From a virus: 34,081 bases of DNA. A program made the translations under genes and the position numbers. Positions within the stretch are counted from its first letter, which is position 1. Each line of letters begins with the position of its first letter. The notes beneath the pieces are model-generated. The model had not been told where the DNA came from. It saw only the letters and a list, made by a program, of their open reading frames with translations, and made no database searches. This document shows positions 1 to 34,081 of the stretch, one piece after another. Where the stretch lies: the IMG/VR virus record IMGVR_UViG_3300045988_110848, positions 1-34,081 of that record. One strand, given 5' to 3'.

Positions 1-47
1 AATATAATAATAAATACCTATTAAGTGAAATTAAAGAAGATATCAGA
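1..47. repeat. Terminal direct overlap, identical to 34035-34081 (circular closure or assembly overlap)
   Basis: AATATAATAATAAATACCTATTAAGTGAAATTAAAGAAGATATCAGA was read at both ends of the window. Confidence 0.95.
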
Positions 48-71
48 AAAATATTAAAAGAGGTGGAATAA
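1..71 (+). CDS. 3' end of the wrap-around ORF that starts at 33773
   Basis: Same frame through the 47-nt overlap; the TAA at 69-71 abuts ATG 72 of the next gene. Confidence 0.55.
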   Translation, partial: YNNKYLLSEIKEDIRKILKEVE

Positions 72-422
72 ATGAAATTAGAAGTTAAAGAAAATATGTA
101 TGTGAGAACTAAAGAAGGTTATATTTCTCAATACAAATATTATGATACAGCAAATATGGGAAAATTATTATGTATTCCTTTAAGCAACGGAACTTTTGCA
201 AATATAGAAGATGTAGTTAAAGCCAGTTATAACATAATAGATATATTGGAAAAAGGGGACTATGTTAATGGCTTACCAATTGTGTGTATATATGAAGATA
301 CCGAAACGAATGAAAAATATTTAGATTTATATGGTTGCATTTCGGAATGGGGCGAAGAAGATATCGTTTCAGTTGTAACAGAAGAACAATTTGAATATAT
401 GGGATATAGTGTAGGGAGATAA
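72..422 (+). CDS. Hypothetical protein
   Basis: ORF with a GAGGTGG SD-like sequence upstream; tightly packed with neighbours. Confidence 0.6.
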   Translation: MKLEVKENMYVRTKEGYISQYKYYDTANMGKLLCIPLSNGTFANIEDVVKASYNIIDILEKGDYVNGLPIVCIYEDTETNEKYLDLYGCISEWGEEDIVSVVTEEQFEYMGYSVGR

Positions 423-424
423 GT

Positions 425-622
425 ATGAAAATAATAAATAATACAAGTTTAAATTATTCAACTATTGGCTCAATAATAGATAACATAATGTCTAATACTA
501 AAGGAACTACCCATTATGTCGGACAAATAGAGTGGACTATATTAGAAATTAATAGTCATAAAATAAAAATACAAATAAGATATTTAAAAAAATATGTAGA
601 ATGGAGATTTGATGAAAAATGA
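425..622 (+). CDS. Hypothetical protein
   Basis: ORF with a GGGAG SD-like sequence upstream; its stop overlaps the next start (ATGA). Confidence 0.55.
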   Translation: MKIINNTSLNYSTIGSIIDNIMSNTKGTTHYVGQIEWTILEINSHKIKIQIRYLKKYVEWRFDEK

Positions 623-948
623 AAGTAATAGATTTATTAGTAAAAATATCAAAAGGCGAAAAAGTACCAAAAGAAATAAAATGGAGAGGTAATATGTATG
701 AATACTCCCCAATAGCAGCACAATATTATATTAAAGACAAAATTCATAATGTTGATAATTCATTAAGGGCAGCATTATATGATTTTAGTGATTTAAATAA
801 TGAATTAGAAATAATAGAAAAAAATAAGAAAATAGAACATTGTTTGAAAAGTGACAGATTTCTATGTGATAAGGCTGAAATGGAACATTTAAGAACTAAA
901 ATTGATGAACTAATAGATGTAGTTAATAAATTAAAAGGAGAAAAGTAA
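619..948 (+). CDS. Hypothetical protein
   Basis: ATGA-coupled ORF. Confidence 0.55.
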   Translation: MKVIDLLVKISKGEKVPKEIKWRGNMYEYSPIAAQYYIKDKIHNVDNSLRAALYDFSDLNNELEIIEKNKKIEHCLKSDRFLCDKAEMEHLRTKIDELIDVVNKLKGEK

Positions 949-1364
949 TGAATATAACAAATGAATTAATTGAAAAATTAGTTAAAGAGAATATTGAAAA
1001 AGAAATATCTGAATGTGAAATAGAAGAAATGGCAAGAGATACGATTAGAGAATTGATGGTAAGCAATTTAAAACAAATAACAAAAGAAAAAGTAAATATG
1101 ATTATTGAAGATGAGATAAAAAGAGTATTATCTGGAAGTATAGACACTGATGATGGTTGGGGAGATAAAAAACACTTCGATAGTTTTGAAGATTTCTTTA
1201 AAATAGAATTTAGCAAAAAAATGGAAAACACTTGGGAAATAAAAAGAATCATACAAAGAACAGTAGAAGATAAATTAAACGAACTATTTAAAAAGAAAAC
1301 TAAAGAAGTAACCACCGCAATTCAAGATATGGTATTAAAAGAAATGGTGAAAGAGGAAAAGTAG
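948..1364 (+). CDS. Hypothetical acidic or coiled-coil protein
   Basis: ORF with AAAGGAG upstream and a start that overlaps the previous stop. Confidence 0.55.
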   Translation: MNITNELIEKLVKENIEKEISECEIEEMARDTIRELMVSNLKQITKEKVNMIIEDEIKRVLSGSIDTDDGWGDKKHFDSFEDFFKIEFSKKMENTWEIKRIIQRTVEDKLNELFKKKTKEVTTAIQDMVLKEMVKEEK

Positions 1365-1365
1365 T

Positions 1366-1653
1366 ATGGAATTATGGATAAGAAGTCAAGATAAAAAAGA
1401 TTTAATTAAAGTTAATTCTTTATGGATAATGGATAATCAAATCTGAATGGAGGTTCCTTTTTATGAAAATCATAAGAAGTTAGGATTAACCCTATCAGGA
1501 CATAATCATAAGTTGGCGGAATATGAAACAGAAGAAAGAGCATTAGAAGTATTAACTGAAATACAAAATATGCTATATGCAGGATTAAAAGCAACTGATA
1601 ATAATCAATTAGCAGGTACAACGAGTATTGTATATCAAATGCCAGAAAATTAG
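1366..1653 (+). CDS. Small phage protein (MELWIRSQD...YQMPEN) interrupted by an in-frame TGA at 1444-1446, with ATG 1447 immediately after
   Basis: Codon-by-codon reading shows 26 codons, TGA, then the track ORF 1447-1653 in the same frame. There is no SD before 1447. Confidence 0.5.
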
Positions 1654-1665
1654 GAGGAAAAACTT

Positions 1666-1953
1666 ATGCTTAAACCAATAGATGATGAAAGAAAAGAATT
1701 AGAATATATAAAAAGTGAAAGGAAGAAAAAGATAATGGACAAAGATGAATTATTATTACAAATAGGTATTGAAGTGGGAAAAATAAAAAATAAGTTTGAT
1801 GAATTGCAAAATGAAAATAAACAATCGAAAGACAATTGGAATAAGTTAAAAGAATATATAAAATCCGAATGGACTTGTTTTGATAATGAAAGCGTTGAGT
1901 TTGAAGTCTCACAAGATATTCTAGATAAGATGCAAAAATTAGAGGAAAAATAA
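1666..1953 (+). CDS. Hypothetical coiled-coil protein
   Basis: ORF with a TAGGAGG SD upstream. Confidence 0.6.
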   Translation: MLKPIDDERKELEYIKSERKKKIMDKDELLLQIGIEVGKIKNKFDELQNENKQSKDNWNKLKEYIKSEWTCFDNESVEFEVSQDILDKMQKLEEK

Positions 1954-2099
1954 TGGAACCGCATAGAAGAAGAGAACTATTAAAGATAAGAAAGTCTTTT
2001 CTAGAAAGATATAAATTAGCAAAGCAATTTGGAGATAGTTTTTATACTAAGTATTTCGCTAAACAGATAAGAGATATAGATGAGGAATTAAAATCTTAA
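1953..2099 (+). CDS. Hypothetical 48-aa basic protein (below the track cutoff)
   Basis: ATG overlaps the previous TAA, and its own TAA overlaps ATG 2099; it fills the gap exactly. Confidence 0.45.
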   Translation: MEPHRRRELLKIRKSFLERYKLAKQFGDSFYTKYFAKQIRDIDEELKS

Positions 2100-2665
2100 T
2101 GAAAGAAAAATTAATATTAGATAATATAAATTTAATATATATGGTATTGAAAAGATATAATTTATATAATCAAATTGATGAATATTATGATATAGGAATG
2201 ATAGGATTAGTTAAAGGTGCTAATACTTTCAGTGAAGATAAAGGTTATAAAGTATCAACATATTTAACTTCTTGCATAACTCATGAAATACTCGCTTGTA
2301 GAAGAAAACAATTTATGCAAAAAAGAGGTAGTGGAGTACAAGATGTATCGATTTACACTCAAATAAATAATAATGGCAAGGAATTATATTTATTAGATGT
2401 TATTCCATCAAAAGAAAATATAGAAGATAATATTATAAAAAAAGAAAAAATAGAATTAATTTATAAAAAAATATTAGAATTAAATGAAAGAGATAAATTA
2501 ATAATATGTTCTACTTATGGTCTATTAGGCTATAAAGAATTAACTCAAAATCAGATAGCAGAAAATACAAATATAACACAAGGTCATGTAAGTAGAATAA
2601 TAAAAAAGTTTATAAAAGAATGTAAAGAAACATATAATGGAGGTAATAAAAATGAGCCAAAATAG
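2099..2665 (+). CDS. Phage-encoded sigma-70-family sigma factor (regions 2 and 4)
   Basis: Region-2-like YYDIGMIGLVKGANTFSEDKGYKVSTYLTSCITHEI. Region-4 HTH-like LTQNQIAENTNITQGHVSRIIKK. Confidence 0.8.
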   Translation: MKEKLILDNINLIYMVLKRYNLYNQIDEYYDIGMIGLVKGANTFSEDKGYKVSTYLTSCITHEILACRRKQFMQKRGSGVQDVSIYTQINNNGKELYLLDVIPSKENIEDNIIKKEKIELIYKKILELNERDKLIICSTYGLLGYKELTQNQIAENTNITQGHVSRIIKKFIKECKETYNGGNKNEPK

Positions 2666-2843
2666 TGAAAGAAAAATATTAAGAGAAAAAGAAAAAGATA
2701 AATTAAAAGAAATACGCAATACATACAATAGAAAACCAAAAGAAATATGCCCTAAGTGTCATAAAAAAAGTTTATTTATGACTAACAGTAAAAATGAAGT
2801 ATATTGTATAAGATGTAATAATTTAGTTGCAATAAAGAAATAA
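2652..2843 (+). CDS. Small zinc-ribbon protein (CPKC...CIRC)
   Basis: GGAGG at 2639-2643, 8 nt before ATG 2652. Two CxxC pairs. Overlaps the 3' end of the sigma gene. Confidence 0.55.
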   Translation: MSQNSERKILREKEKDKLKEIRNTYNRKPKEICPKCHKKSLFMTNSKNEVYCIRCNNLVAIKK

Positions 2844-2855
2844 TTATGCTATAAT
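2827..2855 (+). promoter_or_regulatory. Sigma-A-type promoter P1: TTGCAA-17 nt-TATAAT with an extended TG
   Basis: Spacer counted by hand. Shares the 18-nt AAATAATTATGCTATAAT with the promoter at 9522-9539. Confidence 0.6.
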
Positions 2856-2871
2856 AGGAAGTGGAAAAGTA

Positions 2872-2952
2872 GGAGAACAAGCAAAAACTAAAAATATTAT
2901 TTTCTTATAGACATTATTCATTCCTTTCAGAGATATAAAATGTTTGTTCTCC
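2872..2952 (+). promoter_or_regulatory. Leader helix: GGAGAACAAGC (2872-2882) pairs with GTTTGTTCTCC (2942-2952)
   Basis: 11 bp paired by hand (one G.U), enclosing 59 nt. Lies in the 180-nt untranslated leader between P1 and ATG 3036. Confidence 0.4.
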
Positions 2953-3035
2953 AATAAAATATTCTTTTATGAAATTATGGGTTTGCCTTTAGTGAGTTTG
3001 ATAATTTCTAACTTTTTTAGAATTGGAGGATAAAA

Positions 3036-3509
3036 ATGAAATATGAATTTATTAAAATTGATTTAGATACTTATAAATTGGTTTATACCAATAAAGATAA
3101 AAAAGAAGTATCTATAGAATTCAAAAGAACAAATGAAATGGCAAAAAATTTACAAGGAATAACTGCCAAAGCAAGAATTAAAATGTTTCAACAATTAAGT
3201 TCGATGGGCTTAACTAAAGATGATTTAATCATAAAAAGAGAAGATGGGAAAGGCCATACTACCTATGATGAAACAAATTATCAAGAATTTGAAAAAGGTT
3301 TTATTGAGGAAGAAAGCATTATGGTAACAAATGATATAATTGAAAAATGCTTTAAAATAAACATAAAAGAACTATTTGAAGATATGGGGCTTAACTTTGA
3401 AAAAGCAGAAAGCCAAGATATTAAGCAAGTAGAAATGTTTACTCAAAAATTCGCTACTATAATCAAAGGTGAAGAAGATAATTCTCCCAGTGGAGAAAAT
3501 AAAGAATAA
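3036..3509 (+). CDS. Putative tail assembly chaperone-like protein (G-like), acidic C-terminus
   Basis: GGAGG SD. Its 3' end overlaps the Gp15-like ORF. The assignment is positional and compositional only. Confidence 0.4.
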   Translation: MKYEFIKIDLDTYKLVYTNKDKKEVSIEFKRTNEMAKNLQGITAKARIKMFQQLSSMGLTKDDLIIKREDGKGHTTYDETNYQEFEKGFIEEESIMVTNDIIEKCFKINIKELFEDMGLNFEKAESQDIKQVEMFTQKFATIIKGEEDNSPSGENKE

Positions 3510-3885
3510 TTATAATAATAAGAACACAAACAAAACAATATTTTGCTTTGCTTACCAAGAAGATTTAGACCAAGCATATGCCTTTTATTGCAGTAGATAT
3601 GAAAATATTTCGTATGAAGAATTTATGCAATTAGGTTTATTTGAATTTAAAAAGAAATTAGAAAGTATACCTAAAGGCGAGCCTTTATATGATATTATAA
3701 AATCAAGAACAATAAATGTAGCAAGTATAAAAGATAAAGAAGAGCGAAAATATTGGAGAGAATTAAAAAGAATTAATCAAATACCTCAAATATTTATACC
3801 TACAAAGGAAATATTTGACAATTTAAAAGGTAGATTAAAAGAAACTAAACAATTAGGAGGAAATAATGGAAAGAGATTTAATTAA
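3469..3885 (+). CDS. Phage Gp15-like domain (T-like part of a chaperone?). Lacks a convincing start of its own and lies in the +1 frame relative to 3036-3509
   Basis: Pattern DQAYAFYCSRY...LFEFKKKL...PLYDIIKSRT...KYWRELK recalls the Gp15 family found between tail and tape-measure genes. This frame is open only from 3463. Confidence 0.4.
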   Translation: MKKIILPVEKIKNNYNNKNTNKTIFCFAYQEDLDQAYAFYCSRYENISYEEFMQLGLFEFKKKLESIPKGEPLYDIIKSRTINVASIKDKEERKYWRELKRINQIPQIFIPTKEIFDNLKGRLKETKQLGGNNGKRFN

Positions 3886-4279
3886 ATTTAATGAAAACAT
3901 CACAAAAATAACAAAAGGAATAGCAAAGTATGAAGATAATAAAGGGAATTATATGCTAATACCTACAGGCCAATTATTATGCAATGTAGAGTATATGGAA
4001 CTAGATGATATTAGTTATAAAAAAGCATTGTTTGAAAAGATAATTGATAAAAATGTTGTTTATAATAAAATTAAAGTAACAAAAGCAGTAGATAAATATA
4101 CTAAAACTAAAAATGAAAAAGATAAAGGCACTATCATAGATGCTGAAGTAGAAGTATCACAAGTATGGGTAGTTAAAAATGGTTTAGGTTTAACAAAAGC
4201 ATATAATAGAAAAGAAAAAGCCTTATCTTATGTAGAAGAAATCAATAATAAATATTTAGAAATGGCAGAGGTAAAATAA
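3866..4279 (+). CDS. Hypothetical protein
   Basis: ORF with a GGAGG SD. Confidence 0.6.
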   Translation: MERDLIKFNENITKITKGIAKYEDNKGNYMLIPTGQLLCNVEYMELDDISYKKALFEKIIDKNVVYNKIKVTKAVDKYTKTKNEKDKGTIIDAEVEVSQVWVVKNGLGLTKAYNRKEKALSYVEEINNKYLEMAEVK

Positions 4280-4482
4280 TGAGAGAAAAAGCAAATGAAC
4301 TAATGAATGCCATTTATAAGGAAGAAACTCAAGAAAAAATCAACAACACGAGAAATGCTTTTACCGACATTGCAACTTATATACTTGAAAATTTGAAAGA
4401 TAGCAGAGAAAAAAGTTTAGCAATGACAAAAATAGAAGAAGCCTGTATGTGGGCAATAAAAGGCATCACTAGAGAAAAATAG
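4279..4482 (+). CDS. Small two-helix protein with the motif SLAMTKIEEACMWAIKG
   Basis: ATGA-coupled ORF. The motif A-x-T-K-[IL]-E-E-A-x-M-W-A is one I recall recurring in small phage proteins. Confidence 0.55.
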   Translation: MREKANELMNAIYKEETQEKINNTRNAFTDIATYILENLKDSREKSLAMTKIEEACMWAIKGITREK

Positions 4483-4527
4483 GTATAATTATGAAAGATT
4501 AAAAGATATAATAAAGTAGGTGATACT

Positions 4528-4893
4528 ATGGCTAAAGAAGATAACTTAATACCAGGTGGATACAAGTTAACAATTGAAGAAGCCTCGAAAGGTGGAAAGA
4601 GGAGCGGAGAAGTAAGAAGACTTAAAAAAACCTTTAAATTGGCTTTAATGGAGGTTCTAGAAACAGAGGTAAAAGATGCTAATGGGAAGCCAACCGGAGA
4701 AACTTATCAAGACTTAGTTAATAAGGGGTTGCTTCATGGGGCAATGGCAGGTAATGCTTCCAATTATAAAACTATCCTTGAAACGATAGGAGAATTAGAG
4801 CCAGAAAAAACTGAGGTATCAGTTCCAACAATAAAATTAGAAATAGTAGATAATAGTAATTTGGAGAGTGTATTATATGATAATAAAGAATAA
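4528..4893 (+). CDS. Packaging-module protein with a KGGKRSGEVRRLKK motif; possible small terminase or DNA-binding subunit
   Basis: N-terminal NLIPGG...EEASKGGKRSGEVRR and C-terminal ...ILETIGELEPEK resemble proteins annotated as terS in Firmicute phages. From memory, not searched. Confidence 0.4.
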   Translation: MAKEDNLIPGGYKLTIEEASKGGKRSGEVRRLKKTFKLALMEVLETEVKDANGKPTGETYQDLVNKGLLHGAMAGNASNYKTILETIGELEPEKTEVSVPTIKLEIVDNSNLESVLYDNKE

Positions 4894-5218
4894 ATACCAT
4901 AACACTAAAGTTATCTATAATGGAATAAAGTTTGATAGTAAAAAAGAAATGCAGAGATATAAAGACCTTGAATTATTAGAGAGTACTGATTATATCTGTA
5001 ATCTAGAACTGCAAAAAAAATTCTTACTTCAAGAGGGATACACAAATGCTAAAGGTAAAAAGATAAGACCTATTTACTACATAGCAAACTTTTACTATTA
5101 CGATTATATTGATAATAAATGGGTAGTAGAAGATACCAAAGGAGTTAGAACAGAAGTTTATAAATTAAAGAAAAAATTATTTGAATATAAATATAATTTA
5201 ACAATAGATGAATTATAA
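4877..5218 (+). CDS. DUF1064-family protein (putative resolvase-like nuclease)
   Basis: KYHNTKVIYNGIKFDSKKEMQRYKDLELLE...YIANFYYYD...VVEDTKG...YKLKKKLF matches the DUF1064 pattern. ATG 4877 is preferred over GTG 4868. Confidence 0.7.
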   Translation: MIIKNKYHNTKVIYNGIKFDSKKEMQRYKDLELLESTDYICNLELQKKFLLQEGYTNAKGKKIRPIYYIANFYYYDYIDNKWVVEDTKGVRTEVYKLKKKLFEYKYNLTIDEL

Positions 5219-5906
5219 AAGGTTGGGAGATATACAAACCGCGAATGAGTATATCAAGTATTAATGCGAGAGGTAGGGCAAGTAATACAAATTTTGTGAA
5301 TACTACTCTTATAGGTAGTATACTGATGATATATGCCCGCTAATTTAATTAGGAGGACTTAATCGCTTATAAACGACTAGTTATATCATCAGTATAGTAC
5401 TTATAAGTATAAAAGACTTAAAGAACCGATGCCTGACTATAGTTTAGGGTGTCAGTAAACATTTATAAGTACTATCATATCCTAATTTTATTAAAGTGCT
5501 ATCTATTTTATAGGTAGCATAGAGCAGATAGAAATAATGGAGCAAATGGTTATAGAAAGTATCGCTGATGCTGGAGTACTTCTATGGAAATAGACGAACT
5601 GACGAGTTTGTTAAAGCCTTATCTGTTCTATGGTGCTTATAAAAAATATATAAAAGACTGTATCGAGTTTAACATATTAATTTATGGTTTAAAAAGCCTC
5701 GGAAGAAGTTGCTGACTGAAAAAACTAAAACGCAAGGTTTGGTTGGCCTTTATATTGATTATAAGCACTACTAAACCAAACCCCTTTATAAGTACTGCTA
5801 TTAAGCAGTACACTGATAATATGTAAGTGTAGGTTAGGTTCGCCAATGTGGCACTATATTTCTAACAGGCTAACTACTTTAGAAAACTAGACATATTATT
5901 AGTGTA
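5219..5906 (+). ncRNA. ORF-free, hairpin-dense island: candidate large structured RNA and/or pac/cos region
   Basis: No ORF of 60 aa or more in any frame. Many hand-paired helices, including G.U pairs valid only on the + strand. Dispersed direct repeats. Confidence 0.4.
5308..5407. repeat. Long inverted repeat, 5308-5333 / 5382-5407 (26 positions: 1 mismatch, 1 G.U), with a 48-nt spacer
   Basis: Paired base by base (i+j=5415). Confidence 0.85.
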
Positions 5907-5945
5907 GTGTTTAATAACACTGGAAAGAAAAAGGAGGTGTCAGAA

Positions 5946-6188
5946 ATGGCAAAAAAAAGTAACGATGGAAAGAAAAAGGTTGATGTTATCAGTTTAGATA
6001 ACAAGCCAGTTAATCCAGAAGTACAAAAAGAAAAAGTAGAAGTACCTACAAAGTTCGTTAAAGTTGGTTCTACTACTCCAAAAACAGTAGAAAGTAAAAT
6101 CAAGTTAAATAATGGAAGAGTATATAAAAACTTAGGCAATGGCTATGGTATGTATTCTGATAATGGACAAGTATTTAGACTTAAATAG
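5946..6188 (+). CDS. Hypothetical lysine-rich 80-aa protein
   Basis: AAGGAGG SD at 5931-5937 before ATG 5946. The track start at 5907 lies in a hairpin. Confidence 0.55.
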   Translation: MAKKSNDGKKKVDVISLDNKPVNPEVQKEKVEVPTKFVKVGSTTPKTVESKIKLNNGRVYKNLGNGYGMYSDNGQVFRLK

Positions 6189-6197
6189 GAGGTAAAT

Positions 6198-6434
6198 ATG
6201 GAGTTTATTAAGTTAAGAGAAGATAGATACTTAATCAAAGATAGCAATGGTTTGATAGTATCTAATGAAGAGAAACTAAAACTAGAAAAGAAAGAATTAA
6301 TCATTAAAGATATAGAAAGCAATGAGTGTCAAGGAAAGACTACTCAAAGAATTGAGGAAATAGATAGGGAGTTGGAAAATGGAAACAAGTCTAAATCTAA
6401 CACTATCAAAAAAGCAAAGTCAACTACTAAATGA
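6198..6434 (+). CDS. Hypothetical 78-aa coiled-coil protein that overlaps the terL start
   Basis: TAGGAGG SD. Its position directly before terL is where a small terminase subunit is usually found. Confidence 0.5.
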   Translation: MEFIKLREDRYLIKDSNGLIVSNEEKLKLEKKELIIKDIESNECQGKTTQRIEEIDRELENGNKSKSNTIKKAKSTTK

Positions 6435-7980
6435 TATAATTAGTCCTAATCTAAATGAGATATATGTATTAGGAAGCACTCAAAGTGGTAAGACTTATGA
6501 TATATGCTTAGGGTGTATCTTATATGCACAAGCCTTATATAATTATAACCCAAAAGAAACCTATTTTGGTTCTATAACTGGTTGGAGTTTGGAAACATTA
6601 AAAGGAAACATATTAGAGCCTTTAAAGAAGTTTTTAGATGATATGAAGTTAGAAAAAGGCAAAGATTACATATTAAGGTGGCAGACTGATGAAAAGTATC
6701 TAGAAATATATAATATTAGATACTATTTCTTTGGTTTTAATAATGTACTTGCATTTAATAAGATATTAGGTAAACCTTTGATATTTGAATGGATAGATGA
6801 AAGTGCTAGAATATACTCACAAGATAATTTAAGAGAACCATTTAATGAATTTCCTGGTAGACAAGTATCTTATGCAGACCATCCTTATTTAAAGACTATA
6901 CATTCATTCAATGTCGAGGGTGGGGAAAATCATCCATATAAGATTGATTACATAGATAAGAAACCTTATGCTAAGCATTATTCCTTTTTTCCTTATGATA
7001 ATCCTAAGATAAAAACAGAAGAAGCAATGCGAAAGGTATTAGAAATGTTTCCACCTGGAAATCTAAGAGAACAAAAAATATTTAATAGATGGATACTTGC
7101 GACTGGTAGGGTATTCAATACTATAAATACTATAGACAATTTAGATAATTATGCTTTTAGAGAAATAGGAATAGGAATAGACTATGGTTCAGTTCACGCA
7201 ACAGCCTTTGTGCCTATTGCTCTTGCTTATGATAAAGTAAATAAGAAATGGGTGTTAATAAGGTTAGAATATTATTACCATAATGCTAAAGAAGAACAAG
7301 ATAACCCTACAACCGAATATTTCAGCAAACAATTAAGATTATTCTTATTGTATCTAAAAAGTGAATATGGACAAGTGCCTATAACTACAATGGTATTAGA
7401 TAGTGCAGCCGCTCATTTCCATAATAGGTTAATTGCTGATAATATATCACATACATTAATCAATAAAAGTATGGATGATGTAGTTGAGGGAGTTCAATAT
7501 ATGCAATCTTTGTTCTATAAGGGATATCTGCTTATATACAAACAAAAAGCAATTAAGCATATAACTGATAGTGGTGAGTTAATTTATAGTGGTAAAGATG
7601 ATGGAATGCTTGAATTAGAGAGTTATAGATATGATTTAAAGGCAAGTTCAAAAAGTGGAAAAGAAGCCTATGTAAAAGAGTTTGATGACCATATAGATGC
7701 TTGCTTAACAGGAGATACTATTATTGCAACAGATAGAGGTAATTTCAAAATAATTGATTTAGTTGGAAAAAGTGGAAATGTTAAATGCTTTGATGGTAAT
7801 AGATTTATATATAAAAATTTTAAAGATGTAAGGCTTACAAAAAGAAAACAAGACATATATAAATTAAAATTATCAAATGGTTATGAATTAAAAGGTACAT
7901 ACGACCATCTTATATTAACTACAAAAGGCTATAAGAAATTAGGAGAATTAACTAAAAAAGATAAAATCATTTGCAATTGA
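6379..7980 (+). CDS. terL: Terminase large subunit N-fragment (extein 6379-7701) fused to an N-intein (7702-7977); ends in a TGA stop
   Basis: Walker A GSTQSGKT. The nuclease motif DDHIDA is followed directly by intein block A CLTGDTIIAT and block B GTYDHLILT. Confidence 0.85.
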   Translation: METSLNLTLSKKQSQLLNDIISPNLNEIYVLGSTQSGKTYDICLGCILYAQALYNYNPKETYFGSITGWSLETLKGNILEPLKKFLDDMKLEKGKDYILRWQTDEKYLEIYNIRYYFFGFNNVLAFNKILGKPLIFEWIDESARIYSQDNLREPFNEFPGRQVSYADHPYLKTIHSFNVEGGENHPYKIDYIDKKPYAKHYSFFPYDNPKIKTEEAMRKVLEMFPPGNLREQKIFNRWILATGRVFNTINTIDNLDNYAFREIGIGIDYGSVHATAFVPIALAYDKVNKKWVLIRLEYYYHNAKEEQDNPTTEYFSKQLRLFLLYLKSEYGQVPITTMVLDSAAAHFHNRLIADNISHTLINKSMDDVVEGVQYMQSLFYKGYLLIYKQKAIKHITDSGELIYSGKDDGMLELESYRYDLKASSKSGKEAYVKEFDDHIDACLTGDTIIATDRGNFKIIDLVGKSGNVKCFDGNRFIYKNFKDVRLTKRKQDIYKLKLSNGYELKGTYDHLILTTKGYKKLGELTKKDKIICN

Positions 7981-8005
7981 CACGATTAGATATTTATTGT
8001 ATAAT
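7977..8005 (+). promoter_or_regulatory. Promoter P2: TTGACA-17 nt-TATAAT with an extended TG, in front of the intein-borne HNH gene
   Basis: The -35 box overlaps the TGA stop (7978-7980) of the TerL N-fragment; spacer counted by hand. Confidence 0.6.
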
Positions 8006-8023
8006 TAACTAGGAGATGGTTAT

Positions 8024-8650
8024 ATGATAAAATATGAAAATGGTTATGCTTATGTTGATGGTTATAAATTTAAGAAAAATACAAGAGATAATTATTATTT
8101 ATCTTCTACCAATATTGGCAATAGAAGAAAATATTTGCACATTTATATATGGGAAAAGCATAATGGAGAAATACCAAAAGGTTATGATATACACCATATA
8201 GACCACAATAAAGATAACAATGAAATAAGCAACCTTAAAATGATATTAAAAAGAGAACATAGCATATTACATTCAAAAGAATTAACCGAAGAACAAAAAG
8301 CAAAAAAAATAAAGAACTTTAATGAAAAGGCAAGACCAAAAGCAATAGAATGGCATAAATCAAAAAAAGCAGAAAAATTCCATAAAGAACAATATAAAAT
8401 TTCTCTAGGAAAAATGAAACCGCAAAAAATTACTTGTGAAAATTGTGGGAAAGATTATTATTCAATTTGTAATGGTAGAAATAAATTTTGTTCTAATAAA
8501 TGTAAAAGTGCTTATAGAAGAAAAATAGGAGTAGATAATATTGAAAAAGAATGTATCAAATGTGGAGAAAAATTTGAAGTTAACAAATATTCAAAAAGAG
8601 AGCAATGTTATAATTGCTACCCCTGTAGAAATAAAAAAACTTCCAAATAA
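8024..8650 (+). CDS. Free-standing HNH homing-type endonuclease with C-terminal zinc ribbons
   Basis: AGGAG SD 8 nt before the ATG. HNH core HHIDHNKDNNEISNLKMILKREHSILH. CxxC pairs near the C-terminus. Confidence 0.85.
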   Translation: MIKYENGYAYVDGYKFKKNTRDNYYLSSTNIGNRRKYLHIYIWEKHNGEIPKGYDIHHIDHNKDNNEISNLKMILKREHSILHSKELTEEQKAKKIKNFNEKARPKAIEWHKSKKAEKFHKEQYKISLGKMKPQKITCENCGKDYYSICNGRNKFCSNKCKSAYRRKIGVDNIEKECIKCGEKFEVNKYSKREQCYNCYPCRNKKTSK

Positions 8651-8774
8651 AGAAGATGTTTATAATATGGAAGTGGAAGAAGTACATAATTTTGTTGCTA
8701 ATGGAATTGTAGTTCATAATTGTAGATATATCATAATAGAGTTTAAAGAAACTGATAGAGCACCAGTAGTATAA
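8541..8774 (+). CDS. terL: C-intein (Hint-like from about 8610 to 8720) plus 17-aa TerL C-extein CRYIIIEFKETDRAPVV
   Basis: Blocks F/G VYNMEVEEVHNFVANGIVVHN|C. TTG 8541 is preceded by AGGAG (8527-8531, 9-nt spacing) inside the HNH ORF. Confidence 0.7.
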   Translation: MKKNVSNVEKNLKLTNIQKESNVIIATPVEIKKLPNKEDVYNMEVEEVHNFVANGIVVHNCRYIIIEFKETDRAPVV

Positions 8775-8788
8775 AAGGAGTTGAATAT

Positions 8789-9310
8789 ATGGAAATGCAA
8801 GAAATTTGGAAAGATATCAAAAATTATGAAGGATTATATCAAGTCAGCAATTATGGGAAAGTAAAAAGTTTACCAAGAAAAGGAACACAAGCAAAAGAAG
8901 AAAGAATATTAAAAGTCAGTTATACTTATAATGGCTATGAAAGAGTTAATTTGTGTAAGAACAATAAAAATAAACGATATTTAGTTCATAGATTAGTTGC
9001 GGAAACATTTATTCTAAATCCTAATGAATATCCTCAGATAAATCATATTGATGAAAACAAGCAAAATAATAAAGTTAGTAATTTAGAATGGTGTACTCGT
9101 TCTTATAACATTAATTATGGTAATAGAAATAATTGTTTGAATAAAGAAGTGTGGCAATATGATTTAAAAGGGAAATTAATAAAAAAATGGAAAAGTACAA
9201 TGGAAATACAAAGAAATTTAGGATTTAAAAATCAAAATATAAGTTCTGCGTGTAGAGGAACATACCATAAAGCATATAATTATATATGGAAATACAAAGG
9301 GGTTGATTAA
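8789..9310 (+). CDS. NUMOD4 + HNH_3-type homing endonuclease
   Basis: EIWKDIKNYEGLYQVSNYGKVKS and INHIDENKQNNKVSNLEW motifs; AAGGAG SD. Confidence 0.8.
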   Translation: MEMQEIWKDIKNYEGLYQVSNYGKVKSLPRKGTQAKEERILKVSYTYNGYERVNLCKNNKNKRYLVHRLVAETFILNPNEYPQINHIDENKQNNKVSNLEWCTRSYNINYGNRNNCLNKEVWQYDLKGKLIKKWKSTMEIQRNLGFKNQNISSACRGTYHKAYNYIWKYKGVD

Positions 9311-9527
9311 AATCGAAATTCGTTGCAAATCTACAAAAAGATATTTATTTAAAATAGAAATTGAAGAATATAGTAAAAACCTAAAGAAAATGGGAATAGA
9401 AGTGGAAACTCCTTTAGTAATAGAATACCCATGCCCCAAGTGTAAGATGATAGAAGTATATGAAATCTACCCTACTCATTACATACATATAAGAAGTTAT
9501 AAAAGAGATGTTGACAATAATAAATAA
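9303..9527 (+). CDS. Doubtful small ORF (CPKC motif) with a TTG start
   Basis: Track ORF only; poor SD spacing. Confidence 0.3.
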   Translation: MIKIEIRCKSTKRYLFKIEIEEYSKNLKKMGIEVETPLVIEYPCPKCKMIEVYEIYPTHYIHIRSYKRDVDNNK

Positions 9528-9539
9528 TTATGCTATAAT
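9511..9539 (+). promoter_or_regulatory. Promoter P3: TTGACA-17 nt-TATAAT with an extended TG
   Basis: Perfect hexamers; spacer counted by hand. Confidence 0.65.
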
Positions 9540-9585
9540 TTAAGAGATAGAAAAGTGCGAAAAAGTGTGTCGTAAACATAAGAAG

Positions 9586-9617
9586 CATATAGTTAAAGAG
9601 ATAACTATATGTTTTTT
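9586..9617 (+). terminator. Intrinsic terminator: 10-bp stem CATATAGTTA/TAACTATATG, 6-nt loop, T6 tract
   Basis: Paired by hand; lies about 45 nt downstream of the P3 -10 box. Confidence 0.75.
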
Positions 9618-9647
9618 ATTATTTATACACATAGAAAGGAGTTAGAA

Positions 9648-9986
9648 ATGAGAACTCTAATAAAAAAAATAAGCGACATTTCATTGAATATTTTTGATAA
9701 AATTGCGGAAAAATCACAAAAATTGAAAAAATATCTAATAAATAATAAGAAATGGACTTTGTATTTATATTTAAATGGTCAATGCATAGATAAAAGAAAA
9801 ATAGACAAAGACTTCGCTCCTATGGGTAAGTTCTATGTAGTAAAAGTAAGAGGCATGAAACATTTACTAGGAACTAATAGAAAAGTACAAATTGTGGTTC
9901 AAAGTTATAAATATAAATTGACTGATGAAAAGAAAAGAGAGGCTCATATTGAAACTCTAATATATGAAGGAGTTGATATTAAATGA
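9648..9986 (+). CDS. Hypothetical basic protein
   Basis: AAAGGAG SD before ATG 9648. The track start at 9609 lies inside the terminator. Confidence 0.55.
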   Translation: MRTLIKKISDISLNIFDKIAEKSQKLKKYLINNKKWTLYLYLNGQCIDKRKIDKDFAPMGKFYVVKVRGMKHLLGTNRKVQIVVQSYKYKLTDEKKREAHIETLIYEGVDIK

Positions 9987-11347
9987 ATAATCAAGTAAGA
10001 TTAAAATCAGCATACAACTATTTAGAGGCTCCATATATAAGAGTAGAGGCAACAGTAACTCAACCTGGTATAACTAATGGAAAGCCTAATATTTACAAGA
10101 AAAATGACTATATAATTGCTCCTAGTGGTAAAAAGGTTGCTACATATATAGTTAATCAAATATTTGGCTCAGACTTAGTAACACAGACAGAGGGGTTATC
10201 AATAAACTGGTTAATGCCTACACTTAAAGAGAGCCTAGAATTAGCAGTATATGAAGAAGAAAGTTTCATATTAATAAATAAGTTTGATAATAAAATATAT
10301 CTAGAGTGTATCAAGAAATCAGACATACACGATTTAGTACAAAAGTATGATAAAGTAATAAGCGGTACTATCATACAAGAGTTTGTCACTAAAGAAGATA
10401 TATACGAACTTCATAGAAATATTAAGTTAGAGAATGGTATTACTTATATGACTATGGAAGTGTATAAAGAAGATAAAGGTGGTAAATTAATACCTGTTGA
10501 GTTGGGTACATTTAATTTAAGAACTGGTAATGAATACATTGCTAAGTACATATTACCTTATGAAAACCTAATCAACATAGATATAGGTCAAAATTTCTTT
10601 AAAGATAGTAAAAAGTTCCTAAATGAAGAAATGGAAATATTCAATACCTTTGTTGATGAAATAGAAAAGACTAAGACTAAGATAGTAACAAGTCAACACT
10701 ATCAAAGCGGAGACATAGTAACTAATTGGCAACCTGCAAGTAATCATTACAAAGTAGATACATTATCAGTAGGAAAGTTGGCAGATTATTTTACTTTATT
10801 ACCAGGAGATAAAGACCACCAATTATTTGAATTTTTACAAGGTAATATTAGATTTAATGAATATATAAGTTCGTTTAAGTTCTGTGATTATCAAGTAATA
10901 CAAATGGCTGGACTAAGTCCTGCAACATTTGGTTATGAAAAAGATGCTTACCAAAATGTCGATAGTATAGATTTAAGTAAGAATAATTCCGATATGACTA
11001 TTGAGGCAATAAAAACTCAAATAGAACCTCAAATAAATCATTTACTTGAAAATGTTGTTAAGGCTCAACAAGCGAACAATATACAAGTTAATTTAATACC
11101 TACTGAGTTAAATTGGGACTATGGAGTAAACGAGAAATTCAATGATATGAAGAAACTTCAAGTATTAGGAAGAATACAAAGTATCGGAAGTGTTCCATAT
11201 AGTGTAAAGGCTAAAATAATAACACCTATTCTTAATAAATTAATTGATGATGATTATGTAGGTAAGAATAGTAAATTAATAGAAGAATTAATTAATGCTA
11301 ATAAAGAGGAAGAAGAAGAAATACAAGTTAAGTTTGGAGAAGTATAA
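9983..11347 (+). CDS. Portal protein
   Basis: 454 aa. Sits after terL and before the Mu-F/gp7-like head protein. Acidic C-terminus. Confidence 0.75.
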   Translation: MNNQVRLKSAYNYLEAPYIRVEATVTQPGITNGKPNIYKKNDYIIAPSGKKVATYIVNQIFGSDLVTQTEGLSINWLMPTLKESLELAVYEEESFILINKFDNKIYLECIKKSDIHDLVQKYDKVISGTIIQEFVTKEDIYELHRNIKLENGITYMTMEVYKEDKGGKLIPVELGTFNLRTGNEYIAKYILPYENLINIDIGQNFFKDSKKFLNEEMEIFNTFVDEIEKTKTKIVTSQHYQSGDIVTNWQPASNHYKVDTLSVGKLADYFTLLPGDKDHQLFEFLQGNIRFNEYISSFKFCDYQVIQMAGLSPATFGYEKDAYQNVDSIDLSKNNSDMTIEAIKTQIEPQINHLLENVVKAQQANNIQVNLIPTELNWDYGVNEKFNDMKKLQVLGRIQSIGSVPYSVKAKIITPILNKLIDDDYVGKNSKLIEELINANKEEEEEIQVKFGEV

Positions 11348-12318
11348 TGAAAGACCCATTTAGTTTATTTATAGAAGATAGTGCTTACTATTCAAAAAAT
11401 GAATATTATAAACTAATGTACGAAACTAAACGAGTATTCTTCGACTACCTATACAAAAATAAAACACTAGCAGAGTTCAAAAAAGAAACAACAAAGATAT
11501 GGGAAAAGGTAGACCATAAATATATGGCTGAGAGAATAAAAGAACTTGAAGATATGATAATGGCTAGAGATTTAGAGGGAAATAAGATACTAAATCCCGA
11601 TGCTGAGTATAAACAGATATATGAATTAGCAAGTGAAAAAATATTCCAAAATGTAGAGAAGAAATATAAATATAATATTGATGAATATTATAAAGGCAGA
11701 AGAAAGACTGCAAATAAAAGTTATATAGACAGAGAAAGTTATTTATCTAAACTAGTAACTAAATACGATGAAGTTCAAGCCACTATACCATACCATAATA
11801 AAGATGGAAGCGTAAGAAGTTGGCATAACATAGCCGATTATAATTCAATGTTATATAATACTAACCTTAATCATGCAGGTTGGAATAGAACAATGTACGA
11901 TGCTAATTTATTAGACAAAGAACTTTTATATTTACCAGCCCATACATTTGCTTGCCCTTTATGTATGCCTTATCAAGGAAAGGTATATGACAAAAATGGA
12001 GGAAGTGGATATACTTCTGATGGAATTAGATATTATCCACAAGAAGAAGCAATTGCTGGTGGTGTAGGTCATCCTAATTGTAGACACCAATGGACTATAT
12101 ATTGGGATAAAGACCAAATACAAGAGAATGATTATAATTCTGATAAGTGGCAAGAAGATTATGAAAAAAAGCAAAAGATACAAGCCCTACAACTAAAAAG
12201 AACTAAATTAAAAAATGATAAAAAGATATATGAAAATTTAGGAAATGGAAGTGAGGTTGATAAAACAAATGCTAAAATAAAAAAGATAAATGCTACTATA
12301 AAAGAATTAAATAAATAG
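11347..12318 (+). CDS. Minor head morphogenesis protein (SPP1 gp7 / Mu F-like)
   Basis: CPLCMPYQGKVYD...GHPNCRHQW motif; sits directly after the portal gene. Confidence 0.75.
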   Translation: MKDPFSLFIEDSAYYSKNEYYKLMYETKRVFFDYLYKNKTLAEFKKETTKIWEKVDHKYMAERIKELEDMIMARDLEGNKILNPDAEYKQIYELASEKIFQNVEKKYKYNIDEYYKGRRKTANKSYIDRESYLSKLVTKYDEVQATIPYHNKDGSVRSWHNIADYNSMLYNTNLNHAGWNRTMYDANLLDKELLYLPAHTFACPLCMPYQGKVYDKNGGSGYTSDGIRYYPQEEAIAGGVGHPNCRHQWTIYWDKDQIQENDYNSDKWQEDYEKKQKIQALQLKRTKLKNDKKIYENLGNGSEVDKTNAKIKKINATIKELNK

Positions 12319-12397
12319 ACCAATTGCTACCAAGTCTATAAAAGGTTAGCAGTCGCGACACACTTTTATCACTTCTAAAAAAAGGAGAATGATAAAT

Positions 12398-12946
12398 ATG
12401 AATTTTGATATTACTAAATATCTAAAAAACAAAGAGATTACTATAAGTAATGATGACCTAGATGTTTCTGCAATGGAAAAAGATTTCACACAAGGATATA
12501 CAAAGAATAGTGAAATCAAAAAGCCTGATTATTCAGGATATGTAAAAGAAGAAGATTATACTAAACTTCAAGGAGACTATACAAGTCTAGAAACTAACTA
12601 CAACAATACTGTTAAAACTTTAAGTGAAACAAATGATAAAATGACTAGATTAAGTCTAGAAAATAAACTTGTTAAAAAAGGATTTAAAGAAGAAAACTTT
12701 GATGAAGTAGTTAAGTTAAGAAATAGTCTTTATGCTGATGAAAAAGATGATGACAAGGCTATTGAGGGAATAGTAACTAGATTTAAAAATACATACTTCC
12801 CAGAAGCAGAAAAGAAACCTAGTATACCATTTACACAAGCACCTAATGAGGGTGGAGTAAATGGAAACAATGCTAATACTGGCAAAGATATAAAAATAAC
12901 AAGAGGTACTAGCATTAAAGATTTAATGATACCTGTAACTAAATAA
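12398..12946 (+). CDS. Scaffolding protein
   Basis: AAGGAG SD before ATG 12398. Charged and helical; lies between the head-morphogenesis and capsid genes. Confidence 0.6.
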   Translation: MNFDITKYLKNKEITISNDDLDVSAMEKDFTQGYTKNSEIKKPDYSGYVKEEDYTKLQGDYTSLETNYNNTVKTLSETNDKMTRLSLENKLVKKGFKEENFDEVVKLRNSLYADEKDDDKAIEGIVTRFKNTYFPEAEKKPSIPFTQAPNEGGVNGNNANTGKDIKITRGTSIKDLMIPVTK

Positions 12947-12986
12947 TTTTAGTTAAATATAGAGGAAAGAAAAGGAGGAAGAAATT

Positions 12987-14141
12987 ATGAATTTTACAGG
13001 AGTAAACTTAGACTTACAAGGTCTAATGAAAAGAACTTATGCTAATTTACTTTACAATTCTCAATTCTATAAAATGCTAGATAGAAGATGGTTTGAAGTC
13101 GGAAGAACTGGCACTCCAATTATTGAGATTGTTAAGCAATTAGACACTACATTAAATGTAAGAAATAATGTAGAAATTGCACAAGGAGGAATTACGAACG
13201 AACTTGCTACTTACAATTCAGTAAAAGTTGACTTAACTGAATTACCTATGGACTATTCATTTAGAGTAAGCCCTATAGTAATGGGTAGTGGTATCGAAAG
13301 AGCAATTGAGGGACAAATCGAATTAAAAGAGGCTCAAATCTCTAGACAAATCGATGTATATGGCTTTAATAAATTAAATGCTGATATTACTGGACCTCAA
13401 GATGGTTCAATGGCTTATACAGATGGTCAATGTACTAAATGGGCTCCATCTAATGGAACAGAAACTATTGAATTAATTAACGATTTAAAATCTAAATTAT
13501 TCGATAGAAATATATATGATGGATACCTATTAGGACTAAGTTCAAATGCATATGCTTACTTTATATCAAGTTTAACATCTATTCTTAAATATGAAACAAG
13601 AGCAGGTGTTGAGGGTGTTGATATGGGACAAGTTGCTAGTGCTTATGGTGTTAGTGTATTCCAAATCAATAGTAATGTAATTGAAAAAGATAAAGATGGT
13701 AAAGATACAAATGTAGTTGGATACTTTGCTAATGAAGTTGGTACAGTTGGTGATACATTCTGGAGTTCATTTGCTCAATACAATGGTAACTTCCCAGGAT
13801 ACCCTGGATACTTCGTTGTTGAAGGTAATGTAATGTTCGGTGCTAAAGTAGTTAGACCAGAAGCAGTAATTAAATTAGTTGAAAGTCTACCTATCGTATC
13901 TGCAGGTTCATTTGATGAGGGAACTCATGCACAAGAATATACTCAAACAACTCCATTCAGTGGTACTGATGTTGATAAGTTTGAAGCAGGTGGTTTACCA
14001 GCAGGATTAACACTTAACCCTACAACTGGTGCTATCACAGGTACACCTACTGAAGCAGGAGATTATCATGTTTCTGTATATGGTATTGATAAATATGGTA
14101 ACTACTCTAATGCTTATAGTGGCGATATAGTAATTGCCTAA
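12987..14141 (+). CDS. Major capsid protein with a C-terminal Ig-like domain
   Basis: Position, size and strong AAGGAGG SD. C-terminal GLPAGLTLNPTTGAITGTPTEAGDYHVSVYG is a putative-Ig-domain signature. Confidence 0.75.
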   Translation: MNFTGVNLDLQGLMKRTYANLLYNSQFYKMLDRRWFEVGRTGTPIIEIVKQLDTTLNVRNNVEIAQGGITNELATYNSVKVDLTELPMDYSFRVSPIVMGSGIERAIEGQIELKEAQISRQIDVYGFNKLNADITGPQDGSMAYTDGQCTKWAPSNGTETIELINDLKSKLFDRNIYDGYLLGLSSNAYAYFISSLTSILKYETRAGVEGVDMGQVASAYGVSVFQINSNVIEKDKDGKDTNVVGYFANEVGTVGDTFWSSFAQYNGNFPGYPGYFVVEGNVMFGAKVVRPEAVIKLVESLPIVSAGSFDEGTHAQEYTQTTPFSGTDVDKFEAGGLPAGLTLNPTTGAITGTPTEAGDYHVSVYGIDKYGNYSNAYSGDIVIA

Positions 14142-14160
14142 ATAGAAATGAGGTGGGAAA

Positions 14161-14541
14161 ATGCAATTTTTCACAAAAGAGGAATTCGGTATTAAATATC
14201 CCGAGTACTCAAATGCTGATATTTCAACTTGGCAGATAGAAGCAGTAAGTGAGATGATTTTCTCACAAATAGGCTTAAGATATAGGGATGCTAGTTGGGA
14301 TGCAATTGGTGTCCCTTTGCCTATTAAAAATGCTTCTATGGAACAAATGAGGTTCGTGTTAGAACACGATATCCCTTTTGTTGATTTTGATAAAGATATA
14401 AAGGCAGGCTCTATGAGTTCTCCTTTAAAGACTGATTATTCTACTCTAGCACTAAGAATACTTGCTAATAATGGATATCTATATAGAGGTACTCCTATGT
14501 CAAGTAATATGGCTCTTACTATACCTTTTGGAGGCGAATAA
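14161..14541 (+). CDS. Head-tail connector/adaptor (positional call)
   Basis: GAGGTGG SD; gene order. Confidence 0.5.
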   Translation: MQFFTKEEFGIKYPEYSNADISTWQIEAVSEMIFSQIGLRYRDASWDAIGVPLPIKNASMEQMRFVLEHDIPFVDFDKDIKAGSMSSPLKTDYSTLALRILANNGYLYRGTPMSSNMALTIPFGGE

Positions 14542-14542
14542 T

Positions 14543-14863
14543 ATGTTTCTAATAAATGGTATGAAAGCAACATTAAGGCAATTTAATCGTGATAAAAATG
14601 ATGAAGTGTTTGATGATACTAATTATAAAGAAATCACAATTAAATGTTGCCCCTATGATTGCGAAGGTGCTATAAGGTTCGGTATTTATACAGTACCTGA
14701 GGCTACTGGCTATTATCAAGTTGGAAGACTTGTTGATGTAAAAGTTGGAGACCAAATTATCTACTTAGGCAAGTATGCTGATAATAAAGTTCATACAGTG
14801 TTAAAGGTTCAAGATAGTTGGATATTTAATAGAGTAGAGAATAAGATTATAGTGGTTAAATAA
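14543..14863 (+). CDS. Head closure or head-tail joining protein (positional call)
   Basis: ATG 14543 right after the previous stop; the track's 5' extension overlaps the preceding gene. Confidence 0.5.
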   Translation: MFLINGMKATLRQFNRDKNDEVFDDTNYKEITIKCCPYDCEGAIRFGIYTVPEATGYYQVGRLVDVKVGDQIIYLGKYADNKVHTVLKVQDSWIFNRVENKIIVVK

Positions 14864-15213
14864 TGGCTAGAAAAGTTAAAGTAAATTGGTATCCTGGAGC
14901 AAAACAAAAGATAATGAATGCCCCAAATGTGATAACATATGCCATAGCCAGACAAACTCTCGATAGAACATTACCATATATTCCTAAAGATACAGGAAGA
15001 ATGAGAAAGACTTCTATGGCTGCAGGAGTAAGAGGAACAGCAGGACATTATTATATTGGCTCGTACACCAAATATGCTAAATATGTGTGGGTTATGCCAA
15101 ATAGTACGAATTGGTCTGAACCAGGAACTTTTGGTAGATGGTATGCGAGAATATGGAAAAGGCAGGGAAAAAATATTACTGCTAGTTGTGTAGAAAGGAA
15201 TAAACTTCAATGA
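14863..15213 (+). CDS. Head-tail joining / minor capsid-like protein (positional call)
   Basis: Coupled start; gene order. Confidence 0.5.
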   Translation: MARKVKVNWYPGAKQKIMNAPNVITYAIARQTLDRTLPYIPKDTGRMRKTSMAAGVRGTAGHYYIGSYTKYAKYVWVMPNSTNWSEPGTFGRWYARIWKRQGKNITASCVERNKLQ

Positions 15214-15659
15214 CACAAGAATTATTAAAAAAGAAGCAATTAGTCTTAATTAAATATCTTCAAAATTTAGTAAGTAATTATACTACTGATAAATGGAAAA
15301 TAAAGGCTGAATATTCAACAAATGATAACGATAGTAGAGTAATAGTAGTACAAGAACAAGATGGCCAAAGACAAGTATTTTATGGCGATATACTACCTTT
15401 ATATAATTACTATATGGTTGATATATATGGTCTTACAATTCAAGAATGTAAAGAGTTATCTTTATTGCTTGGAAATCTAATAGGAAAATCAGAAAGAATA
15501 GAAGTTGAAAATAAAGAAACTAATAAATTGGAAAGGTGGCAAATTATATTTAGTCAATATGTTAATCCACAAGCAATAGAGTATATGGATATCAGAAGAG
15601 TTGGATATAATTCAACCTTACAATGTATAGTTAATAAAATTTACGAAAAAGATTTATAG
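15210..15659 (+). CDS. Tail completion protein (positional call)
   Basis: ATGA overlap; gene order. Confidence 0.5.
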   Translation: MTQELLKKKQLVLIKYLQNLVSNYTTDKWKIKAEYSTNDNDSRVIVVQEQDGQRQVFYGDILPLYNYYMVDIYGLTIQECKELSLLLGNLIGKSERIEVENKETNKLERWQIIFSQYVNPQAIEYMDIRRVGYNSTLQCIVNKIYEKDL

Positions 15660-15676
15660 AAAGGAAGTGTAAATTT

Positions 15677-16147
15677 ATGGAATTCTATGTAAATAATAGA
15701 GAGGTCATTAAAAATTTAAGTTTAAATACTGGTACAAGTGCAGTACCTGCATTTACTGCTATGTGTACTACTACTGAGGTTGGTTTAACCACTGACTTCG
15801 AGCAGCAAGATTGGTATGTATTCTGTGATGCTATTCAAAGAAGCATAATCACAGGTGCAGCATTATCAATTGAAACTACTGTTAAAATTGACATGAATAA
15901 TACTGCTATTCAAGGAATATTAGGAAATATTCATACATTACTCAAAGATGGTACAGTAGCACAATTCAATAACCAATTAGTTCAATTTGAACTTTTAACT
16001 GGTGTTGAAGAAGGAGCATTAACTTATACTAAGTATAAAGTACCTTGTACTTTGAACTTTAGTGATTTAGGTGGTGCTGCCGAAGATAGTGGCGAGTTTG
16101 CTTTAACTATTGTTATAGTTGGAAAAGGCACAGTTGTAGAAGGATAA
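15677..16147 (+). CDS. Major tail protein
   Basis: Lies directly upstream of the tape measure gene and is followed by a terminator. Confidence 0.6.
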   Translation: MEFYVNNREVIKNLSLNTGTSAVPAFTAMCTTTEVGLTTDFEQQDWYVFCDAIQRSIITGAALSIETTVKIDMNNTAIQGILGNIHTLLKDGTVAQFNNQLVQFELLTGVEEGALTYTKYKVPCTLNFSDLGGAAEDSGEFALTIVIVGKGTVVEG

Positions 16148-16153
16148 ACCTAT

Positions 16154-16186
16154 AAGGGTTGGGTTAAAAGCCCAGCCCTTTATTTT
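16154..16186 (+). terminator. Intrinsic terminator/attenuator after the major tail gene
   Basis: AAGGGTTGGG / CCCAGCCCTT stem of 10 bp (one G.U), 7-nt loop, then TATTTTAT. Confidence 0.7.
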
Positions 16187-16206
16187 ATATAAAAGGAGGT
16201 GGAACA

Positions 16207-18426
16207 ATGAAAGGTGGAAATGTAATATTCGATTTCACTGCTGACACAAAAGATGTAGAAAAAAAAGTTTTGGGAATGTCTGATATAGTAAAAGGCAGCC
16301 TCATCTCAAAGGCTATAGCCAAAGGAATTGGAGTTATTAATGATAGCCTAGATGGTGCTATATCGAGAGTAGATATATTAAACAATTTTCCTAATGTTAT
16401 GGGTAATTTAGGTATAGGAGCGGAAGAAAGTTCTGAAGCCATAGGAATGCTTAGCAAAAGTTTAACCGGCTTACCTACGACATTGGATAGTGCCGCAAGT
16501 GCAGTACAGAGATTTACTTCTAAAAATGGCGATGTAAAAAAATCGGCAAAGATGTTTATAGCAGTAAACAACGCCATATTAGCAGGCGGTGCAGGTACTG
16601 AAGCACAAGCAAGTGCTTTAGAGCAATTATCACAATCTTACTCTAAAGGCGTTATGGATATGGTAGAGTGGAGAAGTCTACAACAAGCTATGCCGGCACA
16701 ATTAAAACAAGTCGCCACTGCGATGGGAATGACTACTGATGAATTAGGAGAGTTATTAAGAACAACTGATACTGCTCCTGCTACATTTGATACATTTATA
16801 GATACTATAATGCAATTAAATGAGCAAGGATTAAATGGCTTTTCTTCGTTTGAAGAACAAGCAAGAGCATCAACAGGTGGTATCGCAACATCTATAACTA
16901 ACCTAAAAACTGCAGTAACAAGAGGAGTGTCAAATGTAATTAATTCAATAAATCAAATGCTAGAGGATAATGGCTTGCCTAATTTCAGTGAAATCGTTCA
17001 AATTGTTTCTTCCAAAATTAGTGATGCGTTTTCAAAGATATCAACATTTATATCTAATATAGATTTATCGAAAGTTATTAATGGTTTCAATAAATTCAAA
17101 GATATTATCATTACTTTAAGTCCATTAATATTAGCCTTGGTTGCTGGAATTAAAACTTATAATGCTGTTATGAAAATAACTACTGCAGTTACAAAAGCAC
17201 TTCAAGTGGCACAACTTTTATTAAATGCTGCAATGAATTTAAATCCGGTTGGTTTAGTAATTGCAGGTATTGTGGCTCTTGTCGCTGGATTTACTCTTTT
17301 ATGGAAAAAATCAGAAAAATTTAGAAATTTCTGGATAGGACTATGGAATGGGTTAAAAAATATAGTTAATTCGGTAGTAGGTTTCATTAAAAAGAATTGG
17401 AAATCATTACTTTTAATACTAGTTAATCCATTTGTCGGAGCATTTAAATTGCTATATGATAATTGTGAGGGCTTTAGAAATTTTATTAATAATTTCGTTA
17501 AAGCGATAAAAGATTTCTTTGTTAATGCTTGGAATGGAATTAAAAATTTCTTTACAGAAACAATTCCTAGTTTTGTTCAGAGTATTATAGGGTGGCTTCA
17601 AGATTTACCATATAAAATTGGTTATCTATTAGGACAAATTATAGGGCATATCATATTGTTCTTTCAAAATGCATGGAAATTCATAACTGAAGATTTACCT
17701 CAAATGATAGTTGCTGCGATTAATTGGGTTGCTTCATTACCAGGCAAGATATGGGAATGGTTGCAACAAGTATGGCAAAAGGTTATAGATTTAGGAACTT
17801 CTATATGGAATTGGATAACTACCGATTTACCGCAGATAATAAATAATATCGTTAATTGGTTTGCTGAATTGCCTGGAAAAATATGGGCATGGTTAAAAGA
17901 AACTACAGTTAAGATAGGAAATTGGCTTATTGAGGCAAAAGATAAAGCATGGGAAGGTGCTAAAGAAATATTCAATTCGATAGTAGATTGGTTCAAAAAA
18001 CTGCCTGAAAATTTAAAAGAAATTGGTAAAAATTTAGTTGAAGGACTTTGGAATGGTATTAAAAATGCTAAGGATTGGGTATTAAAAAAGATAAAAGAAT
18101 TTGGTAAAGGTATAACTGATGGTATTAAAGATGTTCTAGGAATACACAGCCCATCAAAAGTAATGTTTGAAATTGGTGGTTATATGGATAAAGGCCTTAT
18201 AAATGGTATTGAAAGTATGAGTGGAGAACTTCAAACTGCTTATGATGGTATGTTTGATTTATCTCCTAGCCTATATGGAAGTTCAAGTACTAATTTAAGT
18301 CCACAGGTTAATGTAGTAGTAAATAATAATATGGAACAAGACCCATTAGGACAAATGGTTAATAACATTAAAACATTCAGTGGTGGTTCTAAAAATGACT
18401 ATAATTATGGAATGGGAGGAGCATAA
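16207..18426 (+). CDS. Tape measure protein
   Basis: 739 aa. Central hydrophobic segment, periodic W/F repeats, C-terminal GIHSPSK motif. Confidence 0.85.
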   Translation: MKGGNVIFDFTADTKDVEKKVLGMSDIVKGSLISKAIAKGIGVINDSLDGAISRVDILNNFPNVMGNLGIGAEESSEAIGMLSKSLTGLPTTLDSAASAVQRFTSKNGDVKKSAKMFIAVNNAILAGGAGTEAQASALEQLSQSYSKGVMDMVEWRSLQQAMPAQLKQVATAMGMTTDELGELLRTTDTAPATFDTFIDTIMQLNEQGLNGFSSFEEQARASTGGIATSITNLKTAVTRGVSNVINSINQMLEDNGLPNFSEIVQIVSSKISDAFSKISTFISNIDLSKVINGFNKFKDIIITLSPLILALVAGIKTYNAVMKITTAVTKALQVAQLLLNAAMNLNPVGLVIAGIVALVAGFTLLWKKSEKFRNFWIGLWNGLKNIVNSVVGFIKKNWKSLLLILVNPFVGAFKLLYDNCEGFRNFINNFVKAIKDFFVNAWNGIKNFFTETIPSFVQSIIGWLQDLPYKIGYLLGQIIGHIILFFQNAWKFITEDLPQMIVAAINWVASLPGKIWEWLQQVWQKVIDLGTSIWNWITTDLPQIINNIVNWFAELPGKIWAWLKETTVKIGNWLIEAKDKAWEGAKEIFNSIVDWFKKLPENLKEIGKNLVEGLWNGIKNAKDWVLKKIKEFGKGITDGIKDVLGIHSPSKVMFEIGGYMDKGLINGIESMSGELQTAYDGMFDLSPSLYGSSSTNLSPQVNVVVNNNMEQDPLGQMVNNIKTFSGGSKNDYNYGMGGA
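17692..17955 (+). repeat. Tandem 132-nt (44-aa) repeat inside the tape measure gene
   Basis: DLPQMIVAAINWVASLPGKIWEWL... versus DLPQIINNIVNWFAELPGKIWAWL... Confidence 0.7.
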
Positions 18427-18427
18427 T

Positions 18428-19918
18428 ATGAGTAGATTAAAAATGTTAATAAACAATGAAGAAGTAGTTTGCAACAAAGAGTTTACAATAACAGAGGAAA
18501 TGCTTACTACTTCCTCTACCATTCTTAATAATTGCTATCCAAAAAGTTGGGAAAACGATAAAAATTATGTTTCAAGATTTTATTATCCTAAAGATTATTC
18601 TAAATGTAAGATATATAAAGATGATGTACTTGTCTTTTGTGGAATAGTAAAAAACTCAGGGAACATAAGTCTTAACCCTAGATATCCTCACTTTTGTAGT
18701 TTACAAATATTAGATTTCAAGACTTTACTTAGTGAGGGCGAGACTTTGGACTTTGTTATAAGTAATAAGACTATATCCGAAGCAATAGAGATGGTAATAG
18801 ATGCCATTAAAGACTATGGTTTTATATTAGGCAACATTAATATATTTGGTGCTGAAGATATAATTGGCGCTTATTCGACACAGAATAAGACTGCTTATGA
18901 TGTCTTTCAATATTTAGCAGATATAACAGGCTCTAAATGGTTTACAAGGCTTGTCGATGAAGATAAGGTTGCTATTGACTTCTATGACCCTACATTAATG
19001 ACAAGAGGAAAGAATATTGAATATAATGTTACTTGGTTTGAAGAAAATAATATAAATGACATATCTTTCAATTATGGAAGCAGAGATTATAGAAATAAAC
19101 AAATTATGCAATCTGATGAAGTTTATGCTAGCATAGATTATACCGAAACATTAATAGCAAATGGATATGATACTAATTTCTTGACTACTTCTAATATAGG
19201 TAATGTAAGAAGTATAAGTGTTAATGGTGTATCTAAGACTTTTGCTACCAAATCAGATAAAGAAATAGGAATAGATGCAGATTTCTATTATACACCAGGA
19301 AAAAATCAAATAGAAAGTGAAGCGAGTTATTCGGCTGGTACTCAAATACAAGTAGTATATCAACCTCTTGTAAAAGGTAGACAAATAGTGTATAATAATG
19401 ATGAAGTAGACAGAGTAGCAAATCAAATAGGAAGAAAAGGCGTTATAGCAAGATATGAGAATAGAAACGATGTTCTTTCAAGTGCAGAACTTGATAAAGT
19501 AGGGCAATCATATATTAAATACAAAGGTAGTGCAGAAGTTAATTTAAAAGTAGTAACTGATGATAAAGACATATATAACATAGGCCAAATAGTACACTTT
19601 GAAGCACCAATAGAAGACTTAACACAAGACTATATGGTAAAAAGAAAAGAAATAAAGGTAATAAATACAACAGACCAAGAAAAGATATTCTATACTTACG
19701 AATTATCAAGTTCGTTTAATAGTGAAAGAGCAATAAATTGGTTTGATAATCAAAGAAATAAAGCAAGTGGAAATATTCAAGAGGGAGAAAGTATAACAAG
19801 AAATGTTGATATAGAGAATTCAGCAAATATCATATATAATAATTTAACTGTTAGTGAAATCACAGTTATTGGAGATAATATCTTAAATTGTACATTAAAT
19901 GCACCATTTATAAGTTAG
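18428..19918 (+). CDS. Distal tail protein (Dit-like) with an extended C-terminal part
   Basis: GGGAGGAG SD before ATG 18428; lies directly after the tape measure gene. Confidence 0.6.
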   Translation: MSRLKMLINNEEVVCNKEFTITEEMLTTSSTILNNCYPKSWENDKNYVSRFYYPKDYSKCKIYKDDVLVFCGIVKNSGNISLNPRYPHFCSLQILDFKTLLSEGETLDFVISNKTISEAIEMVIDAIKDYGFILGNINIFGAEDIIGAYSTQNKTAYDVFQYLADITGSKWFTRLVDEDKVAIDFYDPTLMTRGKNIEYNVTWFEENNINDISFNYGSRDYRNKQIMQSDEVYASIDYTETLIANGYDTNFLTTSNIGNVRSISVNGVSKTFATKSDKEIGIDADFYYTPGKNQIESEASYSAGTQIQVVYQPLVKGRQIVYNNDEVDRVANQIGRKGVIARYENRNDVLSSAELDKVGQSYIKYKGSAEVNLKVVTDDKDIYNIGQIVHFEAPIEDLTQDYMVKRKEIKVINTTDQEKIFYTYELSSSFNSERAINWFDNQRNKASGNIQEGESITRNVDIENSANIIYNNLTVSEITVIGDNILNCTLNAPFIS

Positions 19919-19927
19919 GAGGTAAAT

Positions 19928-21841
19928 ATGACAGATGATTATAAAAAGAACATATTAGCATATTTATGTGGAAAAACAGAAAAACAAACAGGCTCCAACA
20001 TTCCTCAATTCACAAATACTAAAGTCGAAGTAAACGACTTATATACGAATATAGCAAATGTAGTAGGAGAATATTTTTCAACTATAGGTGAAACTATTAT
20101 TCGTGCAGTAGGATATGAACAAGCATATAAAAGTAATTTAACCATCTTTTATGGATATTCACAGAATAATAGACATCCTAATATGTATGGTTGGTTAGCA
20201 TTAGTTGATGATAATAGTAATTTAATTCAAATTATAGATACTTATTCAAGTGGAGTAGTGATAGGTCGAATTGATGATTTAGGAATAGCAGAAGATGGAA
20301 GTATTTATCTTATAGAAAGAAGATATGATAATTCTAATATACTGAGAATAGTAACATTAAATAATATAGCAATAAAATCTCCAACTAGTGAAAATTATAT
20401 TGCTAAAATAAAAAAGACATATCAAATAGCAAATAGAAGTGTTGCAGGTGATAATTACTTCTATCAAATAATAAAGAAACATCCAACAAAAAACTCGTTT
20501 TGTTGTGGTGGCTATAATTATAATGGTGATGAGCCAGTCAATACAGTATTAGAACTAGTCGACCAAGGAACAGGAGAGCCTCAATTAACTCACTTTAATG
20601 CCACCATAAATATTAATATTAAAGACTTATGGAATAGTTGGGATAACGAAGATTATTTATATTTCAAGATGACAGGATTGGATTATTCTAATTATAATGA
20701 AACTTACATATTAACTAGAAGTGCTGATACTATTTCTTCAACAAATATAAATGTACCATTTATAACAAATGAAGGTTTCATACCAAGTGCTAATATGAAG
20801 ATATTAGATAGCAACAATATTTATTATTGCGGTTTCGAAATTAGTGAAACTGAGAATAAAAGAGTTTATGTTATCTATAAATTAAATGGAAATATTTATG
20901 AAAATATTTATTCACAAGATGAAGATTATAAAGAATATGACAGAAATGAAGCAACTTATTCTAATTTAATCATAAATGATGGTGAATTATATTATAATGC
21001 AAGTATTTATGTAGCAAATATCAGTAATTATAAAGTTCAATATGGAAGAATAGTTGATAAAAAAGTTTATTTAAATGAAGTTTACTTTTCTACATCTAAT
21101 TTAATTTATGCTATCAATTCATTGATTATAGTAAAGACATTTAATCTGTATAAATATATCTTTCAGTCGAAAGATACTTCTGTATCTAGTTTACAAATAT
21201 ACAATTTAAATAATTATAATGGTTTAGAATATTCAGATATAAATAGTATGGTTCCTAATCAGGGCATCTTATATGATAGCCAAAACGAACCTATATTTGC
21301 AAGAAACTTATATAATAAGACAATAACAGGAAGAACCACACAAAGTACTATAGAAGTACCAAATAACTATTTAAATGATAAAATTATAGCAAAAGAAAAC
21401 TTATTGAGTGAAACTAATTCAATACTAATAAGCAATAATCAGACAATAACAAAAAATATATACGAAACATTAAATATAAACTTCATAAATACTGTGCAAA
21501 TAAAGAATGATAATGAGATGACTAACCCTATGCTTAACCCGATAGGAGCAAGCAGATTAAATAATAGTATATCAGAAACAACCGATTATGATAACACTAA
21601 AGCATTAAAAGTAAAAATTAATTTTGCTGATAATACTAATTATATAATTCAATTAAAAGAAAATCAAGTTGACAAAATTAACGATACAAGTTATATGTAT
21701 GACTTTGATATTTATGTATCAAAGGATATAACAAATATTCAAATAATAAGCAACGATGAAACAACAATTTATCAGACTATAACTTCAACATTTGAAGTAG
21801 GTAAATTCTATAATATCACTCAAATGGTTGAGATAGTATAA
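19928..21841 (+). CDS. Large tail-tip or baseplate protein of unknown family
   Basis: 637-aa ORF, TAGGAGG SD, positioned after Dit. I recognise no motif. Confidence 0.55.
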   Translation: MTDDYKKNILAYLCGKTEKQTGSNIPQFTNTKVEVNDLYTNIANVVGEYFSTIGETIIRAVGYEQAYKSNLTIFYGYSQNNRHPNMYGWLALVDDNSNLIQIIDTYSSGVVIGRIDDLGIAEDGSIYLIERRYDNSNILRIVTLNNIAIKSPTSENYIAKIKKTYQIANRSVAGDNYFYQIIKKHPTKNSFCCGGYNYNGDEPVNTVLELVDQGTGEPQLTHFNATININIKDLWNSWDNEDYLYFKMTGLDYSNYNETYILTRSADTISSTNINVPFITNEGFIPSANMKILDSNNIYYCGFEISETENKRVYVIYKLNGNIYENIYSQDEDYKEYDRNEATYSNLIINDGELYYNASIYVANISNYKVQYGRIVDKKVYLNEVYFSTSNLIYAINSLIIVKTFNLYKYIFQSKDTSVSSLQIYNLNNYNGLEYSDINSMVPNQGILYDSQNEPIFARNLYNKTITGRTTQSTIEVPNNYLNDKIIAKENLLSETNSILISNNQTITKNIYETLNINFINTVQIKNDNEMTNPMLNPIGASRLNNSISETTDYDNTKALKVKINFADNTNYIIQLKENQVDKINDTSYMYDFDIYVSKDITNIQIISNDETTIYQTITSTFEVGKFYNITQMVEIV

Positions 21842-21855
21842 AGGAGGAAGATAAA

Positions 21856-21936
21856 ATGAAAAAAATAAACTATAAGTTAATGATGAAGGGGGGGGGTTAT
21901 TATTTAATTAATACCTCACAGGGAGGTAACTTATGA
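21856..21936 (+). CDS. 26-codon leader ORF that contains a G9 tract
   Basis: AAGGAGG SD 8 nt upstream. Its TGA overlaps ATG 21933 of the first fibre gene. Confidence 0.35.
   Translation: MKKINYKLMMKGGGYYLINTSQGGNL
21888..21896. repeat. G9 homopolymer
   Basis: Counted directly; it is the longest G/C run I saw in the window. Confidence 0.9.
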
Positions 21937-22487
21937 TAACATATGAAGATAAAGTAGCATTAAATGAAAATGCAGAAATTGCCGACATAAATAAGGTAAC
22001 TGCTGGTGATATGAACCAAATAAAACAAGTAGTAAATGGACAAAAACAAGAAATAGATACAAATAGTTTAAATATAGGAACATTATCTAGTTTAAATACT
22101 ATCGATAAAAGTAGTATAGTAAATGCTATAAATGAAGTAAATATGATATTAGGAACTATAATAGAAAGTGGAAGTGATGAGAATGGAAGTTGGGTAAAAT
22201 ATAGTGATGGAACTATGATATGTTATAAAAATAAAAGTTTCGGTGATATCTATATAGGTAGTGTATGGGGAAGTATGTATGAAAGTGCTAAGTTAGAAAT
22301 TGGTGATTTCCCTCAACCTTTTGTCGGAAATTTTCCTAGTATATTTATAATGCCTTTGGGTGCATATCTAATAGAAAGAAACCAGAGTTTTAGTTTAACT
22401 TCATTTGGCTCATTTTGGGTAGTTAGACCAGACCAAGCAACTAGAAATGTACAAGTATCTTGTTTTGCTATAGGCAAATGGAAATGA
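21933..22487 (+). CDS. Tail fibre / receptor-binding protein, paralog 1
   Basis: Its N-terminus ITYEDKVALNENAEIAD...IGTLSSLNT...VNAINEVN is shared with 22511-23092. Confidence 0.65.
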   Translation: MITYEDKVALNENAEIADINKVTAGDMNQIKQVVNGQKQEIDTNSLNIGTLSSLNTIDKSSIVNAINEVNMILGTIIESGSDENGSWVKYSDGTMICYKNKSFGDIYIGSVWGSMYESAKLEIGDFPQPFVGNFPSIFIMPLGAYLIERNQSFSLTSFGSFWVVRPDQATRNVQVSCFAIGKWK

Positions 22488-22510
22488 TATCATAAGTGAG
22501 AAATTAAATA

Positions 22511-23092
22511 ATGAAAAATATGGCAAAAATAACATATGAAAATAAGGTAGCATTAAATGTTAATTCTGATATAGCAGATACAAATAAATGTAATGCTAGT
22601 GATTTAAATGAAATAAAAAATGTAGTTAATACAAATGATGATAATACAACAACAAATACAAATGATATAGCAAATAATGCAACGAACATAGGAACATTAT
22701 CAAGTTTGAATACTACTAATAAAAGCAATTTAGTAAATGCAATAAATGAAGTAAATAATAAGTTTAATTACTCTACTAGTGAAAAAGTTATAGGCAAGTG
22801 GATAGATGAGAAACCCATTTATTCGAAGATTGTAACTTTTGAAGTTGATAATAATAGTGATAAATTTATCAATTACAACATTGAAAATGTTGAGAACATT
22901 TGGATAGATGAAAGTGCTTCATATATAATGAGCGACTCAGAGACATTACCAACCAATTGGTACTATTCGGCTTCGGATTGGTGTAGAACTTGGGCTAACA
23001 AAAATAGCGGAGAAATTAGATTTAGGTCTCCAAGTACACTTGGAGCAAGAATTTGTTATGTTTGCTTAAAATATACAAAAACAACAGATTAA
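22511..23092 (+). CDS. Tail fibre / receptor-binding protein, paralog 2
   Basis: Same N-terminal module, unrelated C-terminal half. Confidence 0.65.
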   Translation: MKNMAKITYENKVALNVNSDIADTNKCNASDLNEIKNVVNTNDDNTTTNTNDIANNATNIGTLSSLNTTNKSNLVNAINEVNNKFNYSTSEKVIGKWIDEKPIYSKIVTFEVDNNSDKFINYNIENVENIWIDESASYIMSDSETLPTNWYYSASDWCRTWANKNSGEIRFRSPSTLGARICYVCLKYTKTTD

Positions 23093-23105
23093 AAAGGAGG
23101 AAAAT

Positions 23106-23312
23106 ATGAACGACACTATAATAGTAGCACTAATATCGTTTCTGGGTACTTGTATAGGTTCTTTTGCTGGTATGAATTTAATCAAGTATAGAATTACTCA
23201 ATTAGAAAAAAAGGTTGAGAAACATAATACTGTAATAGAAAGAACATATCGCTTAGAATATGATGTTAAGTATATAAATGAAGAAATTAGAGAATTGAAA
23301 GAGAGGTGTTAA
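23106..23312 (+). CDS. Small membrane protein of the lysis cassette (one N-terminal TM segment plus coiled coil)
   Basis: IIVALISFLGTCIGSFAGMNLI TM segment; AAGGAGG SD. Confidence 0.55.
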   Translation: MNDTIIVALISFLGTCIGSFAGMNLIKYRITQLEKKVEKHNTVIERTYRLEYDVKYINEEIRELKERC

Positions 23313-23314
23313 GA

Positions 23315-23566
23315 ATGGAATTAAGTACATTAATAAGTTTAGTAACTATCATAGTAACTTGGATATTAGGTGTGATATCAAAGAAACACACTAAATTAAA
23401 TAATAAATTAATACCAATGCAGAATATTGCAGTTGGATTGATAGTTGCTATTATCGAGTGGATAGTAACTAAAGATTTCAAAGTTGCTATTGCTTTAAGT
23501 GGAATAATTGCAGGCGGAACATATGACATATTCCATAATTTAGAGAAATTAATAAAAGGAGAGTAG
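23315..23566 (+). CDS. Holin
   Basis: GAGAGG SD before ATG 23315. Multiple TM segments. Lies directly upstream of the endolysin. Confidence 0.7.
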   Translation: MELSTLISLVTIIVTWILGVISKKHTKLNNKLIPMQNIAVGLIVAIIEWIVTKDFKVAIALSGIIAGGTYDIFHNLEKLIKGE

Positions 23567-23571
23567 ATAAT

Positions 23572-24480
23572 ATGGTAAATATAATAAAAAAAATAGTACC
23601 AGAAAGCAAATGGGGTATAAAGTGTCCTTATGAAATGACACCAACTAGAATAGTAGTTCATAATACTGCTAATGATGCAAGTGCAAGAAATGAAATAGCA
23701 TATATGACAAATAATGACTATGAAACATCTTTTCATTATGCTGTTGATGACAAAGAAATAGTACAAGGAATTGAAGAAAATAGGAATGGCTGGCACGCTT
23801 CGGATGGAAATGGAAAAGGAAATAGAGAGGGTATAGCAATAGAAATATGTTATTCAAAATCTGGCGGAGATAGATTTATCAAAGCAGAACAAAATGCAGT
23901 AGATTTAATCGTTGACATATTAAAAAGATATGATTGGGGAATTGATAAAGTAACAAAACACCAGGATTACACTAATAAATATTGCCCTCATAGAACATTA
24001 GATATGGGCTGGAATAGGTTCTTAAATATGATAAAGGCTAAATTAGAAGATAAACCTACTTCAAACGAAGTTAATGTTTATTATAGAGTTAAAACTCAAA
24101 AACATAATTGGCTTCCAGAAGTTAAAAATCTAGAAGATTATGCAGGTTGGGAGAACAGCCCTATAACTGGACTTGCTATTAGAGTAGATAAAGGTGGCAT
24201 TAAATATAGGGTAACTACAGTAAGCGGCAAAACTTTAGGTTGGATAACTGGTTATGATATAAATGACTATATATCAGGTTGGGCTGGAAATGGAGAACCT
24301 ATAGCATTAGTAGAAGCATACTATTTCACACCAAATAATATTAGACCTTACCAATATGCTTACTACAAAGTAAATGATTATCCTTACCAAAAAGACTTAA
24401 TCAAAGGAAATGGTTTTGATGGCTTCGGTGGTGTCAAAGGAGTTCCAATGACAAAATTTCAAATTTATATTGGAAAATAA
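23572..24480 (+). CDS. Endolysin: N-acetylmuramoyl-L-alanine amidase (Amidase_2 type) plus a C-terminal binding domain
   Basis: RIVVHNTAN...FHYAVDD...GWHA...GIAIEIC...HQDYTNKYCPHR. Confidence 0.9.
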   Translation: MVNIIKKIVPESKWGIKCPYEMTPTRIVVHNTANDASARNEIAYMTNNDYETSFHYAVDDKEIVQGIEENRNGWHASDGNGKGNREGIAIEICYSKSGGDRFIKAEQNAVDLIVDILKRYDWGIDKVTKHQDYTNKYCPHRTLDMGWNRFLNMIKAKLEDKPTSNEVNVYYRVKTQKHNWLPEVKNLEDYAGWENSPITGLAIRVDKGGIKYRVTTVSGKTLGWITGYDINDYISGWAGNGEPIALVEAYYFTPNNIRPYQYAYYKVNDYPYQKDLIKGNGFDGFGGVKGVPMTKFQIYIGK

Positions 24481-24498
24481 TCAGAATTATGTTATAAT
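24470..24498 (+). promoter_or_regulatory. Promoter P4: TTGGAA-17 nt-TATAAT with an extended TG
   Basis: Shares the AATTATGYTATAAT core with P1 and P3. Confidence 0.5.
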
Positions 24499-24505
24499 TA
24501 ATTGA

Positions 24506-24547
24506 GGGGGAGTGCCGTAATCACTCCCCTAATACTTTATTACGGGA
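24506..24547 (+). promoter_or_regulatory. GC-rich hairpin (24506-24530) whose 7-nt loop CCGTAAT is complementary to ATTACGG (24539-24545), which abuts the SD
   Basis: Paired by hand. GGGAGG SD at 24544-24549. Confidence 0.5.
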
Positions 24548-24556
24548 GGTATTAAA

Positions 24557-25102
24557 ATGAAAAATGAAGTATGGAAAGATATTAGAGGATATGAAAAATA
24601 TTATCAAATATCGAATTTAGGAAGAATTAGAAGAAAAGAAAGAAAAGTAGTATATAAAGATGGTAGAAAATATCATTATAAAACAAAACTGCTTGGTATC
24701 AGAAAAATAAAGAATGGATACAAAACAACCGATTTAACAGTTGATAATAAAGTTAAAACAGTATATATACATAGGTTATTAGCAGAAAATTTCATAGCAA
24801 ATCACAAAGGATTGCCTTGTATAAATCACATTAATGGAAACAAAACAGATAATAGACTAGAAAATTTAGAGTGGTGTTCTTATGGTCACAATTTGCAACA
24901 CGCTTATGATAATAATTTAAGGAAAAAGAACAAAAGAATATTACAATTTACTCTAGATGATAAATTTGTTAAGGAATGGAATTCTATGAACAAAGCACAA
25001 AAAGAATTGAAATTATTTCATATAAAAGATGTATGTGATGGAAAAAGGAAAAAGTGTGGTGGTTATATATGGAGATATGCAGAGATAGAAAAAGTTGAAT
25101 AA
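24557..25102 (+). CDS. NUMOD4 + HNH_3-type homing endonuclease
   Basis: EVWKDIRGYEKYYQISNLGRIRR and INHINGNKTDNRLENLEW motifs. Confidence 0.8.
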   Translation: MKNEVWKDIRGYEKYYQISNLGRIRRKERKVVYKDGRKYHYKTKLLGIRKIKNGYKTTDLTVDNKVKTVYIHRLLAENFIANHKGLPCINHINGNKTDNRLENLEWCSYGHNLQHAYDNNLRKKNKRILQFTLDDKFVKEWNSMNKAQKELKLFHIKDVCDGKRKKCGGYIWRYAEIEKVE

Positions 25103-25415
25103 AGATGTTAAAATAATGCTTAAAATCTACAAAACAAAAGAAAGAGATTGGATGGGATATAAGATATATAGGAATACACCATTAACAAGGCATCACATAT
25201 TTAAAAGGGTATATGGTGGGGCAAACGACATATCCAATTATGCTTTATTGATAGAACAATCTCATGAGGACTTGCATAAAATTGAAAAAATAGATTTACA
25301 AGCATATAATGAATTAAATAATTTATTCAGACAATTAAATGAAAGTATGCAACCTCCAAATGAAGAATATTACCAAAATGTAGGTAAAATATTAAAAAGA
25401 GTTAAGAAAAAATAA
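25095..25415 (+). CDS. Small HNH-family protein (start uncertain: TTG 25095 or ATG 25116)
   Basis: LTRHHIFKRVYGGANDISNYALLIEQSHEDLH. Confidence 0.6.
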   Translation: MNKDVKIMLKIYKTKERDWMGYKIYRNTPLTRHHIFKRVYGGANDISNYALLIEQSHEDLHKIEKIDLQAYNELNNLFRQLNESMQPPNEEYYQNVGKILKRVKKK

Positions 25416-25431
25416 CTCTTTTTTTCTTTAT
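25394..25431 (+). terminator. AT-rich intrinsic terminator at the end of the late region
   Basis: AAAAAGAGTTA / TAACTCTTTTT stem of 11 bp, 8-nt loop, T-rich tail. Confidence 0.55.
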
Positions 25432-25486
25432 TTTATAAGGGTTTATAAAGAAAATGTAAAAAAATTAAAAAAGTTGTTAAAATGTA

Positions 25487-25515
25487 TTGACAAATGTATA
25501 TACCTATGTTATAAT
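25487..25515 (+). promoter_or_regulatory. Early promoter P5: TTGACA-17 nt-TATAAT with an extended TG
   Basis: Perfect hexamers; spacer counted. Confidence 0.7.
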
Positions 25516-25545
25516 TATATTGTAATTAAGGAAAGGAGAACAAAA

Positions 25546-25677
25546 ATGGAAAAATTAACTAAAGAAGAAATTAATTTAATAATAACATTGTTAACAAGAT
25601 TTCTTACAAAAGAAACTGGCAAATATGAAGAATTCATAATGGCAGATAATATAATTAGAAAATTGAGTGAGAACTAA
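25546..25677 (+). CDS. Hypothetical 43-aa protein
   Basis: AAAGGAGAACAAA leader before ATG 25546. The track's 5' extension covers the promoter. Confidence 0.5.
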   Translation: MEKLTKEEINLIITLLTRFLTKETGKYEEFIMADNIIRKLSEN

Positions 25678-25722
25678 AAAAGTTCTCCTCAGTTAAAAAA
25701 TATAAAAAGAAAGGTGATTAGA

Positions 25723-25875
25723 ATGAAAAGGGAAATTAAAAAAGTTGAAAAATTGATTAATAAAAAAGGTTATATACCAGTATTAAGTGGTAATGAAATA
25801 ATATTTGTTATGAATAAGATAACTGGTAAAGAATATACACCTAAGTATAGTTTAATGATAGGAGGTGAGGAATAA
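25723..25875 (+). CDS. Hypothetical 50-aa protein (below the track cutoff)
   Basis: AAAGGTG SD-like sequence; its stop overlaps ATG 25875. Confidence 0.45.
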   Translation: MKREIKKVEKLINKKGYIPVLSGNEIIFVMNKITGKEYTPKYSLMIGGEE

Positions 25876-26072
25876 TGACAAGAGAAGAAATGCTAAAAGA
25901 ATTAAGAAAAATTGAATTAGAAAGAATTGAAATGGATATGTATGGCGGAAAAAAAGAAGAATATATAAAATTATGTGAAAAAGAAAAAGAATTAAGAGAA
26001 AAATTATACAAGGAAGATTATAGAGAAATAACAAACAATGAAGTTAGAGACTTCGTAAGAGTAGGATATTAA
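25875..26072 (+). CDS. Hypothetical protein
   Basis: GGAGGTGAGG SD. Confidence 0.55.
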   Translation: MTREEMLKELRKIELERIEMDMYGGKKEEYIKLCEKEKELREKLYKEDYREITNNEVRDFVRVGY

Positions 26073-26084
26073 GGAGGATAAATA

Positions 26085-26174
26085 ATGAAAAAGTTTTTAA
26101 AAGATAATAAAGGAGCAATTATATTTTATATAGAATTAATTGTGATAACATTATTAGTAGTAAATAATTTATAG
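26085..26174 (+). CDS. 29-aa hydrophobic peptide
   Basis: AAGGAGG SD at 26071-26077; TM-like IIFYIELIVITLLVV. Confidence 0.4.
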   Translation: MKKFLKDNKGAIIFYIELIVITLLVVNNL

Positions 26175-26188
26175 AAAAGGAGAACAAA

Positions 26189-26845
26189 ATGAAAAAGAAT
26201 AAAGAGGTAATGACAAGGAAAAGTTATAGAAGAAAAAAAGAAATAAATAAGGTTTGGGTTAAGGTTAAAAAAATTTTGATAATATTTTTCATAGGTTTTA
26301 TGTGTGGACTTATATATAGTTATGTATTTATATGCTCAGACTTAATTGCAAAGGCAGAGACAAATGAAAACAAGAAAGTAATACAAATAGATCAAGAAGA
26401 AGAAAAGTCTCTTAAATCGCAAAAAAATGCCGAATTAGAGAGTTTAGAAAAAGTAGAAGAATTATCAAATGATTGTACTTTAGATGAAGTATCTTGCAAA
26501 ATTAAGAAAGCAGCACAAGATTATGGTGTTGATTGGAGACTAGCACTTGCTATAGTTCTACACGAAACAGATGATTATAAATCATATGTATTTAATTATA
26601 AAAATAATGTTGGTGGTTTATGGAATGGTATGAAAGACGAGTTCTATAGTTATGACACATTAGATGCGGGAATAGATGCCTATATATCTAATTTAAAACA
26701 CAATTATTATGATGAGGGTCGCACAACAATAGAAACTATACAACCTAAATATGCACCAATAGGAGCAAATAATGACCCTAATGATTTGAATAGCGACTGG
26801 ATACCTGGTGTAACTAGAAAATATAAAGAATTAGGAGGTAAATAA
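26189..26845 (+). CDS. Membrane-anchored peptidoglycan hydrolase-like protein (glucosaminidase/lysozyme-like domain)
   Basis: N-terminal TM segment ILIIFFIGFMCGLIYSYVFI. C-terminal LALAIVLHETDDYKS...NNVGGLWNG...YDTLDAGIDAYISNLKHNYY pattern. Confidence 0.55.
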   Translation: MKKNKEVMTRKSYRRKKEINKVWVKVKKILIIFFIGFMCGLIYSYVFICSDLIAKAETNENKKVIQIDQEEEKSLKSQKNAELESLEKVEELSNDCTLDEVSCKIKKAAQDYGVDWRLALAIVLHETDDYKSYVFNYKNNVGGLWNGMKDEFYSYDTLDAGIDAYISNLKHNYYDEGRTTIETIQPKYAPIGANNDPNDLNSDWIPGVTRKYKELGGK

Positions 26846-27117
26846 TGGAAGAGTTTAAATTACAATTCTACTTCAATTTATATAAGAATACTTCTATGGA
26901 TAGTAGAAATGATTTCAGAGCAAAGTTTCATAAGAAACATGGGGAATTTGGTTATTTAAATGAATTGATAAGAATGATAGAAAACTATCAAATAAAAACA
27001 TATGGTTGTACTTTACATGAGGAGAATAATAGCAGATTAAAGCAACAGACAAATGCCTACCTAAGAGGAAGAGAAAGAAAGAAATCAAATGGGAGGAGGT
27101 GGAGATATTATGAATAA
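26845..27117 (+). CDS. Hypothetical basic protein
   Basis: Coupled ORF with a GGAGG SD. Confidence 0.55.
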   Translation: MEEFKLQFYFNLYKNTSMDSRNDFRAKFHKKHGEFGYLNELIRMIENYQIKTYGCTLHEENNSRLKQQTNAYLRGRERKKSNGRRWRYYE

Positions 27118-27316
27118 TGTTTATATCAATTTAAAAGATATTAATAGTAGTGTATTAAATGATATATTTAAAAATCAAGATTTAGTATCTATCGAAGAGT
27201 TAATTGATAAATTAGAAGATTATTATGCAGAAATAGAAAAACAACAAGAAAAAATTGATGATTTAAAAGAATATAGAAATCAATATTGTGAATTATATGA
27301 CCAATATTGTAGATAG
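27110..27316 (+). CDS. Hypothetical acidic protein
   Basis: GGAGGTGGAG before ATG 27110. Confidence 0.55.
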   Translation: MNNVYINLKDINSSVLNDIFKNQDLVSIEELIDKLEDYYAEIEKQQEKIDDLKEYRNQYCELYDQYCR

Positions 27317-27324
27317 GAGAGAAT

Positions 27325-27480
27325 ATGAGAAAGAAAACAAAAACAAAGGTATTAAATATTAGGCTTTCTGAATGGGAGTTTAATGAATTAGAAAGAGCAA
27401 CAAGATTGACAGGACAAAGCAAAACATCATTCTTAATAATGGCTATGCTTGAAAAGATGCAAAGAATAGGAGGAAAATAA
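27325..27480 (+). CDS. Ribbon-helix-helix (CopG/MobC-like) 51-aa DNA-binding protein (below the track cutoff)
   Basis: LNIRLSEWEFNELERATRLTGQSKTSFLIMAML; TAGGAGAG SD. Confidence 0.5.
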   Translation: MRKKTKTKVLNIRLSEWEFNELERATRLTGQSKTSFLIMAMLEKMQRIGGK

Positions 27481-27746
27481 TGGAATACAATGTTAAATTA
27501 AGTAAAGAAAAAATAAATATAAATGGTAAAGATTATGATATACCTAGAGAAGTAGCAGAGTTTATCATTTATGAAACAAGTACTAGAGATGATATAATTC
27601 AAACAAGAGATGTATATGAAAGAACTATAGATAAAGCAATAGAGTATATAAAAGAGTGTATTTCTTCACCTGATGAATATGAACAGTTTTTGACTACATA
27701 TGAGACGAGTGAATTATTAGATATATTAGAGGCGGTATTGAAATGA
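27480..27746 (+). CDS. Hypothetical protein
   Basis: Coupled ORF. Confidence 0.55.
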   Translation: MEYNVKLSKEKININGKDYDIPREVAEFIIYETSTRDDIIQTRDVYERTIDKAIEYIKECISSPDEYEQFLTTYETSELLDILEAVLK

Positions 27747-28024
27747 TAGAAAAAATATGTGATGAAATTGGCATTACATCTAACGAACTTATAATAAAAT
27801 CATTACAAGAAGAAAATCAAAAATTAAAGGAACAACAAAAAGAATTTATAAGATGGTTAGAAGATAAAATATATAATATTGAGCCTAAAGGAACTGGTAT
27901 AAACTATAATTGTGAATATGATAGTGAAGATGATTATATAAATGCAATGGAGGAACAGTCTAAACTTATCACTTTAAAAAGAATTTTATCAGCATACAAA
28001 AAAATAATAGGAGATGATAGATAA
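27743..28024 (+). CDS. Hypothetical protein
   Basis: ATGA-coupled ORF. Confidence 0.55.
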   Translation: MIEKICDEIGITSNELIIKSLQEENQKLKEQQKEFIRWLEDKIYNIEPKGTGINYNCEYDSEDDYINAMEEQSKLITLKRILSAYKKIIGDDR

Positions 28025-28836
28025 TGGAAGAATATTATAAAAACAATTTAGCAACTTTATATTGTGGTGATTGCGTTGAAATAATGGACTTATTAATAAA
28101 AAATAATGTTAAAGTTGATAAAGTAATAACTTCTCCTCCATATAATATCATTAGACCTAATTCTACCGATAGAGGATATGATGAATACAAAGATGGCATG
28201 GATAATAACGAATACATCGAATGGACAATCAACATCTTTGAAAAATACAATAAGATTTTAAATCAAAATGGTTGTATAATTTATAATATGTCATATGGAA
28301 CCGAAAATACTGAAGTAATGAATTTGACAATAGGCGAAATAATTAAAAAAACTGATTTTACATTGGCAGATATATTAATTTGGAAGAAAAATAATGCCAC
28401 ACCAAACAATGTATCTTCGAATAAAATGACAAGAATTTGTGAATTTGTTTATGTTTTTTGCAAGCGTAATGAGTTCAATACCTTTACTTCTAATAAGAAA
28501 AAAATAGGTGAAAGAGAAGATACCAAACAACCAATATACGAAAATATGTTTAATTTCTTTCAATCCTCTAATAATGACAATGCTACAGATTTAAATAAAG
28601 CAACTTTTTCCACAGAATTTGTAAAAAATATTATTGATAGATATATTAGAACATCAGATGTAGTTTTAGACAATTTTAGTGGAACAGGAACTACGCTTTA
28701 TGCTTGTAGTTCAAGAAACATAAAATCAATAGGAATAGAATTAAGCAAAAAACAATGTGAATATACCAAAGAGAGATTGAAAAAAGGTGTTCAGTTAGAT
28801 ATCTTTGCGGTAGAAGAAGTGGGAGGTGAACGCTAG
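28024..28836 (+). CDS. Orphan DNA methyltransferase (N4-C/N6-A beta class)
   Basis: Motif IV ITSPPY near the N-terminus and motif I FSGTGTT near the C-terminus. No adjacent restriction gene. Confidence 0.85.
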   Translation: MEEYYKNNLATLYCGDCVEIMDLLIKNNVKVDKVITSPPYNIIRPNSTDRGYDEYKDGMDNNEYIEWTINIFEKYNKILNQNGCIIYNMSYGTENTEVMNLTIGEIIKKTDFTLADILIWKKNNATPNNVSSNKMTRICEFVYVFCKRNEFNTFTSNKKKIGEREDTKQPIYENMFNFFQSSNNDNATDLNKATFSTEFVKNIIDRYIRTSDVVLDNFSGTGTTLYACSSRNIKSIGIELSKKQCEYTKERLKKGVQLDIFAVEEVGGER

Positions 28837-29300
28837 TGGAAGAGAAATTATTCCTATTTAACCCTTTTAATATAAAAAATACAAATGAAAAAGAACTTGC
28901 TAGTATGTATCAAGAAGTATTTAAAAAAATTATAGATGAACCTAATTCAATGTATTTATATGCTCATAACATAGAGGTTTATTCTAATCTTAACTACATA
29001 ATAGGAGAAGTAATAGCAAGGCTTACAAAAGACATAATTGAATTAAAAACACAAATAGAAATAGATAGAGCAGTAAGAACAACAGAGGAAAGGAAGAATT
29101 GGAACACCGAAAGAGATGGCAAAACACCTGCTATGGCTTATTTTGAGGCTCTAGGAACTCGTTTTTGCCAAGATGATATAAAGAGACTAGCAGACAAAGA
29201 ATGCTCGTTAAAACGCTTTAAAAATGCTTATACAAGTACAGAAAACAAAATTAATGCTCTAAAAAAGAAAATGGAAAGTATAAAGTTTGAAGAATTTTAA
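28836..29300 (+). CDS. Hypothetical protein (GTG start)
   Basis: GGGAGGTG SD 7 nt before GTG 28836. Confidence 0.55.
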   Translation: MEEKLFLFNPFNIKNTNEKELASMYQEVFKKIIDEPNSMYLYAHNIEVYSNLNYIIGEVIARLTKDIIELKTQIEIDRAVRTTEERKNWNTERDGKTPAMAYFEALGTRFCQDDIKRLADKECSLKRFKNAYTSTENKINALKKKMESIKFEEF

Positions 29301-29308
29301 TTAAGGGG

Positions 29309-29340
29309 GAGATATTAAAAAAATAATATTTCTTCTTTTT
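29309..29340 (+). terminator. Weak AT-rich intrinsic terminator
   Basis: GAGATATT / AATATTTC stem of 8 bp (one G.U), followed by TTCTTTTT. Confidence 0.45.
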
Positions 29341-29345
29341 ATATA

Positions 29346-29374
29346 TTGACAAATACCTTTAAAGGTGGTACAAT
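29346..29374 (+). promoter_or_regulatory. Early promoter P6: TTGACA-17 nt-TACAAT with an extended TG
   Basis: Spacer counted by hand. Confidence 0.65.
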
Positions 29375-29403
29375 TGATTTAGATAAGAAAGGTAGGTGAT
29401 AAA

Positions 29404-29562
29404 ATGAAACTATTATTTAGATTTATGAAGAAAGCAGATAAGACTAAAAACAGAATTATAATACCACAATTTTTAATTAACAAATATGGTAGTGAATTCT
29501 ATTTAGAATTCTATGATGATGAAACTATTAAATTAGTACCAGTTAAAAAGGAGGAAAAATAA
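29404..29562 (+). CDS. AbrB/SpoVT-like 52-aa DNA-binding protein (below the track cutoff)
   Basis: KNRIIIPQFLINKYGSEFYLEFYDDETIKLVPV; AAAGGTAGGTG SD. Confidence 0.5.
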   Translation: MKLLFRFMKKADKTKNRIIIPQFLINKYGSEFYLEFYDDETIKLVPVKKEEK

Positions 29563-30332
29563 TGGAAGATAATAAAAGAGCATTTAAAGGTATTTGGATA
29601 CCAAAAGAGGTTTGGGAAAGTAAAGAATTAACACTTCAACAAAAAGTAATGCTAGTGGAAATCGATAGTTTAGACAATGATAGAGGATGTTATGCTAGTA
29701 ATAAATACTTTAGTGATTTCTTTGGCATAAGTAGTGGAAGAGTATCTCAAGTAATCAATGAATTAATAGATAAAGGATATCTAAATGCAGAATACATAAA
29801 AGAAGATAATCAAATATTAGGAAGAATATTAAAAATACAAAGCCCACCATACCCAGTAAAGGTATTTAAAAAATTAAATAGGGGGTATTTAGAAAATGAT
29901 GAGGGGGGTATTAAATATTCTAAAGAGGGGTATTTAGAAAATGATGAAGATAATAATATAATATATAATAATATAACTAATAATATAATTAATAATAGTA
30001 GTAGTATAAGGCAACAAGATACAATTTATGACTTCTTAGAGAAAAACTTTGGAAGAACATTAAATGGTATTGAAATTGAAATGATAAGAGAATGGAAAGA
30101 TAATAAATTAACTAGATATGCAATTAAGCAAGCAGTATTAAATGGCAAATATAATGTTAAATATATAAATACGATATTAGTTAATTATAGGAATAATTCC
30201 ATAACAACAGTACAACAAGCACAAGAAGAGGAAAAATCATTTAAAAGTAAAAAAGAAATTAAAAAATCAAGAACATCTGCTATGGATGAAACAATAAAGG
30301 AGATATATAATGGAACAATTAAACTTCAGTAA
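29562..30332 (+). CDS. Replisome organizer (N-terminal HTH plus C-terminal DnaD-like domain)
   Basis: FGISSGRVSQVINELIDKGYL HTH. C-terminal YDFLEKNFGRTLNGIEIEMIREW...YINTILVNY DnaD-like pattern. Confidence 0.75.
   Translation: MEDNKRAFKGIWIPKEVWESKELTLQQKVMLVEIDSLDNDRGCYASNKYFSDFFGISSGRVSQVINELIDKGYLNAEYIKEDNQILGRILKIQSPPYPVKVFKKLNRGYLENDEGGIKYSKEGYLENDEDNNIIYNNITNNIINNSSSIRQQDTIYDFLEKNFGRTLNGIEIEMIREWKDNKLTRYAIKQAVLNGKYNVKYINTILVNYRNNSITTVQQAQEEEKSFKSKKEIKKSRTSAMDETIKEIYNGTIKLQ
29869..30000. repeat. Candidate replication origin: GGTATTTA-type iterons plus an almost pure A/T tract
   Basis: A 21-nt perfect direct repeat GGGGTATTTAGAAAATGATGA at 29882 and 29927, degenerate copies at 29870 and 29907, and an AT tract at 29948-30000. 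Confidence 0.6.
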
Positions 30333-30711
30333 GATAGTTAATGTATTAAGAATAGCATATCCGTATTATTTTAAAGATATGGAAAAAGAAAGTACAATTA
30401 TGTTTAATCAATTATATTATAGTAAATTAAAAAGATATGACTATGTAGTAGTATCAAATGCTATAAACAGAATAATTGAAAAAAGCGAATTCATGCCTAC
30501 TATAGCAGAGATATTAACAGAATGTGATAAAGAAACGAGAAAATTATATAAATTAAAAATAGATAAAATGTATTCAAATGGTTACTTTAAAACTGACCAA
30601 GAATATGGAAAGGCCTTACAATGGCTCTTTGAGGACAAGCCTATTGTTCCTAATTGGTTATTAGAAGAAATTAAAGGTTATGAAGAAAAATTATTAATAT
30701 CAAAAAAATAA
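30310..30711 (+). CDS. Helicase loader-like protein (SPP1 G39P-like)
   Basis: YPYYFKD...FNQLYYSKLKRYDYVVVSNAINRIIEKSEFMPTIAEIL pattern; follows the replisome organizer. Confidence 0.55.
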   Translation: MEQLNFSKIVNVLRIAYPYYFKDMEKESTIMFNQLYYSKLKRYDYVVVSNAINRIIEKSEFMPTIAEILTECDKETRKLYKLKIDKMYSNGYFKTDQEYGKALQWLFEDKPIVPNWLLEEIKGYEEKLLISKK

Positions 30712-30730
30712 ATAAAAGTATAAAATATAC

Positions 30731-30759
30731 TTGACAATATGTAAATTAAGATGTATAAT
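30731..30759 (+). promoter_or_regulatory. Early promoter P7: TTGACA-17 nt-TATAAT with an extended TG
   Basis: Perfect hexamers. The track ORF start at 30731 is the TTG of the -35 box. Confidence 0.7.
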
Positions 30760-30784
30760 TTATAATGAAAGGAGAACAAAGAAA

Positions 30785-31459
30785 ATGAAAGAAGAAGAAA
30801 TTAAAACAATGAACATCTATGAAAAAATGTCATTAATAACTGAGGAAATAGGAGTTATTGAAAAAGGATTGACTGTAGAAATAAACAAAACTAGAAGTTA
30901 TAAAGCAGTATCAGAAAGAGATGTATTAGATGGTGTGAAACCTATAGAAAAAAAATATAGAGTTTATAGTTATCCAGCAAAAAGAGAAGTAATTGATAGA
31001 GATACATTAGTGAAAGAAACTGAGTATAATGGAAGCATCACTAAAACTAATACATTATTTATGAGAATAGAAACTACTTATAGATTTGTTAATATAGATA
31101 ATCCTAGTGAGTTTATTGAGACTACAGTCTATGGAGATGGCTTAGATACAGGCGACAAAGCACCAGGAAAGGCAATGACATATGCAGATAAATATGCACT
31201 TATGAAAGCATATAAATTAAGTACTGGAGATGACCCCGATAAAGAGGCAAGCCCCGAAAATGGATATAAGAAAGCCACTAAACAAGTAGGAAATGCAAAA
31301 ATAAGTCCTAAACAAATGGAACTTATACAAAAATATTATCAAGGCGAAAACTTAATTAAATTATTAGAAGTAAATAATCTTGAAAAACTAGAAGATATGT
31401 CTATTAGTAAGGCAAGCGAAATATTAAGTAAATTATTTAAAAAGAAAGATGAGGAATAA
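30785..31459 (+). CDS. erf: ERF-family single-strand annealing recombinase
   Basis: YKAVSERDVLDGVKP...GDGLDTGDKAPGKAMTYADKYALMKAYKLSTGDDPD. AAAGGAGAACAAA leader. Confidence 0.8.
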   Translation: MKEEEIKTMNIYEKMSLITEEIGVIEKGLTVEINKTRSYKAVSERDVLDGVKPIEKKYRVYSYPAKREVIDRDTLVKETEYNGSITKTNTLFMRIETTYRFVNIDNPSEFIETTVYGDGLDTGDKAPGKAMTYADKYALMKAYKLSTGDDPDKEASPENGYKKATKQVGNAKISPKQMELIQKYYQGENLIKLLEVNNLEKLEDMSISKASEILSKLFKKKDEE

Positions 31460-31462
31460 AAA

Positions 31463-31777
31463 ATGAATAATTTAATAGTAAAGGAAATTGAAGAATTTAA
31501 ATTAAGGCAAACTATAGCAGATGAATTAATTTTAATTGATAAAGAAGAAAAAGAATTAAAGCAAAGAAAAGAAAAGATAAGAGAAATCTTATTAAAAGAA
31601 ATGGAAGATAAAGGCATTATAAAAATATCAGATGAAAATATCAGTATTACTTACAAAGCACCAGCTGAGAAAGAAACATTTAGAACAAAAGATTTTAAAA
31701 AAGATTTACCTGATTTATATGATACTTATGTAGAGTTTACACCAGTTAAAAGTTCATTATTAATTAAAATTAAATAA
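31463..31777 (+). CDS. Hypothetical protein
   Basis: Coupled ORF. Confidence 0.55.
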   Translation: MNNLIVKEIEEFKLRQTIADELILIDKEEKELKQRKEKIREILLKEMEDKGIIKISDENISITYKAPAEKETFRTKDFKKDLPDLYDTYVEFTPVKSSLLIKIK

Positions 31778-32373
31778 TGCAAACATGGGTAATAAATGAT
31801 TATGTTATAGAATATTGGGAAGATAGCCATACATATTTAGTTAATGGGATTATTCTTCCCTCTATAACAACAATGTTAAAAAAGAAATTCGGAAATAAGT
31901 ATCAAGGGGTAGACGAAAAAGTTATTGAAATAGCAAGTCAAAGAGGCACTAATATGCACCAAGCAATTCAAGATTATGAGGAAGATGGTATAAATGACTT
32001 GAATAATAGAGAACTTCAAAACTACATATTCTTAAAGAAACATTATAAATGGCAAGTAATAGCCTCAGAAATACCAGTAATCTTGTTTCTAGATAGTATT
32101 CCAGTAGCAGTAGGTAGATTAGACCAAATAATAGAAATGAATGGTGAAAGAGGAGTAAATGACCTTAAAAGGACTGCTACATTTGATAAAGAATATGTTG
32201 CTTATCAGACTAACCTTTATAAGATAGCCTATGAACAAAGTTATCATATGCCTTTATCATTTGTAAGTGGTACACATTTAAGAGAAGAAAAAAGAAAGTT
32301 CTATAAATTACCAGTAAATGAAGAAATGGCAATGAAATTAGTAAAAGAATATTTGGAGGCTAAAAATGACTAA
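31777..32373 (+). CDS. PD-(D/E)XK-type nuclease (putative exonuclease partner of Erf)
   Basis: GRLDQII...VNDLKRT...YQTNLY motif order. Confidence 0.55.
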   Translation: MQTWVINDYVIEYWEDSHTYLVNGIILPSITTMLKKKFGNKYQGVDEKVIEIASQRGTNMHQAIQDYEEDGINDLNNRELQNYIFLKKHYKWQVIASEIPVILFLDSIPVAVGRLDQIIEMNGERGVNDLKRTATFDKEYVAYQTNLYKIAYEQSYHMPLSFVSGTHLREEKRKFYKLPVNEEMAMKLVKEYLEAKND

Positions 32374-32548
32374 GTATTATTTAGAATTAAGAAGTGTTAA
32401 AAGAAAAGAGTTTATTGAAAGAATGTATTTCGATAGTTATGAAGAATTATTGAATTATTTAACAAGAAAAGGTAATGATATATTCAATTGGGGTTTTGAT
32501 AGAAAAATGATATTAATTGTAGAAATAAAAAAGGGAGAGCAAAAATGA
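32366..32548 (+). CDS. Hypothetical protein
   Basis: Coupled ORF. Confidence 0.5.
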   Translation: MTKYYLELRSVKRKEFIERMYFDSYEELLNYLTRKGNDIFNWGFDRKMILIVEIKKGEQK

Positions 32549-32775
32549 CACAAAATGAAATGATAATTAAATATCTAAACGAACATGGTAGCATAACTAC
32601 TTATGAAAGTTACTCAAAGTTATTTATAACTAGGCTTAGTGCTAGAATATTTGACATAAAACATAAGTATGGAATAGAGTTTGAAGAAGAATGGGTAACA
32701 AAAAAGAATATTTATGGTAAGACTTGTAGTTTTAAAAAATATATTCTAAAAAGAAAGGAAGAAAAAAATGTATAG
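32545..32775 (+). CDS. Winged-helix/HTH-like small DNA-binding protein
   Basis: IIKYLNEHGSITTYES...RLSARIFDIKHKYGIEF...Y pattern. Confidence 0.5.
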   Translation: MTQNEMIIKYLNEHGSITTYESYSKLFITRLSARIFDIKHKYGIEFEEEWVTKKNIYGKTCSFKKYILKRKEEKNV

Positions 32776-32965
32776 ATTTAAAAAAGAATTATTTACTAAT
32801 ATCAAAATTAATCAATCAAAAATGGCAAAAGAAATCGGTTTATCGTTTCAATATGTAAATGGTGTTATAAATAATAGATTTAATTGTAGAAAATTAGTAG
32901 CCTACGCAATGACAAAGTTAATTAATAGTAATGCCGAAATAAATGACTACTTTGAGAGGGTATAA
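32768..32965 (+). CDS. HTH (XRE-like) small protein
   Basis: QSKMAKEIGLSFQYVNGVINNR. Confidence 0.5.
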   Translation: MYRFKKELFTNIKINQSKMAKEIGLSFQYVNGVINNRFNCRKLVAYAMTKLINSNAEINDYFERV

Positions 32966-33474
32966 TGAGTATACGAAGTCAATGGAGTGAGTTTGATAAA
33001 GAAACAAGAAAATATATCAAAAAAAGAGATAATAACAGATGTATCTTTTGTGGAAATAATGGAGCATTACAAATAGCACATATATTCTTATCAAGGGCAA
33101 AAGGTGGAAAAGGCTGCAAAGAAAATGGTGTTATGTTATGTATTAAATGTCATCAAGCATTAGATAATGGCAAAGATGCTTCATTAAGATTTGAAATACA
33201 TACCTATTGTGCCGAATATTTAGTAAAAAAAGAAAGCATATTGAGTATTACTGAATTAATGAAAACACTTAAATATGACAAAAAAAACAACCTTAGAGAA
33301 AGAATTATAATATCAGAAGAGAAAAAAGAAATAAAAGATAGATGTAAAAATTGCAGATTATTAGAAAAAAGACAAATAAAAGGTAATTCAATACCTACAT
33401 ATTATTGCAGATATAGAAAAATAAGAATAACAAAAAATACAGAGGCTTGTAAAGATTTTAGGAGGATAAAATGA
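32965..33474 (+). CDS. HNH endonuclease with cysteine clusters
   Basis: CIFCG...LQIAHI...NGVMLCIKCHQALD. Confidence 0.8.
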   Translation: MSIRSQWSEFDKETRKYIKKRDNNRCIFCGNNGALQIAHIFLSRAKGGKGCKENGVMLCIKCHQALDNGKDASLRFEIHTYCAEYLVKKESILSITELMKTLKYDKKNNLRERIIISEEKKEIKDRCKNCRLLEKRQIKGNSIPTYYCRYRKIRITKNTEACKDFRRIK

Positions 33475-33674
33475 AACCAGAAAAAATAAGTAAATTCCAA
33501 ATGTGGAAATTAAAAAAAGAATTCCCTACAAGTAAAACTGAAAGAGAACAATTAAGAATATTAAAAAAAGAGAAACAAGAAGATATAAAAGCATATTTAA
33601 TTATAATTAATTTGTTATTATTAATAGCAATATTAAGTTATGTATTATATTTGATGTGGACTTATAAGTGGTAA
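33471..33674 (+). CDS. Small membrane protein
   Basis: C-terminal TM segment YLIIINLLLLIAILSYVLYLMW. Confidence 0.5.
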   Translation: MKPEKISKFQMWKLKKEFPTSKTEREQLRILKKEKQEDIKAYLIIINLLLLIAILSYVLYLMWTYKW

Positions 33675-33684
33675 GGAGGGCTAA

Positions 33685-33780
33685 ATGATATTATATATAC
33701 CATTAATATTCTGGGGGTTAATTGGTATAGGTGCAATTATTGGATTAATTATGATGATAAAGGAGTGGAAAGATGAATAA
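33685..33780 (+). CDS. 31-aa hydrophobic peptide (below the track cutoff)
   Basis: AAGGAGGG SD. LIFWGLIGIGAIIGLIMMI. Overlaps ATG 33773. Confidence 0.4.
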   Translation: MILYIPLIFWGLIGIGAIIGLIMMIKEWKDE

Positions 33781-34081
33781 AATCGATTTAAATACAATTA
33801 CTTTTGAACAAATAGTAAAAATATTAGGAATATTTAACAAAATGTTAGAAAGTGGTATTTTGCAAGTAGATTTAGAAAAATCAACAGCATATTTCAATAT
33901 AGATGATTGTTTAACATATTTAGAGCAACAAATTAAGAGATTAAAACAAGAAAACGAGAAATTAAAAGAAACAATAGATAAAGTAAATGTATTTCTTAAT
34001 AATCATGATAAAAATGCAGGTAAATTATATTATAAATATAATAATAAATACCTATTAAGTGAAATTAAAGAAGATATCAGA
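33773..34081 (+). CDS. Hypothetical coiled-coil protein; the ORF runs off the window end and continues at nt 48-71
   Basis: ATG 33773. 103 codons stay open to the last base. After the overlap the frame continues K-I-L-K-E-V-E-stop (TAA 69-71). Confidence 0.6.
   Translation, partial: MNKIDLNTITFEQIVKILGIFNKMLESGILQVDLEKSTAYFNIDDCLTYLEQQIKRLKQENEKLKETIDKVNVFLNNHDKNAGKLYYKYNNKYLLSEIKEDIR
34035..34081. repeat. Second copy of the 47-nt terminal overlap
   Basis: Identical to nt 1-47. Confidence 0.95.

Follow-up and report, generated by a model that had tools for sequence, protein, structure and literature searches.

The long ORF-free island of this phage genome consists of three consecutive copies of a phage element that is widespread and as yet undescribed, each a helix around a small, variable structured RNA. 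All three units lie on the + strand of the window (the whole stretch of DNA analyzed, 34,081 nt of an IMG/VR virus record), and the island holds exactly these three (Table 1). The family to which they belong is carried by uncultured gut and rumen Bacillota phages and is absent from Rfam 15 and from GenBank phage isolates. To our preferred explanation as a whole, a tandem array of hairpin-framed cassettes that works at the RNA level and in which the frame resembles a leader-trailer helix, we give about an even chance of being right.

The largest + strand gap in the window without an ORF of at least 55 aa runs from 5219 to 5906 (688 nt), and the runner-up has only 261 nt, which bears out the sequence-only reading of an ORF-free island of about 690 nt that exceeds the other gaps. 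The same reading was wrong to take 5245-5343 as the sole ATG ORF: A second one (5584-5715, 43 aa) is present, with GGAG 9-10 nt upstream. Since its ATG reads ACG in all four homologues of that segment, it is no conserved gene. GC content is 0.30-0.35 in the island against ~0.24-0.27 just upstream, in agreement with the weaker AT bias that had been claimed, and the AT skew falls from ~0.24 upstream to 0.01-0.1 in the island. The description of the island as hairpin-dense also holds, as it folds far better than shuffled sequences (z = -5.0 on the + strand and -4.7 on the - strand). The helices that had been paired by hand are all present, although the one at 5521-5531/5619-5629 (11 bp) is just the inner part of a helix of 25 positions (5506-5531/5619-5644). 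Predictions for the island yield neither a sigma-70-type promoter nor an intrinsic terminator, so that transcription would need read-through from upstream or an unrecognized late promoter. By ARAGORN or the Rfam tRNA model, there is no tRNA or tmRNA in the window; tRNAs occur as cargos or neighbors of the units in other loci only.

A single repeated element (family D1) accounts for all three long helices, which are copies of it. A scan for in-register pairing around a G/G anchor finds three units on the + strand and none on the - strand, compared with 0.05 in shuffled sequences. The hairpin to the left of unit 2 and those on either side of unit 3 are recurring end-hairpins of the element. Across the family these show an a'-loop-a layout with matched variants (ACTACC/GGTAGT and ACTGCT/AGCAGT), compete with the base of the frame helix, and themselves covary. 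The left end-hairpin of unit 1 competes with its frame helix in this way; that of unit 2 is not formed in the minimum free energy (MFE) fold, where the frame helix is extended instead; and that of unit 3, which the MFE fold does use, is a compensated variant relative to type A.

Table 1. Features of the cassette array and of the genes on either side (positions in the window)
Feature	Positions	Strand	Details
DUF1064/Holliday-junction-resolvase-like gene, directly upstream	4868-5218	+	Pfam PF06356 (2e-26); PHROG 190
Variable leader segment	5219-5299	+	Small hairpin ~5257-5304; blastn of window segments against loci, fold
Unit 1 left end-hairpin	5300-5321	+	ATACTAC 5300-5306/GTAGTAT 5315-5321; read from sequence
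Unit 1, type A arms	5308-5407 (approximate)	+	Helix 5308-5333/5382-5407; G/G 5318/5397; cargo 1 5334-5381
Secondary frame 1b	5394-5475	+	5394-5406 with 5463-5475 (13 nt, 100% complementary); cargo 1b 5407-5462
Unit 2 left end-hairpin	5496-5520	+	5496-5505/5511-5520; read from sequence
Unit 2, type B arms	5506-5644	+	Helix 5506-5531/5619-5644; G/G 5517/5633; cargo 2 5532-5618
Secondary frame 2b	5631-5770	+	5631-5650 with 5751-5770; cargo 2b 5651-5750
Unit 3 left end-hairpin	5792-5811	+	5792-5799/5804-5811; ATTA loop; used in MFE fold
Unit 3, type C arms	5799-5916	+	Helix 5799-5824/5891-5916; G/G 5808/5907
Cargo 3, compact pseudoknotted RNA	5825-5890	+	Alignment A2
Unit 3 right end-hairpin	5906-5921	+	5906-5911/5916-5921; 8 nt before Shine-Dalgarno
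Shine-Dalgarno and start of 80-aa gene after the array	5929-5948	+	AAGGAGG; ATG at 5946

The units of the window differ in what they enclose. Unit 1 is paired at 14/14 inner and 9/9 outer positions (fold z = -5.2), and the end of its right arm is reused by secondary frame 1b, whose cargo has a homologue of 85% identity in L033. Cargo 2 has two internal hairpins and a GGUU/AGCC closing helix, and its homologues in four loci (L132, L080, L074, and L137) carry compensatory changes. The helix 5736-5744/5774-5782 is an alternative that overlaps secondary frame 2b, and the cargo of that frame is found again in L040 and L011 and in part in L095. Cargo 3 contains two hairpins (5842-5844/5850-5852 and 5859-5865/5879-5885) and a pseudoknot helix (5829-5837 with 5870-5877) that is 98% paired in alignment A2, with three compensated pairs, all from one lineage; this cargo also occurs inside type A arms in L035 and L104. 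The compensatory changes in cargos 2 and 3 thus point to structured cargos. The leader segment has counterparts in L003, L016, and L099 only, the last two being from the same contig.

By using two exact 20-mers from the helix arms as queries against IMG/VR and metagenome-assembled genome (MAG) contigs, we recovered a large family. The type A 20-mer, which is the left arm of unit 1, is present in 97 IMG/VR stretches and 26 MAG contigs, and the type B 20-mer in 93 further stretches (~190 IMG/VR stretches for both together). The family comprises 445 units, 360 of them unique, with 217 unrelated cargo classes, 162 of which are singletons. The frame consists of nine pairs, an invariant G opposite G, and then 15 pairs including a conserved G.U; its arms of 26-31 nt are terminal inverted repeats of the ~20-30 nt type and enclose cargos of 18 to ~300 nt. 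A covariance model built from the stems with an artificial GAAA loop (R1) could not span inserts of 48-290 nt and returned only noise, and it was discarded in favor of the in-register scan. If confirmed, this is a large unrecognized RNA family with hundreds of members in gut and rumen viromes and an unusual logic, in which one conserved helix is combined with a hypervariable structured cargo. The two 20-mers, or the G/G-anchored helix, pull out hundreds of candidate phage small RNAs with predefined boundaries, framed tRNAs and tRNA mimics among them.

The long frame helices covary strongly. Among 62 diverse stems, 96.6% of cells are paired compared with 70.6% after shuffling; this percentage and the invariance of the G/G, of the A-U at -1, and of the restricted -2 pair are partly circular, because pairing (and in large scans also the G/G anchor) was a search criterion. 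The diversity of compensated pair types, the asymmetry between G.U and A.C, and an unbiased list of hairpins are not circular in this sense. Changes on both sides are seen at 22/25 frame pairs, with up to four to five Watson-Crick pair types per position; the covariation score is 0.763 against 0.255, and none of 500 shuffles reaches 0.763, while registers that are slid along the frame give 28%-50% pairing. In the unbiased hairpin list, the dominant non-wobble mismatch is G/G, always in a GGTAG context.

Within the stem, 479 G.U wobbles stand against 26 A.C. The suggestion that G.U pairs favor the + strand therefore reflects a real asymmetry; it is clearest in unit 2, which folds at -45.6 kcal/mol on the + strand (z = -4.5) and at -22.8 kcal/mol on the - strand (z = -1.2), and it extends to the family at large. 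Every unit within 600 nt of a tRNA is co-oriented with it (77/77), and the nearest ORF is on the strand of the unit in 466/484 cases. Covariation and strand-specific G.U pairs thus bear out a structured-RNA locus on the + strand: The element is able to pair as RNA on that strand, where it is presumably expressed, probably as part of the transcript of the surrounding operon and, in other phages, together with tRNA genes. Single-stranded DNA tolerates G.T wobbles too, which leaves some room for strand-specific folding at the DNA level.

Across the family, the cargos comprise structured RNAs, tRNA-Trp, tRNA-like RNAs, and a small ORF. A tRNA-Trp(CCA) lies inside the frame in L085, L201, L207, and L230, within both arm types, and its CCA end abuts the right arm. 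In the tRNA-like cargos of L158, L168, and L064, the frame replaces the acceptor stem, and in L090 the units are packed between tRNA genes. In four loci (L050, L086, L126, and L127) the frame encloses a small protein gene, and such frames fit a generic cassette boundary as well as they fit RNA processing. We rejected spacer-like or antisense cargos: In 1.35 Mb of phage loci, the cargos match other units alone (some of them missed by the scan).

Among close relatives of the phage there is large variation in the number and content of units. These relatives carry one to three units in differing combinations, and the upstream units are swapped, lost, or fused (in L013, for example, the right arms of units 1 and 2 are fused). 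Ten cargo classes are shuffled among 19 island-bearing relatives, and unit 3 is the only unit fixed in 19/19; only ~5798-6000 is conserved in nearly all. Cargos are replaced within identical frames among phages whose TerL proteins are 86%-98% identical, deletion breakpoints fall in the arms, and the same unit is found at 97%-100% identity in unrelated backbones, where similarity stops at the arms. The near-identical frames thus act as recombination handles through which related phages exchange, lose, and fuse cargos, and homologous recombination between similar arms accounts for the rearrangements seen.

The array is followed by the 80-aa gene that starts at 5946, which is conserved in all relatives. 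The gene at 4528-4893 had been called terS-like, an identity that we could not confirm: It belongs to PHROG 2412, of unknown function, and has no match in Pfam or NCBIfam and no meaningful one in the PDB. One relative with a TerL 86% identical to that of the window (L020) has a gene of the 4528-4893 type and, 12 nt later, the gene of 5946, the DUF1064 gene and the island both being absent. Since the flanking genes are 12 nt apart there, the island and the DUF1064 gene interrupt an otherwise contiguous operon, and the island does split the module, as had been noted. Family-wide, the commonest neighbors within 4 kb of the units are a TerS-like HTH protein, a PHROG 36 regulator, and DUF1064; no ORF cluster is universal within that distance, as a dedicated partner protein would be.

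The Rfam check returned nothing at gathering score in the whole window, ROOL (RF03087) and GOLLD (RF01998) included. At E up to 10 over 5100-6000, it gave only chance miRNA and snoRNA matches, which result from the long stem and a CUGAUGA string, and for 15 and nine related loci it gave tRNAs only. We rejected a hammerhead or C/D-box reading of CUGAUGA, as this string lies in paired sequence here and neither a ribozyme nor a snoRNA model of Rfam finds support. A promoter or terminator reading of the arms was rejected as well: Although TGATGATATA is found in them, predictions for the island give no consensus promoter or terminator, and arm types B, C, and D lose TGATGATATA yet keep pairing. GenBank phage isolates have no match to the 801-nt region, and a 33-nt arm query found an 18-nt chance match only. 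We found no description of the element in the literature; a survey of candidate structured RNAs in IMG/VR lists unnamed motifs upstream of terminase genes that may include it (PMC10690425).

The sequence-only reading had proposed one large ornate RNA of ~690 nt, ROOL- or GOLLD-like or of a new class, with the listed helices as its domains. The island is long, ORF-free, and strongly structured, and the setting, a phage of rumen or gut Bacillota, is one in which ROOL and GOLLD occur near tRNAs (PMC5737381, PMC12286853). Such an RNA is nonetheless very improbable and already largely refuted, as close relatives gain, lose, and exchange its parts separately, each unit folds by itself and is found on its own in unrelated phages, the units are not linked by any conserved long-range helix, and Rfam offers no match. 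What the island shares with ROOL and GOLLD is the setting (Bacillota phages and prophages from rumen and gut, often beside tRNA genes); each of those is one conserved RNA of 500-800 nt whose multidomain architecture is fixed, whereas the island strings together independent units of 100-140 nt in a variable array and is not a ROOL or GOLLD RNA. The alternative of a pac or cos region recognized by terminase as duplex DNA is more improbable still, although the island lies between the terS-like gene and terL and contains repeated sequence motifs. Four TerL clusters without any mutual alignment at BLASTP E < 1e-8, and at least two TerS families, are preceded by arms that share an identical 20 nt; the number and content of units differ among phages with near-identical terminases, a relative with an 86%-identical TerL has no island at all, and the repeats covary as a helix in a strand-specific manner. 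If the arrays are confirmed, long "empty" gaps before terminase genes in these phages would have to be annotated as cassette arrays and not as packaging sites. The window itself is a contig assembled as circular, with 47 nt repeated at its ends, and says nothing on virion DNA termini.

Two further readings accept the units and differ on what they do. If the arms were MITE-like terminal inverted repeats or recombination sites of mobile, exchangeable DNA cassettes, with RNA folding incidental, one would understand why short arms surround interiors that vary widely in length and content (some are a complete small gene or a tRNA), why identity ends at the arms, and why cargos are replaced within identical frames. 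We consider this unlikely. The units are not dispersed but form one cluster of one to five per locus, on the same strand in 134/136 loci; the excess of G.U on the sense strand would not be needed by a transposase site in duplex DNA; the 217 unrelated cargo classes do not look like deletion derivatives of a single parent; within 4 kb of the units, neither a transposase nor an integrase is found repeatedly; and recombination between arms is enough to explain the rearrangements. Mobility of the cassettes is compatible with the preferred explanation as a secondary property. The hairpins might instead form a cis-acting leader of the late (packaging) operon that controls or stabilizes the downstream mRNA, the cargos having no function of their own; a 5' stabilizer against RNase J, a translational coupling element, and an antitermination element are examples of such leaders. 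In line with this, many phages have units directly before terS/terL-type genes, and unit 3 keeps its distance of 8 nt to the Shine-Dalgarno sequence in 19/19 relatives with an island. A leader of this kind is distinctly unlikely, though, given that the upstream units vary freely, that L020 does without the island, that units also occur inside tRNA clusters and around tRNAs, and that the cargos have conserved, covarying structures of their own.

Under the preferred explanation, the most likely role of the frames is that of leader-trailer helices by which small RNAs are processed or insulated within the late transcript, where we infer the cleavage, the enzyme, and the function of the cargos. The frame would clamp both ends of the cargo, which could then fold alone inside a long polycistronic transcript, and it would offer a duplex of >20 bp to a double-strand-specific endoribonuclease of the RNase III type. 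Cleavage might release a cargo RNA with both ends protected by the helix, or might expose the cargo for tRNA-type end trimming. A further role of unit 3, adjacent to the ribosome-binding site of the gene at 5946, may be to define the 5' end of the downstream packaging mRNA and to protect it. The framed tRNA-Trp and the fast turnover of cassettes make RNase III-type processing and roles against host defense testable, and the frame could serve as an RNA expression scaffold for Bacillota.

Leader-trailer (processing-stalk) helices of rRNA operons are cut by RNase III and in Firmicutes are trimmed by Mini-III or RNase M5. There, too, a long helix of the flanks of a stable RNA joins the 5' and 3' ends, the transcripts are polycistronic with tRNAs, and the duplex is of a length suited to RNase III. 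The frame, a covarying helix of 25 positions that is ~97% paired, has the at least 20 bp of such a leader-trailer helix and encloses tRNA-Trp genes in four loci and the structured cargos of the window. It differs in that one near-constant helix surrounds >200 unrelated small cargos, in its tandem, phage-borne arrangement, in the invariant G/G mismatch, and in that its cleavage is presumed. Phage RNase III sites (the R sites of T7 and those of Bacillus phage SP82) are simple hairpins between genes that shape mRNA ends and stability. Like the units, they are conserved, repeated, irregular hairpins between the genes of phage operons, but they enclose no cargo RNA or variable inserts and have no sequence similarity to the units.

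The Correia (CREE/NEMIS) and ERIC elements are MITE-like palindromic repeats that are cotranscribed and whose hairpins are cleaved by RNases. They resemble the units in having inverted arms of ~26 nt and an interior of variable length and in folding as RNA hairpins in transcribed intergenic regions. Copies of these elements are scattered along chromosomes in either orientation, come in a small number of internal variants, and have a TA duplication, whereas the units are clustered on one strand, in phages, around hypervariable cargo. The base of the frame helix is TTATA/TATAA, and a TA or TTA target-site duplication would look like pairing there. With the attC sites of integrons, the units share exchangeable cassette arrays, imperfect palindromes with conserved unpaired bases, a variable center, and strand-specific folding. 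An attC site lies beside its cargo, acts as single-stranded DNA, and needs the IntI integrase; in the units the arms enclose the cargo, the cargos are RNAs with covariation of their own, and no integrase recurs among the ORF clusters within 4 kb.

A bolder extension of the preferred explanation, which we put forward tentatively and regard as rather unlikely, is that the frame is a universal scaffold that displays and processes phage small RNAs from a rapidly exchanged library, the cargos acting in trans on the host, loosely an "RNA integron." Such a library could be the noncoding counterpart of the islands of accessory or anti-defense genes in phages. Its cargos could inhibit immune systems that target tRNAs or sense RNA, or act as decoys for them, or tRNAs could be held as protected, tail-less precursors. 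Several observations would fit: >200 cargo classes are found with no hint of saturation, tRNA-Trp and acceptor-less tRNA-like RNAs are among the cargos, cassettes turn over among near-identical phages, and an Acb2/Tad1-like sponge gene lies ~740 nt upstream in the window. The competing, covarying end-hairpins hint at a more complex switch, for which the leader-trailer model has no explanation.

The island at 5219-5906 is, at 688 nt, by far the largest gap of its kind in the window (the next largest are 261, 197, and 192 nt), and its + strand carries no ORF of ≥55 aa. GC content rises slightly there, to 0.30-0.35 compared with ~0.25 upstream, the AT skew collapses, and both strands fold much more stably than dinucleotide shuffles (z = -5.0 on the + strand and -4.7 on the - strand); no consensus promoter or terminator is predicted within it. 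Every helix listed in an earlier reading of this DNA (hereafter the sequence-only reading) is present. Its claim of a single ATG ORF was mistaken, as another, of 43 aa and preceded by a possible GGAG, lies at 5584-5715. This second ORF is not a conserved gene, since all four homologues of that segment have ACG in place of its ATG.

Three tandemly arranged members of one large family make up the island. The arms of its three longest helices are related to each other, and the left arms form one direct-repeat family. We call each copy a unit: a frame helix of ~25 positions, with two arms and a G/G mismatch, enclosing an insert, the cargo. Scanning the 34-kb window for the frame signature (G opposite G, in register with nine outer and 14 inner pairs, G.U allowed) returned exactly three units, all on the + strand and each with 14/14 inner and 9/9 outer pairs; the - strand of the window gave none, and shuffles yield 0.05. 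In the short end-hairpins, the first or last approximately six arm bases pair with the adjacent flank.

Features of the island and of comparable loci (L-numbers denote loci fetched from other phages or contigs; coordinates after an L-number belong to that locus)
Feature	Coordinates	Strand	Description
DUF1064 gene	4868-5218	+	Pfam PF06356, 2e-26; stop is upstream border of island
Unit 1 frame helix	5308-5333/5382-5407	+	Type A arms; G/G anchor 5318/5397
Unit 2 frame helix	5500-5530/5620-5650	+	Type B arms; G/G anchor 5517/5633
Unit 3 frame helix	5796-5824/5891-5919	+	Type C arms; G/G anchor 5808/5907
End-hairpins	5496-5505/5511-5520, 5792-5799/5804-5811, 5906-5911/5916-5921		Small hairpins of the sequence-only reading; recur with units
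End-hairpins enclosing a further insert	5394-5406/5463-5475, 5631-5650/5751-5770		Two places
Cargo 3	5825-5890	+	Two hairpins and pseudoknot helix, 5829-5837 with 5870-5877
80-aa gene	ATG 5946	+	Ribosome-binding site is downstream border of island
tRNA-like cargos	L158 8929-9036, L168 ~2407, L064 ~12903		D arm and T arm (GGTTCGAATCC) joined to frame
Framed ORF, 78-84 aa	L050, L086, L126, L127 (e.g., L127 599-931)		Own Shine-Dalgarno; conserved C-terminus WLMNNEGKTIERLV

The family is constrained as a helix, is strand-specific, and is co-oriented with transcription. Positions -9 to +15 around the G/G mismatch are ~97% paired among 172 unique stems, a percentage that, like the invariance of the anchor columns, is partly circular because unit discovery demanded pairing and the large scans also demanded the G/G anchor. 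This circularity does not touch the wobble asymmetry or the diversity of compensated pairs. Several Watson-Crick types occur at each position (at +5, for example, CG 111, GC 36, UA 15, and AU 8), and a G.U at +7 is retained in 77% of these 172 stems. Among 62 stems thinned to <93% identity, 96.6% of cells are paired compared with 70.6% after shuffling (28%-50% in slid registers), 22 of 25 pairs are changed on both sides (shuffled mean, 17.8), and the covariation score is 0.763, a value reached by none of 500 shuffles (control, 0.255). Wobbles are strongly asymmetric (G.U 479, A.C 26), and a hairpin list compiled independently of the anchor has G/G as its dominant nonwobble mismatch, always in the context GGTAG. 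The G.U-capable strand is the tRNA strand for 77/77 nearby tRNAs and the strand of 466 out of 484 flanking ORFs. Unit 2 folds at -45.6 kcal/mol on the + strand (z = -4.5) but at only -22.8 on the - strand (z = -1.2). The feature is real and statistically strong, and one-sided wobbles, covariation, and this difference in folding bear out the + strand RNA structure of the sequence-only reading. Elsewhere in the window, the best but weak match of a discarded stem model (16.8 bits, E = 0.025) is an AT-rich hairpin at 9575-9622 (AACATAAGAAGCATATAGTTA ... TAACTATATGTTTTTTATTAT) that overlaps the start of the 9609 gene and lacks the G/G signature of the family.

Exact copies of a 20-mer from the unit 1 left arm (GGTAGTRTACTGATGATATA) are present in 97 IMG/VR stretches and in 26 MAG contigs, the latter of gut and rumen origin and labeled Tenericutes, Bacilli, Erysipelotrichaceae, Coprosoma, and similar; a type B arm 20-mer adds 93 further stretches. 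The matches listed include at least ~50 distinct metagenome identifiers. Across 2.1 Mb of fetched loci there are 445 units (360 unique), usually two to three in tandem, with cargos of <20 to ~375 nt (median 68) that fall into 217 classes without detectable mutual similarity, 162 of them singletons. The element is absent from GenBank phage isolates, and the searchable literature yielded no account of it. A large survey of IMG/VR candidate structured RNAs has unnamed motifs upstream of terminase genes (PMC10690425), and the element may be among them.

The frames enclose stable RNAs, the majority of cargos being small and structured. Three compensated pairs, all from one lineage, fall in the pseudoknot helix of cargo 3; a different phage group carries this cargo within type A arms. 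A covarying hairpin is present in cargo 2, together with a GGUU/ACC closing helix common to many cargos; one homologue of cargo 2 sits in an end-hairpin frame rather than the main frame (L132). Four loci carry genuine tRNA-Trp(CCA) genes inside the frame, representing three distinct tRNA sequences and both types of arm, and here the right arm begins 1-2 nt after CCA. Some other cargos are tRNA-like RNAs in which the D and T arms run straight into the frame, as though it took the place of the acceptor stem. The examples in L158, L168, and L064 have no free acceptor end and carry an insert in the anticodon region; ARAGORN calls one of them a 93-nt tRNA-Arg(acg), and they appear to be acceptor-less tRNA-like RNAs. 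One copy of the framed ORF is found at the beginning of a 1.2-Mb circular Bacilli MAG contig. L090 has tRNA-Ile, three units, a small ORF, and tRNA-Leu in that order, with the first unit beginning 2 nt past tRNA-Ile.

Comparison with 22 related IMG/VR loci found by a TerL-based search shows that the island is modular. Only ~5798-6000, comprising unit 3 and the ribosome-binding site, is conserved across almost all of these loci; the whole island is present in a single contig (L016). Others lack 5645-5759, or 5418-5628, or 5218-5300 together with 5475-5758, or have a different replacement sequence, and the gap measures between 303 and 746 nt. In 19 relatives, unit 3 keeps a fixed distance to terL while ten different cargo classes occur upstream in shuffled combinations. 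The DUF1064 gene and the island behave as one accessory insertion, since both are missing from L020 (TerL 86% identical), where the small gene upstream of terL starts 12 nt after the terS-like gene (L020 5188-5600). In L013 the right arms of units 1 and 2 are fused, which indicates recombination between similar arms; nearly identical frames would explain such turnover at the DNA level.

This separate gain, loss, and exchange of parts, with no fixed large architecture, overturns the proposal of a single large RNA, and ROOL and GOLLD are rejected on the same ground and because no Rfam family, these two included, matches any unit. We also rejected tRNA or tmRNA as the identity of the element. The usual place of a unit is the boundary preceding the packaging genes, and a pac or cos site had been the other proposal. 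A specific site of either kind is unlikely, since the same sequence is common to phages with unrelated terminases: four TerL clusters, mutually unalignable at BLASTP E < 1e-8, and TerS-like proteins of at least two families recur downstream. On the upstream side, a PHROG 36 transcription regulator recurs in 23 loci and DUF1064 in 17. Within 4 kb of the units, no protein is present at every locus, so any factor acting on the frame would be a host factor or encoded elsewhere.

We infer instead a frame resembling the leader-trailer helix of rRNA, which would isolate the folding of each cargo within a long transcript and offer a ~25-bp duplex to an RNase III-type enzyme. Cleavage at the frame would release or stabilize the cargo, and at unit 3 it might set the 5′ end of the packaging mRNA. 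The likeness to rRNA processing stalks and phage RNase III sites is one of likely mechanism. Correia and ERIC repeats are similar in form, but their dispersal, both orientations, and common core are absent here; integron cassettes are similar in population behavior, but there is no integrase and no cargo beside the palindrome. Framed, processed small RNAs are the nearest known kind, and a constant frame with hypervariable cargo is an unusual organization. An accessory, possibly host-directed role for the cargos is suggested by the presence of tRNAs and tRNA mimics among them, by their unsaturated diversity, and by their rapid exchange.

Approximately 740 nt upstream of the island, a 67-aa protein (4279-4482) has an Acb2/Tad1 hairpin domain (Pfam PF24729, 4.6e-16) and is a candidate sponge for CBASS or Thoeris signaling nucleotides. 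A 47-nt direct repeat (1-47 and 34035-34081) indicates a circular assembly of ~34,034 bp, so the window ends are uninformative on virion termini. The terL gene is interrupted in the window (6379-8774) and uninterrupted, at 458 aa, in the ORF listings of 13 related loci. Residues 1-442 of the relatives' protein map to 6379-7704 and the last 17 to 8721-8771; between them are an intein N-splicing region (CLTGDT...) reaching a stop at 7980 and a free-standing HNH_3 ORF (8024-8650), with the C-extein carried by an ORF at 8541-8774. The arrangement looks like that of an intein, split or disrupted, whose endonuclease has a gene of its own; a second gene, NUMOD4-HNH, follows at 8789-9310.

Follow-up and report, generated by a model that had tools for sequence, protein, structure and literature searches.

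A probable fractured terminase gene in a phage genome: split intein halves flanking a putative homing HNH endonuclease gene, with assembly by trans-splicing proposed

The DNA analysed here, referred to as the window, is a complete circular phage assembly of 34,081 nucleotides (IMGVR_UViG_3300045988_110848:1-34081) in which the gene for the large terminase subunit (TerL), an essential DNA-packaging enzyme, is interrupted by a cassette of 1,019 nt (7702-8720). The cassette breaks terL 17 codons before the end of the gene, inside the nuclease motif D-H-x-x-D-A/x-R-Y, where the slash marks the insertion point. Three open reading frames (ORFs) result, with starts at positions 1, 2 and 0 mod 3 (Table 1). 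The upstream ORF (6379-7980; 533 aa) joins an N-extein to an N-intein half (IntN) and reads ...KEFDDHIDA/CLTGDTIIATDRG...KGTYDHLILT...KIICN; it is followed by a gene for an HNH endonuclease, and by a third-frame ORF (8541-8774) that joins a C-intein half (IntC) to a short C-extein and reads ...EDVYNMEVEEVHNFVANGIVVHN/CRYIIIEFKETDRAPVV. The gap between the intein halves is 560 nt. Beyond position 7980 the IntN frame meets TGA, TAG, TAA, and TGA inside 50 nt, so that one ORF is not recoverable by a single indel or by read-through. The initial annotation of this DNA had described a TerL ORF with a Walker A motif running into intein blocks A and B, a separate HNH ORF with its own Shine-Dalgarno sequence, a promoter whose -35 box overlaps the TerL stop codon, and a third frame with blocks F and G plus a 17-residue C-extein, in a frame arrangement that no single indel could repair, and the present analysis recovered all of these.

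Table 1. Coordinates of the terL locus in the window
Feature	Position	Strand	Basis
terL part 1, N-extein, TerL residues 1-441	6379..7701	+	ORF, homology to intein-less allele
N-intein (IntN), 92 aa, CLTGDT... to ...KDKIICN, then TGA 7978-7980	7702..7980	+	Pfam, TIGR01445
Predicted sigma-70-type promoter TTGACA-N17-TATAAT, for HNH gene and downstream IntC	7977..8005	+	12/12 match
Possible RNA hairpin, -10 region pairing with HNH start-codon region	7990..8036	+	MFE
Shine-Dalgarno AGGAG of HNH gene	8011..8015	+	Sequence reading; kept in L001-L005, L017
Free-standing HNH gene (putative homing endonuclease), 208 aa	8024..8650	+	Pfam HNH_3, PHROG
Shine-Dalgarno AGGAG of IntC ORF, 9 nt 5' of TTG 8541	8527..8531	+	Sequence reading
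C-intein (IntC), 60 aa	8541..8720	+	Pfam, TIGR01443
terL part 2, C-extein CRYIIIEFKETDRAPVV (17 aa) and stop	8721..8774	+	Match to P0001 C-terminus

The host gene has the hallmarks of a large terminase subunit, namely an N-terminal ASCE ATPase with a Walker A motif and a C-terminal RNase-H-like nuclease; the N-extein holds the ATPase domain (Walker A GSTQSGKT) and most of the nuclease domain, to ...DDHIDA. Pfam and NCBIfam gave no direct match to the TerL protein. An intein-less homologue matches phrog_2 (terminase large subunit) in PHROG with an E-value of 1.6e-16, and the profile of the TerL family aligns end to end with the structure of phage D6E TerL (5oe8; E 2e-12), including ...NDHQLDADRY. 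Intein-less sister alleles are 458 aa long and read ...DDHIDALRYIIIEFKETDRAPVV. One of these, P0001, ends in ...KEFDDHIDALRYIIIEFKETDRAPVV; its residues 1-442 are 95% identical to the N-extein and its C-terminus shares 16 of 17 residues with the C-extein, the single exception being a Leu→Cys change at +1, where the first residue of the C-extein provides the Cys nucleophile. Apart from that change, the predicted splice product corresponds to the intein-less allele, and the predicted junction peptide after splicing of the two halves is EFDDHIDACRYIIIEFK. The expectation that joining the exteins would complete a nuclease motif is thereby matched by a naturally uninterrupted allele. The C-extein aligns with the end of helix alpha-6 and the C-terminal arm of D6E TerL, in which the equivalent segment contributes to ATP binding (PMC5727402).

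Taken singly, the intein halves score 23.8 and 34.5 bits against Pfam Intein_splicing, both below the cut-off of 35.8, whereas the joined halves reach 64.4 bits and match profile positions 4-155 of 155, with IntN covering positions 4-93 and IntC positions 109-155 (E 2e-8 for IntC). The TIGRFAM thresholds are also passed (TIGR01445 intein_Nterm, 42.6 bits versus a cut-off of 24.5; TIGR01443 intein_Cterm, 37.6 versus 15.6). In block A, the Cys encoded at 7702-7704 (CLTGDT) is intein residue 1 and is invariant across 16 homologues, as are the Thr and His of block B (GTYDH in the window); blocks F and G read ...NFVANGIVVHN/C, with the HN pair and the Cys or Ser at +1 invariant across 10 homologues. 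These residues are retained among IntN homologues that share just 44-57% identity. L001, L002, and L017 have a Gly→Arg substitution within the otherwise conserved ANG(I/M)VVHN segment, and some alleles may be less than fully active. The closest solved structures are mini-inteins, of which Spl DnaX (7cfv; E 1.7e-10) aligns end to end, and it is from homology to these that a HINT fold is predicted; AlphaFold2 modelling of the halves as one fused sequence, in single-sequence mode, gave an uninformative result (pLDDT 32). The split point matches the linker site in the Spl DnaX and Ssp DnaB mini-intein alignments, is itself conserved across the intein family, and is the point at which a contiguous mini-intein, P0066, joins ...EVIC-YKENVMIV.... 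Judged by these alignments, the split lies at the canonical endonuclease-insertion loop, where the initial annotation had placed it, and the element is by its motifs a class-1 intein that is naturally split into separate ORFs. Trans-splicing of TerL is strongly suggested.

The IntC ORF lies in the +1 frame relative to the HNH gene, a step found in every lineage, and overlaps the HNH 3' end by 110 nt (8541-8650); its conserved core (NVIIATPVEIKKLPNKEDVYNMEVEEVHNFVANGIVVHN) spans 8604-8720. Conservation and gene calls suggest that IntC translation would begin at a TTG buried in the HNH ORF: the start position is kept as TTG in L032, as ATG in L025, and as ATGATG in L029 and in gp3 of Brochothrix phage BL3, and ENA gene callers report a 77-aa ORF from 8541. 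A second candidate start is the TTG at 8574, with GGAG at 8564-8567.

The HNH ORF matches Pfam HNH_3 (E 3.5e-16) and PHROG phrog_15471 (E 2e-38), and its product carries the HNH_3 catalytic motif and, C-terminal to it, two CxxC...CxxC zinc ribbons. The 90%-identity cluster to which it belongs has 134 distinct members, spread over many contigs of 26-34 kb. The AGGAG sequence stands 8 nt 5' of the ATG at 8024. In the predicted promoter, the -35 box (7977-7982) contains the IntN stop codon and is separated by a 17-nt spacer from the -10 box (8000-8005). Perfect TTGACA-N17-TATAAT sites number four in the window, all on the + strand, versus 0.16 expected, and none of 100 shuffled sequences reached four. 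The predicted promoter is identical in L001-L005 and L017, and, against a background of diverged spacer and flanks, its boxes are retained in L025 (12/12), L032 (11/12), and L029 (10/12). On the evidence of this predicted promoter and the Shine-Dalgarno sequence, conserved as they are in divergent relatives, the HNH gene forms a unit of its own, in keeping with the proposal that the endonuclease is expressed independently. The expected transcription start of the predicted promoter (about 8012) falls inside the HNH Shine-Dalgarno sequence, which weighs against a straightforward use of this promoter for HNH translation. The possible hairpin has an MFE of -17.3 kcal/mol (z -1.95), a value equalled by 12 of 200 shuffles, and could form in terL read-through transcripts only; analogous hairpins of different sequence occur in L025 and L032, and AT-rich sequence forms such structures easily. 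Similar hairpins have been described upstream of fractured-gene endonucleases (Dassa et al., 2009; PMC2677866).

The three-frame layout is found in six further, near-identical IMG/VR phage genomes (seven with the window) and, in different samples from SRA, ENA, and JGI, in relatives whose TerL identity is 54-66%; counted by lineage, the split-ORF layout is conserved in 6 sister genomes and 4 divergent lineages, as well as in two cultured phages, CL2 and BL3. Lactobacillus phage CL2 has the three-frame layout, with its C-half unannotated, and Brochothrix phage BL3 and locus L022 have kept the split intein and lost the catalytic part of the HNH gene. Alleles of terL now range from intein-less through mini (contiguous, P0066), nested-HNH, and fractured to HNH-less, and thus include the intein-less, contiguous, and fractured forms that the initial annotation had suggested seeking among relatives. 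Within the H-x-x-D-A-x-R-Y motif the cassette is found at either of two sites, which are separated by four codons. A second intact terL, which had been named as evidence that would count against splicing, was not found in the window, and an intact terL was not found in the screened terL regions of CL2 and BL3. The viability of these two cultured phages, which share the arrangement, lends indirect support to trans-splicing. Recurrence in independent assemblies and in cultured phages rules against an artefact, and little room is left for an explanation by artefact or helper. Far from being unique to the window, the arrangement is a widespread mobile cassette that is unrecognised in public records.

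The locus is under purifying selection: dN/dS is 0.16-0.42 for IntN and 0.15-0.38 for HNH, values similar to the 0.09-0.25 of the extein, and every part remains below 0.45. Compared with L003, the window has a synonymous divergence of 0.64 for the N-extein, 0.14 for IntN, and 0.06 for HNH, and the C-extein region (54 nt including the stop) is only 61% identical in nucleotide sequence between the two. HNH genes are 98-99% identical in nucleotide sequence across host genes of 86-93% identity, and the cassette is 4-10 times younger than the host gene. Both the intein and HNH are absent from 17 of 24 sister loci, the element being carried by the other 7, and most intein-bearing alleles have an intein-less allele as their closest neighbour by N-extein. 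The last 120 nt before the insertion are 100% identical between L001 and L015 and between L017 and L020. Homing is indicated by a cassette that is younger than its host gene and by the intein-less nearest neighbours, and the population pattern as a whole is consistent with it. The putative HNH target is an intein-less terL, such as that of L006, which reads ...GATGACCACATAGATGCCTTAAGATATATC....

It is probable, as read from sequence, that the window carries a functional fractured terL in which split intein halves flank a putatively homing HNH gene and from which TerL would be assembled by trans-splicing. Under this model, the N-fragment consists of TerL residues 1-441 fused to the N-half of a class-1 intein, and the C-fragment, translated from its own start inside the HNH 3' end, of IntC fused to the last 17 TerL residues. 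The intein halves would bring the two TerL polypeptides together; an N-S acyl shift by Cys1 with the block-B Thr and His would be followed by transesterification by the +1 Cys and cyclisation of the terminal Asn, to give a TerL of 458 aa joined as ...DDHIDA-CRYIII.... In a separate process, the HNH enzyme would cut or nick intein-less terL alleles during co-infection, and recombinational repair would then copy the entire cassette into the cut allele. Splicing activity, the activity and target of the endonuclease, promoter use, and the IntC start codon are all predicted steps of this model.

Several other accounts of the locus have to be weighed against trans-splicing. The intein halves might merely dock the fragments, or the N-fragment might act alone, with a C-piece that complements it non-covalently or is dispensable. 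Splice-independent activity of the N-fragment is conceivable since, at the window's insertion site, this fragment holds all of the H-x-x-D-A portion of the nuclease motif and the C-extein is only 17 aa long, and Aeh1 NrdA offers the precedent, in the summary given in PMC2677866, of a phage enzyme that is interrupted by an HNH gene yet needs no splicing for activity. This account is nevertheless improbable, given that residues required for splicing alone (Cys1, T..H, terminal HN, and +1 Cys/Ser) are invariant across 10-16 homologues at 44-57% IntN identity and that dN/dS in IntN is well below 1. It also sits poorly with a C-extein that is the same as the intein-less C-terminus in two different host-gene backgrounds, and with the contribution of the equivalent D6E segment to ATP binding (PMC5727402). 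That terL is dead or decaying in a defective phage, or that frameshifts from assembly or sequencing disguise a contiguous HNH-containing intein, is very unlikely indeed. The identical stop, promoter, spacer, and frames recur in seven IMG/VR genomes and in several independent SRA, ENA, and JGI assemblies, the layout is present in finished genomes of cultured, plaque-forming phages, the four stops follow the IntN frame within 50 nt of 7978, and the HNH cluster has its 134 distinct members on many contigs of 26-34 kb; decay is further opposed by a dN/dS below 0.45 in all parts. The region does contain A-runs of the type prone to indel errors, and contiguous TerL inteins with a homologous HNH gene do exist, in Clostridium phage phiCDHM19, Tetrasphaera phage TJE1, and Acinetobacter phage Highwayman, but in these relatives too the HNH frame differs from the intein frame (offset +2).

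HNH proteins adjoining terminase genes can be packaging factors, and HNH_3 homologues lie directly 3' of an intact, intein-free terL in Pseudomonas phage PAE1 and Exiguobacterium phage vB_EauM-23. The HNH protein could on such grounds be a packaging co-factor of the HK97 gp74 type, rather than a homing endonuclease, and the split a by-product of its recruitment. We consider this quite unlikely, as an HNH gene is lacking at terL and in its vicinity in 17 of 24 near-identical sister phages, whose packaging module is unchanged, the HNH catalytic domain has been lost in BL3 and L022, and the HNH gene always moves with the intein halves as one young cassette. Scarcely credible is the production of a contiguous, cis-splicing precursor by translational recoding (stop bypass plus frameshifts) or by RNA splicing. 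The HNH/IntC overlap is in the +1 frame in every lineage and includes an A7 run (8633-8639), yet that run is not conserved (A6G in L003-L005), and recoding would need two separate events across 43 nt with four stops. As for RNA splicing, Rfam gave no match within 6000-10000, indicating that a group I or group II intron is absent there, and no intron-like RNA was found in that interval.

That the split intein could be more than a trapped parasite, serving as a post-translational switch on the packaging nuclease, is doubtful. If it were so, the C-fragment would come from the cassette's predicted sigma-70 promoter and the N-fragment from the late operon, and complete TerL would arise only when both fragment pools meet. 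Such a switch would take as signs of benefit the outlasting of endonuclease loss by the split in BL3 and L022 and the shift of the cassette between two positions; these observations would follow just as well if an intein is hard to delete precisely.

Among known systems, the trans-splicing arrangement proposed here most resembles the fractured genes that yielded the gp41-1, NrdJ-1, and IMPDH-1 split inteins (Dassa, London, Stoddard, Schueler-Furman & Pietrokovski 2009, NAR 37:2560; PMC2677866). As in those genes, two adjacent host-gene ORFs on the same strand carry an intein half at each broken end, a free-standing homing-endonuclease gene lies between the halves on that strand, the upstream stop and downstream start come from the inserted element, and a hairpin may sit upstream of the endonuclease. 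The endonuclease 3' end likewise overlaps the IntC ORF start, by 110 nt here versus the reported 6-69 bp; IntN (92 aa) is inside the range of 88-105 aa, and IntC has 60 aa if its start is 8541, versus 33-54 aa (PMC2677866). The earlier set contains GIY-YIG and Vsr-like endonucleases only, the family not being class-defining, and HNH enzymes were predicted to be able to fracture genes but not observed doing so (PMC2677866), whereas the endonuclease here is HNH_3. The terminase locus in that set has a C-part of 122 aa with all motifs except N1 and a gp17-like host terminase (PMC2677866). The terL locus of the window is a clear example that adds a new member to this class, one in which the endonuclease is of the HNH type and the split site is canonical; the arrangement is widespread and so far without annotation. 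The interrupted gene belongs to low-GC siphoviruses and encodes a D6E/PBSX-like TerL, rather than being a gene of marine T4-like phages as in the earlier set, and complete genomes and cultured phages are available, unlike for the earlier fractured genes.

AceL-TerL is a naturally split terminase intein. GOS-TerL, the reference for which is cited in PMC7090010, is another, and the terminase locus of the 2009 set belongs with them. Like these, the window bears a naturally split intein in the gene for a phage large terminase subunit; their split is atypical and near the N-terminus, whereas that of the window is at the canonical loop of an intein placed 17 codons from the TerL C-terminus. In the nrdA/mobE region of phage Aeh1 (Gibb & Edgell, as summarised in PMC2677866), a self-regulated HNH-family homing-endonuclease gene similarly lies between the halves of an essential gene, in one operon, with its ORF overlapping the downstream half. 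According to that summary, however, Aeh1 NrdA has no intein halves and assembles non-covalently, whereas the window fragments carry complete splicing motifs. Nested homing endonucleases, out of frame with the intein around them, have also been described (Gosselin, Arsenault & Gogarten 2025, bioRxiv 10.1101/2025.01.02.630785), and nested-HNH TerL inteins were found here in phiCDHM19, TJE1, and Highwayman. Their HNH genes are homologous to that of the window (37-42% identity), occupy the same place in the TerL intein, and likewise have the HNH frame precede the IntC frame by +1, but the intein frame is open across HNH, giving a TerL precursor of 730-800 aa that would cis-splice, whereas IntN of the window is closed by stops. 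The Ssp and Npu DnaE inteins, to which sequence similarity is low (E 0.002-0.8), share with the window a class-1 split intein, a canonical split site, and an essential enzyme rebuilt by trans-splicing, which is the predicted route here. The DnaE halves are encoded at distant positions, lack an intervening endonuclease gene, and are fixed in their lineage, whereas the element in the window is a polymorphic and apparently active mobile cassette.

The terminase large subunit gene (terL) is interrupted by a cassette that comprises the N-terminal half of an intein (IntN), an HNH endonuclease gene, and the C-terminal half (IntC), which together lie between the N-extein and the C-extein of TerL. All of the ORFs, motifs, frames, promoter, and Shine-Dalgarno (SD) sequences reported by the initial annotation are present in the sequence at the positions tabulated here. 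Four further stop codons occur in the IntN frame within 50 nt after 7980, which means that read-through or a single indel would not yield one ORF.

Coordinates of the terL cassette in the window, of perfect promoter sites, and of contiguous TerL precursors in related phages (↓, predicted splice junction)
Feature	Position	Strand	Details
TerL-IntN ORF	6379-7980		533 aa (441 TerL and 92 intein residues); Walker A GSTQSGKT
IntN junction			...KEFDDHIDA↓CLTGDTIIATDRG...KGTYDHLILT...KDKIICN; stop TGA 7978-7980
HNH_3 endonuclease ORF	8024-8650		second frame; 208 aa; Pfam E 3.5e-16; PHROG phrog_15471 E 2e-38
IntC/C-extein ORF	8541-8774		third frame; ends ...EDVYNMEVEEVHNFVANGIVVHN↓CRYIIIEFKETDRAPVV
Cassette promoter	TTGACA 7977-7982, TATAAT 8000-8005	+	N17 spacer; 12/12 match; IntN stop codon inside -35 box
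HNH SD	8011-8015		AGGAG, 8 nt before ATG 8024
IntC SD	8527-8531		AGGAG, 9 nt upstream of TTG 8541
Perfect TTGACA-N17-TATAAT sites	7977, 9511, 25487, 30731	+	one (7977) within the intein cassette
phiCDHM19 (L037)	443-2842		contiguous TerL precursor (730-800 aa in the three phages)
TJE1 (L038)	terL		contiguous TerL precursor
Highwayman (L042)	terL		contiguous TerL precursor

Alignment to intein profiles, which had been proposed as a check on the assignment of the two halves, bears that assignment out. Taken alone, each half falls just under the Pfam cut-off for Intein_splicing (35.8 bits): IntN matches profile positions 4-93 with a score of 23.8 bits, and IntC matches positions 109-155 with 34.5 bits. 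The two halves fused in silico cover positions 4-155 of 155 at 64.4 bits and pass both TIGR01445 (42.6 bits; cut-off 24.5) and TIGR01443 (37.6 bits; cut-off 15.6). The best solved relatives are mini-inteins, namely that of Spl DnaX (7cfv; E 1.7e-10), whose alignment begins at residue 2 and extends to the terminal Asn, and those of Ssp DnaB, which match as well; in these alignments the split point coincides with the linkers that replace the endonuclease. We infer the intein fold of the joined halves from homology only, since AlphaFold2, run on the fused halves as a single sequence, gave an uninformative model (pLDDT 32). Across 10-16 homologues, with IntN identity as low as 44-57%, Cys1, the block-B Thr and His, the terminal His-Asn, and the +1 Cys/Ser are invariant, and the N-halves all terminate within a few residues of one common point. 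Three sister loci (L001, L002, and L017) carry a Gly-to-Arg change in the conserved block-G segment (ANRIVVHN vs ANGIVVHN, equivalent to window 8703-8705), which may reduce splicing or may be tolerated.

The sequence expected of the spliced product is found in nature as an uninterrupted protein. A megablast search of GenBank phages with 6000-9400 had no hits, so relatives were sought by protein search, which yielded 990. Their closest cluster representative, P0001, is an intein-less protein of 458 aa that is 95% identical, and its C-terminus (...KEFDDHIDALRYIIIEFKETDRAPVV) is exactly the N-extein plus the C-extein of the window, but with Leu instead of the +1 Cys. In tblastn, P0001 matches the window only at 6379-7704 (residues 1-442) and 8721-8771 (residues 442-458); there is no second terL in the window, which the 47-nt terminal direct repeat (1-47 and 34035-34081) marks as a complete circular assembly of ~34 kb. 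The genome is siphovirus-like, with 27.9% GC and all genes on the + strand, and its other genes include those for a portal, minor head protein, tape measure, amidase, DNA methyltransferase, DnaD-like loader, and Erf-like annealing protein. Prophage-like matches in genome contigs were limited to two, one in a MAG of Bacilli and the other in a Staphylococcaceae MAG, and they place the host only roughly. The window TerL is unrecognised by Pfam and NCBIfam, and its identity is based on PHROGs, on tblastn matches to annotated TerLs, and on a profile match to the crystal structure of phage D6E TerL (5oe8). A phmmer search of the PDB with the intein-less TerL returned only noise, so a profile was needed; the family profile matches 5oe8 along the whole length (E 2e-12), its segment ...fDdsidalRY... 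lying on D6E ...NDHQLDADRY..., and the C-extein thus corresponds to the end of helix alpha-6 and the C-terminal arm. In D6E this arm contributes to ATP binding, and a contact with the portal has been proposed (PMC5727402).

The arrangement recurs widely. Six of the 24 related IMG/VR loci (L001-L005 and L017) reproduce the three-frame layout of the window exactly, down to the stop, promoter, SD, and IntC start, and 17 have intein-less alleles of 454-458 aa without the HNH gene. More divergent relatives from independent Logan, ENA, and JGI samples (54-66% TerL identity) share the architecture: TerL-IntN is followed by an HNH_3 homologue of 206-213 aa and by an IntC that always overlaps the HNH 3′ end in the +1 frame; the promoter is kept in these lineages (12/12 in L025, 11/12 in L032, 10/12 in L029), and its -35 box contains the IntN stop in every case. 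Two cultured phages also carry the split intein. In Lactobacillus phage CL2 (NC_028835; L035), CL2_2 is TerL-IntN and CL2_3 is the HNH gene, and these are followed at about 2537-2760 by an IntC/C-extein (...GGFIVHN↓CMDATRY...) that is unannotated in GenBank/RefSeq; its start is likely a downstream GTG with AGGAAG 7 nt upstream, as the conserved ATGATG is followed by a stop. In Brochothrix phage BL3 (NC_015254; L036), gp2 is TerL-IntN and gp3 (2311-2607), labelled merely "gp3" in GenBank/RefSeq, is IntC plus C-extein (...GGFIIHN↓CIDATRY...), the HNH gene being reduced to a zinc-ribbon remnant in another frame. The CL2 ORF and BL3 gp3 are the C-terminal half of the terminase. A deletion has led to the same result in L022 (IMGVR_UViG_3300045988_171550; 6250-6900), where 498 nt between ATTTG(C/T)AAT repeats have been lost together with the promoter and the HNH catalytic domain; both intein halves stay in different frames, IntN being fused in frame to the HNH zinc-ribbon tail (591-aa ORF) and IntC still lying in the +1 frame.

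Several other explanations of the broken gene were considered. An artefactual origin is largely excluded by the occurrence of the same layout in sister genomes, independent samples, and cultured phages. A programmed frameshift on an A7 run, joining HNH to IntC, was dropped because the run is not conserved, and an intron was rejected because Rfam has no match in 6000-10000. Intein-less (P0001), contiguous mini-intein (P0066), and fractured (L001-L005 and L017) alleles, which had been suggested as worth seeking among relatives, were all found. The homologues and sister alleles support the reading of the initial annotation, and it is likely, judging from sequence comparison, that TerL is assembled by protein trans-splicing and that the cassette is mobile by homing.

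Two insertion sites are used by homologous inteins. The upstream site, D-H↓(S/C)-(I/M)-D-A-x-R-Y, is occupied in most relatives, including CL2, BL3, and P0066, and the downstream site, D-H-x-I-D-A↓C-R-Y, lies four codons on and is occupied in the window (junctions 7696-7704 and 8718-8726), L003-L005, L022, and P0046/L025. Downstream-site inteins form one clade nested among upstream-site ones in a neighbour-joining tree drawn without bootstrap, which suggests a single shift of insertion site. At the downstream site, the target (GATGCTTTAAG) is similar in sequence to the intein 5′ end (TGCTTAAC); microhomology as the cause of the shift was dropped as too speculative. Together with this four-codon shift, the contexts of the element display every stage within one homologous family: the HNH lineage is free-standing just after an intact terL in Pseudomonas phage PAE1 and Exiguobacterium phage vB_EauM-23, the intein occurs as a mini-intein in P0066, HNH is nested at a +2 frame offset in the contiguous TerL inteins of phiCDHM19, TJE1, and Highwayman, it is free-standing between the split halves in the window and CL2, and it is degraded, with its catalytic part lost, in BL3 and L022. 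The frame offset from HNH to IntC is +1 in all intein contexts. In the three contiguous precursors, in-frame translation across HNH yields low-complexity filler, yet it is stop-free for ~600 nt.

With respect to expression, the window has four perfect promoter sites where 0.16 are expected, no shuffle out of 100 had as many as four, and the expected transcription start of the cassette promoter, at ~8012, falls inside the HNH SD. Translation of IntC most likely starts at TTG 8541: a start codon is conserved at this position (TTG in L032, ATG in L025, ATGATG in L029 and BL3 gp3), is still present in the HNH-deleted L022 and BL3, and is the one from which ENA gene callers call a 77-aa IntC ORF. 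TTG 8574, preceded by GGAG and 6 nt, is a possible alternative that was dropped in favour of the conserved start chosen by gene callers; in L022 the GGAG ahead of this second candidate has become GGAA. Because the cassette promoter is absent in BL3 and L022, IntC is presumably translatable from the terL operon mRNA also. A possible hairpin, weakly supported (z -1.95), is predicted at 7990-8036, in which the -10 region would pair with the HNH start codon; it has counterparts of divergent sequence in L025 and L032 and would resemble the hairpins of Dassa et al. (2009; PMC2677866).

Pairwise dN/dS values are low for IntN (0.16-0.42), the non-overlapping part of HNH (0.15-0.38), and the N-extein (0.09-0.25), indicating that both IntN and HNH are maintained as proteins. 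In a comparison of the window with L003, the N-extein is 87% identical at the nucleotide level, IntN 93%, HNH 98%, IntC 96-97%, and the C-extein region (54 nt, stop codon included) 61%; synonymous divergence is 0.64, 0.14, and 0.06 for N-extein, IntN, and HNH, respectively. Most intein-bearing alleles have an intein-less allele as their closest neighbour in the N-extein, and in the pairs L001/L015 and L017/L020 the 120 nt leading up to the insertion point are 100% identical. This pattern is as would be expected for recent homing, or for recombinational gain and loss, with very short co-conversion tracts. The Erf-like annealing protein could serve homing repair, a link that we infer.

The fractured terL belongs to a known class and is not a new kind of arrangement, as it shares the defining features of the fractured genes, host genes split by an intein with a free-standing endonuclease gene between the halves (Dassa et al., 2009; PMC2677866). 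It differs from that set in its HNH endonuclease (GIY-YIG and Vsr-like enzymes were found there, and HNH only predicted), its longer endonuclease/IntC overlap, its TerL family, and its canonical split site, the terminase example of Dassa et al. being atypically split. Terminases with contiguous inteins are a familiar finding (PMC4760082), and out-of-frame endonucleases in phage inteins have recently been described (bioRxiv 10.1101/2025.01.02.630785); a literature search, with subscription journals outside its scope, returned no description of an HNH-fractured TerL or of the CL2 and BL3 inteins. The HNH-type fractured gene predicted by Dassa et al. is now documented in complete genomes and two cultured phages, and CL2 and BL3 make the gene-breaking model of split-intein origin testable in the laboratory and not just in metagenome fragments. 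The value of the system lies in its complete allelic series, the insertion-site shift, the cultured phages available for experiments, and the correction of phage annotation that it implies. It also provides new naturally split inteins for protein engineering, with a canonical split, Cys1/Cys+1 and Cys1/Ser+1 variants, and very short native C-exteins. In public records, the TerL-IntN ORF appears as "hypothetical protein", the label borne by the window proteins already deposited, or as terminase large subunit without the split noted, and the IntC/C-extein ORF is unannotated; automated pipelines could take an essential terL for a truncated gene. The 90%-identity cluster of the HNH protein has 134 members.

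Endonuclease genes seem to have a hot spot at the terL 3′ end and in the intergenic region beyond it. At 8789-9310, 15 nt past the terL stop, the window holds another free-standing homing-endonuclease gene, unrelated to the first (NUMOD4 + HNH_3 + NUMOD1; phrog_59 E 4e-49), in place of the beginning of the next gene; among the sister loci only the intein-less L018 shares it, and L016 has a different 188-aa ORF at this position. A LAGLIDADG-type ORF (...YVDGDGCLSY...) follows ...HNRLI in frame and breaks terL in P0047 (L043:1887-3317), a relative with 98% identity whose contig stops at this ORF; it may represent a group I intron, or some other insertion, at a different terL site.
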